Below are positions 1-60,744 of a DNA stretch of 60,744 bases, one piece after another. Under the pieces are notes generated by a model. It had not been told where the DNA came from and searched no databases. It saw only the letters and a list, made by a program, of their open reading frames with translations. Location of the stretch: assembly GCA_002269645.1 (NCBI GenBank), contig NIVC01002788.1, positions 1-60,744 of the forward strand. Direction: 5' to 3'. Source of the stretch: Macrostomum lignano. Its lineage: Eukaryota. Position 1 is the stretch's first letter. The number at the start of each line of letters is the position of its first letter. Both the position numbers and the translations under genes were made by a program.

Positions 1-173
1 ATAGCTATGCCTATTGGGATGCTTCAAAAGACCCGAGGGCCGGATAGCTATTGCCTATTGGGATGCTTCAAAAGACCGAGGCCGGATAGCTATTGCCTAT
101 TGGGATGCTTCAAAAGTCCGAGGGCCGGATAGCTATTGCCTATTGGGATGCTTCAAAAGACCGAGGGCCGGAT
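1..173. repeat. ~43-bp minisatellite, 4 copies, probably truncated by the window edge
   Basis: Unit ATAGCTATTGCCTATTGGGATGCTTCAAAAGACCGAGGGCCGG repeated directly. Confidence 0.9.
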
Positions 174-484
174 AGGGAGGCTCTGCGGGCCGCATGTAGC
201 CTGCGGACCGGAGTATTTGAAGGTTTGATTTAACCTGAAAACAAACCTACCGGATTAAAACTCTTCACTTTCTTAACACTAAATTGGAAAAACATTTCGA
301 AGTTCGGCTTTTGTAATCCGCCTGACTGACGGTGCTAAAACATGAAGCGCTTGAGACCAAACTGACGCTAATTAACTTATCAATGAACGGACCTTAGGAC
401 CAATTCAGTCCGATCAGCAGCAAATTTCGTTTCCGGAGGATTTCACTTTTTTCTTTTGTTAGAATGACTGACTCCCACCCGCAG

Positions 485-974
485 CTCCGAGGCCGAGCTG
501 TCTCGTCGCCTGCAGCCGGAGCAGCAGTTCTCAACCCAGGTCGTCCCAGTGCAACAGCACTGCCAGCCGAGCTCCCAATCGTCAAAGTTGATGCCAGGCC
601 CTGAAACTGCTTTGCCTAACTGCCACCAGCGCCGTCGGCAGCCCCAGCCTCAGCATTCTCATCCTCATCTACATCAGCAGCAGCAGCAGCACCACCACCA
701 CCATCAGCCGCTGATCGATCACCGGTTTCCAAGAAGCCCGAACTCCAGCTACCAGTTAAGCCCGGTGTCCAATCTGGAACGGCCTCCTTCGTCGCAGAGA
801 TCAAACGAGATTCTCTACAAGCACCCCAGCATCCGGAGCTCGCCATCGGGATCTGCTCTCATGACCTACTCGATGCCGCCGCCAGCTGCGCCACCGGCCC
901 CAACGGACAGCGGCGCTCGAGATGATGCAGCTACCGAGAAAGAGGCTTTAGTTGTCAAGGAGTCTGTGCTGTAG
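485..974 (+). CDS. Probable terminal coding exon of an unidentified gene (Q/H/P/S low-complexity protein)
   Basis: Acceptor-like CCCACCCGCAG ending at 484; open frame SEAELSRRLQ...QQQQQHHHHHQ...VKESVL-stop. No recognisable domain; upstream exons not identified. Confidence 0.4.
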
Positions 975-2096
975 CCTCATCAGTACAAGCAGACTTTGCA
1001 AATATTTCGTTAGTCTTCCGCTCCATTTTTTCGTGTACTTTCAGCTTCCCATTTCGTTCAGTGAGATCGGTAGCATCAGTTTTAAAGTGTCTTTGATCTT
1101 CTGTCTTTGAAAACAGGATCTCATTAAAAACTATTGAAACAGAGAATTAATTTTTTTCCAATTTCAAAATTTGGCATAAGGTGGGAATGATTCATGAATG
1201 AGTTGAGATCGCCATGGCCCTTACAGGTCATCCGTACAGTCCCACTTGGTCATGGCAATGAATGGACTTCGCAGTTCTAATTGCTTGTATTGCTTAAAGC
1301 CTCTTAAAAGAAAAGATTTTGTGATATCATGAAGAACTTCCCATTTCTATAGCTGTGGTACCGCATTATTTGTTTGCGCAAGCTCAACACATTAAGGATT
1401 TTTTGGCCTCGTGTAAACTCTGACTTGAAGTTCCGAGTTCTTTTAGCAGAATTACATCAAATTACCAGCATATTCATTAATTAATTATCCAGAATTCCAA
1501 AAATGATATTTCTAAACAGCCTTTGACAAATGCCAAGGTTTGTGCATTCAGATACAGTATATAGTTACTTCAAATGATAATTTAAAAAGAAAAGTGGCAT
1601 GGTACCTTAAAGTTGTTTTTGGAATTATTAATAGTAGCGGATACGAACGTAAGCTTGCTGAACTATAGCTAGAAATAATAATAGCTGCTAAAATTAGCAG
1701 GAACAAATATAACTTGAGCACAGTTTTAACACGAAACAATGCAACGGTTTACAAAAAAATTAAAACTTAACTTTGTATAATGCTTTCAAGATTATCTTCA
1801 TTTTTTGAATTAAAATCAAGCAGGCCTGGATAAAAACAGTAATGCGGTAAAACAAAAGTTAACATAACTGATCCTTAACGAGGAAAACGTTAAAACACGG
1901 GATAGGGGGGGGGGTCATCAAGACAATTTGCCGTTTTTCAGAAATGTTCAGTGCTTGCAGTTCAACATTTACTTATTATCATTGCAGGCCTGGTCTCGAG
2001 CCCGTAAACAGGCATTATAGGGGCAAGGTCAATATGCAAGGTATTAAAATTTACTTTGATGGGAGTCTAACTTCAACCGCTGAGCTCCTTAGCTCT

Positions 2097-2757
2097 TCAC
2101 CTGCGCTCAGCCGGCAGCCGAAGCTCGAGCCAGCCGTCCTGCTTCAGGTTGGTGGTCATCCGGCTACTGTTGAAGCCCATCGGCAGCGGCGCTTCGAATT
2201 TGACATATCGATGAAGCCGACGCCCGTCCAGCTGCCAATCGAGCCGTTTAGCGCGCACCAGCAGCCTTGCGCCGTCCTGCGTGACGCTGGCGCTGATGTC
2301 TTCGACGCCGAAGTCGCGCACGCTGACACGAATCTGCGGTGCAGTTGGAATGCAAATGGCAGTGCAGGTTTTACGACCCTCGCGATCTGACACCGATGAG
2401 ACCCAAATTACATGCTTTCATACTCTACCCAAAAGAATGGTCGAGACAATTCAACAGATAAACGTATCATCATCTTAGCCCCTCACCAGTAGAAAACGAG
2501 GTTGACCCGTCTCAGGATCCCGGATGGTCTCCATGGTGGACAGCGATGTCTGAGTTGAATGTCGATCCTCTGGGGCTCGCAATGGAGCCCGCACAATGAG
2601 CCAGCCATCTCTGGAGAATCGAGACTTCACATTTTGATTATCGGCCTCCCTGGGCAGGCACAGTGTGCGGCGAACTTCGGTGAGATCTTCGCCCAGCTGG
2701 CGCTTGGCGTGAATGCGGATTAGCCGGCCGTCGATGCAAATCTGAATGTCCTCAGGC
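2097..2757 (-). CDS. Small heat shock protein with two alpha-crystallin domains (flatworm p40/Tsp36 type); two 3' exons, N-terminal exon uncertain
   Basis: Exon 2757-2487 (RPEDIQICIDGRLIRIHAK...SRFSRDGWLIVRAP) and exon 2386-2097 (VRDFGVEDISASV...TNLKQDGWLELRLP) each show the alpha-crystallin pattern (PEDI-like start, L/F-x-x-DG-x-L end), with GT-AG boundaries. Confidence 0.8.
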
Positions 2758-3019
2758 CTGTCAAGTGGCGGGGGCGGATTCCAACTCTTCTTTTTTAATA
2801 CGGCTTGCTTGGTCTTGAATGACTTAAATCCAATAAGTGTCAAACATGTTTTGTACTTTGAAACATTTTGATCCCTTAGTCTATTTTTAGTAAATTTTCG
2901 GAACTTGCATGTGCACATTAATCAAGCAAAATAGTTTTATGGCCTTTGATACAATCCAATACATGTAAATATCCCAATTTAACAGTAGATTGTAGAACTA
3001 CAAAGGGGGGATTCACCCT

Positions 3020-3705
3020 GACAATTTTTTTGCTGCGCCGGAACGAAGCAACGCAGGCGCACGAAATTCAAGAACACTTTTTGTTGCGCTGCACCAATTC
3101 TTAAACAAAAACCAAGTTGCCAGCCCTCCGGACCGTCAAATTATTCAACCATTATGCCAACCTCTACTGCTGGACATCCTCAGCTATAGTCCATAGTCCC
3201 CTGGTGTCATTTATGTTGAAGGTGTTGACGGCGTCGGGTGATGATGGAATTCTTGAAAGACTAGCTGAGGATGCCCGGCAGTTGAGGTTTGCCCAATGTC
3301 GAGGCTTGATCACTGAAACTAGAGAAATTTGCAACAGTAGGGTGCCCTTAGTCATCTGGTGCCACCTGTTGAAGGTCCAGAAGCTCCACCTGGGTGAAAG
3401 CCAGTGACCAAAGAAGTCAAAGCTGAAGCAGACACATGTGGTCGACGTGCTGATGAAATTTGGGGGCTTGGCAAGGCTGATTGGCGCACAGGGGTGCATT
3501 GAAGCTATAGAATACTATTGAAGCTATAAGAGCGCTTATAGGAAGAATCTGACCTTCTGAGTGACAGAATTGCTGAATACCTCGACGGTCCGAAGGGCTG
3601 GTGACTTAATTATTGTTTGAGAAGGTGTGCAACAAAAATTTGGTCTGTATTCTTGAATTTCATGTACCTGCGTTTCTCCGTACCGGCGCAGCAAAATTTT
3701 TTCAT
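3020..3705. mobile_element. Decayed fold-back/MITE-like element with ~140-bp imperfect inverted repeats
   Basis: 3020-3160 (TTTTGCTGCGCCGGAACG...AAATTCAAGAA...CCAGCCCTCCGGACCGTC) matches the reverse complement of 3560-3705. No TSD identified. Confidence 0.65.
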
Positions 3706-3924
3706 AATCTTCGTTTCGTGTTTCGACGGGCGCAAAAATGGCTTTCTTTTCCTACTGTTAAGCGGTTAGACTGGACCAGCTAAAAAGAGTTTTTACTCTA
3801 GAATAACTAGCATGGTTTAGGCACTAAAATTATAAGAAACTGTCCCGCCTACGCCTCTGGTCTGGCTCAATTCGATGCTTAATTAGCTGATCTAAGAAGT
3901 ATCGTTCTGCAAGATAAGATACGA

Positions 3925-3985
3925 GAGTAAGATAAGATAATATAAATAAGATAAGATAAGATAAGATAAGATAAGATAAGATAAA
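3925..3985. repeat. (GATAA)n pentanucleotide microsatellite
   Basis: About 11 units; each junction reads AGATAAG. Confidence 0.9.
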
Positions 3986-4004
3986 TTTTCGTTTTTCAGC
4001 CTTG

Positions 4005-4015
4005 TGCGCATGCGC
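4005..4015. promoter_or_regulatory. NRF1-type palindrome TGCGCATGCGC upstream of the sHSP gene
   Basis: Exact match to the established NRF1 consensus; function is inferred only. Confidence 0.35.
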
Positions 4016-5692
4016 TCGCAGAACAGATAAATAAAAAGATATGATAAAAAATAAGATGGAGATGGAGATTTGATAAGATCTATTGTTGACTGCACATTAA
4101 ATATAAATAACTTAAAGTTATTTAAGTAAAAAAGCAAAAAAATTACCGAAAGTCCTGCAGCCGAACTGACTCGCAAAAGTACGAATTAAAGTCTTCGTCC
4201 ATACTAATTAATTGCCCCGCTTAAAAAAATCCGAGCAAAACAAACTTTAAATAATAAAAAAATAAGAACGCGGAGAAGCTGTCTAAAACCTATCGATCGA
4301 TCGACGATAAGTCCAATCGTCCTTATAAGTCTTGGGGGACTCCGTCTTGCTTTAACGAAGACTTGCCAGATTAGTTGTAAAACTTCGCCCGGTCATGGCT
4401 TTGTCTAGGGCTTGGTTGGGTAAGAAAGGAAACGCTTAGAGAGGTTCGGATCTAAGGCCTAAGGCCTCGGATCTAAGTGCTCTCATTGGCTGAGGGGAGA
4501 ATGGCCAGTTTCTCTGCCCTGCGTTGGCGTGAGTGTACATTTAACAACCCCCACCCCTCCCTCCGCTTTCCTTGATCGCTTTTGTTTTTTTCCAGTTAGA
4601 CTGTGAGAGAAGCAAAGGCAAAGTACGCAAAGAGAAGCAAAGTACGTGTAAAGGCAGAGCCAAAATGACGTTTTCTTCTGTCACTTCAGTCAGTCTGCAG
4701 TCACGTGTCTGCTGTTGTTTACGTCTCTCGTACAAATTAGTCAATTACGACACCAATTAATTGATAAGCTAGTAGGCTTTTTATTATTGGATTTTTGACA
4801 GACTAACACTCGAGTGTTGGATGTTTTTTGTACTCGCAAGTACACTGCCTGCCTCTGCAAATATATAAAAAGGGACTTAAGCTAACTATGTTAATTTCTA
4901 AGGCGGGTAAAAATTACATTAAGTGCGATAGTGGTCCCAGTCTCCGGATCCCGGATTTTGGAACTTCTATATGCTATACTAAAAGTGTGTGCACATCGTT
5001 TTTAGAGTATTCTACAACGCTAACGATTACTAATGACTGAAGAAGTTCTAAGAAGTTCTTTGAGCCGAGCGCCAGGAGAAAAAATCAACCATAGTATTTT
5101 TAAATTTCGGTATTCTTTGCGTTTTTCATTTTCGCGAACGGCCCAAGCATTGTAAGCGAAACAAAAGTGATGATAGGTTTGCTCGATTCTTGCATACCAT
5201 GCAGTTGCAGTTCGGCTGTGTATAGCCAAATGCCAATTTATCCCATTGCTCTACTTTTCCATGCGCTGCGTTCTGTTTATACAGTTCCGTCAATGCCTAC
5301 ATGCCTACATCCTATATGCTGAAACTTGAAACCATTCCCTGCTGTCAAATGGCTGGTGACGAATGGAAATATGGAAATTTCTGTTTCCATAGAAAAATTA
5401 ACAATCTGAAAATTATTGTCTGAAAACTTGGTTGAAAATATGAATTTAATCCCGAATTGTTAACTTTATTTTAATGGACGGAGAGAGAGAGGAAATTTAA
5501 TGGAATCGCTATCTAACAAAAAATATCATCACAATTAAAAAACGGTCTTATATAATAAAATAAATAACAATAAAACATGGATTAATAATCACAAAAAATT
5601 CGATAGCTAAAATCGTTCAAAAAATAGACACCACACGAGCAACAAAAAGCACAGTCGCAAAGGCCGCAGTCAGCTAGATCCGGCTCGATCTT

Positions 5693-8600
5693 CTAGGCGA
5701 TGCCGCTCAACTGGCTGAACAGCCTGCAGGCGGCAGCGTAGAGCAGGCGGTACTGCTCCAGGCTCACCCGGGCCCCGGTCTGTCTGGCGATGCCCTGCAC
5801 CAGCTCGGGCAGGGAGACCGCCGGCCTCTGCTGCTGTAAAATGGTTAATTAATAAATGCATGTATGACAGTCCTACTGGTAAACTCTTTTTCGATACATA
5901 TCGGCATGCTTAAGATATGGCTGGTGAATCGCAGGACAATCCACCGGGAAATTTTTGTGCAAGAGCCGTAAGGTCTGGACGTTTTACCACTGAGTTTCTC
6001 TGAGCAATAGCCAATGTCACCAAGTTAATGGAGCATAAAATGCTACTTGAGACTGATCCTGCCACGTGTGGATTCAGGCTTTTCTCAGGAGAGGAACAGC
6101 TGATTTGGAATTTCGGCCTCTCAAAAGGGTCTTATTGACCTAATTTCATTTGTTTCGTTTCAAAATCTTTTCAAACTTTCAACAAATATAAACACTTGCT
6201 TCCTATGTATAAAAATACTTTCCGGAGTTAAAAAAGTCAGCCCAAGGACAACTAAAGCAACGTATATACAAGACGCGACACTCAGGTTTCACGGAAAAAG
6301 TTTTGAAGGCCACTTTTCGCCGAAAAATACACTACGGAGATAGGAAGTTTTCATTTTTCAGCAAAATAAATCGTTATTGCTTTCGATAGGAGGCAGACCC
6401 AATGTTCATCTTTTGAAATGTTGTGCCTTTCTTATTGCTCTATTGATATTCATAAAGCTTTTTGTTCAGAAAATTAGGATTCTATGTTAATTTTTTATTC
6501 TACGTACATTTCCTGTAACTAAAAATCATAAAAATGCATGGCACAGCTCGAATCTTTGGTTTTATGAATATATTTTATCACTTCTGTTGCACATACTGTT
6601 ACAGTCAGCAAATAATGGCTTTAGTAGTCCTTGTGTCACCCTAGTTCTAGTCGAATACACAACAACTATGCATAAATGCACACTGCTAGTTTAGAAGGTG
6701 AGAAATTGACACAGCTAAGTGCTAAAATTGGAAAATTCCTATGCAGCCAGCGCATTTTCGAAGTGAAATTGGGCCTTTCAAAAAGCACACCAATTTTGAA
6801 GTCACACCCTCTTACGAAACCATTAGTCATCCCAATTATCCTAATAGTTATTTTTTCAATCGATTGCATAGCACTCCAACTAACAGTCTTGAAATAAGCA
6901 TGAGGAATACCAGCTTCCAAAAAAGTTTTACACAGTGCCTAAAAACACATTGGACCGAAATCCTGGCCGTGGCCTGTCAAGTCAGATCGAATTAACCTCC
7001 TAACCAGAGTAGGAAAACAAGAATTCTGTCGCCTGTGGCCTGATTAGCAATCTGCATTAATAAAATCTAGCCGTGGCTCCGGGGATTGAAGCGTATGAGG
7101 GCTGCATGGCCCCATAAATTTGGCAGCACAGCCGCTGGGGGGGGGGCAGGGGGCGTCACAACCCGAAACGAAGTGATGCGAGCTGGCAAGCAAGACCCAT
7201 TCGAGAAAGTATCGAACAGCAGCACACACAGCTCGTGGAATCCAAGGGCTGGAAGGATCCCGAAACTCGTTGCTTCTCGTGTTAGTGGAAATCGATTAAT
7301 ATCCTAGAAGCTGCTCAGTGTCCACTTGGCAGGTCAGGAATAAACCTTTTCAGAAAAAAAGTAAAAAAAGGTCGCATACTATTCTAGGTTTTGAAAATGT
7401 TATGTCATTTGGCATAATTGAGGTCTCAAATTCGAAATTCCAGAATTTCGAATCATAATGTCATAATGTAATCAAAATCATAATGTAATCAAATCAAATC
7501 AAATGTAAAATCATTGGCAAATCTAGCACTTTAAAAATTGGGACAGGAGGGTAACCCAGTTTGGAAGATAACAGAGCAAAAGTCCTAGCTACACTACTCT
7601 GTTAAGGCATACATTTCGATTTCTATTTATAAATAAAAATTCTTCCTGGGTCAGAAAGATGGTTGGCAAGAACTGTGGGCGTGAGGTGGCTGCAGAACGG
7701 AGGGTCCGGATTGGATAGGACAGGGTGTGAGGTAGCTGCAGAACGGAGGGTCCGGATTGGATAAGACAGGGTGTGAGGTAGCTGCAGAACGGAGGGTCCG
7801 GATTGGATAGGACAGGGTGTGAGGTAGCTGCAGAACGGAGGGTCTGGATTGGATAGGACAGGGTGTGAGGTAGCTGCAGAACGGAGGGTCCGGATTGGAT
7901 AGGACAGGGTGTGAGGTAGCTGCAGAACGGAGGGTCCGGATTGGATAGGACAGGGTGTGAGGTAGCTGCAGAACGGAGGGTCTGGATTGGATAGGACAGG
8001 GTGTGAGGTAGCTGCAGAACGGAGGGTCCGGATTGGATAAGACAGGGTGTGAGGTAGCTGCAGAATGGAGGGTCCGGATTGGATAGGACAGGGTGTGAGG
8101 TAGCTGCAGAATGGAGGGTCTGGATTGGATAGGACAGGGTGTGAGGTAGCTGCAGAACGGAGGGTCCGGATTGGATAAGACAGGGTGTGAGGTAGCTGCA
8201 GAACGGAGGGTCCGGATTGGATAGGACAGGGTGTGAGGTAGCTGCAGAACGGAGGGTCCGGATTGGATAGGACAGGGTGTGAGGTGGCTGCAAAACGGAG
8301 GGTCCGGATTGGATAGGACAGGGTGTGAGGTAGCTGCAGAACGGAGGGTCCGGATTGGATAGGACAGGGTGTGAGGTGGCTGCAAAACGGAGGGTCCGGA
8401 TTGGATAGGACAGGGTGTGAGGAGTGCACAGGGAATGGATGTGACTGTAGAATAGGATTTTATTGGACAAGACAGGGAGTAAGGTAAGTTCTGGGGAATG
8501 ACGTGGCTGTAGAACGGTGGGTTTTGCTTTGATAGGACAATGGGGAAGTGGGCTGGGTCAGGTCGATGCACTTACCATCGCTGCCTCGCCGTCCACATCG

Positions 8601-11600
8601 CCGTCGCTCACGCCATCAACGAGCAGCAGCGCGCCGGCCTCCAGCGAAGCCATCAGGTGGGTCAGGGCCAGGCACACGGCTGCCATACCATCAAATTTTC
8701 TTCGACCACCTGGCTGACCGACCGCCACGGTGGACACCAGTAACGGCGGCGAGTGCTGCGTCGTTGGTGTCCGGCTAACACCGCCACCGGGCAGGGCACC
8801 AGCCAGCTGCCAGGCGCAGGCGGCGGCGGCGGCTAAATCGGCGGCGGCTGCGCGCAACCGGACGCCGTCGACGGACGGCAGCGGAGTAGAGAAGTCGACG
8901 GCGAGGGGTTGGACAACAAATAGGCGGGAGGGGATTCGGCCGCCGGGCCGGCGAATGCGAAGGCAGTGGAGCGCGAAGTCGCGGTAGTTGCGGCACTCGA
9001 GGAGTTGGACGACCAGCTCGTCTGGCGGCGGGATTTGAGGTTAGTGGAGTTGAGGATTTGGAGTGACAGCTTCCAGGATACGGAGTGACAGATGCTAAGA
9101 TACGGAATGACAGGTTCTAAGATACGGAGTGACAGATGCTAAGATACGGAATGACAGATGCTAAGATACGGAGTGACAGATTGTAGGATATGGAGTGACA
9201 GATTGTCAGATGTGTAGTGATAGGTTCTTGAAGGGCAGAGATAAGTTTAAAATATCAAGGCTAAGTCAACACAGAGCATTTTAAGCATACACCAGGAAAA
9301 GTAAAACTCGCACCTTTGCCCTCGCCGTAGCCGACTTCGTCTCCGGGTCGCTGCGGCCACAAATTCACTGCATCGCTGGCTGACGCGAGCAGCCAGAGGA
9401 CCCCGCAGCCCGAGTCAGCTACCCGGCGCCAAAACTCGCGCCGTCGCTCAGCAGAGGCCGCCGGGGGCGCCAGCATCGCCGGGTAGCCCCGCTGGAGTCG
9501 TCGCTGCTGGCCGCTCAGCGTCACAGTTATCGGCCCGATGTCGTCTGCACCCGGACCAGCGTCGGCACCTTCAATGGCGGCGAAGTCGGCTTCAACCTGG
9601 GCGAACTCGGCGCCAAGTCTCGGCGCGCTGCCTGCCAGCGCTTCGAGCCGCGCCAAAGTCCGTCTGGATGCCGCCGAGGCCGACCCATCGAGCGCGTAGA
9701 CGGAGCCGGCGCTCACGCGTGGCCGGTGCAGTCCCGCGGCGTCCACGTCGTTTTGGTGCAGCTCCGACAGCGGCGCTGCGCTCAGCAGCAGGTGCCCTGC
9801 AGTCAGCGGTTGCCGCTGCTTGTCGCCTCCAGCGACGGGCGTTGACCTGTCCGACGCGGACGCCGACGCCATCGAGGCACGCCGGTCCGCGGCTGCGGCC
9901 ATCGCGATGGACGCCGCCGCAGTCGGAAGAGTAGCGTCTCCATCGTCGACAATGACGCCGGCCTCCGCCAGTTCCTCAGGCGCGAAGATGCCGCTGGACT
10001 CCATGATCGACGTGTCGGCGTCGTCCTGGGCGAGGATTGGGCATTGGATTGGAGATCGCGGGATGTGGATTGGGAACCTTTAGGATGTGGATTGGGAACC
10101 TTTGGGATGTGGATTGGGAACCTTTGGGATGTGGATTGGGAACCTTTGGGATGTGGATTGGGAACCTTTGGGATGTGGATTGGGAACCTTTGGGATGTGG
10201 ATTGGGAACCTTTGGGATGTGGATTGGGAACCTTTGGGATGTGGATTGGGAACCTTTGGGATGTGGATTGGGAACCTTTGGGATGTGGATTGGGAACCTT
10301 TGGGATGTGGATTGGGAACCTTTGGGATGTGGATTGGGAACCTTTGGGATGTGGATTGGGAACCTTTGGGATGTGGATTAGGGATAGTGGGATGTAAATT
10401 AGGGATCATGGGATCTGGATTGGGGATCATGGGATTTGGATTGGGGATCATGGGATTCGGATTGGAATCCGACGGATCTGGGATTCAGAAAAATGTCTCT
10501 GGGATTCGGGATGTCGTTTTGAATCAGATTTGAAACTTACCAAGGCATAGCTGGGTGGAGTATCAAGACAGGAGATTGCGAAGCACATTTTACTATGGGA
10601 CTATTCGTTGGGGATTAGGAATTAGGAATCAGATCGCTCACCCGGGACGTGAGGGACTCGATCTCCGTCTCCTCGGAAATCCGGTTGTCGCCGCCCGACC
10701 CGGCAGACCCAGCGAACCGCGGGTCAGGGTCAGGTCAATCTCGTCAAGGTGGTCGCACTGGCGTAGCATTTCATTCACCTGCAATGGGGCGAAGTGGAGC
10801 AATTAGAGCAATCAGCTGCCCCACCGTCCGCCTACCGAGCGCCCCAACATCCGCCTACCGAGCGCCCCACCATCCGCCCACCGTCCGTCTGCCCATCCGC
10901 CCACCGTCCGCCCCACCATCCGCCTACCGTCCGCCTACCGTCTGCCCCACCATCCGCCCACCGTCCGCCCACACACCTGTTCCATGCTCGCCCCAGCGCT
11001 CAGATCGCAGTCTCCAACCCGCAGCAGACGGTCGCCAATTCTAACAGAAGCCAGGGCGGGCGGCGCCTCCCCGTCTGCGGTCGGCAGGACAGCCAGCACG
11101 CAGACGCCGCCACTGGGCAAGTCGCCAAGCTGCAGTGGCAGCGGTCGGGAGCCGTCAGCTTCTCGCGGCAGCGGCACCAGCACTGAGTAGGCAGCCGCCG
11201 ACTGCGGCAGGTACGGCGACCTTAATTAGGCAGGTTGGGTGAACTGGGGTTGTGGGTGGATTGGGGTGGTGGGTGGATTGGGGTGGTGGGGTATTTAGGG
11301 TGGTGGGTGAATTGGTGTTGTGGGTGGATTGGGGTAATGGGTGGATTGGGGGTGGGTGGGTGAATTGGGGTGGTGGGGTATTTGTTGTGAAGGGTAAATT
11401 GGGGTGGTGGGGTATTTGAGGTGGTGGGTGAATAGGGTCGCGGGTGAAATGGGCCTAGAAAGCCTAGAAAGCCCACCTGGTCGCAATGCTGATTCCCACA
11501 CCAGTGCTGCCGTCGTCGCTGAATGAGTCGCCGGCCTCGGAGCCGGTGGCGCCGCTGACAGCCGCCGCGGCCTCCGTCTCGTCCTCCTCTAGGATCTCCT

Positions 11601-14600
11601 CGTCGTCGGTTGGCGCGGGGTCGAACTCGCGCAGCACGCGGATCCGAACGCGGCGCGGGGCGGCCCGCAGCGCCTCCACGCAGTCCTCGTGACGCATCCG
11701 GGATACGTCGGTGTCGTTGACGGCCAGCAGGCGGTCGCCCGGGCGGAGAACCCCGTCTGACAGGGCCGGGTCGCGCACGATGCTGCGGATGTAGCAGCCG
11801 CCCGTGGTGTCCTGGCCGCCTGCGACCAGGAAGCCCAGGCCGCCGCCGCTGACCTCGTCCTGCATGAGGATGAATGAGAATGCGCTTGAGTACAGACCAA
11901 CACAGACATTGAGCACTGCAGACCTTGAGCATCACAGACCTTGAGCATCACAGACCTTGAACATCAAGGAAATGAAAAGCCCACAGCTTTAGGCCAGGAC
12001 ACTTTGTACAATTGAAATCAGCACACACCTTGTACAGCACCATCACACACCTTGTACAGCACCATCACACACCTTGTACAGCACCATCACACACCTTGTA
12101 CAGCACCATCACACACCTTGTACAGCACCATCACACACCTTGTACAGCACCATCACACAACTTGTACAGCACCATCACACACCTTGTACAGCACCATCAC
12201 ACACCTTGTACAGCACCATCACACACCTTGTACAACACCAGCACACACCTTGTACAGCACAGTCTCCACCAAGTCAGGCGCCTCCTTGGCGTCGATCTCA
12301 GCCAACCGTCGGGTCATTCGATCGATCAGCGAGTCCTCGTCTATCGACGTAGACAGCCGCAGAGAGTCAGTGGTCGGCGCACCTGCCGCCGACGCCTCCT
12401 CAGTGGGCTCTGGGCTGAGCAGCAGTGGCACCCGGGGGCGTGCGATGTACAACCGCATGGGACTCGGCGCCGACCGCAGCATGGCAACAATGTCGCCGTG
12501 GCTCCGGCCGTACACCGGCTGATCGGCGATCTCCAGCAGCAGGTCGCCCTCCCGCAGCAGCCGCTGCACGGACTCGTGGCTGTGCTCCAGCACGCGCTTC
12601 ACTCGGCCAAAGTGGCGCAGCGTCGAAACTCCGGCAAGGCCGTCGTCAGAAGAGACGCTGTCCCCGGCGCCAGATGTTGAGATGCCGGGATGGTAGCCGC
12701 CTGACACCTGCCCGGTATGATAGATTTCATTAATTTTCTAATCAAAAAGTTTGTGAATAATTCATAAGAAGATGGCCAGATGCCAACTTTTTAAAAGCAA
12801 AGAGCAAAGAATCATTTACTAGTATATAGATAACCATAGGGAAATTATCGATGACGTAATTTGCTATTTTTAGAACGAAACATCCATTCTATTTTTAGCT
12901 ACAAAAAGGTCAATTTCATGATGACGTAAGTTGCTATTTTTAGAACGAAAAAGCTATTCTATTTTTAGCTACAGATGGGTCAATTTTATGATGATGTAAG
13001 TTGCTATTTTTAGTTATAGACCAATCAATAGATGATGACTTATATTGCTAGTTTTAGAAGAAGAAAAACTGCATTTTTCAACCGGCCTAATAAATCAGTA
13101 CCTGAATGCCCACACTGCCACCGTCGGTCTTGTACACCGTAACCGGCAGGCAGTCGCAGTGGCTACTCAGCTGGGGGAAGGCCTCTTCAAGCCGTTTCCG
13201 GCCGGCCAGAACGGAGGCCGAGTCCAGCAGGCTGGAGTCCGGCGAGCCGACGCTGACGCCGACGCCTCCGCTGCCAACGCCGCCGAGGCTGTCACCGCCG
13301 TCTTCCGTTGTTGTCGGACTATCGGGCGGCGGCGGCAGCGCCTCGGGCGGCTGCGAGGACTGGCCGCGCTGCAGGTGGAACACGGAGATCTCCGGGGCGG
13401 ACAGCAGCGTCTCCATGGCAACCTTGTGCGTCACCCGTTCCAAGCTGACGCTGTTCACCCACAGTATTTTGTCGTTGATACGCAATCGGGCGTCCAGATC
13501 GGCGGCGCCGCCTTTGGCGATGGACTTCACGTAGATGGCGCCACCCTCCAGGTTGGTGTTGGTGCCACCCTGCAGATGATTGATGGGGCTTCTATCTAAC
13601 TTCATTGCAAGCCCAACCAGTTAGAATAAGTTTCGCATTCTTTACTTTTTTACTGTACGTCTTATTCTAAGAAAATTGCCACTCACCCAGACGTAAAAGC
13701 CGAAGCTGTCGTCCTTCTTCCTCAGCGTGACCTTGAATCGGTCGCCGGGCAGCAGGTCCCGGACGCCGCCGCTGCTCACTCGGCTGAGCTGAGAAGCTTT
13801 CCTATCCAGCTCCAGCTGGTGCCTGCTCTTCACGATGATCGTGTCCTGCGTGGAGGCCGTGCCCTCCGAGGAGCCTGGCGCAGTATGGGGGTTGGCGGAC
13901 TGTGAAGAGTCACTTAATCACTCATTTACTCATTTACTCACTCACTCATTCACTCTCTCATTCATTCACTCACTCACTCACTTACTCACTCGCTCAATCA
14001 CTGACTCGCTCACTCAATCACTCACTTATTCACTCACTTAATTAGTCAATCACTCACTCACTCACTCACTCACTTGCTCACTCAATCACTCACTCACTCA
14101 CTCACTCACTCACTCACTCACTCACTCACTCACTCACTCACTCACTCACTCACTCACTCACTTACTCGCTCACTCACTCACTCGCTCACTCACACTCACT
14201 CACTCACTCACTCACTCACTCACTTCACTCACTCACTGACTCACTCATTCGCATTCGCTCACTCACCGCCATCATCGTCGCCCGGCCCGGCCACGGCAGG
14301 CGTGACAGTGAAGGTGGGCAGCGTGGGATTGGAGGCCCATCGCCGCCCGCTGCCGCCAGCCCCCGGAGTCAGTTTAGTCGGCGACGCGGAAGTTGCAATC
14401 TGCGGCGGCGGCGGCCGGAGCGGCGGCACCGGCTTCGTGAACGCAAAGCCGACGGCGCCCGCCATCTCCTGGTCCTCGGCGCCACCGGCATCATCCGGTG
14501 ACGTCAGGTCAAAGATGTCGCTGAGGCTGCCCGAGGCCCCCGCGCCGCGGTCGAGCCGTCTGGAGCGGCGCCTACGCTGCGGCGACCGGCGGTCCTGACG

Positions 14601-17600
14601 TCGCCGACGGGCCGACGAAGCCGTGTCGTCGTCTTCAGCCTCAGCCTCGGCGCCGCCGCCGTCGGAGCTGTAGGAGGCGGAGCCGGACGAAACTGTCGGC
14701 GCGCTGCCACCGCCGGCGCCTACGCTGTCCATGTGCAGGCGCGCTAGGCCGGAGCTGTCGGTGGCTGCCGACACCGGGTTGACGTCGTCATCAACATCCT
14801 CGCCGTGCACGAATGTGTCGCTGTTGTCGCCGAGGCGACTCAGCATCGAGCGAACGCGGACGGTCGAGACGGCGGCGTTGGCTGCGCCGGAGGTCGCCTG
14901 GGGCCGGCTGTGCCGCAGTCTCGGCTGAACCGCCACCGAGGAGCTGAGAAAAAGTGAGTGAGTGAGTGAGTGAGTGAGTGAGTGATTTAGTGAGTGAGTG
15001 AGTGATTGAGTGAGTGATTGAGTGAGTGAGTGAGTGAGTGAGTGAGTGAGTGAGTGAGTGAGTGATTGAGTGAGTGAGTGAGTGATTGAGTGAGTGAGTG
15101 AGTGAGTGAGTGAGTGAGTGAGTGAGTGAGTGAGTGAGCGAGCGAGTGAGTGGGTGAGCATCGACAATCATGTTTTTTTTCCGAGTAAGATAAAACTTGC
15201 GAAGCCAACACATTCATCAGAAACTTTATGGGGTTTAAAATGCGATTCAAAAATACCTATTAGTAATGAACTGATATGTTAAGGTATAGATACGATGACT
15301 GTAAGATAGATTTGATTTGATTTGACCACTGTAGCATCTGCAACTCCTTGGCAAGCATTGAAGCTTCACTAAAAAGCACTGGAAGCTTCCCCTAGTAACA
15401 CCGATGCTACCTTAGCAACCGGTAACCAATCAAAAAGCCGCAAACCTGGCTCTAGCAGGTCCAGAAGCCACCATTCGCTGCTGCTGCCCCTGCCCAGTAC
15501 CGCCGCCTCCGCTGCTCAGAGTCTGCGAAGCCCAGCGCTGCACGCCGCCGGTCGCGGACTCGGACAGCTCCGGCCAAGAGGCGCTCATCCGGCCGGACCA
15601 GTCGTGCAGCTGGCTGCACAGCGCCGCCAGATACTTGCCGAGTTTGGCGCCGCTCAGCTGGAAGTTCAGCCGGCCCAACTCGCGGCCGTTGACGCGCAGC
15701 GAAGTTGTGGAAGCTACGACTAGCTTGGCGCCTTTGAAGGACACCTTCTCGGCGTCCTGCCAGGCCAGGCGGTGCAGCGGCGGCGACACCGGCTGGCGGC
15801 GGCGGCTGCCCGAGTCCCCAGCCGCCCTGGCCACCAGGAGGCCGCGCAGCGACACTCCGAGCAGCAGGGGGGCTGCAGGCTCCGTGGCGGAGGCGGCGCC
15901 GGCCATGGCGAACAAATGGAATCCGTAATGAGGCAGCGCCATCGCGGCCATGCAGAATTGGCGACCGCTGAGCGCGCGCGACGAAGCGTTGAACGTCGAG
16001 ACGCGACGCCATTCGTTGACGAGTTTTGCTGAGAGATCCGCCTGCTGCTGCTGCTCGAGCAGTGACTTCGGCATGTACTGCTCAAGTCTGGTGGTTATTT
16101 TAGGTACATGCAGGCTTACCGACTGATGGTTACGTCAGTTAACTAGCTTACCAACTAATGATGACGTAAAAGGATTTAGTTAGAAGCTAGCTAACTCACG
16201 GAAGATGACGTAGGTGGCTATTTTTAGAAACTAGCTTATAAACTGATAATGACGTAAGTGGCTATTTTTAGAAACTAGCTTATTAACTGGTGATGACGTA
16301 AGTGGCTATTTTTAGAAACTAGCTCATAAACTGGTAATGACGTAAGTGGCTATTTTTAGAAACTAGCTCATAAACTGGTAATGACGTAAGTGGCTATTTT
16401 TAGAAACTAGCTTATTAACTCGTGATGACGTAAGTGGCTATTTTTAGAAACTAGCTTATAAACTGGTAATGACGTAAGTGGCTATTTTTAGAAACTAGCT
16501 TATTAACTGGTGATGACGTGGGCGGCTACTTTTAGAAACTTGATTAACAAAAACAACGCCTTCAAAACTTACTTGAAGGGGGGAGCGGCCGTGCCGTCTT
16601 CTGCCGCTGACGGCGCAGGGGCCGCGCCCAGCTCCTGGTGCAGCGCCAGGCCGGCCAGCTGGATTGCGGCCGCCTCTTCAGCTGGCAGCGTCGCATCAAG
16701 CAGGGCTCGACGAAGCAGCAGGTAGAGCAGACGGCGGGAGCCGGCGCTGTTTGTGCGGGCGGGAGGGTGGGCTGCTGTGACTTCTGAGTTAGCGAATTGA
16801 GGCTGTAAGCGAAATATCATTTGTCACTCTTGAGCCTTTCATTTTGTCACTCTCCTTTCACTCTCAATCTCAAGTCTTAGAGCTTGCCTTAGTAACCCTT
16901 GAAGATGCCCCTAGCGACCCTTTGATCTTCACTTAGCAACCCTTTGAGCATTCCCTAGTAACCATTTGATCTTCACTTAGCAACCCTTTGAGCATTCCCT
17001 AGCAACCATTTGATCGTCAAGCAACCATTTGATCGTCAAGCAACCCTTTGAGCATTCCCTAGCAACTCTTTGAGCATTCCCTAGCAACCATTTGATCTTC
17101 CCTTAGGAACCCTTGGAGCATGCCCTAGCAACCATTGGATCTTCACTTAGCAACCCTTGGAGCTTCCCTTAGCAACCCTGGGGGCATTCCCTAGCAACCA
17201 TTGGATCTTGATCACTTAGCAACCCTTAAAGCATGCCCTAGCAACCATTTGATCTTCCCTTAGCATCCTTGGAGCTTCCCCTAGCAACCTTTTCATCTTC
17301 CCTTAGCACCCTTAGAGCATGCCCTAGCAACCGTTTATATTCCCTTAGCAACCCTTGGAGCATGCCAAAACAAATTTAATTGTCTTCACCCTTTGTCATA
17401 TGCAATTGCAGCTTATCACACTCTTCCTTTTTCACTCAAAACGATTCAACGAGCTGCCGGTCACTCACGGCACCAAATCGACGCTCTCAGGATAAAATTT
17501 GAGTCGCAGCGTGAGCTGCAGCAGGGTGCCACCGCGGCCGCCGCCTCCTTCGCCGCCGCCACCGGCCCCACCGCCAGATCTTTTCAAAGAGGCGGAGCGC

Positions 17601-20600
17601 GAGGACACGCTGAGCCAGTCTTTGGGCGCCTGTTTGGCCATGCGGACGTTCTCCAATATGAATCGGTTTTCGCCGTCTAAAATAAAAAAATATGTCAATA
17701 TTCGCATATTCGAGTTTGCTACTATTAGTAATAGAAATAAGATAAACGTTTTTTTGACATCTATCAGCCACTATCGTCCTCACCAACTAGCATGGTCAGT
17801 CCCAGCAGGTGGTCGATGCCGGAATTGACGTAGTCAAACACGCAGCGGATGAGCTCGCGGCCCAGAGTGTTGGCCGAGCAGGTCAGGGCGAGCCTCTCGC
17901 CAGTCGGTAGGTGAACTCTGACCTCCCTGTTCAGTTTGTTCTGATCTCGCTGTTAAGCAGATCCCAAGTTAAGCAGAGTTAATAGTGGTTAGTACACAAC
18001 TAAATGCCTTTTTTCGTCCATTAAGGAAACAGTCATAATCAATTCTACTTCTCAAACTCACCGACAATCGCAACGGAGATTTCGACGAACTCCCTGCCAC
18101 AGTGGCCGATGACGTCGATAGGGCGACAGGTGTCGGCGCGTTGCCCTGGTGGGCTGTAAATTTAGCGCCTGTGAACTCGTCGTCAAAGCCGCCGATATCC
18201 TCAGTGTCGGCCTCCAAATGGAGCAGCGAAGTGTCATCGATTGCATCGTCGTTGACGTTGAAAGCCGTGGCAGCGGCGACCGCCCCGGTGTCGACAGTCA
18301 CTGCCGCCTGCGGCTGCTGCTGTTGCTGCTGCTGTAGCGGCGGTGCCGACATCGGCAGTGTCGGCAGTCTGCGCCGCGCGCTCGGCGAAGATTTCGGCGA
18401 CGATGACGGTAGCGGCGGAGTGGGCAGCTTAGCGGGCTGCGACGAAGGCTCCGCAGCTGGGATCGGCGGTGTAAAGGCAGCCAGATCGGCGCCGGTGTCG
18501 GTGCCGACGTCCAGGGTTTGCTTCGGCGACGATTCGAGCACCAGCGGCTCGGTGGCTTCGTCGACTGTTGCGCATCTGCATGGCATAGCATTTTTTAAAT
18601 TTAGTCTTACAAATATGAACAAAAAATGCCTATTTGCCTACTTGTTTAATAAGTAGCTAAAAAGTCAAATTACTAAGAGTATTCACCTAGCCGTGACGAC
18701 CAGAGCTTCAACGGCTTGGTCTGGAATCGTTGATAGACTTGGCATATTTAGTAGACCGGAACCGCTGCTTTCCAGGGCAACTGTAGATGCGTTCAACTCG
18801 CACTGAACAGAACTGTCTGTGACTTCGGGATTCATAGGATCAGCCTTTGACTGACCGCTGCCGGCATCATCCAGCGGCATATGCGTCGGCGGTTTTGATG
18901 CTCTCGACTGTGCGTTAACTCCATAGTCTATTGAAATTCTGTAGCTGAAAAAATATTCAGCGTAAAAATAGGTAAATAGTTGGTTTGCGATTGTCATCTA
19001 CTTATAGTAGACATATTGAACATTCTTTTAACAATCGTACGAATCATGTAATAATAAATTACATCGAACTTCATTTTTTGTATCTTTGCTCACCATAGGC
19101 CACCAACTCCAGCAATTGCTCCATCAGCGAGCGCACAAGCGTAATCATACATTGTCATGAGCTGCCCATCATCCCTATTGGTCATATTGGTCTGGGACTT
19201 GTCCGGGACGTACAGTTTGTGATCAGCGATGGACACGAGTAGGTCGGCGTAGTTTGGCAAAGGACTTAGATAAGGAAAAGGAAGAAAGAAGAAAAATTAC
19301 AAGTAAATGAATTTTTACGCTATTCACGTTTTATTCTTTTTTGGCTTTGGTTGATGGCTGTGCAAACAAACAGCTTTGTTAAGTTTTTTACGCAACATAT
19401 CGGCGTCATTAAATATGAATAAAACATCAAGTTCGGCGTATTTTTCACAGAGGGGAACGAAATACGTTTGGAAAAAAATTAAAGTAAAAAAGCTTGCGTT
19501 GCTCTTGTGCGCAAAAAGGAGCTGAAGCAGCCAGGTCCCACCGAGATTCGAACTCGGGTCGCTGGATTCAAAGTCCAGAGTGCTAACCACTACACCATGG
19601 GACCTTAAACGAGCCGAAAAGACTGGAGTCTATTTAAACCCATGACGGTAGAGCAAATGAATGAGTCCCTTATAATAGCTATTCATTACTGCTCATCGAG
19701 CTCGTATTTCTACCTATTATTCTAACAATATAATCTTCTTCGACCTTCAACGAGTTCAGGATAGGGGTTAACTAAACATAATTAGATATGAATTATTCAT
19801 TTTATAATTTTCTGTTTTTTTAGTTTGTTTAGAATACGTAAACCGTAAACGTACGTTGTGTTGAAGCTACTAAAACCGTAGCTTAACGTATGAAAGATGA
19901 AGAATCATCAGTGTTGGGCAAGTTACTCAAAAAAAGTAACTTGCGTTACTGTAACTTAAGTTACCACTTTTTAAAAAGTAACTTACGTTAGCCTAGTAAC
20001 TTTGAACAAAAACCCGGTAACTTTTAAGTTACTTCCGTTACTTACTTCCGTTACCTATGTTATAAACAAAATTTTCTGCTTTTTTAACATTGCAAATGTG
20101 CTGGAACAGCACAAATGATCGCGAAAGCCAGAAGGAAAAATACAACAAAATTAATTTCAGTAACTGTATTAAATTTTAATCACTTTAGGCCCTTTCCGTA
20201 AAAAGAAGAGAAGCTGAAGGTCAGAAACGTTAAAGGCAAAACGCAATTTAATTTTTAATAACATTATAAGTTATAATACACAAGGACAACTTAACGTAAC
20301 TTCAGTTGTCCTTGATAATACATCGCTCGTAATAAGTACCTGGCTTTACTCCACTCTACAGTCTGCTTTACTAGTCTTTTTATTTTCAATTATTTGAAAT
20401 TTTTTCAATTTTTTCAATTATTTTTCAATTCATTAATATTAAATTATTGTGCAGTGCAGTGCAGTGCCAGTGGACTTTAGTGGTGTAGCCAGGGAGGCCG
20501 CCTTAACAATCGTTGGGGCGGCAACTTCACCCCACCTGCAAGACACCCCACCAGGGGGGGGTGGGGTTGGGCGTGGCGGGTGCATGAGGCATGGCCAGCC

Positions 20601-23219
20601 AGGCCAACCCGCCCCCCCCCAATTAAAATTCCTGGCTACGTCGATCACTGAGTGGATTTGTGGAGACTACAGATGAATTTCTTTCTTTGGTTGTTTGTTT
20701 CTAAGAACTAAACAAAATATTTTTATTAACTTAAAAACGAAAAGCAAAAATATTTTACCGAAAATAACAAAGTAAAAACATGTTTCAAGTATTTCTTTAT
20801 TAATTACAGCGTAATACCGTATGATATTATTCACTTAGTTTTGAATTTAAGAATGAAAAATGCTAAAAATGTGACAACTGGCGTAATAGCTAAGCATATC
20901 AGTTTTAAATTTAAATATTGCGATTGTTGCAAAGTAACTGTAACGGACTTCCGAAATTTGAGTAACTTACCGTTACTCCGTTACCAAAATAGGAAAGTAA
21001 CTTGCGTAAGGAACGCTTTACGAAAAAGTAACTTGCGTTACCATTTACAAGTTACTCGGTAACGGAAGTGCCCAACACTGAGAATCATTAACTAAAATAT
21101 GCTATAATAGGCCCGTCTCGATGGTTCATTGGTTCTTGATTAGCTGAAGCAGACGTAATTAGGTCTTCACCAATAAATGATAAAAAAACAACACTACTTC
21201 TAATCTTTTGTAAGTAGACACTGAGGACATGGCTGCTCAAAAAATATGTTGACATACTACAATATAAAAAATTACCCCTCATATGGGTCCAAACGCTTGG
21301 CGATAAAACCGGGATCGCCATTTTGATGACGCGTATCCATGGCAACTGAGGCGAATAGCGTCGACAAGGTTGGACCACAGATTTGCTGCAGATGCGGCTT
21401 GAAGTCTAAACAGGACTGAAATGTTTGTTTATTAGATAAGCTAAATAGGAAGTCCTTTGACATCACTTTCATATTGCAAATGGGTGACTTACATTGATGA
21501 AGAACTCGGCATCAAGCAGTTGGCGATTTTCAATTTCAGAGCACAGAGAAGCAATTAAAGTGTCAAGTTCGTCACTTGGAGCCTGCGACTGGGCAGAGTG
21601 GGAGAAGCATGCGGTGTAATGTGGGTTGATAGCAGGTGAGGGTATGTCTAACAGGTAAGTTACAGATTGGCGCCTATCTAACAGGTAAGTTACAGATTGG
21701 CGCCTATCTAACAAGTACGTAACATATTGGCGCCTATCTAACAGGATAGTAACAGATTGGCGCCTATCTAACAGGATAGTAACAGATTGGTGCCTATCTA
21801 ACAGGTTAGTAACAGATTGGCGCCTATCTAACAGCTAAGTAACAGATTGGCGCCTATCTAACAGGATAGTAACAGATTTGCGCCTATCTAACAGCTAAGT
21901 TACAGATTGGCGCCTATCTAACAGGTAAGTTACAGATTGGCGCCTATCTAACAGGTAAGTTACAGATTGGCGCCTATCTAACAAGTAAGTAACAGATTGG
22001 CACCTGTCTAACAGGTAAGTTACAGATTGGCGCCTATCTAACAAGTAAGTAACAGATTGGCACCTGTCTAACAGGTAAGTAACAGATTGGCGCCTATCTA
22101 ACAGGTAAGTTACAGATTGGCGCCTATCTAACAGCGGGGCTGCTCACCGCGGAAACGGCCTTCACAGCAGACAGCGTCACGCCCAGCGAGAACAGCAGCA
22201 CCAGCTCCAGGCTACGGCCGGCTGCTGACTCGCCCGAAAGCGCGGCATTCAACAGGCGGCGAAGCTCGGCCAGCGAAGGCACCTCCGGCGGCAGGTAGTC
22301 CTCCAGCTCAGGGTCGTCCGCCGAGCCGGACAGCCAGGCTCGCTCGGACAGACTGGCCGATGGCCGGTTGGAGAACTGCACCAGGCCTGAGCTGGTCAGC
22401 TCGCAGCTGTCAGGGGTGATCAGCTGGCAGCGGGGGCCTCTGGGGCTGGCTGGAGTGGTTAAGTTGGATTCTTGATTGGGCTGGGGGACTCGCTAGTTGG
22501 GTTGACTGGGAGCTGAGGGACTCGCCAGTTGGGTTGACTGGGAGCTGAGGGACTCGCCAGTTGGGTTGACTGGGAGCTGAGGGACTCGCCAGTTGGGGTG
22601 ACTGGGAGCTGAGGGACTCGCCAGTTGGGTTGACTGGGAGCTGAGGGACTCGCCAGTTGGGTTGACTGGGAGCTGAGGGACTCGCCAGTTGGGTTGACTG
22701 GGAGCTGAGGGACTCGCCAGTTGGGTTGACTGGGAGCTGAGGGACTCGCCAGTTGGGGTGACTGGGAGCTGGGGGACTCGCTAGTTGGGTTGACTGGGAG
22801 CTGAGGGACTCGCCAGTTGGGGTGGCTGGCTTGAGGCTGAGGGACTCGCCAGTTGGGTTGACTGGGAGCTGAGGGACTCGCCAGTTGGGTTGACTGGGAG
22901 CTGAGGGACTCGCCAGTTGGGGTGACTGGGAGCTGAGGGACTCGCCAGTTGGGAGCTGAGGGACTCGCCAGTTGGGAGGCAGAGGGACTCGCCAGTTGGG
23001 AGGCTGAGGGACTCGCCAGTTGGGAGGCTGAGGGGCTCGATGCGCTACAAATGTCACAGCACAGCATTCACATATGCACACAAAAGCCTTACATTTAATG
23101 ACCGGTTGCAGAGCGCAGCAGGAGCCATAGAGCAGGCACCAGAGCTCGTCCTCAGTGACGTCATTGGCCTTGTACTTTAGCAAGTCGTTCAAACTGATCG
23201 ACTGGGCAGATGACGTCAT
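5693..23219 (-). CDS. PTPN13: PTPN13/FRMPD2-family protein: KIND, FERM, four PDZ domains and a degenerate PTP domain (about 21 coding exons)
   Basis: Exons read by eye: 23219-23093, 22449-22148, 21588-21493, 21415-21276, 19264-19094, 18944-18687, 18575-18062, 17949-17784, 17676-17469, 16746-16573, 16087-15446, 14943-14267, ~13874-13687, 13569-13102, 12707-12249, 11859-11477, 11220-10977, 10778-10642, 10025-9314, 9021-8576, 5833-5693. Motifs: KIND (SLNDLLKYKANDVTEDELWCLL), FERM (KFYPESVD, LPHYGFHLF), PDZ (FGFYVWGG...AIYVKSIAKGGAADLDARLRINDKIL; GLGFLVAGG), PTP-like (REFWRRV, NLWP, SLEQYRLLY). Splice phases are consistent except for one frameshift near 10722 and an ambiguous acceptor near 13874/13898. 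Confidence 0.9.
7680..8420. repeat. 46-bp intronic minisatellite, ~16 copies
   Basis: Unit GAGGTAGCTGCAGAACGGAGGGTCCGGATTGGATAGGACAGGGTGT; the ORF translations show a 46-aa period. Confidence 0.95.
9075..9230. repeat. 22-bp intronic minisatellite, ~7 decaying copies
   Basis: Unit GATACGGAGTGACAGATGCTAA. Confidence 0.85.
10062..10380. repeat. 22-bp intronic minisatellite, ~14 copies
   Basis: Unit GGGATGTGGATTGGGAACCTTT near the acceptor at 10026. Confidence 0.95.
10820..10975. repeat. Irregular C-rich intronic repeat
   Basis: CCGTCCGCCTACC and CCACCATCCGCCCA blocks abutting the donor at 10976. Confidence 0.7.
11235..11430. repeat. Irregular G-rich intronic repeat
   Basis: GGGGTGGTGGG(TG/GT)AATT-like blocks. 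Confidence 0.7.
12025..12260 (-). repeat. 22-bp minisatellite spanning the splice donor at 12249/12248, ~10 copies
   Basis: Minus-strand unit GTGTGTGATGGTGCTGTACAAG = first intron bases plus a copy of the last 12 exon bases. Confidence 0.95.
12850..13010. repeat. Degenerate ~70-bp repeat related to the 16.2-16.5 kb array
   Basis: Three blocks of ATGA(C/T)GTAA(G/T)TTGCTATTTTTAG. Confidence 0.75.
13915..14262. repeat. (CACT)n microsatellite; reads (GTGA)n on the transcript and starts at the splice donor
   Basis: Direct reading of the sequence. Confidence 0.95.
14954..15150. repeat. (GAGT)n microsatellite; reads (CTCA)n on the transcript and ends just before the acceptor
   Basis: Direct reading; inverted relative to 13915-14262. 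Confidence 0.95.
16155..16545. repeat. 44-bp intronic minisatellite, ~9 copies, with an ATGACGTAA core
   Basis: Unit TGATGACGTAAGTGGCTATTTTTAGAAACTAGCTTATTAACTGG. Confidence 0.95.
16880..17365. repeat. ~22/44-bp irregular minisatellite with a (CC)TAGCAACC core
   Basis: About 20 TAGCAAC(C) cores separated by variable spacers. Confidence 0.9.
19533..19604 (-). tRNA. tRNA-Gln-TTG: tRNA-Gln (anticodon TTG), intronic and co-oriented with the host gene
   Basis: GGTCCCATGGTGTAGTGGTTAGCACTCTGGACTTTGAATCCAGCGACCCGAGTTCGAATCTCGGTGGGACCT: 72 nt cloverleaf with A box, B box (GTTCGAATC) and a T5 terminator about 15 nt downstream. Confidence 0.97.
19909..21080. mobile_element. Non-autonomous hAT-type DNA transposon (1172 bp)
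   Basis: TIRs CAGTGTTGGGCA...TGCCCAACACTG; exact 8-bp TSD AGAATCAT at 19901-19908 and 21081-21088; subterminal GTAAC/GTTAC repeats; no transposase ORF. Confidence 0.93.
20478..20650. mobile_element. Small MITE nested inside the hAT element
   Basis: Ends TAGTGGTGTAGCCAGG and CCTGGCTACGTCGATCACTG; flanks AGTGGACTT and AGTGGATTT (TSD with one mismatch); GC-rich against AT-rich surroundings. Confidence 0.6.
21645..22133. repeat. 30-bp intronic minisatellite, 16 copies
   Basis: Unit CTATCTAACAGGTAAGTTACAGATTGGCGC; begins about 15 nt after the donor at 22147. Confidence 0.95.
22490..23035. repeat. 32-bp intronic minisatellite shortening to 22-23-bp units
   Basis: Unit GACTGGGAGCTGAGGGACTCGCCAGTTGGGTT. 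Confidence 0.95.
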
Positions 23220-23324
23220 GCTGCCGAATGTTTTATAGCGCGTCCCTCCGCAGGTTTTACGCAGCTGGAGTGCAATTGGGACAAATAGGGACAGATGAAG
23301 GCATGTGCCATAGACCCTGACCCC

Positions 23325-23735
23325 CCCCCCCTAGACATGCTGCAACTCCCTATAGAGACCCTGACCGCCCCCTAGACATGCTGCAACTCCCTATAGAGAC
23401 TCTGACTGCCCCCTAGACATGCTGCAACTCCCTATAGAGACTCTGACTGCCCCCTAGACATGCTGCAACTCCCTATAGAGACTCTGACTGCCCCCTAGAC
23501 ATGCTGCAACTCCCTATAGAGACTCTGACTGCCCCCTAGACATGCTGCAACTCCCTATAGAGACTCTGACTGCCCCCTAGACATGCTGCAACTCCCTATA
23601 GAGACTCTGACTGCCCCCTAGACATGCTGCAACTCCCTATAGAGACTCTGACTGCCCCCTAGACATGCTGCAACTCCCTATAGAGACTCTGACTGCCCCC
23701 TAGACATGCTGCAACTCCCTATAGAGACTCTGACC
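23325..23735. repeat. 41-bp minisatellite, ~10 copies, between the Canopy and PTPN13-like genes
   Basis: Unit CTAGACATGCTGCAACTCCCTATAGAGACTCTGACTGCCCC. Confidence 0.95.
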
Positions 23736-24107
23736 GCCCTTAAAAAACCCATACGGCCTTTAAATACAAATGCTCACTGAATTCAAAAGGAAATAACACG
23801 GATAATTTGTTAATTCATTACTCATACAGATGTCAGATTTTAAATGTTGAGATGTTGCAGTAAATTTTGGTAAAACAGCCTATTATTGTCATTACTAAAA
23901 TTAATGTAGTCTATTGCATTGTCTGTAACCAAATAAACGGAGTAAACAACTTCAGCCAATGAGTAAAAAGAGATAAAGACGAGGAGGAGATAAACATTTT
24001 GGCACACTATTGGAATAATATCGAAGTTGCTAAAATGAGTAAAACTGGAATTTTCAGACAATCGACTACTTGTACTTCTACTACAAGTAGGCAGATTAGC
24101 AAAAGAA

Positions 24108-25362
24108 CTACAGCTCCGGCTTGACGCTATCAAATTTCAGGTCCAATTTCTGCGCGCCGGACGCCACAACTGGATCGATTGGCGCCACAAAGTCGAGCGC
24201 CAATTGCTCGGCGGTGCACACCGCGGCCACCTCGGCGCAGAGCCACGCCTCTAGCTGTCGCGGCCGCTGCACAACCTGGCGGGCGACGGCCTCCTCGCGA
24301 TCGTCCAGCAGCTCCTCGCACCGCATGCGCAGCCAGTTGCCGAGGCCGGGATCGGCGTCGATCTGCTCCATGTCCACCGGCTTGCCATCGTCCCTGGTCA
24401 TTGTGACGAGGCCCCACCTGCGAGGGGAGGTATACGCGGGTGCTTAATTTAAAAATGTAACATTTCGAATATTCAGTAACATTTCATAATTGCCCTTGGA
24501 TGTACACGTATAGTCAACCTATTAGCTCATTTCATTCACTCCTTCCCCCTTTAGGCGTACATCTGTCTCTTATCTATCAGTTCCATTCATTCCTTCCCCC
24601 TTTAGGCGTACATCTGTCTCTTATCTATCTGTTCCATTCATTCCTTCGCCCTTTAGGCGTACATCTGTCTCTTATCTATCTGTTCCATTGATTCCTTCCC
24701 CCTTTAGGTGTACATAGTCCCTTATCTATCTGTTCCATTGGTTCCTTCCCCCTTTAGGTGTACATTGTCCCTTATCTATCTGTTCCATTGGTTCCTTCCC
24801 CTTTTAGATGTACATTGTCCCTTATCTATCTGTTCAATTGGTTCCTTCCCCTTTTAGATGTACATTGTCCTTTCTATCTGTTCCATTTATTTCTACCCCA
24901 ATAATCTTATAAAGATCTGCTAAGGATCGATAGTTTTTTCGACACAACCCTCATAACTCTCCTAGTATAGAGTACACGGACCTCGTTTGCTCTTTTCACC
25001 GTCTTAGAAATATACATGTACTCTCGAACGCTGACCCTTACCGGTATAGCTGTTCTACTATAGGCCTCAGCGTACAGTATACTGTACAGCTCAGAATACC
25101 TGTCCTGTTTCTCCTGATGCTGCATCCGGCCGTAGACCGGCAGATGTCGGCACACTCGCTCCACAGCGTCGCTCAACCGAGCAAATTTCGCCTTGTCGTC
25201 CTCCGCCTTCGGTGGCGACTTGGCCGTCTCGATCGCCGTCAGAATGGCGCGAGAGACGGCGCGGCAGGCGGAGCAGTTCAAGTCTGCAGACTTGCTTGAG
25301 TCACCGCTCGCCTGAGCTGCTGGCAGAAGCAGCGGCAGCAGCAGCACTTGCATCAGGTACAT
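24108..25362 (-). CDS. CNPY: Canopy-family (saposin B-type) ER protein, two exons (25362-25100 and 24417-24108)
   Basis: Signal peptide (MQVLLLPLLLPAAQA), CSACRAV, VERVC, LRMRCEELLDDREE, WLCAEVAAVC and a C-terminal KDEL-like KPEL; phase-2 GT-AG intron. Paralog not resolved. Confidence 0.8.
24520..24900. repeat. ~50-bp intronic minisatellite, ~7 copies
   Basis: Unit CATTCATTCCTTCCCCCTTTAGG(C/T)GTACATCTGTCTCTTATCTATCTGTTC. Confidence 0.9.
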
Positions 25363-26391
25363 CTAGGCACGTTCTAACAAGGTTTGAGCCAGGCGCTTTG
25401 TAGATGTAGATTGAAATTAATCGCATTGAATTCTTATTCCAAACATTTGATGGAATTTGCAGTGTACTGAGACATCATTTGAACACTCGGGACTCAGGTA
25501 CTGTACACCCACATAACCAAAAACCTCGCCTCCACATCGGGGCGATACCGCCCGGCGATTCGTCTAAACATCGCCGAGCGATCGCCCTTATCTCGCCGAA
25601 ATATCGCGGCTGTCCGCAGGGGCGATATCGTCCCGTATCGCCCGGCGATATCGTTTGGCGAGCAATTGGCGATGAATTGACGATACAGTTATAATTCTGG
25701 TTTAAATGATAGCATTAAAAATTATTGAAAGAATCAACAGACACAGCTCAATACTGCAAATTTATTATTCCATCAGATGGCTTATAGCTATCCTTCAAGT
25801 CGCTGGGGACGAAAATTCCACAAGTTCTTATTAATGCCACTTTCAATTTTTAATATATATTTCACTTCTAATGATGCTACTTCTAGCAGCATGTATGGTG
25901 AAAATTCAGCTATAAATATGCAGCAGGCAGGGAGAGAAAAATTGCAATAGTTAAACTTGAGCACTAAAGACTTTCATTTGACAAATATTGAAGACAAATG
26001 CTGGGCTGGTTGGCAATAAGATAAAACATACGTTTGACAAGTTTGACAAGTATAATGCATTCTTGTCAGACTCCCAGAATCTTTAAATGACTCGAAATTC
26101 GGAACTTTATCAATTTTTGCCCTTTAAACCCTAAGCCAAGTCAAAATGACACTCATAACAATAAAATTTCTTGATAATACCAGGCTGGCATGAACCCGTC
26201 TCAATTTGGTCATGCTAATAGAATGACGGTCATGTCAGTACATGACTAAGTCTAAGGCAAAAAACCCAGATGACTAAATAACCAAATATTAAATATTAAT
26301 AAGTATTTCCGACTTCTTTAACAAGCAATTCGACAGTGAATATTGGTTACTTCACAATGGAAAAATTAAATGTAACAAGGTAAAATTCCAG

Positions 26392-27550
26392 TTACTTCGA
26401 CTTATCATGCTTGCGCAGAATATCACCCGCATGCATCAGACTGTGGGCGATTGAATCATCAATCTCCTTGTCCGTAAACATGGTGTTGCCCAGACGAGCA
26501 GCCCTGACAACTACCCTGTGGAGAGTTGTATTCTTGAATGCCTTCTTCGGACCAACACCAGTGAAGTTAAATTGTAGTAGCACCTCGGCTGCCACGACAT
26601 TACGAAGCATTCTTCTAATGAGCTCCCTCGCATCCTTACCACCCACGTGGGCCAGTTTTTGTGCCTAGAATGGGCAAATTTGTGAATGACAGAAAATTTT
26701 GAGCACTTGTTTGGGTTAACTCTTCAAAACAATTTATGTTGTGCACTGCACAGAAAAATTACTGTACTAAAATACGCCTACAGAATTTGTAAACCTGAAT
26801 AAATAAAACTTGGCACTCAAATTAAAAACAAGGCCTTTTCTGTGTACCCAAGAAGACTTAAACGATTTTTACTGACCATGCAGTAACTGCCTAGAAAATA
26901 AAAGTTGAGTAACCTAAAGATTCGGTTCTATACTTCAGGACTAAAAGTTAGTATAACTTTTATATACAGCAGGTATATGAGCATTGAAAAATTTTTCTTA
27001 CCATTAGTTTCTCATGCTTCTTGTCCCCAAGCCACTCGAGCAGACTCTCCATTTGCTCCATCGAATTGACTGGCAGGCAGTGGGGAATGTCCGGTAGGTC
27101 CTGTTGGTGTAGTCCATTCGAAATGACCGACAGCTTTCTTGTGATGACTTCGACAGTCTCACGGATGGACGCCAGCTCCCGTAGGACTTTGACCTCAAAA
27201 CCTACAACAAATTCAGGATGACCGATACAAATTGTGCATAATTTTTTTATAGTATAGCTTTTCCCTGCGTCACGATACACTTGAAAGCTAAGCTTTTGAC
27301 TTACGTGACAGGCCCATGTTCGCAGAACTCTGTGCAGTCTAGTGTGTGCCGAGGCGTCATGATCATGGAGGCGACAGCAGGCGTCGAAGCAGCCTTCGAA
27401 GGCCTGGAAGGTGTGGTAATACTAGCAGCCATTGCTCCTCCTGTAGAACTCTCGCGGGACTGCTCCGTTGTTAGAACATGGCAGTCGGCCGGAGTAGGAG
27501 TACCGCAGCCTGTAGAGCCGTTCGACTGGGGATGAGTCGCCGGTAGATCA
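26392..27550 (-). CDS. DUF4806 (BEN-like) domain protein carried by the outer element; 3' exons only
   Basis: Exon 27201-27002 (CLPVNSMEQMESLLEWL) splices in phase 0 to 26664-26392 (LAHVGGKDARELIRRMLRNVVAAEVLLQFNFTG...KKAFKNTTLHRVV...EIDDSIAHSLMHAGD), matching the remembered DUF4806 pattern. An upstream S/T-rich exon at ~27550-27305 has a phase mismatch. Confidence 0.7.
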
Positions 27551-28454
27551 ATAGCTACTATAAAATTTATTGCAAATTGAGATCTAGTCAAACTTAGTTT
27601 TGAAATGACTAAGCTTAGCCCTAGGAGGGTAGCTAACCTAAATACTAAAAACCATGGCATAGGAAATGGCTAAGTCAAAAATTATAGATAAGGAAAATGA
27701 CAATAACTATATAGCTATATATAGCCCGTATAAAACGAAACGGTCACAAAAAGGGGCTGTGACCGTTCCACTTGTTACCGTGGTCTGTAATGCTTGTGAC
27801 CGTTTATTGTGACCGTTCATGTTCATGATAATAAGGTAACATGATACCGTTCATAGTTACCATATATGTGACCGTTTGTTCAGGGTCACATGTTACCGTT
27901 CAATGTGACCGTATTTTGTGACCGTTTGTTCAGGGTCACATGTTACCGTTCAATGTGACCGTATTTTGTGACCGTTTGTTCAGGGTCACGTGTTGCCGTT
28001 CAATGTTACCGTATTTTGTGACCGTTTGTTCAGGGTCACATGTTACCGTTCAATGTGACCGTATTTTGTGACCGTTTGTTCAGGGTCACGTGTTGCCGTT
28101 CAATGTTACCGTATTTTGTGACCGTTTGTTCAGGGTCACGTGTTGCCGTTCAATGTTACCGTATTTTGTGACCGTTTGTTCAGGGTCACATGTTACCGTT
28201 CAATGTGACCGTATTTTGTGACCGTTTTGCTTAGGGTAACTATGTTACTGTTTACTGTTACCATATTTTGTGACCATTTTGTGATCTTGTGTGTTTTTTC
28301 TGACTATTGACCAACAGTATAATAATGTGCAAATAAGTAACAGGAATACAAATCAGCAGTAATATATTAGATGTGAAGTAACCAGTAATTGCGGCAATTA
28401 AGCTTTATATACGCAAAGCGCACTATTATTAAAATGCATTATTATATGGTACAT

Positions 28455-28735
28455 AGCGATCGCAGAAGTGCGCCAAAATGAACTAGTTGAATTAGTGGGA
28501 CATCGCAGAAGTGCGCCAAAAAGAACTAGTTGAATTAGTGGGACATCGCAGAAGTGCGCCAAAAAGAACTAGTTGAATTAGTGGGACATCGCAGAAGTGC
28601 GCCAAAAAGAACTAGTTGAATTAGTGGGACATCGCAGAAGTGCGCCAAAATGAACTAGTTGAATTAGTGGGACATCGCAGAAGTGCGCCAAAAAGAACTA
28701 GTTGAATTAGTGGGACATCGCAGAAGTGCGCGACC
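28455..28735. repeat. 43-bp minisatellite, ~7 copies, inside the inner element
   Basis: Unit GACATCGCAGAAGTGCGCCAAAAAGAACTAGTTGAATTAGTGG. Confidence 0.9.
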
Positions 28736-28943
28736 AAAAGTTAAGCAGTTTTAGAAACCCATTGTACTGCGACGTTTAGGTTTAGTTTAGCTTTGTTTAG
28801 TTTAGCACAATGATATGTTGCATACACAAATTTCTCCCTCCCACTCTCTCCATTTTCTTTCATTATTCCCGATAAGATCAGAAAAAGCCCAGTAAATAAT
28901 AAAATGCCCGAAATGGCTGCATTTCAGTCTGGTACACTTCGAC

Positions 28944-30917
28944 TCATGGATTTGCAGATGGATGAGAGGCTGCAGCTTCGTCGTCATTGTGATCTCCGTT
29001 GTCGCCAACGTTGGCGTCCTCATCATCGGCATCGATGTCGATCGTCGCCACCTCATTTCCGCTGGGTGCCAATTTGAGCGATTTTTGTAGTTTTCGCGCA
29101 ATACAGAATCCAGTGCGCTTAAACACGCCGGCATACTTTCTCTCCGGAATTTGGTTGGGCAACTGCAGGCCTTCAATAAACGCCTTAATGGCGAATTTTT
29201 TTCTCTTTGACACTTCCGCCTTTGGTGGCGGACCAGTTTTTGTCGACCTACGTCCCGTGTAAGAGCAGGTCGTCAGCTCGTCGTCCGTGAAAATTGCTAG
29301 GTACAAGGTCCGAAGCAATTTATCTGCGTCGGTACTCCTGTAACCTCCCTTGACATAGGCGGACACGGCATTCTTTATCTTTGCGTAGTCGGTGGCCGAC
29401 ACGACGACGTCGGGACAGCGCGCTGTCAAGGACCTCGTCTCGGGCTCACGTTTCCGCTGATTCACTGACGACATTCGGATCTGAGCGCGCAGGTCCATGT
29501 CGTCCAGCAACGGAGCTGCAGACGAGGCGGCCGCAGAAGCGCCACCACCAGCAGTCGTACTGCTGCTGCTAATCGTGTCAGCAACGCAATCTACTACGAT
29601 ATCCTGCGAAACCGCACCTTGCAGAACGCCGATGGCGGAAAACACGGCGTCCTGCAACACCGTAGCATATTTGGCGAGAACACCGACCGATTGTTCAGCA
29701 GAACTTGAAGGATTAGCACCGATCTGTGCGTACTCGAGTTGGCACTCCAACTCGCGTGTTCTATTGGCTGCACTTTCATACTTCTCTTTGTACTCATTGC
29801 GCTCAAATTCAGCGTCTTCGAGTCTTTTGGCCAGGTCTTCATTCTGCCGTTGCAGGCTTTCCCTGTAGCCGTCGGCAGTCTGCTGCGCCAATTCGGCGGA
29901 TGTCCGGAGGTTTAAAACCTCATGCCTGAGCGCCTGGCAGGTGGCGCAACCGTTAGGCATGTTAATGCCACCCGGCCTGTGTACCGCTTGACAGGCACTG
30001 GCACCGGCTTCTGCAGCCGCCTTTGTGCGGTATGGCCCTTTGCATATTCGCACGCGGTACGCCTTACTATTGGCGGTCTTTCCCGGTCTAATGGTGACAT
30101 CATCGTCAACTGACAGTTTGCTCGGATCTACTGAGCCGTCAGTAACAACACACTTGTCGGCATAGACTCCAAGCCGACCGCCGTCTTCCGGCGCATATTC
30201 AAATACCCAGTAGCGGTATGCTGCTGGGCCACCGGAAGCTGGCTTTTTACCGGCGCCAGTCGCAGAGGTGCTAGAAGCGCCAGCGGCGGTAGAAGCACCA
30301 GCGGGAGTAGAAGCACCATCAGTGTTAGCGCATGCGCCAGCTGCAGCGGCGGCAGTAGCGCCAGGATAGGCGGCCAACTGGCAAAAGTTACGCAGTTTAG
30401 CGTCGTGTGAATCATAATCATCGCCGTCACCGTCATCGTCGCTAGGCGCTTGGCTGGCAGAGCTTTCGGTAGCTTCGCTGGCATCGCCGGCTTCACTGGC
30501 AGTTTCGCTGGCAGAGCTTTCGGTAGCTTCGCTGGCATCGCCGGCTTCACTGGCAGTTTCGCTGGCAGAGCTTTCGGCAGCTTCGCTGGCATCGCCGGCT
30601 TCACTGGCAGTTTCGCTGGTGGAGGCTTCGCCGGTAGATGGCGGTTGTGAAGTAGCTTCGCCGGTAGATGGCGGTTGTGAAGTAGCTTCGCCGGTAGATG
30701 GCGGTTGTGGAGTACCTTCGCTACCGATGTCGTCGTCTGGATGACGGCGCTTATTACCACGATTCGTCTGTGGATTTCCAATGGCGGCGCCCATTGCAGT
30801 CGTTCCAGATTGCAACCACTGTTGTCGCCTTTGAAATAGAAGCTGCACTGTCTTGCGTTCTCGAAATCGTTTCACTCTTAAACGATTCATAATGGCGCGG
30901 CGTTGCTGGTCTTCCAT
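28944..30917 (-). CDS. Intronless 657-aa protein: basic N-terminal helix, acidic repeats, coiled coil and C-terminal BEN domain
   Basis: Intact ORF; RLRVKRFRERK at the N-terminus; 10-aa and 18-aa internal repeats; heptad segment LRTSAELAQQ...RELECQL; KLLRTLYLAIFTDDELTTCSYTGRRS...KKFAIKAFI fits the BEN consensus. No DDE transposase motif. Confidence 0.8.
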   Translation of the reverse strand: MEDQQRRAIMNRLRVKRFRERKTVQLLFQRRQQWLQSGTTAMGAAIGNPQTNRGNKRRHPDDDIGSEGTPQPPSTGEATSQPPSTGEATSQPPSTGEASTSETASEAGDASEAAESSASETASEAGDASEATESSASETASEAGDASEATESSASQAPSDDDGDGDDYDSHDAKLRNFCQLAAYPGATAAAAAGACANTDGASTPAGASTAAGASSTSATGAGKKPASGGPAAYRYWVFEYAPEDGGRLGVYADKCVVTDGSVDPSKLSVDDDVTIRPGKTANSKAYRVRICKGPYRTKAAAEAGASACQAVHRPGGINMPNGCATCQALRHEVLNLRTSAELAQQTADGYRESLQRQNEDLAKRLEDAEFERNEYKEKYESAANRTRELECQLEYAQIGANPSSSAEQSVGVLAKYATVLQDAVFSAIGVLQGAVSQDIVVDCVADTISSSSTTAGGGASAAASSAAPLLDDMDLRAQIRMSSVNQRKREPETRSLTARCPDVVVSATDYAKIKNAVSAYVKGGYRSTDADKLLRTLYLAIFTDDELTTCSYTGRRSTKTGPPPKAEVSKRKKFAIKAFIEGLQLPNQIPERKYAGVFKRTGFCIARKLQKSLKLAPSGNEVATIDIDADDEDANVGDNGDHNDDEAAASHPSANP

Positions 30918-33900
30918 GATAGAGATTTTTGTTCTTAATGATTCTTATCCTCTGCAAAAGTGGCAAACGTTCATGAGAAATTAGTCAGCTGCTTCGTGGG
31001 TTACCGTCACTTCTCCTTATATACTGATTTGAAAGAGAACGTATCCCTGGGCATAGGTAATAAATTTGCTTCCCTATTCATAACTATCACTTGTCCATAC
31101 CTAACTATATATAACTGGGTATCCATGTGACCTATTTCAGGAGAGGCTACTCTGTAAAATTGTAAAGTAAAAATTCAGGCAACAATAACACGTGTGTCAC
31201 GCTGCACTCAAATTAAGCAACATAGTAGCAGCCTTTTATGCAATGAAGACGACAACAGTTGGTAGAAAGCGACAAGTAGTAAACTCCACAACAGAACAAA
31301 ACGGTCACAAAATACGGTAACAGTGAACGGTAACATGTGACCCTGAACAAACGGTCACAAAATACAGTCACATTGATCTGTAACATGTGACCCTTAACAA
31401 AACGGTCACAAAATATGGTCACATTGAATGGTCACATGGTTACCCTAAACAAAACAGTCACAAAATACGGTCACATTGATCGGTAACATGTGACCCTGAA
31501 CAAACGGTCACAAAATACAGTCACATTGAACGGTCACATGGTTACCCTAAACAAAACGGCCACAAAATATGGTCACATTGATTGGTAACATGTGACCCTA
31601 AACAAAACGGTCACAAAATATGGTCACATTGAATGGTCACATGGTTACCCTAAACAAAACGGTGACATTGATTGGTAACATGTGACCCTGAACAAAACGG
31701 TCACAAAATACAGTAACTATGAACAGTCACATGGTTACCCTAAACAAAATGGTCACAAAGTACGGTAACATTGAACAGTCACCTGGTGACCCTGAACTAA
31801 ACAGTCACAAATACGGTAAAAAAATGGTAACTGGTGACCGTAACGGTAAAAAACATGGTAACAGCCCCTTTTTGAGACCATTTCGTTTTATACGGGTAGT
31901 ATAAACTATTAGCTACCTACATTGTAACTGATCTTTAATACAGACTTGCTTTTTTATTCAATTTCAATATCAATTGCTAGGCTATTATATTCTATAAAAT
32001 AAGTTTCTAATTAGCATTCAGGAAGTAAAACTCAAAGTCTAAAATAAGTTAACCTTAATACCTAGGACCCCAGACTCTAGATGGTATACATGTATGCCGG
32101 AATTATCTGGCATATAGAGGGACCTAGATTACACATTAGCATACAACTTGGCATACAAAGGGGCCTGGCATGCCCTCTTAGTGTACAGCTTGGCATATAG
32201 AGATTGCTAAGACCAGTAGCTGGGACCAAAAGTTCCGAGTCCCAACAATAAATCTAGATAATTAGCATACAAAAATGATTAAGTTTGTATTTGGCATAGT
32301 CTCCATGTACATAGTTACAGTAGCTAAATTTTGATCAGAAATAGTGGGCCTTTTATGAAAAAAATGGAAAAATAAATAAATAAACTGGGTTTAACTTTTC
32401 CAAGAAAGTAAAAATAAAACAAAAATAGTAAAAATAAACTAGTTCTCTACAGTTTAGTAAAAAGATTTTCAGTTGTAACATATAAGTTGTTTGAATATTT
32501 AAATTTTGCAAGCTTTTAGTATTAGTTATAATTTGTAATTTTTTGGCATATTTTTGTATGCGATAAAAAGTTTGTTGGTGTACATTGGCATGCATGAGCT
32601 ACAGAAGCAATTCTCGTCTTGACATATAGCAGTACACGGTCTTGACCCTAGCTAGGACCATGGGGAATGTGGGTTTTGGTTGGAAAGGCCCATCACTTTT
32701 TATTCAAGAAAATCAATATCACTATCAATAGCTAGGTATAAAAAATTTCCACTTGTCAAAAATTCTCCAAAATCTACTAAATATCTTACATTAATAATAT
32801 TGACATTTGACATAAACAGTTTATTAAGATTTGGACATTAGCAAGTAAAATATTTTATCTTTATCCATAGTGTAGATCATGTAGTGCACGCGAGAATTTT
32901 CCCGCATGCATTTTCAAAAGTGGCGTGCACCGGCATGCAATTAGGTAAGTGGCATGCATTTGGCTTGCATAATGCACACTATATAAATACACTGGCGTGC
33001 CTGGTGTGCGACGCGTGCCACGTGCCTGGCACCTGATATAGCAAAGCTGCCAATGCAATGGTAAGCAGACATAAAATATGTATTATTGTATTTAACTTTT
33101 GAAAAAAACTATTGTAAATAAACAATGTATAAGACTGTTAAATAAATTAATGTATGAGAAATACACGTTTTTAAAGATATATCATTTCTTTTGTACATCG
33201 TTTGTTGCTTTGTTTTACACAATGAAATTCAACATACATTTTTGTCTTATTAAATTTGAATTTGAATTTATTGTTGTCCTAATGGGCGTGGAATTTGTCC
33301 TAGTAGCGCATGCATCGGTGTGCATTCGCTTGTCGTCGGCGTGCTTTTGGGAATTAGCTTTGGGTTGTTTCTCATGTGCACTTAGCATGATCCACACTAT
33401 GGATCTTTATGAAGTCCACAAAAGCTATCTTTTACTTGTTGAATATAGGCTGTAGTAGCTAACTTAGCTAAATATTTAGAATTTTCCAAATGAAAACCTA
33501 ATCAATTGCAAAGATCATGTTGAAATGAAATAAACAATGAAGGAAATTTAAGTTAGGCCCTAATCAACTATATTGGCAGTTGGCACTGATGACATCAGTG
33601 CTGTTATAATTATAGAATTTGAAATTCATTGCTGAATTAAAATTATAAATTGATTGAAATAATGATTCACAGTGACTGCTAAGCCTAGTAGTTTTAACCT
33701 TAATACCTAGGTTAAGGTTAGCCTAGGTTAAGGTTAATGTAAATCTCTCTGCACATGATTTTGCTGTCAGAATTTTGCAAAAAGTGAGTTTATTGCAACC
33801 CTAAGTCCAGTAAATTCAGTAATAGTTATAATTTCTCTAAAAGAGCCAAAATGCATTTGAATTCTAAAAATGTAATTAAAAGTATGCGTCTACCAACACT

Positions 33901-34879
33901 TCGAAATGCAAAATTGGCATCTGGATGAGCAAGAGAAAAATCTCTAAAAATGAAGTGCCAAAAACACAGTTTGGCAAAATAAAACTCTGACCACTAGAGT
34001 ACTCTTACTATCTACCACTATTTACCACAGTTTTTTGTTTCACAAAAAATCTTGAGCGTAAGACATGTATAAAATATGTTAAAGGAACATGAGATGATAA
34101 TCTGTCTTACTTATTATATAAAAGTTCTGCGCTAGCTAAGTCGTGTGCAGCGTCATTTTTAAAAGAGCATACATTTATTGCGTATTTTATCAAAGTAATA
34201 AATGAATTTTGCAGTCAGATACACAAAGCAGGACAAGACAACTAACAAACATATATTTTATTTCCATATATTAAAACTACAAACTTACCTTGATATACAT
34301 CTTATTTGAATCAAAGTTTCAAAATTAACTTGAAAACAGTGCCACGCCAATCGCTAAAATATCGCGCTGCGATGCACGAACTTGTTTATAATGTACGGTA
34401 CGATAGACTAAAAAATAATGCTAAAACTGAAGAGTGTCACTCACTTTCAACCCACCATTCACAAAGGGATCTTAAATTGCAAATTTATGCGTCAAGTGGG
34501 CTAAAAACATGTGAATTAGGCATATGCCTATGGATATGGATCGAATTCCAAACGTTGTTCCATCGCTCGGCGATGGTGCAATTATCGCCAAGGCATCGAA
34601 ACTCGAGGTTTCGGCGATTTCACAAGAATGCGCGCAAGATGGGCCAATATAGGTTTGAACTTCGTTTTAGTGCCTTTTAGACATATAATAGGACTTAAGA
34701 GGCAATTTATTATCGTATTGATTTATCGCCGATCGATATCGCTTTGATATTGCTTAGATATCGCCAGGCGAGATATCGTCTAATATTGCCACGCGATGGG
34801 GACGCAAGCCTTTGGCGAGATTCTTGGTTACGTGGGCACTGTGTGTATGTACATTTTCAAGTTATGTCTGTTCAACCCC

Positions 34880-35450
34880 TACTCCCTCTGATCCTCCGCT
34901 GTTCCGCCCCCTACTCCCTCTGATCCTCCGCTTCTCCACCACCTACTCCCTCCGCTTCTCCACCACCTACTCCCTCCGCTTCTCCACCCCTGGTCCCTCC
35001 GCTTCTCCGCCCCTACTCCCTCCGCTACTCCTCTTGCTACTCCCTCCGCTTCTCCGCCCCCTCCGATCCTCTGTTGTTCCGCCCCCCACTCACTTCGATC
35101 CTCGGCTGTTCCGCCCCCTACTCCCTCCGCTTCTCCGCCCCCTACTTCCTCTGCTTTTCCGCCCCCTACTCTCTTCGCTTCTACGCCCCTACTCCCTCCG
35201 CTTCTCCGCTCCCTACTCCCTCCGCTTCTCCGCTCCCTCCGATCCTCTGCTGTTCCGCCCCCTACTCCCTCCGATCCTCTGCTGTTCCGCCCCCTACTCC
35301 CTCCGATCCTCTGCTGTTCCGCTCACTACTCCTCCGATCCTCTGCTGTTCCGCTCACTACTCCCCCGATTCTCTGCTGTTCCGCTCACTACTCCTCCGAT
35401 CCTCTGCTGTTCCGCCCACTACTCCCTCCAGTTCCCTGCTGTTCTGCCCC
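34880..35450. repeat. Pyrimidine-rich ~23-bp irregular repeat
   Basis: CTACTCCCTCCG(CTTCTCC/ATCCTCTGCTGTTCC)GCCC blocks. Confidence 0.85.
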
Positions 35451-35952
35451 CCGTTTTTTCAATCGAATCAGAGTTTTCGCAGGTGTTAACTCGCCGAATC
35501 ACAGAACTAACAGATAAAATATCAAACGCGGGTGAGATTTATGCTATGCATTAAATCCAACGCTGAACAATCGACCCGTGTTAAATTATGTACACGCATG
35601 TAAGAAACGCATTAAACACGAATTAAAAGCCACGCAAATTATGTGCTAAATCATTTTATTAATTTGCTTAAAGTTTCACACGAGTCTGTTACTATAATGT
35701 GGTTAGCAATTATGATTTGATTAATGGTAATATTACTAACTACAATAGTTGAGTCATGTCAGTGTTATATGAACTTACATTTTTTGTAACCAACGAGAGA
35801 TTTGTCGACTTTTTCTCGGGCTTCAATTTGAAAGAAGCAAATGAAATGGCGTTTAACAGCTGTAGGATATGCCGTCTGCTAATAATAACTTGTTAATTCT
35901 ATATGCCTCGAGCATTTCATTTATGTCTTTCGCGTGGGGGGCGGGGGTTGGT

Positions 35953-35967
35953 AGAAAGTTCTAGAAG
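35953..35967. promoter_or_regulatory. Canonical three-unit heat shock element next to a GC-box
   Basis: aGAAa-gTTCt-aGAAg; GGGGGCGGGGG lies at ~35936-35947. Confidence 0.4.
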
Positions 35968-36514
35968 ATTATTGACCACCTAATCAGATCGATAAGGGAC
36001 GGAATTCTGGGATAGACGAGCACAAATTGATTTTTTTAGTAGAAAATGCTAAGCATACTACTCAATTTAAAGTGAGAAGTAAAGGAATGCAAATATTGCG
36101 TCTGCAATTTACAGGATCTGCTGAGAAGTCATACACTGCATAATATTATATTTATTAAACTTATTAGCAACTTTATACACGTAAGCTTAAATTATTTAAC
36201 AGTAATAACTATAACAAAACCAGAAGGCACAGAAAAAGAAATTAGCTACTACTGTCCGCAGTTATTTCATAGGGAATAAATTGTAGAACAAGAACAGTTT
36301 TTATTTAGTACCGATTGATTTACCTTAAGATCAGATGCAGTTAAAGAAGGTCAAATAATTGAGAGAGCCAAGTCCGTACAGCAATTATCATTCAAAGGAA
36401 TGGCAATGAAATTGCATCAGTAATTATTTTACACTTGTTTATTAGAATTCTGTAAGTAGACTGGAGACCTGTGCAAGTAGGAAGTACTTTTTAATGGTAA
36501 AAATGACTCGATGA

Positions 36515-36925
36515 GGTCAAGTGACCCCCGCAATCAGCTACAGAGGTTAAGTGACCCCCACAAATCAGCTACCGGGGTCAAGTCACCCCTACAAGTCAGC
36601 TACTGAGGTCAACTGACCCCCCCCCACCGCAATCAGCTACCGAGGTCAAATGACCCCCACAAATCAGCTACCGAGGTCAAGTGACCCCCACAAATCAGCT
36701 ACCGAGGTCAAGAGACCTCAAATCAGCTACTGAGGTCAAGTGACCCCCACAAATCAGCTACCGAGGTCAAGAGACCTCAAATCAGCTACTGAGGTCAAGT
36801 GACCCCCACATATCAGCTACCGAGGTCAAGAGACCTCAAATCAGCTACCGAGGTCAAGTGACCCCCACAAATCAGCTACCGAGGTCAAGTGACCCCCCAC
36901 AAATCAGCTACTAAGGTCGTGACCC
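36515..36925. repeat. ~31-bp minisatellite directly 3' of SMIM15
   Basis: Unit AAATCAGCTACCGAGGTCAAGTGACCCCCAC, alternating with shorter variants. Confidence 0.9.
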
Positions 36926-36948
36926 CTCCCGCCAGTTCAAACAAACGC

Positions 36949-37287
36949 TCAAGAATCTTTCTTAGCCCGAGACCGTTTAATATTGACCTCGCGCCGCTGC
37001 TTCCGCTTCTGGTCTTTCTCTTTGCTCTCGATGTCCTTGGCCAGCTTGTAGGCGCAGATGGCGCTCAGGATAAACAGGGGCGACAGCGCCAGCAGCACGT
37101 AGTACACAAACGACATCGGGTTCTGGGCGGCGTACAGCAGCACCAGGCCGATGTTCTTTTTGGCCCAGCCGCTCCACGTAGAATCGTCGATGGCACTGAA
37201 CAGCTTTCCCAGCTCGTCAGCGGCCTTCAACGGGTCGATACCGCCGGAGGCGCCGCCACCGCTAGCGTCTGATTGGCTTTCCGACAT
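36949..37287 (-). CDS. SMIM15: Small integral membrane protein 15, single coding exon, with an N-terminal extension
   Basis: WAKKN...AAQNPMSFVYYVLLALSPLFILSAICAYKLAKDIESKEKDQKRKQRREVNIKRSRAKKD resembles remembered SMIM15; an acceptor-like CTCCCTCAG precedes the ATG at 37287. Confidence 0.85.
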   Translation of the reverse strand: MSESQSDASGGGASGGIDPLKAADELGKLFSAIDDSTWSGWAKKNIGLVLLYAAQNPMSFVYYVLLALSPLFILSAICAYKLAKDIESKEKDQKRKQRREVNIKRSRAKKDS

Positions 37288-37317
37288 GCCCACCGGCGCT
37301 GAGGGAGCGGCGGAGAA

Positions 37318-37840
37318 GAGGTCACGTGACCTCACGCGATTAGTGTCTGACCCGCCTAAATAAGTGAGGTCACGTGACCAACAAGAATAGTGTCTGACCC
37401 ACCTAAATAAGTGAGGTCACGTGACCAACAAGAATAGTGTCTGACCCGCCTAAATAAGTGAGGTCACGTGACCAACAAGAATAGTGTCTGACCCGCCTAA
37501 ATAAGTGAGGTCACGTGACCAACAAGAATAGTGTCTGACCCACCTAAATAAATGAGGTCACGTGACCAACAAGAATAGTGTCTGACCTGCCTAAATAAGT
37601 GAGGTCACGTGACCAACAAGAATAGTGTCTGACCCGCCTAAATAAGTGAGGTCACGTGACCAACAAGAATAGTGTCTGACCCGCCTAAATAAGTGAGGTC
37701 ACGTGACCAACAAGAATAGTGTCTGACCCGCCTAAATAAATGAGGTCACGTGACCAACAAGAATAGTGTCTGACCTGCCTAAATAAGTGAGGTCACGTGA
37801 CCAACAAGAATAGTGTCTGACCTGCCTAAATAAATGAGAT
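37318..37840. repeat. 47-bp minisatellite with 11 GGTCACGTGACC palindromes
   Basis: Unit TGAGGTCACGTGACCAACAAGAATAGTGTCTGACCCGCCTAAATAAG. Confidence 0.95.
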
Positions 37841-38454
37841 TAGGCTGTATAGTGACTCCTATTTGGCCTAGTCAAGGGAGGACAACTGACCCCTCACTAA
37901 AAAGGCATAAAGTCAACGCAGAATTCCCGAAGCCGCCAGGAATTGAACATGGCTTCAAATGTTTTTTTTATATTAGAAAAGCAGATAAACATATCGATAA
38001 ATATTATACAAAGCAATGAAGCAGCTAGAATATACAGCAATAAAAGACGCTGTATTTAAAAAAGCAAAAAAATGATAACGTTAGAAAAGAACGCACTTAT
38101 ACTACATATTTATATTACTGCTGCTGCTGAGACCATGATCCACCGATTAGAGTCGATGAGCAATTTCAATTCCAATACGAGTAAATCAGCAGTGTAAATA
38201 ATTGTAAATTATTATCATATAGAGAACAAGTCTAATTACAGTGATACAACTAGTGTCAGAGGGCCAATTCTACATGCGGTTAAGCCTTGAATAGATTGCT
38301 AATAAAAAGTGGTTAAATAACAAAATAAACTGATGCCTATTACGGCGGACGACATGCTTAAAAGTAATAATTTTAATTGAAAGTTAACAAAAAAGAATCA
38401 ACAAACGGGAAAAGGACTCCGCGCACTTTATTAATCTCTTTAACTGTCAAAGTG

Positions 38455-38890
38455 TTTCTACATCCTGGGGCAGAGAATTTGTAGGGTTGTGACTGGGGCG
38501 GGTGTACATTCTGGGACAGAGAATTTGTAGGGTTTGACTGGGGCGGGTGTACATTCTGGGGCAGAGAATTTGTAGGGTTTGACTGGGGCGGGTGTACATC
38601 CTGGGGCAGAGAATTTGTAGGGTTTGCGACTGGGCGGGTGTACATTCTGGGGCAGAGAATTTGTAGGGTTTGCGACTGGGCGGGTGTACATTCTGGGGCA
38701 GAGAATTTGTAGGGTTTGCGACTGGGCGGGTGTACATCCTGGGGCAGAGAATTTGTAGGGTTGTGACTGGAGCGGGTGTACATCCTGGGGCAGAGAATTT
38801 GTAGGGGCTGTGACTGGGAAGGGTGTACATTCTGGGACAGACAATTTGTAGGGGCTGTGACTGGGGAGGGCGTACATTCAGGGGCAGAGA
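38455..38890. repeat. 46-bp minisatellite, ~9 copies
   Basis: Unit GGGGCAGAGAATTTGTAGGGTTTGCGACTGGGCGGGTGTACATTCT. Confidence 0.93.
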
Positions 38891-39974
38891 ATTGAAGTGT
38901 TATTGAGGCGCGTGTAAATTCCGATGGGCGACAACACAACTTAACAAATAAAAAGAGCTTCTTATTAAATTGAAAGTCAAATGAACACAGAAAAATGGAT
39001 ATAACAGTGAAGAAAAGTTATTTTAGATATCTTTAAAACACCGGTTAACATGGATAGTGTTATTATAATATTATTACAAAGCAAACATAATAGTTTAAGG
39101 ATAGAAAATATTTGTATTAGTACAGAGTCTATCTGCAAATAAAGATATAGCATAACGCTGAGAAAGATTATAGCGAGAGGACTAGCATGTTTTTCATAAA
39201 AATGTTATTTAAGATATTAGAAACCGAGTCCTAGTTTCTAAAAATAGAATAAACAACGTGTGCACGCGCAGGGTTTTGGGCCTGAGCGAATGAGCTAAAA
39301 TTACGTTCTATAGTCATTCTTAAACTTGAATATAGCCTTCCATCATTGACGACTTTTAGCAGCAGACACAAGTACGCTCGTAAGAAAAGATTCCGATGGG
39401 GAACAGGATGTGAGGGTGTGGGGAAGATTGCGATGGGGAACAGAAGGGTGTGGGGAAAATTTCGATGGGGAAGAGGTGGCAAGAATGGACAACAAAGATG
39501 CAGGAAACAGGGATGCAGGAAAAGATAAAAAACAAGAGTTAATAACAACAGGCGCATCAGAACAAGCACAAAAAGGAAATGATTGCAATTAGCAAACCAG
39601 TGAGATCAACTAACGATTGGGCGTGATATGATGATGGCATGTCATGAGAGGTGCAGCAATTATTGTTAATAACTCATACACAAATCTGTAAGTCAAGCGT
39701 TAGGGAAACCCAGATTATTGATAATATTAGCTTACACAGTAATCAACAAGAGCAGCAACAATGTGCATAATACTGACATAAAGGAAGCCGAACAGGACTA
39801 CTCAAAATTGTAGGCAAGTCTCGAGCTGCCTGTGGAAACTCAAACCTAACCCAGGAAATGAAATTCTTTGCATCGGCAAGGCAACCAAAACTTGGTTGTC
39901 AAAGCGTAAAAAACCGTGAACTACTGTATACTACTGAGGTGACTTTTATTCAGTAGTACTTTAACACAATTATG

Positions 39975-40740
39975 TGGCAGTGTACAGTGTGGGGTGGCGG
40001 GGAAGGACGGGGGTTACTCTGAGGGTCGAGTGTACAGTGTGGAGTGGCGGGGCAGGGCGGGGGTTACTCTGAGGGTCGAGTGTACAGTGTGGAGTGGCGG
40101 GGCAGGGCGGGGGTTACTCTGAGGGTCGAGTGTACAGTGTGGAGTGGCGGGGCAGGGCGGGGGTTACTCTGAGGGTCGAGTGTACAGTGTGGAGTGGCGG
40201 GGCAGGGCGGGGGTTACTCTGAGGGTCGAGTGTACAGTGTGGAGTGGCGGGGCAGGGCGGGGGTTACTCTGAGGGTCGAGTGTACAGTGTGGAGTGGCGG
40301 GGCAGGGCGGGGGTTACTCTGAGGGCCGAGTGTACAGTGTGGAGTGGCGGGGCAGGGCGGGGGTTACTCTGAGGGCCGAGTGTACAGTGTGGAGTGGCGG
40401 GGCAGGGCGGGGGTTACTCTGAGGGTCGAGTGTACAGTGTGGAGTGGCGGGGCAGGGCGGGGGTTACTCTGAGGGCCGAGTGTACAGTGTGGGGTGCCGG
40501 AGCAGGGCGGGGTTACTCTGATGGCCAGTGTACAGTGTGGGGTGCCGGGGCAGGGAGGGGTTATTCCTGAGGGCCGAGTGTACAGTGTGGGTTGGCGGGG
40601 CAGGGCGGGGGTTACTCTGAGGGTCGAGTGTACAGTGTGGGTTGGCGGGGCAGGGCGGGGGTTACTCTGAGGGTCGAGTGTACAGTGTGGGTTGGCGGGG
40701 CAGGGAGGGGTTATTCCTGAGGGCCGAGTGTACAGTGTGA
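39975..40740. repeat. 50-bp G-rich minisatellite, ~15 copies
   Basis: Unit TGTACAGTGTGGAGTGGCGGGGCAGGGCGGGGGTTACTCTGAGGGTCGAG. Confidence 0.95.
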
Positions 40741-40788
40741 CCTCGGTCAGCTAAAACTAACAAAAATAGAGAGCAGAGAGCAGTGAAG

Positions 40789-43700
40789 CTACAGCCGGTG
40801 CTGGTTGTTGGACCCCAGGCGGCCCCGTGCTTGGTTCAGCGGAGGTGGCGGCGGCGGCGCTGGCGGCTCCGGAGGCGGTGGAGGTGGAGCGGGCAGCTGC
40901 TGTTGCTGCGCGGCAGAGCCCTGGCTGGAGCCGCTGTCACTGGAGATTCTGTGATGCTCCAAGCCAGCAGGGTCGGGCAGCATAACTATGCTGTTGACTT
41001 TCTGCTTGAGCTCCGAGTCGCTCAGGCGGATTTTGGTCAGGTCCAACAGGTTCATAGTGTTGCGGGCTCGGCTACTCACGCAGTAGGCTTCGATCACCTG
41101 AGGTGCGGGCGGCGGGTACACGAATCTCAGGGCATAGACACCTCATATTAAGAACACGAATTTCCCCCTAGGACACAAATCTCATCTTTAGAACACGAAT
41201 TTCCCCCTAGGACACAAATCTCATCTTTAGAACACGAATTTCCCCCTAGGACACAAATCTCATCTTTAGAACACAAATTTCCCCCTAGGACACAAATCTC
41301 ATCTTTAGAACACAAATTTCCCCCTAGGACACAAATCTCATCTTTAGAACACGAATTTCCCCCTAGGACACAAATCTCATCTTTAGAACACGAATTTCCC
41401 CCTAGGACACAAATCTCATCTTTAGAACACGAATTTCCCCCTAGGACACAAATCTCATCTTTAGAACACGAATTTCCCCCTAGGACACAAATCTCATCTT
41501 TAGAACACGAATTTCCCCCTAGGACACAAATCTCATCTTTAGAACACGAATTTCCCCCTAGGACACAAATCTCATCTTTAGAACACGAATTTCCCCCTAG
41601 GACACAAATCTCATCTTTAGAACACGAATTTCCCCCTAGGACACAAATCGCATTCCTAAAACACAAATTTCCCCCTAGGACACAAATCTCATCTTTAGAA
41701 CACGAATTTCCCCCTAGGACACAAATCTCATCTTTAGAACACGAATTTCCCCCTAGGACACAAATCTCATCTTTAGAACACGAATTTCCCCCTAGGACAC
41801 AAATCTCATCTTTAGAACACGAATTTCCCCCTAGGACACAAATCGCATTCCTAAAACACGAATCTCCCCCTAGGACACAAATCGGATCCTTAGGACACAA
41901 ATCTCATCTTTAGAACACGAATTTCCCCCTAGGACACAAATCTCATCTTTAAAACACGAATTTCCCCCTAGGACACAAATCGGATCCTTAGGACACAAAT
42001 CGCATTCCTAAAACACGAATCTCCCCCTAGGACACAAATCTGATCCTTAGGACACAAATCTCATCTTTAGAACACGAATTTCCCCCTAGGACACAAATCT
42101 CATCTTTAAAACACGAATCTCCCCCTAGGACACAAATCGGATCCTTAGGACACAAATCTCATCTTTAGAACACGAATTTCCCCCTAGGACACAAATCTCA
42201 TCTTTAAAACACGAATTTCCCCCTAGGACACAAATCGCATTCCTAAAACACGAATCTCCCCCTAGGACACAAATCGGATCCTTAGGACACAAATCTCATC
42301 TTTAGAACACGAATTTCCCCCTAGGACACAAATCTCATCTTTAAAACACGAATTTCCCCCTAGGACACAAATCGCATTCCTAAAACACGAATCTCCCCCT
42401 AGGACACAAATCGGATCCTTAGGACACAAATCTCATCTTTAGAACACGAATTTCCCCCTAGGACACAAATCGCATTACTATAACACGAATCTCACCCCGA
42501 GGATACAGATCTAATTTTTGGAACACGAATCTCACCCCGAGGATACAGATCTAATTTTTGGAACGAATCTCAACCCGAGGATACAGATCTAATTTTTGGA
42601 ATACGAATCTCACCCCGAGGATACAGATCTAATTTTTGGAACACGAATCTCACCACTAGGACACACTCATCTTTAGAACACGAATCTCACCCCAAGGACA
42701 CAAATCGCATTCCTAAAGCACGAATCTTACCCTAGGACACAAATCTCATCTTTAGAATACGAATCTCATCCCTAGGACACAATTCTTATCTTTAGAACAC
42801 GAATCTCACCCCAGGACGCAAATCTCATCTTTAGAACACGAATCTTACACAAATCTTATCCTTAAAACATGAATCCACCCCTAGAACACAATCTCACCGT
42901 TAGGACACAAGTGTCTAATACTAAGCCAAGCCAGCCCATACGCATGAGAACGCACCTGCAGAATTAGCATATCGTCTTCCAGAGCCTCCTTGCTAGCCTG
43001 AGCGGCCAGCATGTGCTGCTGCAGCTGCTGCTGATCCGAACTCGCCAGCCTTGCCGACTCTTTTCGCGACAGCTTGCGGGACGACCTGGTCAGGGGAGGG
43101 CCAAATGGTGGGGATGCATGACATACTGCTAGTATTTTATCTCTGTAACTACCGATATGTATTGAGTTAAACAGTAGAAAGTTTCACCGCATAAGAAATT
43201 ATTGAATGCGAATCATTATTAAAATTTTATAATAATTCAAGCCGCAATCTGATGTTGACAACAGGATTTTACCGCGTTTCGGCCTGTCTTATCTTTAACA
43301 TCTCACCCATCAGGACACGAATCAAAGCCATCGGGACACGAATCTCACCCATCGGGACACGAATCTCACCCATCAGGACACGAATCAAAGCCATCGGGAC
43401 ACGAATCTCACCCATCGGGACACGAATCTCACCCATCAGGACATGAATCTTACCCATCAGGACATGAATCTCACCCATCAGGACATGAATCTCACCGATC
43501 ATGACGCGAATCTAACCCATCGGGACACGAATCTCACCCTTCATGACGCGAATCTCACCCATCTGGACACGAATCTCACCCTTCATGACGCGAATCTCAC
43601 CCATTGGGACACGAATCTCACCCTTCGTGACGCGAATCTCACCCATCGGGACTCGAATCTCTCACACCCGAGACACGATCTCTCAAACCCGAGACACGAA

Positions 43701-46700
43701 TCTCTCACACATGAGACACGAATATCTCACACACGAGACACGAATATCTCACACGAGACACGAATATTGCACACGAGACACGAATATCTCACACGAGACA
43801 CGAATATTGCACACGAGACACGAATATCTCACACGAGACACGAATATTGCACACATGAGACACGAATATCTCACACGAGACACGAATATTGCACACGAGA
43901 CACGAATATCTCACACGAGACACGAATATCTCACACACGAGACACGAATATCTCACCCAGAACACGAATATCTCACACACAGGACACGAATATCTCACCC
44001 AGAACACGAATATCTCACACACAGGACACGAATATCTCACACCCAGGACACGAATATCTCACACACAGGACACGAATATCTCACACACAGGACACGAATC
44101 TCAAAGCTAATGACATAAATCTCACACCTAAAGAGACAAATAGAAAACTAAGGATATATCTCACACCTAGGTCTCATATCGAATAATTGAATTTAAATGA
44201 AGTTTTAAAGAGTGCCCAAACTACAATGCGCAGCTCTTATTATTAATATTCATTTTCTCTCATTATAATAATGACAGCGAACAATCAGTGCGAAGATATC
44301 TAAATAACAAGTCGAGCAACCAGTCCATATAGTTTAATGATAAGTTGTCTTGCTTACAAATTGGCGACAATCACTTCCTAATCTCTAGCCATTTGGCAGC
44401 TGCGATTTTGTATTAGATGATAGTGTAACAGCTGAAAACAAAAGCTGAATCATGCAGGTGTCAGATGAGAGGCTACAGTGCCAATGCCTCTAGGTTAAGC
44501 TGCATGTGAGGTCTGCTTAATTAAATATGCATAATCAATTATTTTGACAAATACTGATTGCAAAATAACTAAACTAGCACAACACTGACCAACGCCTTGG
44601 ATTTCTGAAATCAATAAATCAAGGAAATAATAGCGCTATTTGTCATATAATAACGAGTAACAAAGCTACAGTGTAGCCACCCCTGCAACTGGGGATCTGG
44701 GATCAGCCTGGGGATCTGTGATCAGCCTGAGGATCTGGGATCAGCCTGAGGATCTGGGATCAGCCTGAGGATCTGGGATCAGCCTGAGGATCTGGGATCA
44801 GCCTGAGGATATGGGATCAGCCTGAGGATCTGGGATCAGCCTGAGGATCTGGGATCAGCCTGAGGATATGGGATCAGTCTGAGGATCTTAGATCAGCCTG
44901 AGGATATAGGATCAGTCTGAGGATCTTAGATCAGTCTGAGGATCTGGGATCAGCCTGAGGATCTTAGATCAGCCTGAGGATCTGGGATCAGTCTGAGGAT
45001 CTGGGATCAGCCTGAGGATCTGGAATCAGTCTGAGGATCAGGGATCAGTCTGGGGATCTAAGATCAGCCTGAGGATCGGGGATCAGACTGGGGATCTGTG
45101 ATCAGCCTGAGGATCTGGGATCAGCCTGGGGATCTGGGATCAGCCTGGGAATCTGTGATCAGCCTGGGGATCTGTGATCAGCCTGGGGATCTGGGATCAG
45201 CCTGGGAATCTGTGATCAGCCTGGGGATCTGGGATCAGACTGGGGATCTGTGATTAGCCTGGGGATCTGTGATCAGCCTGAGGATCTGGGATCAGCCTGA
45301 GGATCTGGGATCAGCCTGGGGATCTGGGATCAGCCTGGGAATCTGGGATCAGCCTGGGGATCTGGGATCAGCCTGAGGATCTGGGATCAGCCTGAGAATC
45401 TGGGATCAGTCTGGAGATCTGGGATCAGCCTGAGGATCTGGGATCAGTCTGGGGATCTGGGATCAGTCTGGGGATCTGGGATCAGCCTGAGGATCGGGGA
45501 TTAGTCTCGGGATCTGGGATCAGTCTGAGGATCTGGGATTAGTCTGGGGATCTTAGATCAGCCTGAGGATCTGGGATCAGTCTGAGGATCTGGGATCAGC
45601 CTGAGGATCTTGGATGAGCCTGAGGATCTGGGATCAGTCTGGGGATCTGGGATCAGTCTGGGGATCTGGGATCAGTCTGAGGATCTGGGATCAGTCTGAG
45701 GATCGGGGATCAGCCTGAGGATCGGGGATCAGTCTGGGGATCTGGGGATCTGGGATCAGCCTGATGATCTGGGATCAGCCTGAGGATCTGGGATCAGTCT
45801 GGGGATCGGGGATCAGTCTGAGGATCGGGGATCAGTCTGGGGATCTGGGATCAGTCTCAGTCTCACCTCGGGGACTCGCGGATGGCTGCTGCAAGTTTGG
45901 GCGTCACAGGCGGTGCCGGCCGCAGCTGAAGGTTGCCGCAGCTGCCTCCGCCGACGGGACGGTAAGGCGACGCTCCGGCGGCCGCCGTCGAGGAGGCAAC
46001 ATGGTTGCCATGGTGATGTCCATGCTGTAGCTGCTGTTGATGCTGCCGGCCGCCGCTGCCAACACCCCGAGCTGCTGGCAGCTTGGCGCCAGAATCCGCA
46101 GCGCTGCTGTGGCTCCGCTCAAGGCTGTGGGAGCCGCCGGCGCCGCGCGGCAAGCTGAAGGACTGGTACGATACCACGCCGGCGCCGTTGCCTCCGGCGC
46201 GTCCGCGCGACGCAGCGTCGCCAGCGGAGTTGTCCACGCCCGGCAGACTCTGACAGCTCTGGATGGTGCTCAGCCACTTGTCTAGCCAAGCTTTGGACGG
46301 GCAGACAAACACCTGCCGGTCTGAGCTGTCGTATACCTGTTGGTTGTTAGCCGATATGTAGTGCAACTTCAGCCGGGAAAATATAGCTGGGCATTTTAAG
46401 CTACTAAGTAAGTAGTATATGTGATAAAAAAGTAGCGAGATGTGTTCAGCTCACCGGATCTTCGTCCGCAGCCGACACGACCTGGAATGCGTTTTCGATA
46501 GCGTCAACCCTGGCAACGCCGATGCTGGCCAGATGGAATTTGGTGTCGAAGGAGCAGCTGCGCAGGTCGCCGCCGCTGCCAACGGCCAGCACGATCAGGT
46601 GCTTAGAGAACAGCAGCAACAGCCGGTCTTCGAAGGTGCCGTCTGGGGTGAACCGCCTGGCCACTCCCGTCACCAGCGGCTGGCCGAGGCTGCTTGGCGG

Positions 46701-47844
46701 CGGCAGGTCCGACGGCCAATTGGACGGTTGTCGGCCGCGGACAAGCAGCTCGGCTTCGGCCTCCTTGAGTCGGCGAGCCTCGGAGCAATCGCGGGACAGC
46801 TCAGCGAGTGCAGCCGCGGCGGCACTGGTGGCCTCTCTGTGCGGAATTTTGGAATTGATTTATTAATAAGGATGTCGATGGGAATGTGTCAGTTACGATT
46901 TCGATGGGAATGTCGGTTAGGATGTCGATGGGAATGTCGGTTAGGATGTCGATGGGAAACTGTCGGTTACGATGTCGATGGGAATGTGTCGGTTAGGATG
47001 TCGATGGGAATATGTCGGTTAGGATGTCGATGGGAATGTGTCGGTTAGGATGTCGATGGGAATGTGTCGGTTAGGATGTCGATGGGAATGTGTCGGTTAG
47101 GATGTCGATGGGAATGTGTCGGTTAGGATGTCGATGGGAATATGTCGGTTAGGATGTCGATGGGAATGTGTCGGTTAGGATGTCGATGGGAATGTGTCGG
47201 TTAGGATGTCGATGGGAATGTGTCGGTTAGGATGTCGATGGGAAACTGTCGGTTAGGATGTCGATGGGAAACTGTCGGTTAGGATGTCGATGGGAACATG
47301 TCGGTTAGGATGTCGATGGAATTGTTTCACTAAAATGCTAAATCCTTTGCGAATGATGAGAGTGATATAAAAATTAATGTGCACCTGTCTGGGTGGCCCT
47401 CCTCCAGATACTTGTACAGCTCGGCCAGCAGAGGCTGGTATCTCTCCAGCGTGTGCAACGGCCCGGCCAGATAAGCTCTTAAACTGGCCAGAGTGAAGGT
47501 GAACGAGCAGGTGTGAAACAGGTGATTGAGGCTGGACTGTTCCAGGTTGGCGCTGACCAGGGGCAGCAGTCGGTGGTAGGCCAGGTAGTGCTGGCGGACT
47601 GCTGCACAGGCGGTCAGCAGCTCGCGGCCGGCCATCCGTCTGGCGATCTTCGTTCGGCCGGCCGCGTCAAAGGCGGTAGCGAGGCCGTGGTGGACAGAGT
47701 GCATCGCCTGCGGAGGCGGCGGCAAGGTGGGAGCGGGGTTGTGAAAACAGACAGACAAACAGACACACAGAGACAGACAGAGACAGACAGACAGACAGAC
47801 AGACACAGAGCCAGACAGACAGACACAGAGACAGACAGACAGAC

Positions 47845-47923
<79 letters not shown>

Positions 47924-47924
47924 C

Positions 47925-47973
<49 letters not shown>

Positions 47974-47974
47974 A

Positions 47975-48017
<43 letters not shown>

Positions 48018-49471
48018 GACAGGCAAGAGCAGCCGCAGAGAGCTGGCTATTACCTGAACGCACTCCCGCAGTCGCCGGAAAGGCTCGGCAAGGCGGGCCA
48101 GCAGCTTGTCAATCAGCTCCTGCAGACAGGCGGACAGGCAGTAGAGCTCGGCGCAGTAGCGGCGCTCCTGCTCGGCGAGATTTTGAATCACCACAGAGTG
48201 GCATTCCACCGCCTGGCTGGTGGCGCGGGAGGCCCGGGACGGCTGCTGATTTGATCGATTTGAAGCGATTTCCGCACCTACACTACTGTTAGTAGCGGAG
48301 CAGTGGGGGGATTGATTATGACGACTTTTGACGACTTGGAAAGGCATGGGGGCATTAGTGAAAAAGTAGATGTGTCTCATAGAGATCCTGGCAGGGACGG
48401 TAGGGACAGTGGAGAATGCCGGGAAGAGACAGTGAGAATGCCGGGTAGAGACAGCGAGAATGCCGGGTAGAGACAGTGGAGAATGCCGGGTAGAGACAGT
48501 GGAGAATGCCGGGTAGAGACAGTGAGAATGCCGGGTAGAGACAGTGAGAATGCCGGGTAGAGACAGTGAGAATGCCGGGAAGAGACAGTGGAGAATGCCA
48601 GGGAGAGACATTGAGAATGCCGGGTAGAGACAGTGAGAATGCCAGGGAGAGACATTGAGAATGCCGGGTAGAGACAGTGGAGAATGCCGGGTAGAGACAG
48701 TGAGAATGCCAGGTAGAGACAGTGAGAATGCCGGGTAGAGACAGTGAGAATGCCGGGTAGAGACAGTGAGAATGCCGGGTAGAGACAGTGAGAATGCCGG
48801 GTAGAGACAGTGAGAATGCCGGGTAGAGACAGTGAGAATGCCAGGTAGAGAAGTGAGAATGCCGGGTAGAGATAGTGAGAATGCCAGGTAGAGACAGTGA
48901 GAATGCCGGGTAGAGACAGTGAGAATGCCGGGTAGAGACAGTGAGAATGCCAGGTAGAGAAGTGAGAATGCCGGGTAGAGATAGTGAGAATGCCAGGTAG
49001 AGACAGTGAGAATGCCGGGTAGAGAAGTGAGAATGCCGGGTGGAGACAGTGAGAATGCCGGATAGAGACAGTGAGAATGCCAGGTAGAGACAGTGAGAAT
49101 GCCGGGTAGAGACAGTGAGAATGCCAGGTAGAGACAGTGAGAATTCCGGGTGGAGACACCTACCCTGCCCGATTGTCGCCTCTATCGTCCAGGAGCGGCG
49201 GTGGCGGCTGCGGCGGCTGAGCTGACAGGTGACTGAGGGCGTCCAAACGAGTCACATAGTTAGAGGGAAACCAGCCAGTTCTGCCGCCTGAGCTGCCCTC
49301 CCACCAGCCGCCGTCCATCATGCAGGTGACAGTGATGATATCGCCGCCTCTGAATGACAATTCGTCAGTGTGTGTGGCGGTGAAATCAAATAAAGCGGAG
49401 ACTTGAAGAGGCTGTTGCAGCGGCTGATGTTGCTGTTGCAGCCGTTGGAGCTGGTGATGCTCGGATGTCAT
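40789..49471 (-). CDS. ARHGEF7: ARHGEF6/7 (PIX)-like RhoGEF: SH3, DH, PH and GIT-binding domain
   Basis: Exons 49471-49164 (ALFDF...DELSF...GGWWEG...GWFPSNYV), 48285-48054, 47707-47385 ([26 protein letters not shown]), 46835-46455 ([15 protein letters not shown]), 46336-45867, 43085-42956 and 41097-40789 ([14 protein letters not shown]). All splice phases are consistent. Confidence 0.9.
41150..42900. repeat. 39-bp minisatellite with higher-order variants (~1.75 kb)
   Basis: Unit GACACAAATCTCATCTTTAGAACACGAATTTCCCCCTAG. Confidence 0.95.
43290..44110. repeat. 18-21-bp repeat with a GACACGAAT(A)TCTCAC core
   Basis: Direct reading; core shared with 41150-42900. Confidence 0.92.
44690..45860. 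repeat. 19-bp minisatellite (~60 copies) starting at the splice donor
   Basis: Unit GAGGATCTGGGATCAGCCT. Confidence 0.95.
46868..47325. repeat. 26-bp intronic minisatellite
   Basis: Unit AGGATGTCGATGGGAATGTGTCGGTT. Confidence 0.95.
47745..48020. repeat. (GACA)n microsatellite
   Basis: Direct reading. Confidence 0.95.
48400..49155. repeat. 22-23-bp intronic minisatellite
   Basis: Unit GAGAATGCCGGGTAGAGACAGT. Confidence 0.95.
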
Positions 49472-49714
49472 GTCAATTTACCAAGCAATTAGAGCTGGTT
49501 AAGTAGCAAGCTATATGTCAGAACAGGGGCCACCAGTAAAACAACTTGACCACCAAGGATTTTAAGAGGCTGAAAAAATGCAAATAAAAATAAGTTAAAC
49601 TTACTATGACAGGGACTGAGTGGCTTCTATCATTTACATTTATAATTATATTAATTTATTACAAATTACAAAGTTAGACAAATACAACAGTAACTTGCTG
49701 AGATCTCAAAGATT

Positions 49715-49885
49715 ATAGGGGAATTGTTAGAATGTCAAGGCTTGCTGGGGGAACTGCTGGGATGTCAAGGCTTATAGGGGAGTTGCCAGGGTATTAAGGC
49801 TTACTAGGGGAACTGCTAAGGTGGCAAGGCTTATTGGGACTATTGCTAACATGTCAAGACTTATTGGGGAACTGCTAAGATGTCA
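49715..49885. repeat. Decayed ~32-bp repeat
   Basis: GGCTTAT..GGGGAACTGCT..GATGTCAA blocks, about 5 copies. Confidence 0.65.
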
Positions 49886-52800
49886 GTACAAGTAGGATTC
49901 ACATGAAAAAATGTGCCTTGCTATTTTGCTTATTGGCCACCCTAAAAGGGGGCACTAGATTACTAGTGACTAGTTAAAAAATTGCCTATATGTATTTTTC
50001 TATAATTTTTATTTTCTTATTATTTCAATACTTCAATATATTACATATTATTAGGTTATTAGGTACTTATTAGATATTTATTAGGTTTAAAAAATATAAT
50101 TTTTCCAGTCATATATAATTTTTTTTGACAAAAATTGAATTGGAAATGTTTTAATGATTAGAAAAAATGCTTTTAATGCTTTAAATTGGCATTCTATTTA
50201 AGTTTTTCAATTTGAATACCCCCATGGGAAGGGAGCTAGTATGCTAGTCTTAGACTAAAAATAAATAGCAACAACCTTTTTTGGTCACATTGGCCAGAAG
50301 TTTTATTTAAAACAAATTGCAATAACCTTTCTCTATGTATTATTGACTAGAATTAATTATATAAAAGGTAAATATCTTATGTCTGAGTCTAAGTAGACAT
50401 TGATAAAAAAATTAGTTTAAGCAAATTGTAATATTTTTGTTTTATCCTTGATAAATATATTGATTTGTTTGTTTTTTTGTATATTTATTTGCTTTTTTTA
50501 TTTATCTATCTTAGTTAGGTACTTTTTTATTTTACCTTGTTCTTTCTTAGTTCTACCTTGATATATCTTAGTCTAGGCCTACTGTACTTTCATAATTACA
50601 CTAATTATATCTAGCTTTAGGTTACTAAAAAAAAGAAGAATAGCAATGCTAGAAGATTGGTAGCTCTTTCTTAATACCAATAGCCAGTAATAGCTACGGC
50701 AGTATTAGTTATGCACCTTAAATTCTGCATTGAAATATGCAAAATATATCAATATGGAATTTGACACCATTTTTAATATGTGGAAGCAAAGTTGCACATG
50801 TCACTTTTTATATTAGACATAAGACATTATGATTTTTATCTTTGATATGACCCTTCTTCATGTTTTACATGATGCTTTTTTAAGTTTTTTAAGAGCAATT
50901 ATAGGCTACTCAGTCTACTAAGACTATTGCCAATAGGCCAATACCAAGTGTTAAATAGTTATAGGGGGCCTATCCATGATTGTCATCAAAATGGACCAGA
51001 TTATCCTAGGCCTAGTCTATTATTAAAAAACTAAAAACAAAAATAAGCAAAGCCAAAGGCAAATTCCTGATAATAAAGAATCCTATTTAGACTATGATTA
51101 TCAGATTATTTCAATTACTGTTTTGATAGGCCTACCTTGACTGGCTTGAGGTTGAGAATGGAATAAATGGTTGAAAATGAATAGGCCTAATGCTGAGAAT
51201 ACTAGATTAAAAAAACACCCAGAACCAGACTAGTATATTGTAGTCCTAGGTGGTAGGCCTAGGCCACTTTTGACTTAAATTTAAGTATAATTAATATTAT
51301 AATTTAATTACTTTTATTGATATTATGTCAATTTACATGTTAGGTGTTACCGTGTTAGGCCTTGGATAGGATTTAAAATTATAAGTGAGATCATATTTAT
51401 ACATCATGATTCATGTTCCTAAAGTAATCCTTATATATGTGTGTGGAAAAAATAGTCTTGACAAGCTAGAGTCCTAGACGGAATTGAGAGAAGTGTCAGG
51501 ATCGGAAAGGTTGCTGAGTAACTTGAATGAATGAATGATTCCCACTTTTAAATCGAGTGAATCACCACCTGTCGGAAAAATATATTAAGCTTTAGGTAAT
51601 TCATAAAAAATAAGTTTAATTTTTTACCTTGTTCGAATAAATAGCCACTAGTGTTTTTTTGTATCGTATATAGGTGTAGGCTGTAGGCTACTTGTTCTAA
51701 CAAGCACAAAAATTAAATTTTAAACTTTCTAAGACACCCAGACGGAAGGTTTCCATTGAAGAAGGTCCGCAAGCTTATATTCGTCACCATCCTATATTAA
51801 TTGAAGTATCACTGTGTTAACTATGTGTTAACTATTTGTAACTGAGAAGCTTAAAGCTTTCACAATGCGCTTTTTACAATATAAGCTGATCTTAAGTATT
51901 ACCAGTACCAATCACTGTAGTAGTGACTAGTGACCGATGTAAATGCCAATGTCCAATGATGCAATGAATGGAATGGCCAATTTGTTAAGGGCTACAGTCT
52001 TGTCTATTGACTTGGGTGCACTTAAAGTGTATGTATAAATATCTAATTGATGATCTAACTTTAAGCTGCCAGTATGCATGTGTAAGCTGCAAGGCAAATT
52101 TGAATAAAAAATAGCAATATATATAGGTTTGCAAAGGTATAACTTTCCAAATCCAATAAAAACGCACTAAATAAATAGTAATTAGGAATTAGAAAGAAAA
52201 GAAAAATACTCTTTTCATACAGAAAAACGATTTATACATATTTAATGGGTTTTAATTTGGATGATAGCAAACTATGTTATATTTTAATAAAAAAGTTAAT
52301 AAAAATTCTACCTCATTAAATTTTAGTTTAGTACTTTTGTCTTCATTTTTAAACTAAAATTAACAAAAAAAAATATAAAATAACATCAAAGGTAATTATA
52401 AAATATATAATATAGCCAACTAAATATATTTTTCTAATCTTTCTTTACTAACATTTAGTGATTTTTAGCAGGTTTTATTTTGTTGCTTTCCTATTAGAAA
52501 ACAACTTTTAATGTGTAGAATTATATATATTAAAGAAGATTAACTAAGTTAAACCAAAAAGTATAAAGATAAATATTCTACTAGTAGATTCCCATTATAT
52601 ATTTTGGCTTTGATTGACTTCTATAAAATCTTGTTGGCAGTTGCATAGGTTTTGGCTTTTGATTATATTAGTTATATTTACTTTTTATAATAATAAATAG
52701 AAGCAAATTTTACCTATTGAGCATAGACATTATTTTAGCAATTGAAATATATAATAAAAATATTTGAACAAAGAACAAATTTAAGCAAAAATGATCAAAG

Positions 52801-53809
52801 TACTTAATGAGCAAATTGTATTTGGCCTTAAAAAGTTATAAAATTAAAAGTACAAAAGGTGTTTTTTCTACTTTGTATTATTTGACCAATTTTTATAAGT
52901 AAGATGCCTTTCTACCTACGTAATTTTTTTTATTTGAATAAAGAAAGGGAAGACTGAGGGAAGTAGACATTTTAACTTTAAATGTCTGATATCTTATTGG
53001 AGCCTTTATATTCATGCTGCTTATTGCCTATATCCTTATCTAAGTAATTAGAGAAATTCGCTTGCCTTAATAATCACTTTAGAAATTATTTATCTAATCA
53101 CTAATCAATAATGTCTTATTTATTTATTGTAAAAAAGAATGGTTGACTGTATTCATCTTAACCATAGCCCCAACTAACCCAATCACACTATTCATATTGC
53201 ATAATAAATCTCTATTGCTTTGAGTCTCCAATGCTAGGGACTTAAGAGTTCCCATTATAAAGCTTTAAAACAATAAAAATTTCAATATTAATTCATCTTT
53301 ATTGCTCTCCCCATGAAGTCAAAGGCTCTACTGGTCTTTTAAGTTACATTTATTAAGTGGCTTATATTACTAGATATGAAAAATATGTTCTCATAGCCTA
53401 ACTATATGTATGTGTTCTGCCTAAAACATCTATCCATATTTTCCTTTAGCCATATCCATAACTATGGTGGAACTCTACCCAAAACTCTGGGATCCTAGCA
53501 AACATTTGAATCTTGATTTCAACAAATCCCAAAAATGTTGATCCTATTGAACTTATACCATAGACTAGAGTCATAGACAAAACAACTTTCTGATGCTTTT
53601 AAGTCTATAGTTAAAGCTTATGAAAACAGTTATTTTCCATAGATATAGCAAAGTTACAATGTAAACCTAATCTATCTTTTTTGCAGATCACAAGATTATT
53701 CATCAGTAAAATATCCACTTTCAGCCTGAGCTCTCTCTATTCATAAATTATTTGGCACACTAAAACTTGGCGAGTCAGTCATAAGCAAATTAAATAGCAA
53801 TTCTTCACA

Positions 53810-55049
53810 ATGGAAACAACAAAGTACGAGGCAAGGACCACTACCACTGTTTCCGAGGGCCCTGGCATTGGCTTTGATCGCAGCTACCTGACTTCTGTTC
53901 TTGGCATCCTGAATGCCATCATTGTGCTCGCCGCCTTCTGCATGGGCGTCTCCTGCTCTGTGCCGACACTATTCTGGAGCTTCACCTCTGCCGCCGCCTA
54001 TTCCAGCTTTGTTGCCTGGCAGATTCTCGTTGTCTTCATCATCATCTACCTGTTCTATATGCTGCGCATCCTGCCCAAGATCCCCGGCCCCATCGGACTG
54101 GCGGTGAGCAGACAGAGCTGAGGCGCTAAGACAGACAGGCAGACAGACAGACACTTAGACAGACAGACAGACAGACAGACGGACAGACAGACAGAAACAG
54201 GCAGACAGACAGACAGACACTGAGGCGCTAAGACAGACAGGCAGACAGACAGACAGAAACAGGCAGACAGACAGACAGACACTGAGGCGCTAAGACAGAC
54301 AGACGGACAGACAGACAGACAGACGGACAGACAGACAGAAACAGGCAGACAGACACTGAGGCGCTAAGACAGACAGGCAGACACTAAGACACTGAGACAG
54401 ACAGACAGACAGAAACAGGCAGACAGGCAGACAGACAGAAAGAAACAGGCAGATAGACAAACATTCAAAAAGACAATAGGACGTATTGGTACATAGACAC
54501 TCAGACAGAAAGAAACAGAATAACAGACATGGTCTCAAGTCACAAGTCAAGTCAGTGACCCAGACAAATACTCATTACCTGAATTCAATTGAACATTTCC
54601 CGCAGATGCTTATTTACCTGCTAATCAACTTTGTTTTTCTGTTCATCAGCATCGTGCTGTGCGCCATCAACATTGAGATATTTAAGGGCCCCGCGGCCTC
54701 CGCTATGGTGAGAGTCTGGAAGCTTTGCTTCAACCAAGTTGAATAGATTTAATAATTGCTCCTAAACTGCGCTATGAGAATTTTCATTAAAAAATGCCAA
54801 GGTTCGCCCTAAGCTCCAATTTCTAAGCTTTTGCTGCAAAAATAGTAAAAAACCGTTTATTACTACTAACCATCCGGCAGGTATTCGCCCTAATCGTTAT
54901 CGGCGGCCATTTCGGCGTCGGCTTCCTGCTATTTCAAAAGTGGCGCGCTTCCGGTCACTACTTTCACAAGGCGAGTGCGGTCACACTTTCTCTAGCAGCA
55001 CCGCTACGCCACCGCCACGGCCCAGTCTGGGGAACCCGGCCGTTATTAA
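53810..55049 (+). CDS. MARVEL-domain four-transmembrane protein (CMTM/plasmolipin-like)
   Basis: Exons 53810-54103, 54606-54707 and 54881 onward, all phase 0; FDRSYLTSVLGIL is the typical MARVEL start, followed by four hydrophobic helices. The 3' end is ambiguous: stop at 55049 with a micro-intron, or 55108 without. Confidence 0.8.
54110..54520. repeat. Compound (GACA)n repeat with recurring CTGAGGCGCTAAG
   Basis: Direct reading; begins about 6 nt after the donor. Confidence 0.9.
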
Positions 55050-55214
55050 CTTGGTGTTCTGACTTGGTGTTAGACTGGCTGGGTATTTTCATCTGGCGTT
55101 GTGTCTAATAGTTAATTTATTATACCGTCTAGGTATTTTGTTGTCTATGTAGGTGAGTGCAAATTTGATCAGGTGACCTATAGTACCTTAGGTACTGTGT
55201 AAATAATACCAGAT

Positions 55215-55665
55215 TAGTGACCGGAAGTAGGTAAATGTGACCTGATCAGTGACCAGAAGTAGATAACAACCTTATCTACTGTAACCGTAACCGGAAGTTG
55301 ATAACTGTAGCCTGATCAGTGACCGGAAGTATTTGCCTGTGACCTGATCAGTGACCGGAAATAGATGACTGTAACCTGATAAGTGACCGGAAGTAGATAA
55401 CTGTAACCTGATCAGTGACCGGAAGTAAATGACTGTAGCATGATCAGTGACCGGAAGTAGATAACTGTAGCCTGATCAGTGACCGGAAGTATTTGCCTGT
55501 GACCTGATCAGTGACCGGGAAAAGATGACTGTAACCTGATCAGTGACCGGAAGTAGTTGACTGTAGCCTGATCAGTGACAGGAAGTAGATAACTGTAACC
55601 TGATCAGTGACTGAAGGTAGGTAACTGTGACCGGAAGTAGATGACTAACCTGATCAGTGACCGTC
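55215..55665. repeat. 32-bp minisatellite, ~14 copies, with an ACCGGAAGT core
   Basis: Unit CCTGATCAGTGACCGGAAGTAGATAACTGTAA; nine perfect ACCGGAAGT. Confidence 0.93.
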
Positions 55666-56479
55666 AGTGACGTACCATTGACCACAATTTTCAAGATTTT
55701 AGCCATTCCCTTTTGATACGGTCATATAATTACCAACTATCCATTGCATGTTTTAATGTTTTCCATGTTGACTATCTCCGTGACTGGCTTCATGAGCAGA
55801 TAATATATTATATTATTTTTACAGGGAACAAATTATTAATCTTTATCTCTATATTTCTAACCGTAGCTGTGGTCCAAAATGTTCTCTATTTATTAGCCTG
55901 TGAGTTTCCTGTGCAAATTGATAATTATTTACAAGTCTATACTTTCTGCGCTCAATCTATTTTTGGCTTTGATTGAATTTACGTTCAAACTACAAAGTAT
56001 AAGTTGCAGTATAAGTTGCAATACTGATTTCTACAACCAAGTCACAGATTTTCTGCAAAAAGTTTGTGCAATACATATAGTCACATATCTCTAGTACAAT
56101 AGCGCCTGTCGCAATGCCCAAATCAGTTCTTGTTTTTTATTGCCCTCTGCCAAATGCGTTCATTCCGAAAAATATAAAAATATACGTTTATTATTGCAGT
56201 CCAAATTTTGTCGTTTTTTACGCTTTCGTCCATCGGTTCGATTTGGTTCATTTGAAAAATACTTTTGTTATTTTGTCATTTAATTTTTTTGGATATCTTC
56301 AGGACAACAGTAAATAGGCTCAATAGACTGAAATTTTGATTTCCCTAGGTTGTACTAAACCCAAGGAATGCCAATACATCTTCAGCACAAAACAGCTTCT
56401 TAAATTTTAAGACAAACCATAGCGTCATTGCTTACCTGCCTACTGATAGTACAGTGGCAAGGAATTCGCAATTCGAATC

Positions 56480-57122
56480 CGATCAGAAGCCAACCAGCAG
56501 CCAGCCAACCAGCAGCAAGCCAACCAGCAGCCAGTTAATCAGCAGCCAGCCAACCAGCAGCCAGCCAACCAGCAGCCACCCAACCAGCAGCCAGCCAATT
56601 AGCAGTCAGCCAACTAGCAGCCAGCCAATCAGCAGCCACCCAACCAGCAGCCAGCCAACCAGCAGCCAGCCAACCAGCAGCCAGCCAACCAGCAACCAGC
56701 CAATCAGCAGCCACCCAATCAGCAGCCACCCAATCAGTGGCCAGCCAACCAGCAGCCAGCCAACCAGCAGCCACCCAACCAGCAGCCACCCAACCAGCAG
56801 CCAGCCAATCAGCAGCCACCCAACCAGCAGCCGCCCAACCAACAGTCAGCCAACCAGCAGCCAGCCAACCAGCAGCCAGCCAATTAGCAGTCAGCCAACT
56901 AGCAGCCAGCCAATCAGCAGCCACCCAACCAGCAGCCAGCCAACCAGCAGTCAGCCAACCAGCAGCCACCCAACCAGCAGCCACCCAACCAGCAGCCAGC
57001 CAATCAGCAGCCACCCAACCAGCAGCCGCCCAACCAACAGTCAGCCAACCAGCAGCCAGCCAACCAGCAGCCCGCCAATCAGCAGCCAGCCAACCAGCAG
57101 CCAGCCAATCAGCAGCCAGCCA
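56480..57122 (+). repeat. 15-bp repeat (~43 units) abutting and in frame with the SLC25A19 ATG
   Basis: Unit CCAA(C/T)CAGCAGCCA(G/C); translates as QPTSS/QPISS. Confidence 0.95.
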
Positions 57123-59328
57123 ATGGGCGGAGGTCGTCGAGCTCCAGACGCGGTGTCGGCCTACGCCGGCTTCCTCAGTGGCGCTACGGTTCGCGCGCTG
57201 CTGCAGCCGCTGGACGTGATCAAGATCAGGTGGCAACTGCAGCTGGAGTCCATCAGCAGACGGGTGACGGCGGCACCTACCAGAGCCTGCCGCAGACTGT
57301 GGGCCGAATCCTACGGGAGGAAGGCGCTCGAGCACTGTGGAAGGGTCACGTGCCCTGCCAGGTGGTGTCGGTGCTGTTCAACTCGGTGCAGTTTTACACC
57401 TTCGAGCGCAGCGGGCCGCCAGTTCGGGAGCTTCTTGGAGGCGGCAGCGACTTTGGTGCAGACTTTGTGTGCGGCGGCATCTCTGGGGTAGCGGCGGCGC
57501 TGAGCTGCCACCCGTTCGACACCTTGCGGACACGGCTGATTGGGCAGAGCGAGAAGAACCGCGTGTACTCTGGTCTGGTGCACGCTGTGACCCACATGTG
57601 GCGGTCGGAGGGTCCGCGTGTGTTCTTCCAGGTGAGTCACTGATTAGTGTGTTTTTCCAGGTGGGTCACTGACTGGTGTGTGTTCTTCCAGGTGGGCCAC
57701 TGACTGGTGTGTGTGTTCTTCCAGGTGGGTCACTGATTGGCGTGTGTGTTCTTCCAGGTGGGCCACTGACTGGTGTGTGTGTTCTTCCAGGTGGGTCACT
57801 GATTGGCGTGTGTGTTCTTCCAGGTGGGTCACTGACTGGTGTGTGTGTTTTTCCAGGTGGGTCACTGATTGCTGTGTTCGGTCACTGAGTCAAAATTTTG
57901 TTACATAACTTCAGGGTACAATTGCATTTTCAAATCACAAATGCCAGTCAGTTTGCCTCATCAATTTCCCCGCTCCATCTGCAGGGCCTGAATTCGAATC
58001 TGTGCATGACGATGCCGCAGGCGGCTAGCCGGTTCGCCTTCTACAAGCTGCTGTTCGGCCCCCTGGCCGACCGTTCTTCGGCGTCAGCCGCGGCCGCCGG
58101 CTCCGGCTTTCTGTCCGGCGTGCTGTCCAAGGCCCTCGTCTACCCCTTCGACGTCATGAAGAAGCGCCAGCAGGTGCGCGGCTTCGAGGCCGCCCGACGC
58201 GCGTTTGGCCGCGTGCAGGTGAACATGCTGACACCCTTTAGGACTGTCTGACACCCTTTAGGACTGTCTGACACCCTTTAGGACTGTCTGACACTCTTAG
58301 GACTGTCTGACACCCTTTGGGACTGTCTGACACCCTTTGGGACTGTCTGACACCCTTTAGGACTGTCTGACACCTTTAGGACTGTCTGACACCCTTTAGG
58401 ACTGTCTGACACCCTTTGGGACTGTCTGACACCCTTTAGACTGTCTGACACCCTTTGGGACTGTCTGACACCCTTTAGGACTGTCTGACACCCTTTAGGA
58501 CTGTCTGACACCCTTTAGGACTGTCTGACACCTTTGGGACTGTCTGAAACCCTATAAAACTTTCTGACACCCTAGTTAGGACTCTCTGACACCATTTGAA
58601 CCTGTCTGACACCCCTGGCACTGTCTGAAACCTCCCTTTTAATGTCAAATGTTTCGTAATAATTTCTGACACTTTTAACACATTAATAATGTCTGACACC
58701 TCTAGGACACGTCAACTACCCAGACTGTCGCCTGACAACTCCTAACAGGTACTCCATGACACTTCAGGCTGTAGCCTAGTGTTTAGAGCGTCGGGCTCAC
58801 GACTTGAAGGTCGGGTTCGATCCCGATCGCACTGGAACAGTTTGCGTCTTTGAGCAAGACACTTAACTCTGCATTGCTTCAGTTCACCAGCTGTAAAAAG
58901 GTGCAGCATAATTGAGGGTGTGTGGCGACCCCCCAGTCCTTGGACTGAACAGCCGTACGCAGCCTTCAGATGCGCCGCGCAAAATAGCTGCGGCTGAGCT
59001 GTCGGTTGCACATCTACCCAATTAGGGCAGTTGTAATCAACTATTGTATTAATTATATTGACGCTTCAGCATATCGTCTCGCATATCTGTTTCCTCGACT
59101 ACCTCCGCCACCAATGCCCTCTCACGCACCCTACACAGCCCCCGCTCCCCGCAGGACTCGGCAGCAGCCGGACCATCGCAGCCTGCGCCTCCTTCATCTG
59201 GCGCAACGAAGGCCTTCGCGGTTCTACAAAGGCCTGGGCCCGTCAATTGCTGAAGCTGGCCTGTTCACGTCCACACTTTCTACTTCTTTGAACTTTACCG
59301 CTCGCTAATTCTGTCCGCTTTGTACTAA
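57123..59328 (+). CDS. SLC25A19: Mitochondrial thiamine pyrophosphate carrier; three exons, with three apparent 1-bp frameshifts in this sequence
   Basis: Exons 57123-57631, 57985-58218 and 59139-59328. Carrier signatures [20 protein letters not shown] and [11 protein letters not shown]; TPC-specific LWKGHVP and [15 protein letters not shown]; [13 protein letters not shown]. Confidence 0.9.
57617..57870 (+). repeat. 29-33-bp donor-spanning minisatellite forming seven GT-AG units
   Basis: Unit GTGGGTCACTGA(C/T)TGG(T/C)GTGTGTGTTCTTCCAG. Confidence 0.95.
58228..58545 (+). repeat. 20-bp intronic minisatellite, ~16 copies
   Basis: Unit CTGACACCCTTTAGGACTGT. Confidence 0.95.
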
Positions 59329-59764
59329 ACGCTAAAAATGCTCATATTGCTACTTCTATTGGCCAGGCTTTCAGTAGTACACGCGCGCATTTTTGCTATT
59401 CTAACAACTGTACGAAATGTACTTAAGAATCGCATCAATTCAAAATTTGTGTGCAATTCAATTGTATTCGGATCGTCAACTACAGTATTGATCCTGTTTT
59501 GCTTACATATGAATGTTTTTGCTCTTATTTTCATTATGTTCTGGATTAATGTTCCGTTTACTCAAGCTTGCTGCAATTAAAAGTAGAAATATGTCTGCAA
59601 TGCAGTCTTGGTGCTTTTGTGTGCCTTGTTTAATTATTATTTTCATTCTTCCTTTCTTTTTGTCTTTACACTTTGAGTTTTTTTCGCTGGCTGCACACGT
59701 CTAAAAGCCGTTTAACTGTGCACACTTGATTGTGTTATCAAGCCAATATGGGTGAATGTACTTG

Positions 59765-60420
59765 TAGGGTAAGAGATTTGCTTTTCTAACCCTGAATGTA
59801 CATACATACATTATTGTTTGCAAGCCGTAGAGTAAGAACGTACATTCTGACAATGTACATTGCGGGTAAGAGATTTGCTTTTCTAACCTGAATGTACATT
59901 TCATACTTTATTGTTTGCAAGCCATAGAGTAAGAACGTACATTCTGCAGTGTACATTGTGGGGTAAGATATTTAATTTTCTAATCCCGAACGTACATTCT
60001 GTCTGTGTCATTCATGCGGGCAAGAGATTTGCTCCTGTAACCCTGAATGTACATACTTTATTGTTAGCAAGTCATAGAGTAAGAACGTACATTCTGACAA
60101 TGTAATTGCGGGGTAAGAGATTTGCTTTTGTAACCCTGAATGTACATTCATACTTTATTGTTTGCAAGCCATAAAATAAGAACGTACATTCTGACAGTGT
60201 ACATTGTGGGGTAAGAGATTTAATTTTCTAATCCCGAACGTACATTCTGTCTGTGTCATTCATGGGGCAAGATTTGCTCCTGTAACCCTGAATGTACATA
60301 CTTTATTGTTAGCAAGTCATAGAGTAAGAACGTACATTCTGTCAGTGGTAAGAGATTTTCTCCTCTGCCCCTGAGCGTACATTGATTTTTTGTTAGCAAG
60401 TCACTTGCGTAAATGTACAT
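59765..60420. repeat. ~95-bp degenerate satellite with a ~250-bp higher-order period
   Basis: Recurring GTAAGAGATTT...AACCCTGAATGTACAT...GTAAGAACGTACATTCTG. Confidence 0.85.
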
Positions 60421-60744
60421 TCTGTCAGAGTAACATTAGAAAATTCGTATTGTTCTTTTAATGGTTAAAAAATCTTTAATTAATTTTTATTCATTTGTTC
60501 TGCTGCTTTTAACATTAATTTTCTAATAACAAAATCTACTGCAAGAAATCTTACCATGCCCTGTCGCGTGTACTTTTGCAACAATTATATCACCAACCAG
60601 CGTAACGACCGTCGACCAACCATCCTTTGCCCCACTACGAGTAATGCATTTTTGATACTATTGATAAATATAAAGTCCTGTGGTAATCTTTATTGATTTA
60701 TTTTGTCGAAATTAATATCATTGAGTGGATGTTTAAAGATGTCA

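What the first reader, a model, noticed from the sequence alone, without database searches (positions are those of the whole stretch)
57632..57856. Seven back-to-back complete mini-introns in SLC25A19 intron 1 (candidate recursive-splicing / intron-birth array)
Seen: the 353-nt intron opens with units of 29, 31, 33, 33, 33, 33 and 33 nt. Each unit starts GTG(A/G)G, contains a branch-like CACTGA(C/T) and ends in a pyrimidine tract plus CCAG, followed immediately by the next GT. The unit tail GTGTGTTCTTCCAG is a copy of the end of the coding exon, so the duplication spans the donor. Established: AG|GT zero-length-exon sites underlie recursive splicing, tandem duplication across AG|GT is a proposed intron-gain route, and flatworms have a class of introns of roughly 30-40 nt. 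Inference: each unit may be excised on its own (ratchet splicing), or the array supplies competing donors and acceptors; retaining a 33-nt unit preserves the reading frame.
Basis: partly seen in the sequence, partly recalled or inferred. Interest (0 to 1): 0.9.

Follow-up and report, generated by a model that had tools for sequence, protein, structure and literature searches.

The report
Minisatellite spanning a splice donor
The first intron of a flatworm (Macrostomum lignano) thiamine-pyrophosphate carrier gene opens with a tandem repeat that began as a duplication across the exon-intron border, a repeat type already known from amphioxus ("mirages") and from human F7, CBS and IFI6, and common in this repeat-rich genome, so it is real but ordinary.

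Summary
Intron 1 (57632-57984, 353 nt) of an SLC25A19-like gene of Macrostomum lignano opens with units of 29, 31 and 5 x 33 nt. Each is GTG(A/G)G...CACTGA(C/T)...TTCTTCCAG, and each tail copies the last 14 nt of exon 1.

It is a minisatellite whose first unit spans the exon-intron boundary. All seven copies of the gene in the genome carry it, with 5 to about 17 donor sites. Unrelated genes have the same layout: a PDZ gene in this window (12022-12260, minus strand) and a GGPS1-like gene elsewhere. Tandem arrays cover 30% of the window, so random placement alone predicts such cases.

- Every unit read from exon 1 gives GTG-GGT-CAC-TGA, so a retained unit ends the protein even though 33 is divisible by 3.
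- Internal donors are not conserved: 5 of 31 units in the paralog have lost the G of GT.
- The intron has a unique tail unrelated to the exons, and the joined exons read CAG|GGC, so duplication did not create it.
- Only the 57631-57985 junction gives an ungapped carrier protein.

Recursive removal fits the sequence but cannot be tested without RNA data. This is a new member of a known kind, of low to moderate interest.

The parts
57123..57631 (+). Exon 1 of the SLC25A19-like carrier gene, from ATG (57123-57125) to ...GTG TTC TTC CAG. This copy lacks one G in the run at 57262-57264.
   Evidence: Pfam Mito_carr E=1e-21 on 57254-57631. 95% identity to M. lignano A0A1I8JBK1. The other six genomic copies have GGGG and an intact 510-nt exon.
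57618..57631 (+). [quoted passage not shown] It codes (V)FFQ and resembles a polypyrimidine tract plus CAG.
   Evidence: Identical to the last 14 nt of units 2-6. TRF places the array start at 57618.
57632..57660 (+). Unit 1 (29 nt), GTGAGTCACTGATTAGTGTGTTTTTCCAG. It carries the authentic donor GTGAGT (57632-57637), which is the best U1 match in the array.
   Evidence: Only this donor joined to 57985 gives an ungapped alignment with orthologs and matches gene models PAA70323.1 and A0A1I8GR87.
57661..57691 (+). Unit 2 (31 nt), GTGGGTCACTGACTGG(TG)3TTCTTCCAG. Pseudo-donor at its start, pseudo-acceptor at its end.
57692..57724 (+). Unit 3 (33 nt), GTGGGCCACTGACTGG... variant.
57725..57757 (+). 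Unit 4 (33 nt), GTGGGTCACTGATTGGCG... variant. Units 3+4 and 5+6 form a 66-nt higher-order repeat.
57758..57790 (+). Unit 5 (33 nt), identical to unit 3.
57791..57823 (+). Unit 6 (33 nt), identical to unit 4.
57824..57856 (+). Unit 7 (33 nt), ending TTTTTCCAG.
57857..57877 (+). Partial eighth unit, GTGGGTCACTGATTGCTGTGT. It holds the last pseudo-donor and has no exon-tail copy.
57878..57984 (+). Unique 3' part of intron 1, with the real 3' splice site ...ccgctccatctgcag (AG at 57983-57984).
   Evidence: No similarity to the exons (tail 57857-57984 searched; best match 9 nt, E=0.34). Present in all type A copies.
57985..58218 (+). Exon 2, GLNSNLCMT...GRVQ.
   Evidence: Pfam Mito_carr E=1.8e-7. 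Colinear with orthologs.

Best explanation
The array is a junction-spanning minisatellite of the 'mirage' type.

Origin. A segment of about 29-33 bp, made of the last 14 nt of exon 1 plus the first 15-19 nt of an already existing intron, was duplicated in tandem. It then expanded and contracted by slippage or unequal exchange. This step is inferred from the unit structure, the 66-nt higher-order repeat and the copy-number differences.

Why each unit looks like an intron. The copied exon end is TTCTTCCAG, so each unit carries a donor, a YTRAY-like CTGAC/CTGAT and a 3'-splice-site look-alike.

Splicing. The productive mRNA joins the upstream-most donor (57631|57632, GTGAGT) to the distal acceptor (57984|57985). 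That this junction is the one that encodes the carrier is shown. That the cell uses it predominantly is inferred, by analogy with human F7 IVS7 and the amphioxus mirages.

Internal CAG|GT sites. They are most likely silent or low-level pseudo-sites, with one of two outcomes if used:
- An internal acceptor regenerates CAG|GT, and the rest can still be removed.
- An internal donor joined to the distal acceptor puts GTG-AGT-CAC-TGA in frame. The transcript is then expected to go to nonsense-mediated decay.

Evolutionary side effect. The array acts as a recombination substrate between the tandem paralogs.
For: - Array structure and exon-tail identity.
- All seven genomic copies carry it with different numbers of CAG|GT sites. 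Type A copies have 8, 8, 9, 5 and 5. The type B paralog has about 15-17 units of 29-33 nt.
- The edge unit is the most divergent (29 nt, GTGAGT) and inner units are homogenised. Mirages show the same pattern.
- Independent cases of the same architecture exist. A PDZ-domain gene in this window has exon end ...CTG TAC AAG| at 12249 and a 22-nt unit GTGTGTGATGGTGCTGTACAAG x about 11. A GGPS1-like gene has a 31-nt unit x 18.8. In GGPS1 the polyprenyl_synt profile stops at position 183 at the first donor and resumes at 184 after the distal acceptor.
- Arrays cover 30% of the window, 49 arrays in all. Simple and tandem repeats are 15% of the genome (PMC5730564).
- The 57631|57985 junction aligns without a gap to Lingula, Lottia, Pteropus and Trichoplax carriers. 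It is the junction in M. lignano models PAA70323.1 and A0A1I8GR87.
- In-frame TGA in every unit.
- Internal donors are not constrained: G+1 is lost in 5 of 31 type B units.
- The 14-mer AGGTGGGTCACTGA comes from about 9 independent loci against about 6 expected, so the unit is local, not a dispersed element.
- A type A copy and the type B copy are 99.1% identical over 2,160 nt, and the homology ends inside the array. Contig C1249 carries A-A-A-B at a spacing of 4,121-4,253 bp.
- Precedents: PMC1557585; PMC3087553.
Against: - No transcript, lariat or nascent-RNA data could be consulted, so the silence of the internal sites is an inference from other species and from gene models.
- In the type B paralog the first donor (GTGGGT) is no stronger than the internal ones, so donor strength cannot explain the choice there.
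- The terminal AG of the unit is invariant in all 39 units tabulated. That could hint at constraint, but the numbers are small and units copy one another.
- Flatworms, reportedly including M. lignano, have microintrons. Excision of one or two units is therefore not physically excluded.
Confidence: 0.8

Rival explanations
1. Recursive ('ratchet') splicing. The intron is removed stepwise. Exon 1 is joined to an internal TTCTTCCAG| acceptor, which regenerates CAG|GTGGGT. That donor is used again, until the distal acceptor is reached. Units of 29-33 nt, or multiples of 60-93 nt, would be excised as mini-introns.
For: - Each internal site is a polypyrimidine-CAG|GTGGGT acceptor-donor pair with a CTGAC/CTGAT about 21 nt upstream of the AG. 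This is the sequence definition of a ratchet point.
- The end product is identical to direct splicing, so nothing in the protein data excludes it.
- A microintron class is reported in flatworms, including M. lignano.
- The AG of all tabulated units is intact.
Against: - Ratchet points are described in long introns of tens of kb and are ultraconserved. This intron is 353 nt.
- 5 of 31 internal donors in the paralog are dead.
- The other junction-spanning arrays found here do not form mini-introns. The PDZ gene's unit is 22 nt and ends AAG.
- The branch-like A lies only about 11 nt from the donor.
- The human and amphioxus analogues splice normally from the authentic site.
Confidence: 0.07
2. 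Competing splice sites with a regulatory or dosage effect. The repeated donors and acceptors divert part of the transcripts into stop-containing isoforms that are degraded, or they recruit extra U1 snRNP. Unit number would then tune expression of the carrier.
For: - Eight near-consensus donors lie within 225 nt.
- In human IFI6 and CBS the first two pseudo-donors of such minisatellites are used alongside the authentic one.
- Copy number differs between gene copies.
- Any internal-donor product carries an early TGA.
Against: - There is no evidence of selection on unit number or on the sites.
- F7, LMNB2 and PDGFA use only the authentic site.
- Intron 2 of the same gene tolerates about 20 strong pseudo-acceptors, CTGACACCCTTTAG. 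Array-borne splice-like motifs therefore seem generally to be ignored in this genome.
Confidence: 0.1
3. Intron birth. The intron itself was created by tandem duplication across an AG|GT, following the Rogers model or the mirage model, and the array is the remnant of that event.
For: - The intron position (FFQ|GL) has no intron in Lingula, Lottia or Pteropus orthologs. Their introns lie at about residues 44, 95, 155 and 213.
- The intron contains copies of the upstream exon end, as the mirage model predicts for new introns.
Against: - The spliced junction is CAG|GGC, not AG|GT.
- The intron start is unlike the exon 2 start.
- The last 128 nt of the intron are unique and unrelated to the exons.
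- Read as ancestral coding sequence, the unit has a stop at codon 4.
- The unique tail and acceptor are present in both paralogs, whereas the arrays differ. The array is therefore secondary to the intron.
Confidence: 0.03

Closest known systems
Amphioxus 'mirage' minisatellites (Adh3, globin BflGb6 and BflGb9), as described in PMC3087553
   Same: - Tandem repeats whose unit spans an exon-intron boundary, so splice signals are reiterated.
- Unit sizes of 10-160 bp.
- Copy number differs between haplotypes.
- Edge units escape homogenisation.
- Regular splicing is not disturbed.
- Discussed as a possible route to new introns.
   Different: - Here the organism is a flatworm.
- The unit is short (29-33 nt).
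- Because the exon ends TTCTTCCAG, each unit is formally a complete GT...AG mini-intron.
- Splicing has not been assayed here.
Human F7 intron 7 37-bp VNTR, and the similar CBS IVS13, IFI6 (6-16) intron 2, LMNB2 and PDGFA minisatellites (PMC1557585)
   Same: - The first monomer spans the exon-intron boundary.
- The authentic donor is followed by 4-8 pseudo-donors, or up to 25 in IFI6.
- The F7 donor is UGG/gugggu, like the internal CAG/gugggu here.
- The repeat number is polymorphic.
- In F7 only the upstream-most site is used, explained by 5'-to-3' scanning.
   Different: - F7 copies only 4 nt of exon, so its units do not carry an acceptor look-alike.
- Donor choice in F7 was shown with 50 minigene constructs. 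Nothing has been tested in M. lignano.
Recursive splice sites (ratchet points) of Drosophila and vertebrate long introns (PMC8605326)
   Same: Juxtaposed 3' splice site and regenerated 5' splice site (AG|GT).
   Different: - Ratchet points lie in very long introns.
- They are single and ultraconserved, and are flanked by a cryptic RS-exon.
- Here seven sites sit 29-33 nt apart in a 353-nt intron, and they decay freely in the paralog.
Intron creation by tandem duplication of an AGGT-containing exon segment (Rogers model; ATP2A1 re-enactment, PMC3265369)
   Same: Duplicated sequence containing AG|GT provides splice signals. The duplicate can be removed without changing the protein.
   Different: - In that model the whole intron is a copy of flanking exon sequence and the spliced junction is AG|GT.
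- Here only the 5' two-thirds is repeat, the rest is unique, and the junction is CAG|GGC.

Membership tests
Junction-spanning ('mirage') minisatellite | Head-to-tail tandem array of three or more similar units | tested here: met
   TRF: period 33, 8.1 copies, 89% matches, score 394.
Junction-spanning ('mirage') minisatellite | The first unit contains the end of the exon and the start of the intron, so the splice site is reiterated | tested here: met
   The 14 nt of exon 1 (57618-57631) recur as the tail of each unit. There are eight CAG|GT sites.
Junction-spanning ('mirage') minisatellite | Unstable copy number, with inner units homogenised and edge units divergent | tested here: met
   5, 8, 8 and 9 sites in type A copies and about 15-17 units in type B. 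Unit 1 is the odd one, and there is a 66-nt higher-order repeat.
Junction-spanning ('mirage') minisatellite | Normal splicing proceeds from the authentic site | not testable with these tools
   The only support is indirect: ungapped ortholog alignment and gene models with ...VFFQ|GL....
Recursive splice site / ratchet point | [quoted passage not shown] | tested here: met
   TTCTTCCAG|GTGGGT occurs seven times. Definition taken.
Recursive splice site / ratchet point | Resides in a long intron (many kb) | tested here: not met
   Intron 1 is 353 nt.
Recursive splice site / ratchet point | Strong conservation of the acceptor|donor motif | tested here: not met
   G+1 is replaced in 5 of 31 units of the type B arrays, and one CAG has become TAG. 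Numbers are small and units are not independent.
Recursive splice site / ratchet point | Splicing intermediates (sawtooth coverage, RS junction reads, lariats) | not testable with these tools
Intron born by tandem duplication of AGGT (Rogers model) | Intron absent from orthologs | tested here: met
   Lingula, Lottia and Pteropus have no intron at this position. No closer outgroups were available.
Intron born by tandem duplication of AGGT (Rogers model) | The intron 3' end copies the upstream exon end, the intron 5' end copies the downstream exon start, and the spliced junction is AG|GT | tested here: not met
   The tail 57857-57984 is unrelated to the exons. The intron start GTGAGTCACTGA differs from the exon 2 start GGCCTGAATTCG. 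The junction is CAG|GGC.
SLC25A19 / mitochondrial thiamine pyrophosphate carrier | Mito_carr repeats and best hits to TPC orthologs | tested here: met
   Pfam PF00153 on exons 1 and 2. 40-44% identity to animal TPCs and 95% to the M. lignano TPC.

The most novel reading that the evidence does not exclude
In M. lignano, a flatworm reported to have microintrons, arrays of this kind are really processed stepwise. The spliceosome hops from one regenerated CAG|GT to the next, or excises 29-33-nt units or multiples of them. Junction-spanning minisatellites would then be a natural case of recursive splicing in a short intron. They would also be tolerated, and able to lengthen introns, precisely when the exon end mimics a 3' splice site.
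Probability: 0.07. Interest if true: 0.7.

Novelty: new member of a known kind. Interest (0 to 1): 0.3.

Why it matters
The direct value is small. It is one more junction-spanning minisatellite in a genome that is 15-30% tandem repeat.

It has three practical uses.
- It warns annotators of M. lignano that repeated donors and acceptors at intron starts are common and can mislead gene models. One UniProt model of this gene skips seven residues at exactly this point.
- It offers a natural substrate for testing how a flatworm spliceosome chooses among identical sites: eight donors and seven acceptors in 225 nt, with copy-number variants among paralogs. The species can be made transgenic.
- The array marks the end of a 99%-identical block shared by two otherwise diverged tandem paralogs. 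This shows such repeats acting as recombination points that reshuffle 5' exons and change gene copy number.

Tried and rejected
1. Dispersed repeat family or mobile element. BLAST of the array hit arrays at seven other loci at 67-77% identity, all containing GGTGGGTCACTG-like cores. But the exact 14-mer comes from only about 9 independent loci against about 6 expected. Those hits are chance similarities amplified by tandem repetition. Rejected.

2. The junction sequence TTCTTCCAG|GTRRG is itself array-prone. Of 108 genomic hits, arrays occur only in the SLC25A19 and GGPS1 families, with two unexamined pairs 62 nt apart. About 30 sites are single. No clear excess.

3. Donor-like minisatellites arise at real donors. 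Periodic CAGGTRRGT triplets are 8 times more frequent than the reversed motif (5,321 against 648 matches). The single motif shows a ratio of 3.2. But of 16 such arrays inspected, at most one or two touch an exon end and several are antisense to the host gene. The enrichment is real and remains unexplained. One search repeated the built-in control and was wasted.

The rate rests on the window and on flanks of fetched loci, 155 kb in all.

5. The independent ML2 assembly contig for PAA70323.1 could not be fetched.

6. Pseudogene. The window's exon 1 frameshift is a private one-base loss in a G run, absent from the six other copies. The exon 3 shifts also lie at short runs, and protein models are intact. 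These are most likely assembly errors.

7. RNA families. Nothing was found in or near the array.
Full report
**What is there.** Exon 1 of a mitochondrial-carrier gene ends ...CGT GTG TTC TTC CAG at 57631. The intron opens with GTGAGTCACTGATTAGTGTGTTTTTCCAG (29 nt). A 31-nt unit and five 33-nt units of the form GTGGG(T/C)CACTGA(C/T)TGG(T/C)G(TG)nTTCTTCCAG follow. A partial eighth unit occupies 57857-57877, and 107 unique bases lead to the acceptor ...ccatctgcag|GGC at 57984|57985. Tandem Repeats Finder scores it as one array: 57618-57877, period 33, 8.1 copies, 89% matches. The array begins 14 nt inside the exon, so the repeated segment spans the donor. The 29/31/33 lengths differ only in a (TG)n run. 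Units 3+4 and 5+6 form a 66-nt higher-order repeat.

**Gene and organism.**
- The whole genome behind the window is 764,410,778 bp in 5,269 contigs. That matches the published Mlig_3_7 assembly of Macrostomum lignano, 764 Mb in 5,270 scaffolds (PMC5730564).
- The conceptual protein is 95% identical to M. lignano 'mitochondrial thiamine pyrophosphate carrier' A0A1I8JBK1. It is 40-44% identical to animal SLC25A19 orthologs.
- Pfam finds Mito_carr in exons 1 and 2.
- The window copy has a one-base loss in a G run (57262-57264) that the six other copies lack. It has further small shifts in exon 3. Protein models from another assembly are intact, so I read these as assembly errors, not a pseudogene.

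**The array across copies of the gene.** The genome holds seven copies on three contigs.
- Type A is the window's kind. It has 8, 8, 9, 5 and 5 CAG|GT sites. The first is always GTGAGT and the others GTGGG(T/C).
- Type B is a tandem neighbour whose exons 2-3 are only about 50% identical in protein. It has about 15-17 units of 29-33 nt, and its first donor is GTGGGT.
- The array is therefore real, older than these duplications, and unstable in length.
- In the type B arrays 5 of 31 units have A or C in place of the G of GT, which makes this the most variable position of the unit head. One CAG has become TAG. The AG itself is intact in all units. I see no sign that the internal donors are maintained by selection. 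Units copy one another, so the counts are not independent.

**The array is not unique to this intron.**
- BLAST with the array found a 31-nt x 18.8 array in an unrelated GGPS1-like gene. Its exon ends ...CTG GGG GTG TTC TTC CAG|GTGAGACTGGG, and its unit repeats the exon's last 18 nt or so plus the intron start.
- In that gene the polyprenyl-synthase profile stops at position 183 at the first donor and resumes at 184 after the distal acceptor. The array units are therefore not part of the message.
- A scan of the window and fetched flanks (155 kb) found another case in the same window, on the other strand. A PDZ-domain gene has an exon ending ...GTG CTG TAC AAG| at 12249, followed by about 11 units of GTGTGTGATGGTGCTGTACAAG.
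- Arrays cover 30% of the window, 49 arrays in all. They commonly start or stop within 5-30 nt of exon edges.
- With about 30 exon-like segments and 49 arrays, random placement predicts about 0.5 arrays starting in the last 20 nt before a donor. Two are seen, or one if the reported array is left out. This gives no evidence of an excess.
- Scaling from published gene numbers (72,846 genes x 4.9 introns), and halving the window's array density because tandem repeats cover 15% of the genome against 30% here, gives a few thousand such arrays genome-wide. This is my own inference.

**Origin of the unit.** Other arrays share a GGTGGGTCACTG-like core, but that does not indicate a mobile family. The exact 14-mer AGGTGGGTCACTGA comes from about 9 independent loci, against about 6 expected. 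The unit is a local product of this junction.

1. *Frame.* 33 is divisible by 3, but every unit read from exon 1 is GTG-(A/G)GT-CAC-TGA. Any mRNA that keeps a unit stops at the fourth added codon. The GGPS1 and PDZ arrays also run into stops within 2-3 units (read).

2. *Intron birth.*
   - The intron position is indeed lineage-specific. Lingula, Lottia and a bat have introns at about residues 44, 95, 155 and 213, and none at FYK|GL. M. lignano exon 1 lacks all three ancestral positions it spans, at about 44, 95 and 155.
   - But the Rogers and mirage duplication models require an intron built from exon copies and an AG|GT junction.
   - Here the joined exons read CAG|GGC. The intron start is unlike the exon 2 start. 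The last 128 nt have no similarity to any exon.
   - The array was laid down in an existing intron.

3. *Recursive splicing or competing sites.*
   - Each internal TTCTTCCAG|GTGGGT fits the sequence definition of a ratchet point.
   - However, ratchet points sit in very long introns and are ultraconserved. These sit in a 353-nt intron and decay.
   - The end product of stepwise removal is the same as that of direct splicing, so protein-level data cannot tell the two apart.
   - No RNA data were reachable.

**Most likely mechanism.**
- Shown: only the 57631|57985 junction yields a carrier colinear with orthologs. It is the junction in M. lignano models PAA70323.1 and A0A1I8GR87.
- Inferred: the upstream-most donor is chosen. 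In type A it is also the best U1 match. The internal sites are silent or rarely used. This is what happens in human F7 intron 7, where 4-8 identical pseudo-donors (UGG/gugggu) stay silent under a 5'-to-3' scanning rule, and in amphioxus mirages.
- If an internal acceptor is used, the donor is regenerated and the remainder can still be removed.
- If an internal donor is used, the early TGA should send the transcript to nonsense-mediated decay (established pathway; not tested here).
- Intron 2 of the same gene carries about 20 copies of CTGACACCCTTTAG, starting 9 nt after its donor. The species evidently tolerates array-borne splice look-alikes.

**A side effect that is visible.** A type A copy and the type B copy on contig C1249 are 99.1% identical over 2,160 nt, covering the upstream region, exon 1 and the start of the array. 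Homology ends inside the array. Exon 1 differs by only 3-6 bases in 510 between the types, while exon 2 is about 80% identical. C1249 carries A-A-A-B at a spacing of 4,121-4,253 bp, where the window and C725 have A-B. Unequal exchange within the arrays explains this pattern (inference).

**Comparison and verdict.** The array matches every testable feature of a junction-spanning 'mirage' minisatellite, as in amphioxus Adh3 and globins and in human F7, CBS, IFI6, LMNB2 and PDGFA. It fails two defining features of ratchet points and the structural test of duplication-born introns. It is a new member of a known kind. The only twist is that the copied exon end mimics a 3' splice site, so each unit looks like a whole intron. 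I found no paper on such arrays in Macrostomum in the held library. Interest is 0.3. The recursive reading keeps a probability of about 0.07.

Noticed in passing
window 12022-12260 (minus strand); exon end at 12249: A second donor-spanning minisatellite in the same window. It lies in a PDZ-domain gene on the other strand: ...GTG CTG TAC AAG|GTGTGTG, then about 11 units of the 22-nt GTGTGTGATGGTGCTGTACAAG. Read-through reaches a TGA in the second unit.
   Followed up: yes
L012 673-1250 (G000:C581:509972-510549); also C4090 and C986: A GGPS1-like (polyprenyl synthase) gene whose exon ends GTG TTC TTC CAG, like the carrier. It is followed by a 31-nt x 18.8 donor-spanning array, or 7.8 copies on C986. 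The Pfam profile is seamless across first donor to distal acceptor.
   Followed up: yes
L004, L005, L006, L003 (G000:C1249:162880-176400); L007 (C725:248552): Tandem paralogs A and B share a 99%-identical block (upstream region plus exon 1) that ends inside the array, while exons 2-3 are strongly diverged. C1249 has A-A-A-B at a spacing of 4,121-4,253 bp, against A-B elsewhere. This suggests unequal crossing-over within the array.
   Followed up: partly
window 56488-57123: A 15-nt array (AGCCAACCAGCAGCC x 42) runs right up to the ATG at 57123. It is open in the ATG frame (SQPTS repeats). GenBank model PAA70323.1 translates it as an N-terminal extension. Whether it is 5' UTR or coding is unknown.
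   Followed up: no
window 58228-58632: Intron 2 carries about 20 copies of the 20-nt unit CTGACACCCTTTAGGACTGT, starting 9 nt after the donor. Each holds a branch-like CTGAC and a Y-tract-TAG pseudo-acceptor.
   Followed up: no
whole genome G000: Minisatellites with a periodic strong donor motif (CAGGTRRGT three times at 25-39-nt spacing) give 5,321 matches against 648 for the reversed motif. The single-motif ratio is 3.2. Most of the 16 arrays inspected are not at exon ends and some are antisense to the host gene, so the enrichment is unexplained.
   Followed up: partly
window 57262-57264; exon 3 at about 59155-59328: The window copy has a one-base loss in a G run that frameshifts exon 1. The other six copies are intact. 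There are several more small shifts in exon 3. These are probably long-read assembly errors.
   Followed up: partly
window, whole length: 49 tandem arrays cover 30% of the window. Introns of the large minus-strand PDZ gene are almost filled with them, and many start or stop 5-30 nt from an exon edge. Examples: (AGTG)n 14953-15158 and (TCAC)n 13910-14247, and the 30-nt array 21647-22134, which starts 12 nt after a donor.
   Followed up: partly
window 57123-59328 compared with L034, L035, L036: The M. lignano carrier gene lacks the intron positions shared by Lingula, Lottia and a bat (about residues 44, 95, 155 and 213). Its intron 1, at FFQ|GL, sits where none of the three has an intron. Whether intron 2 (after GRVQ) matches a bat exon boundary near residue 258 was not resolved.
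   Followed up: partly
window 19532-19605 (minus); window about 58770-58900: A tRNA-Gln(TTG) gene. Separately, a tRNA-like, SINE-looking stretch in intron 2 that neither ARAGORN nor Rfam calls.
   Followed up: no
UniProt A0A1I8JBK1 (P0001) against the window at 57610-57631: This public model reads ...MWRSEVRGLNS... in place of ...[16 protein letters not shown].... Apparently a frame error in the older assembly was patched by choosing an upstream GTGTGT as donor. This is an annotation artefact at exactly this junction.
   Followed up: partly
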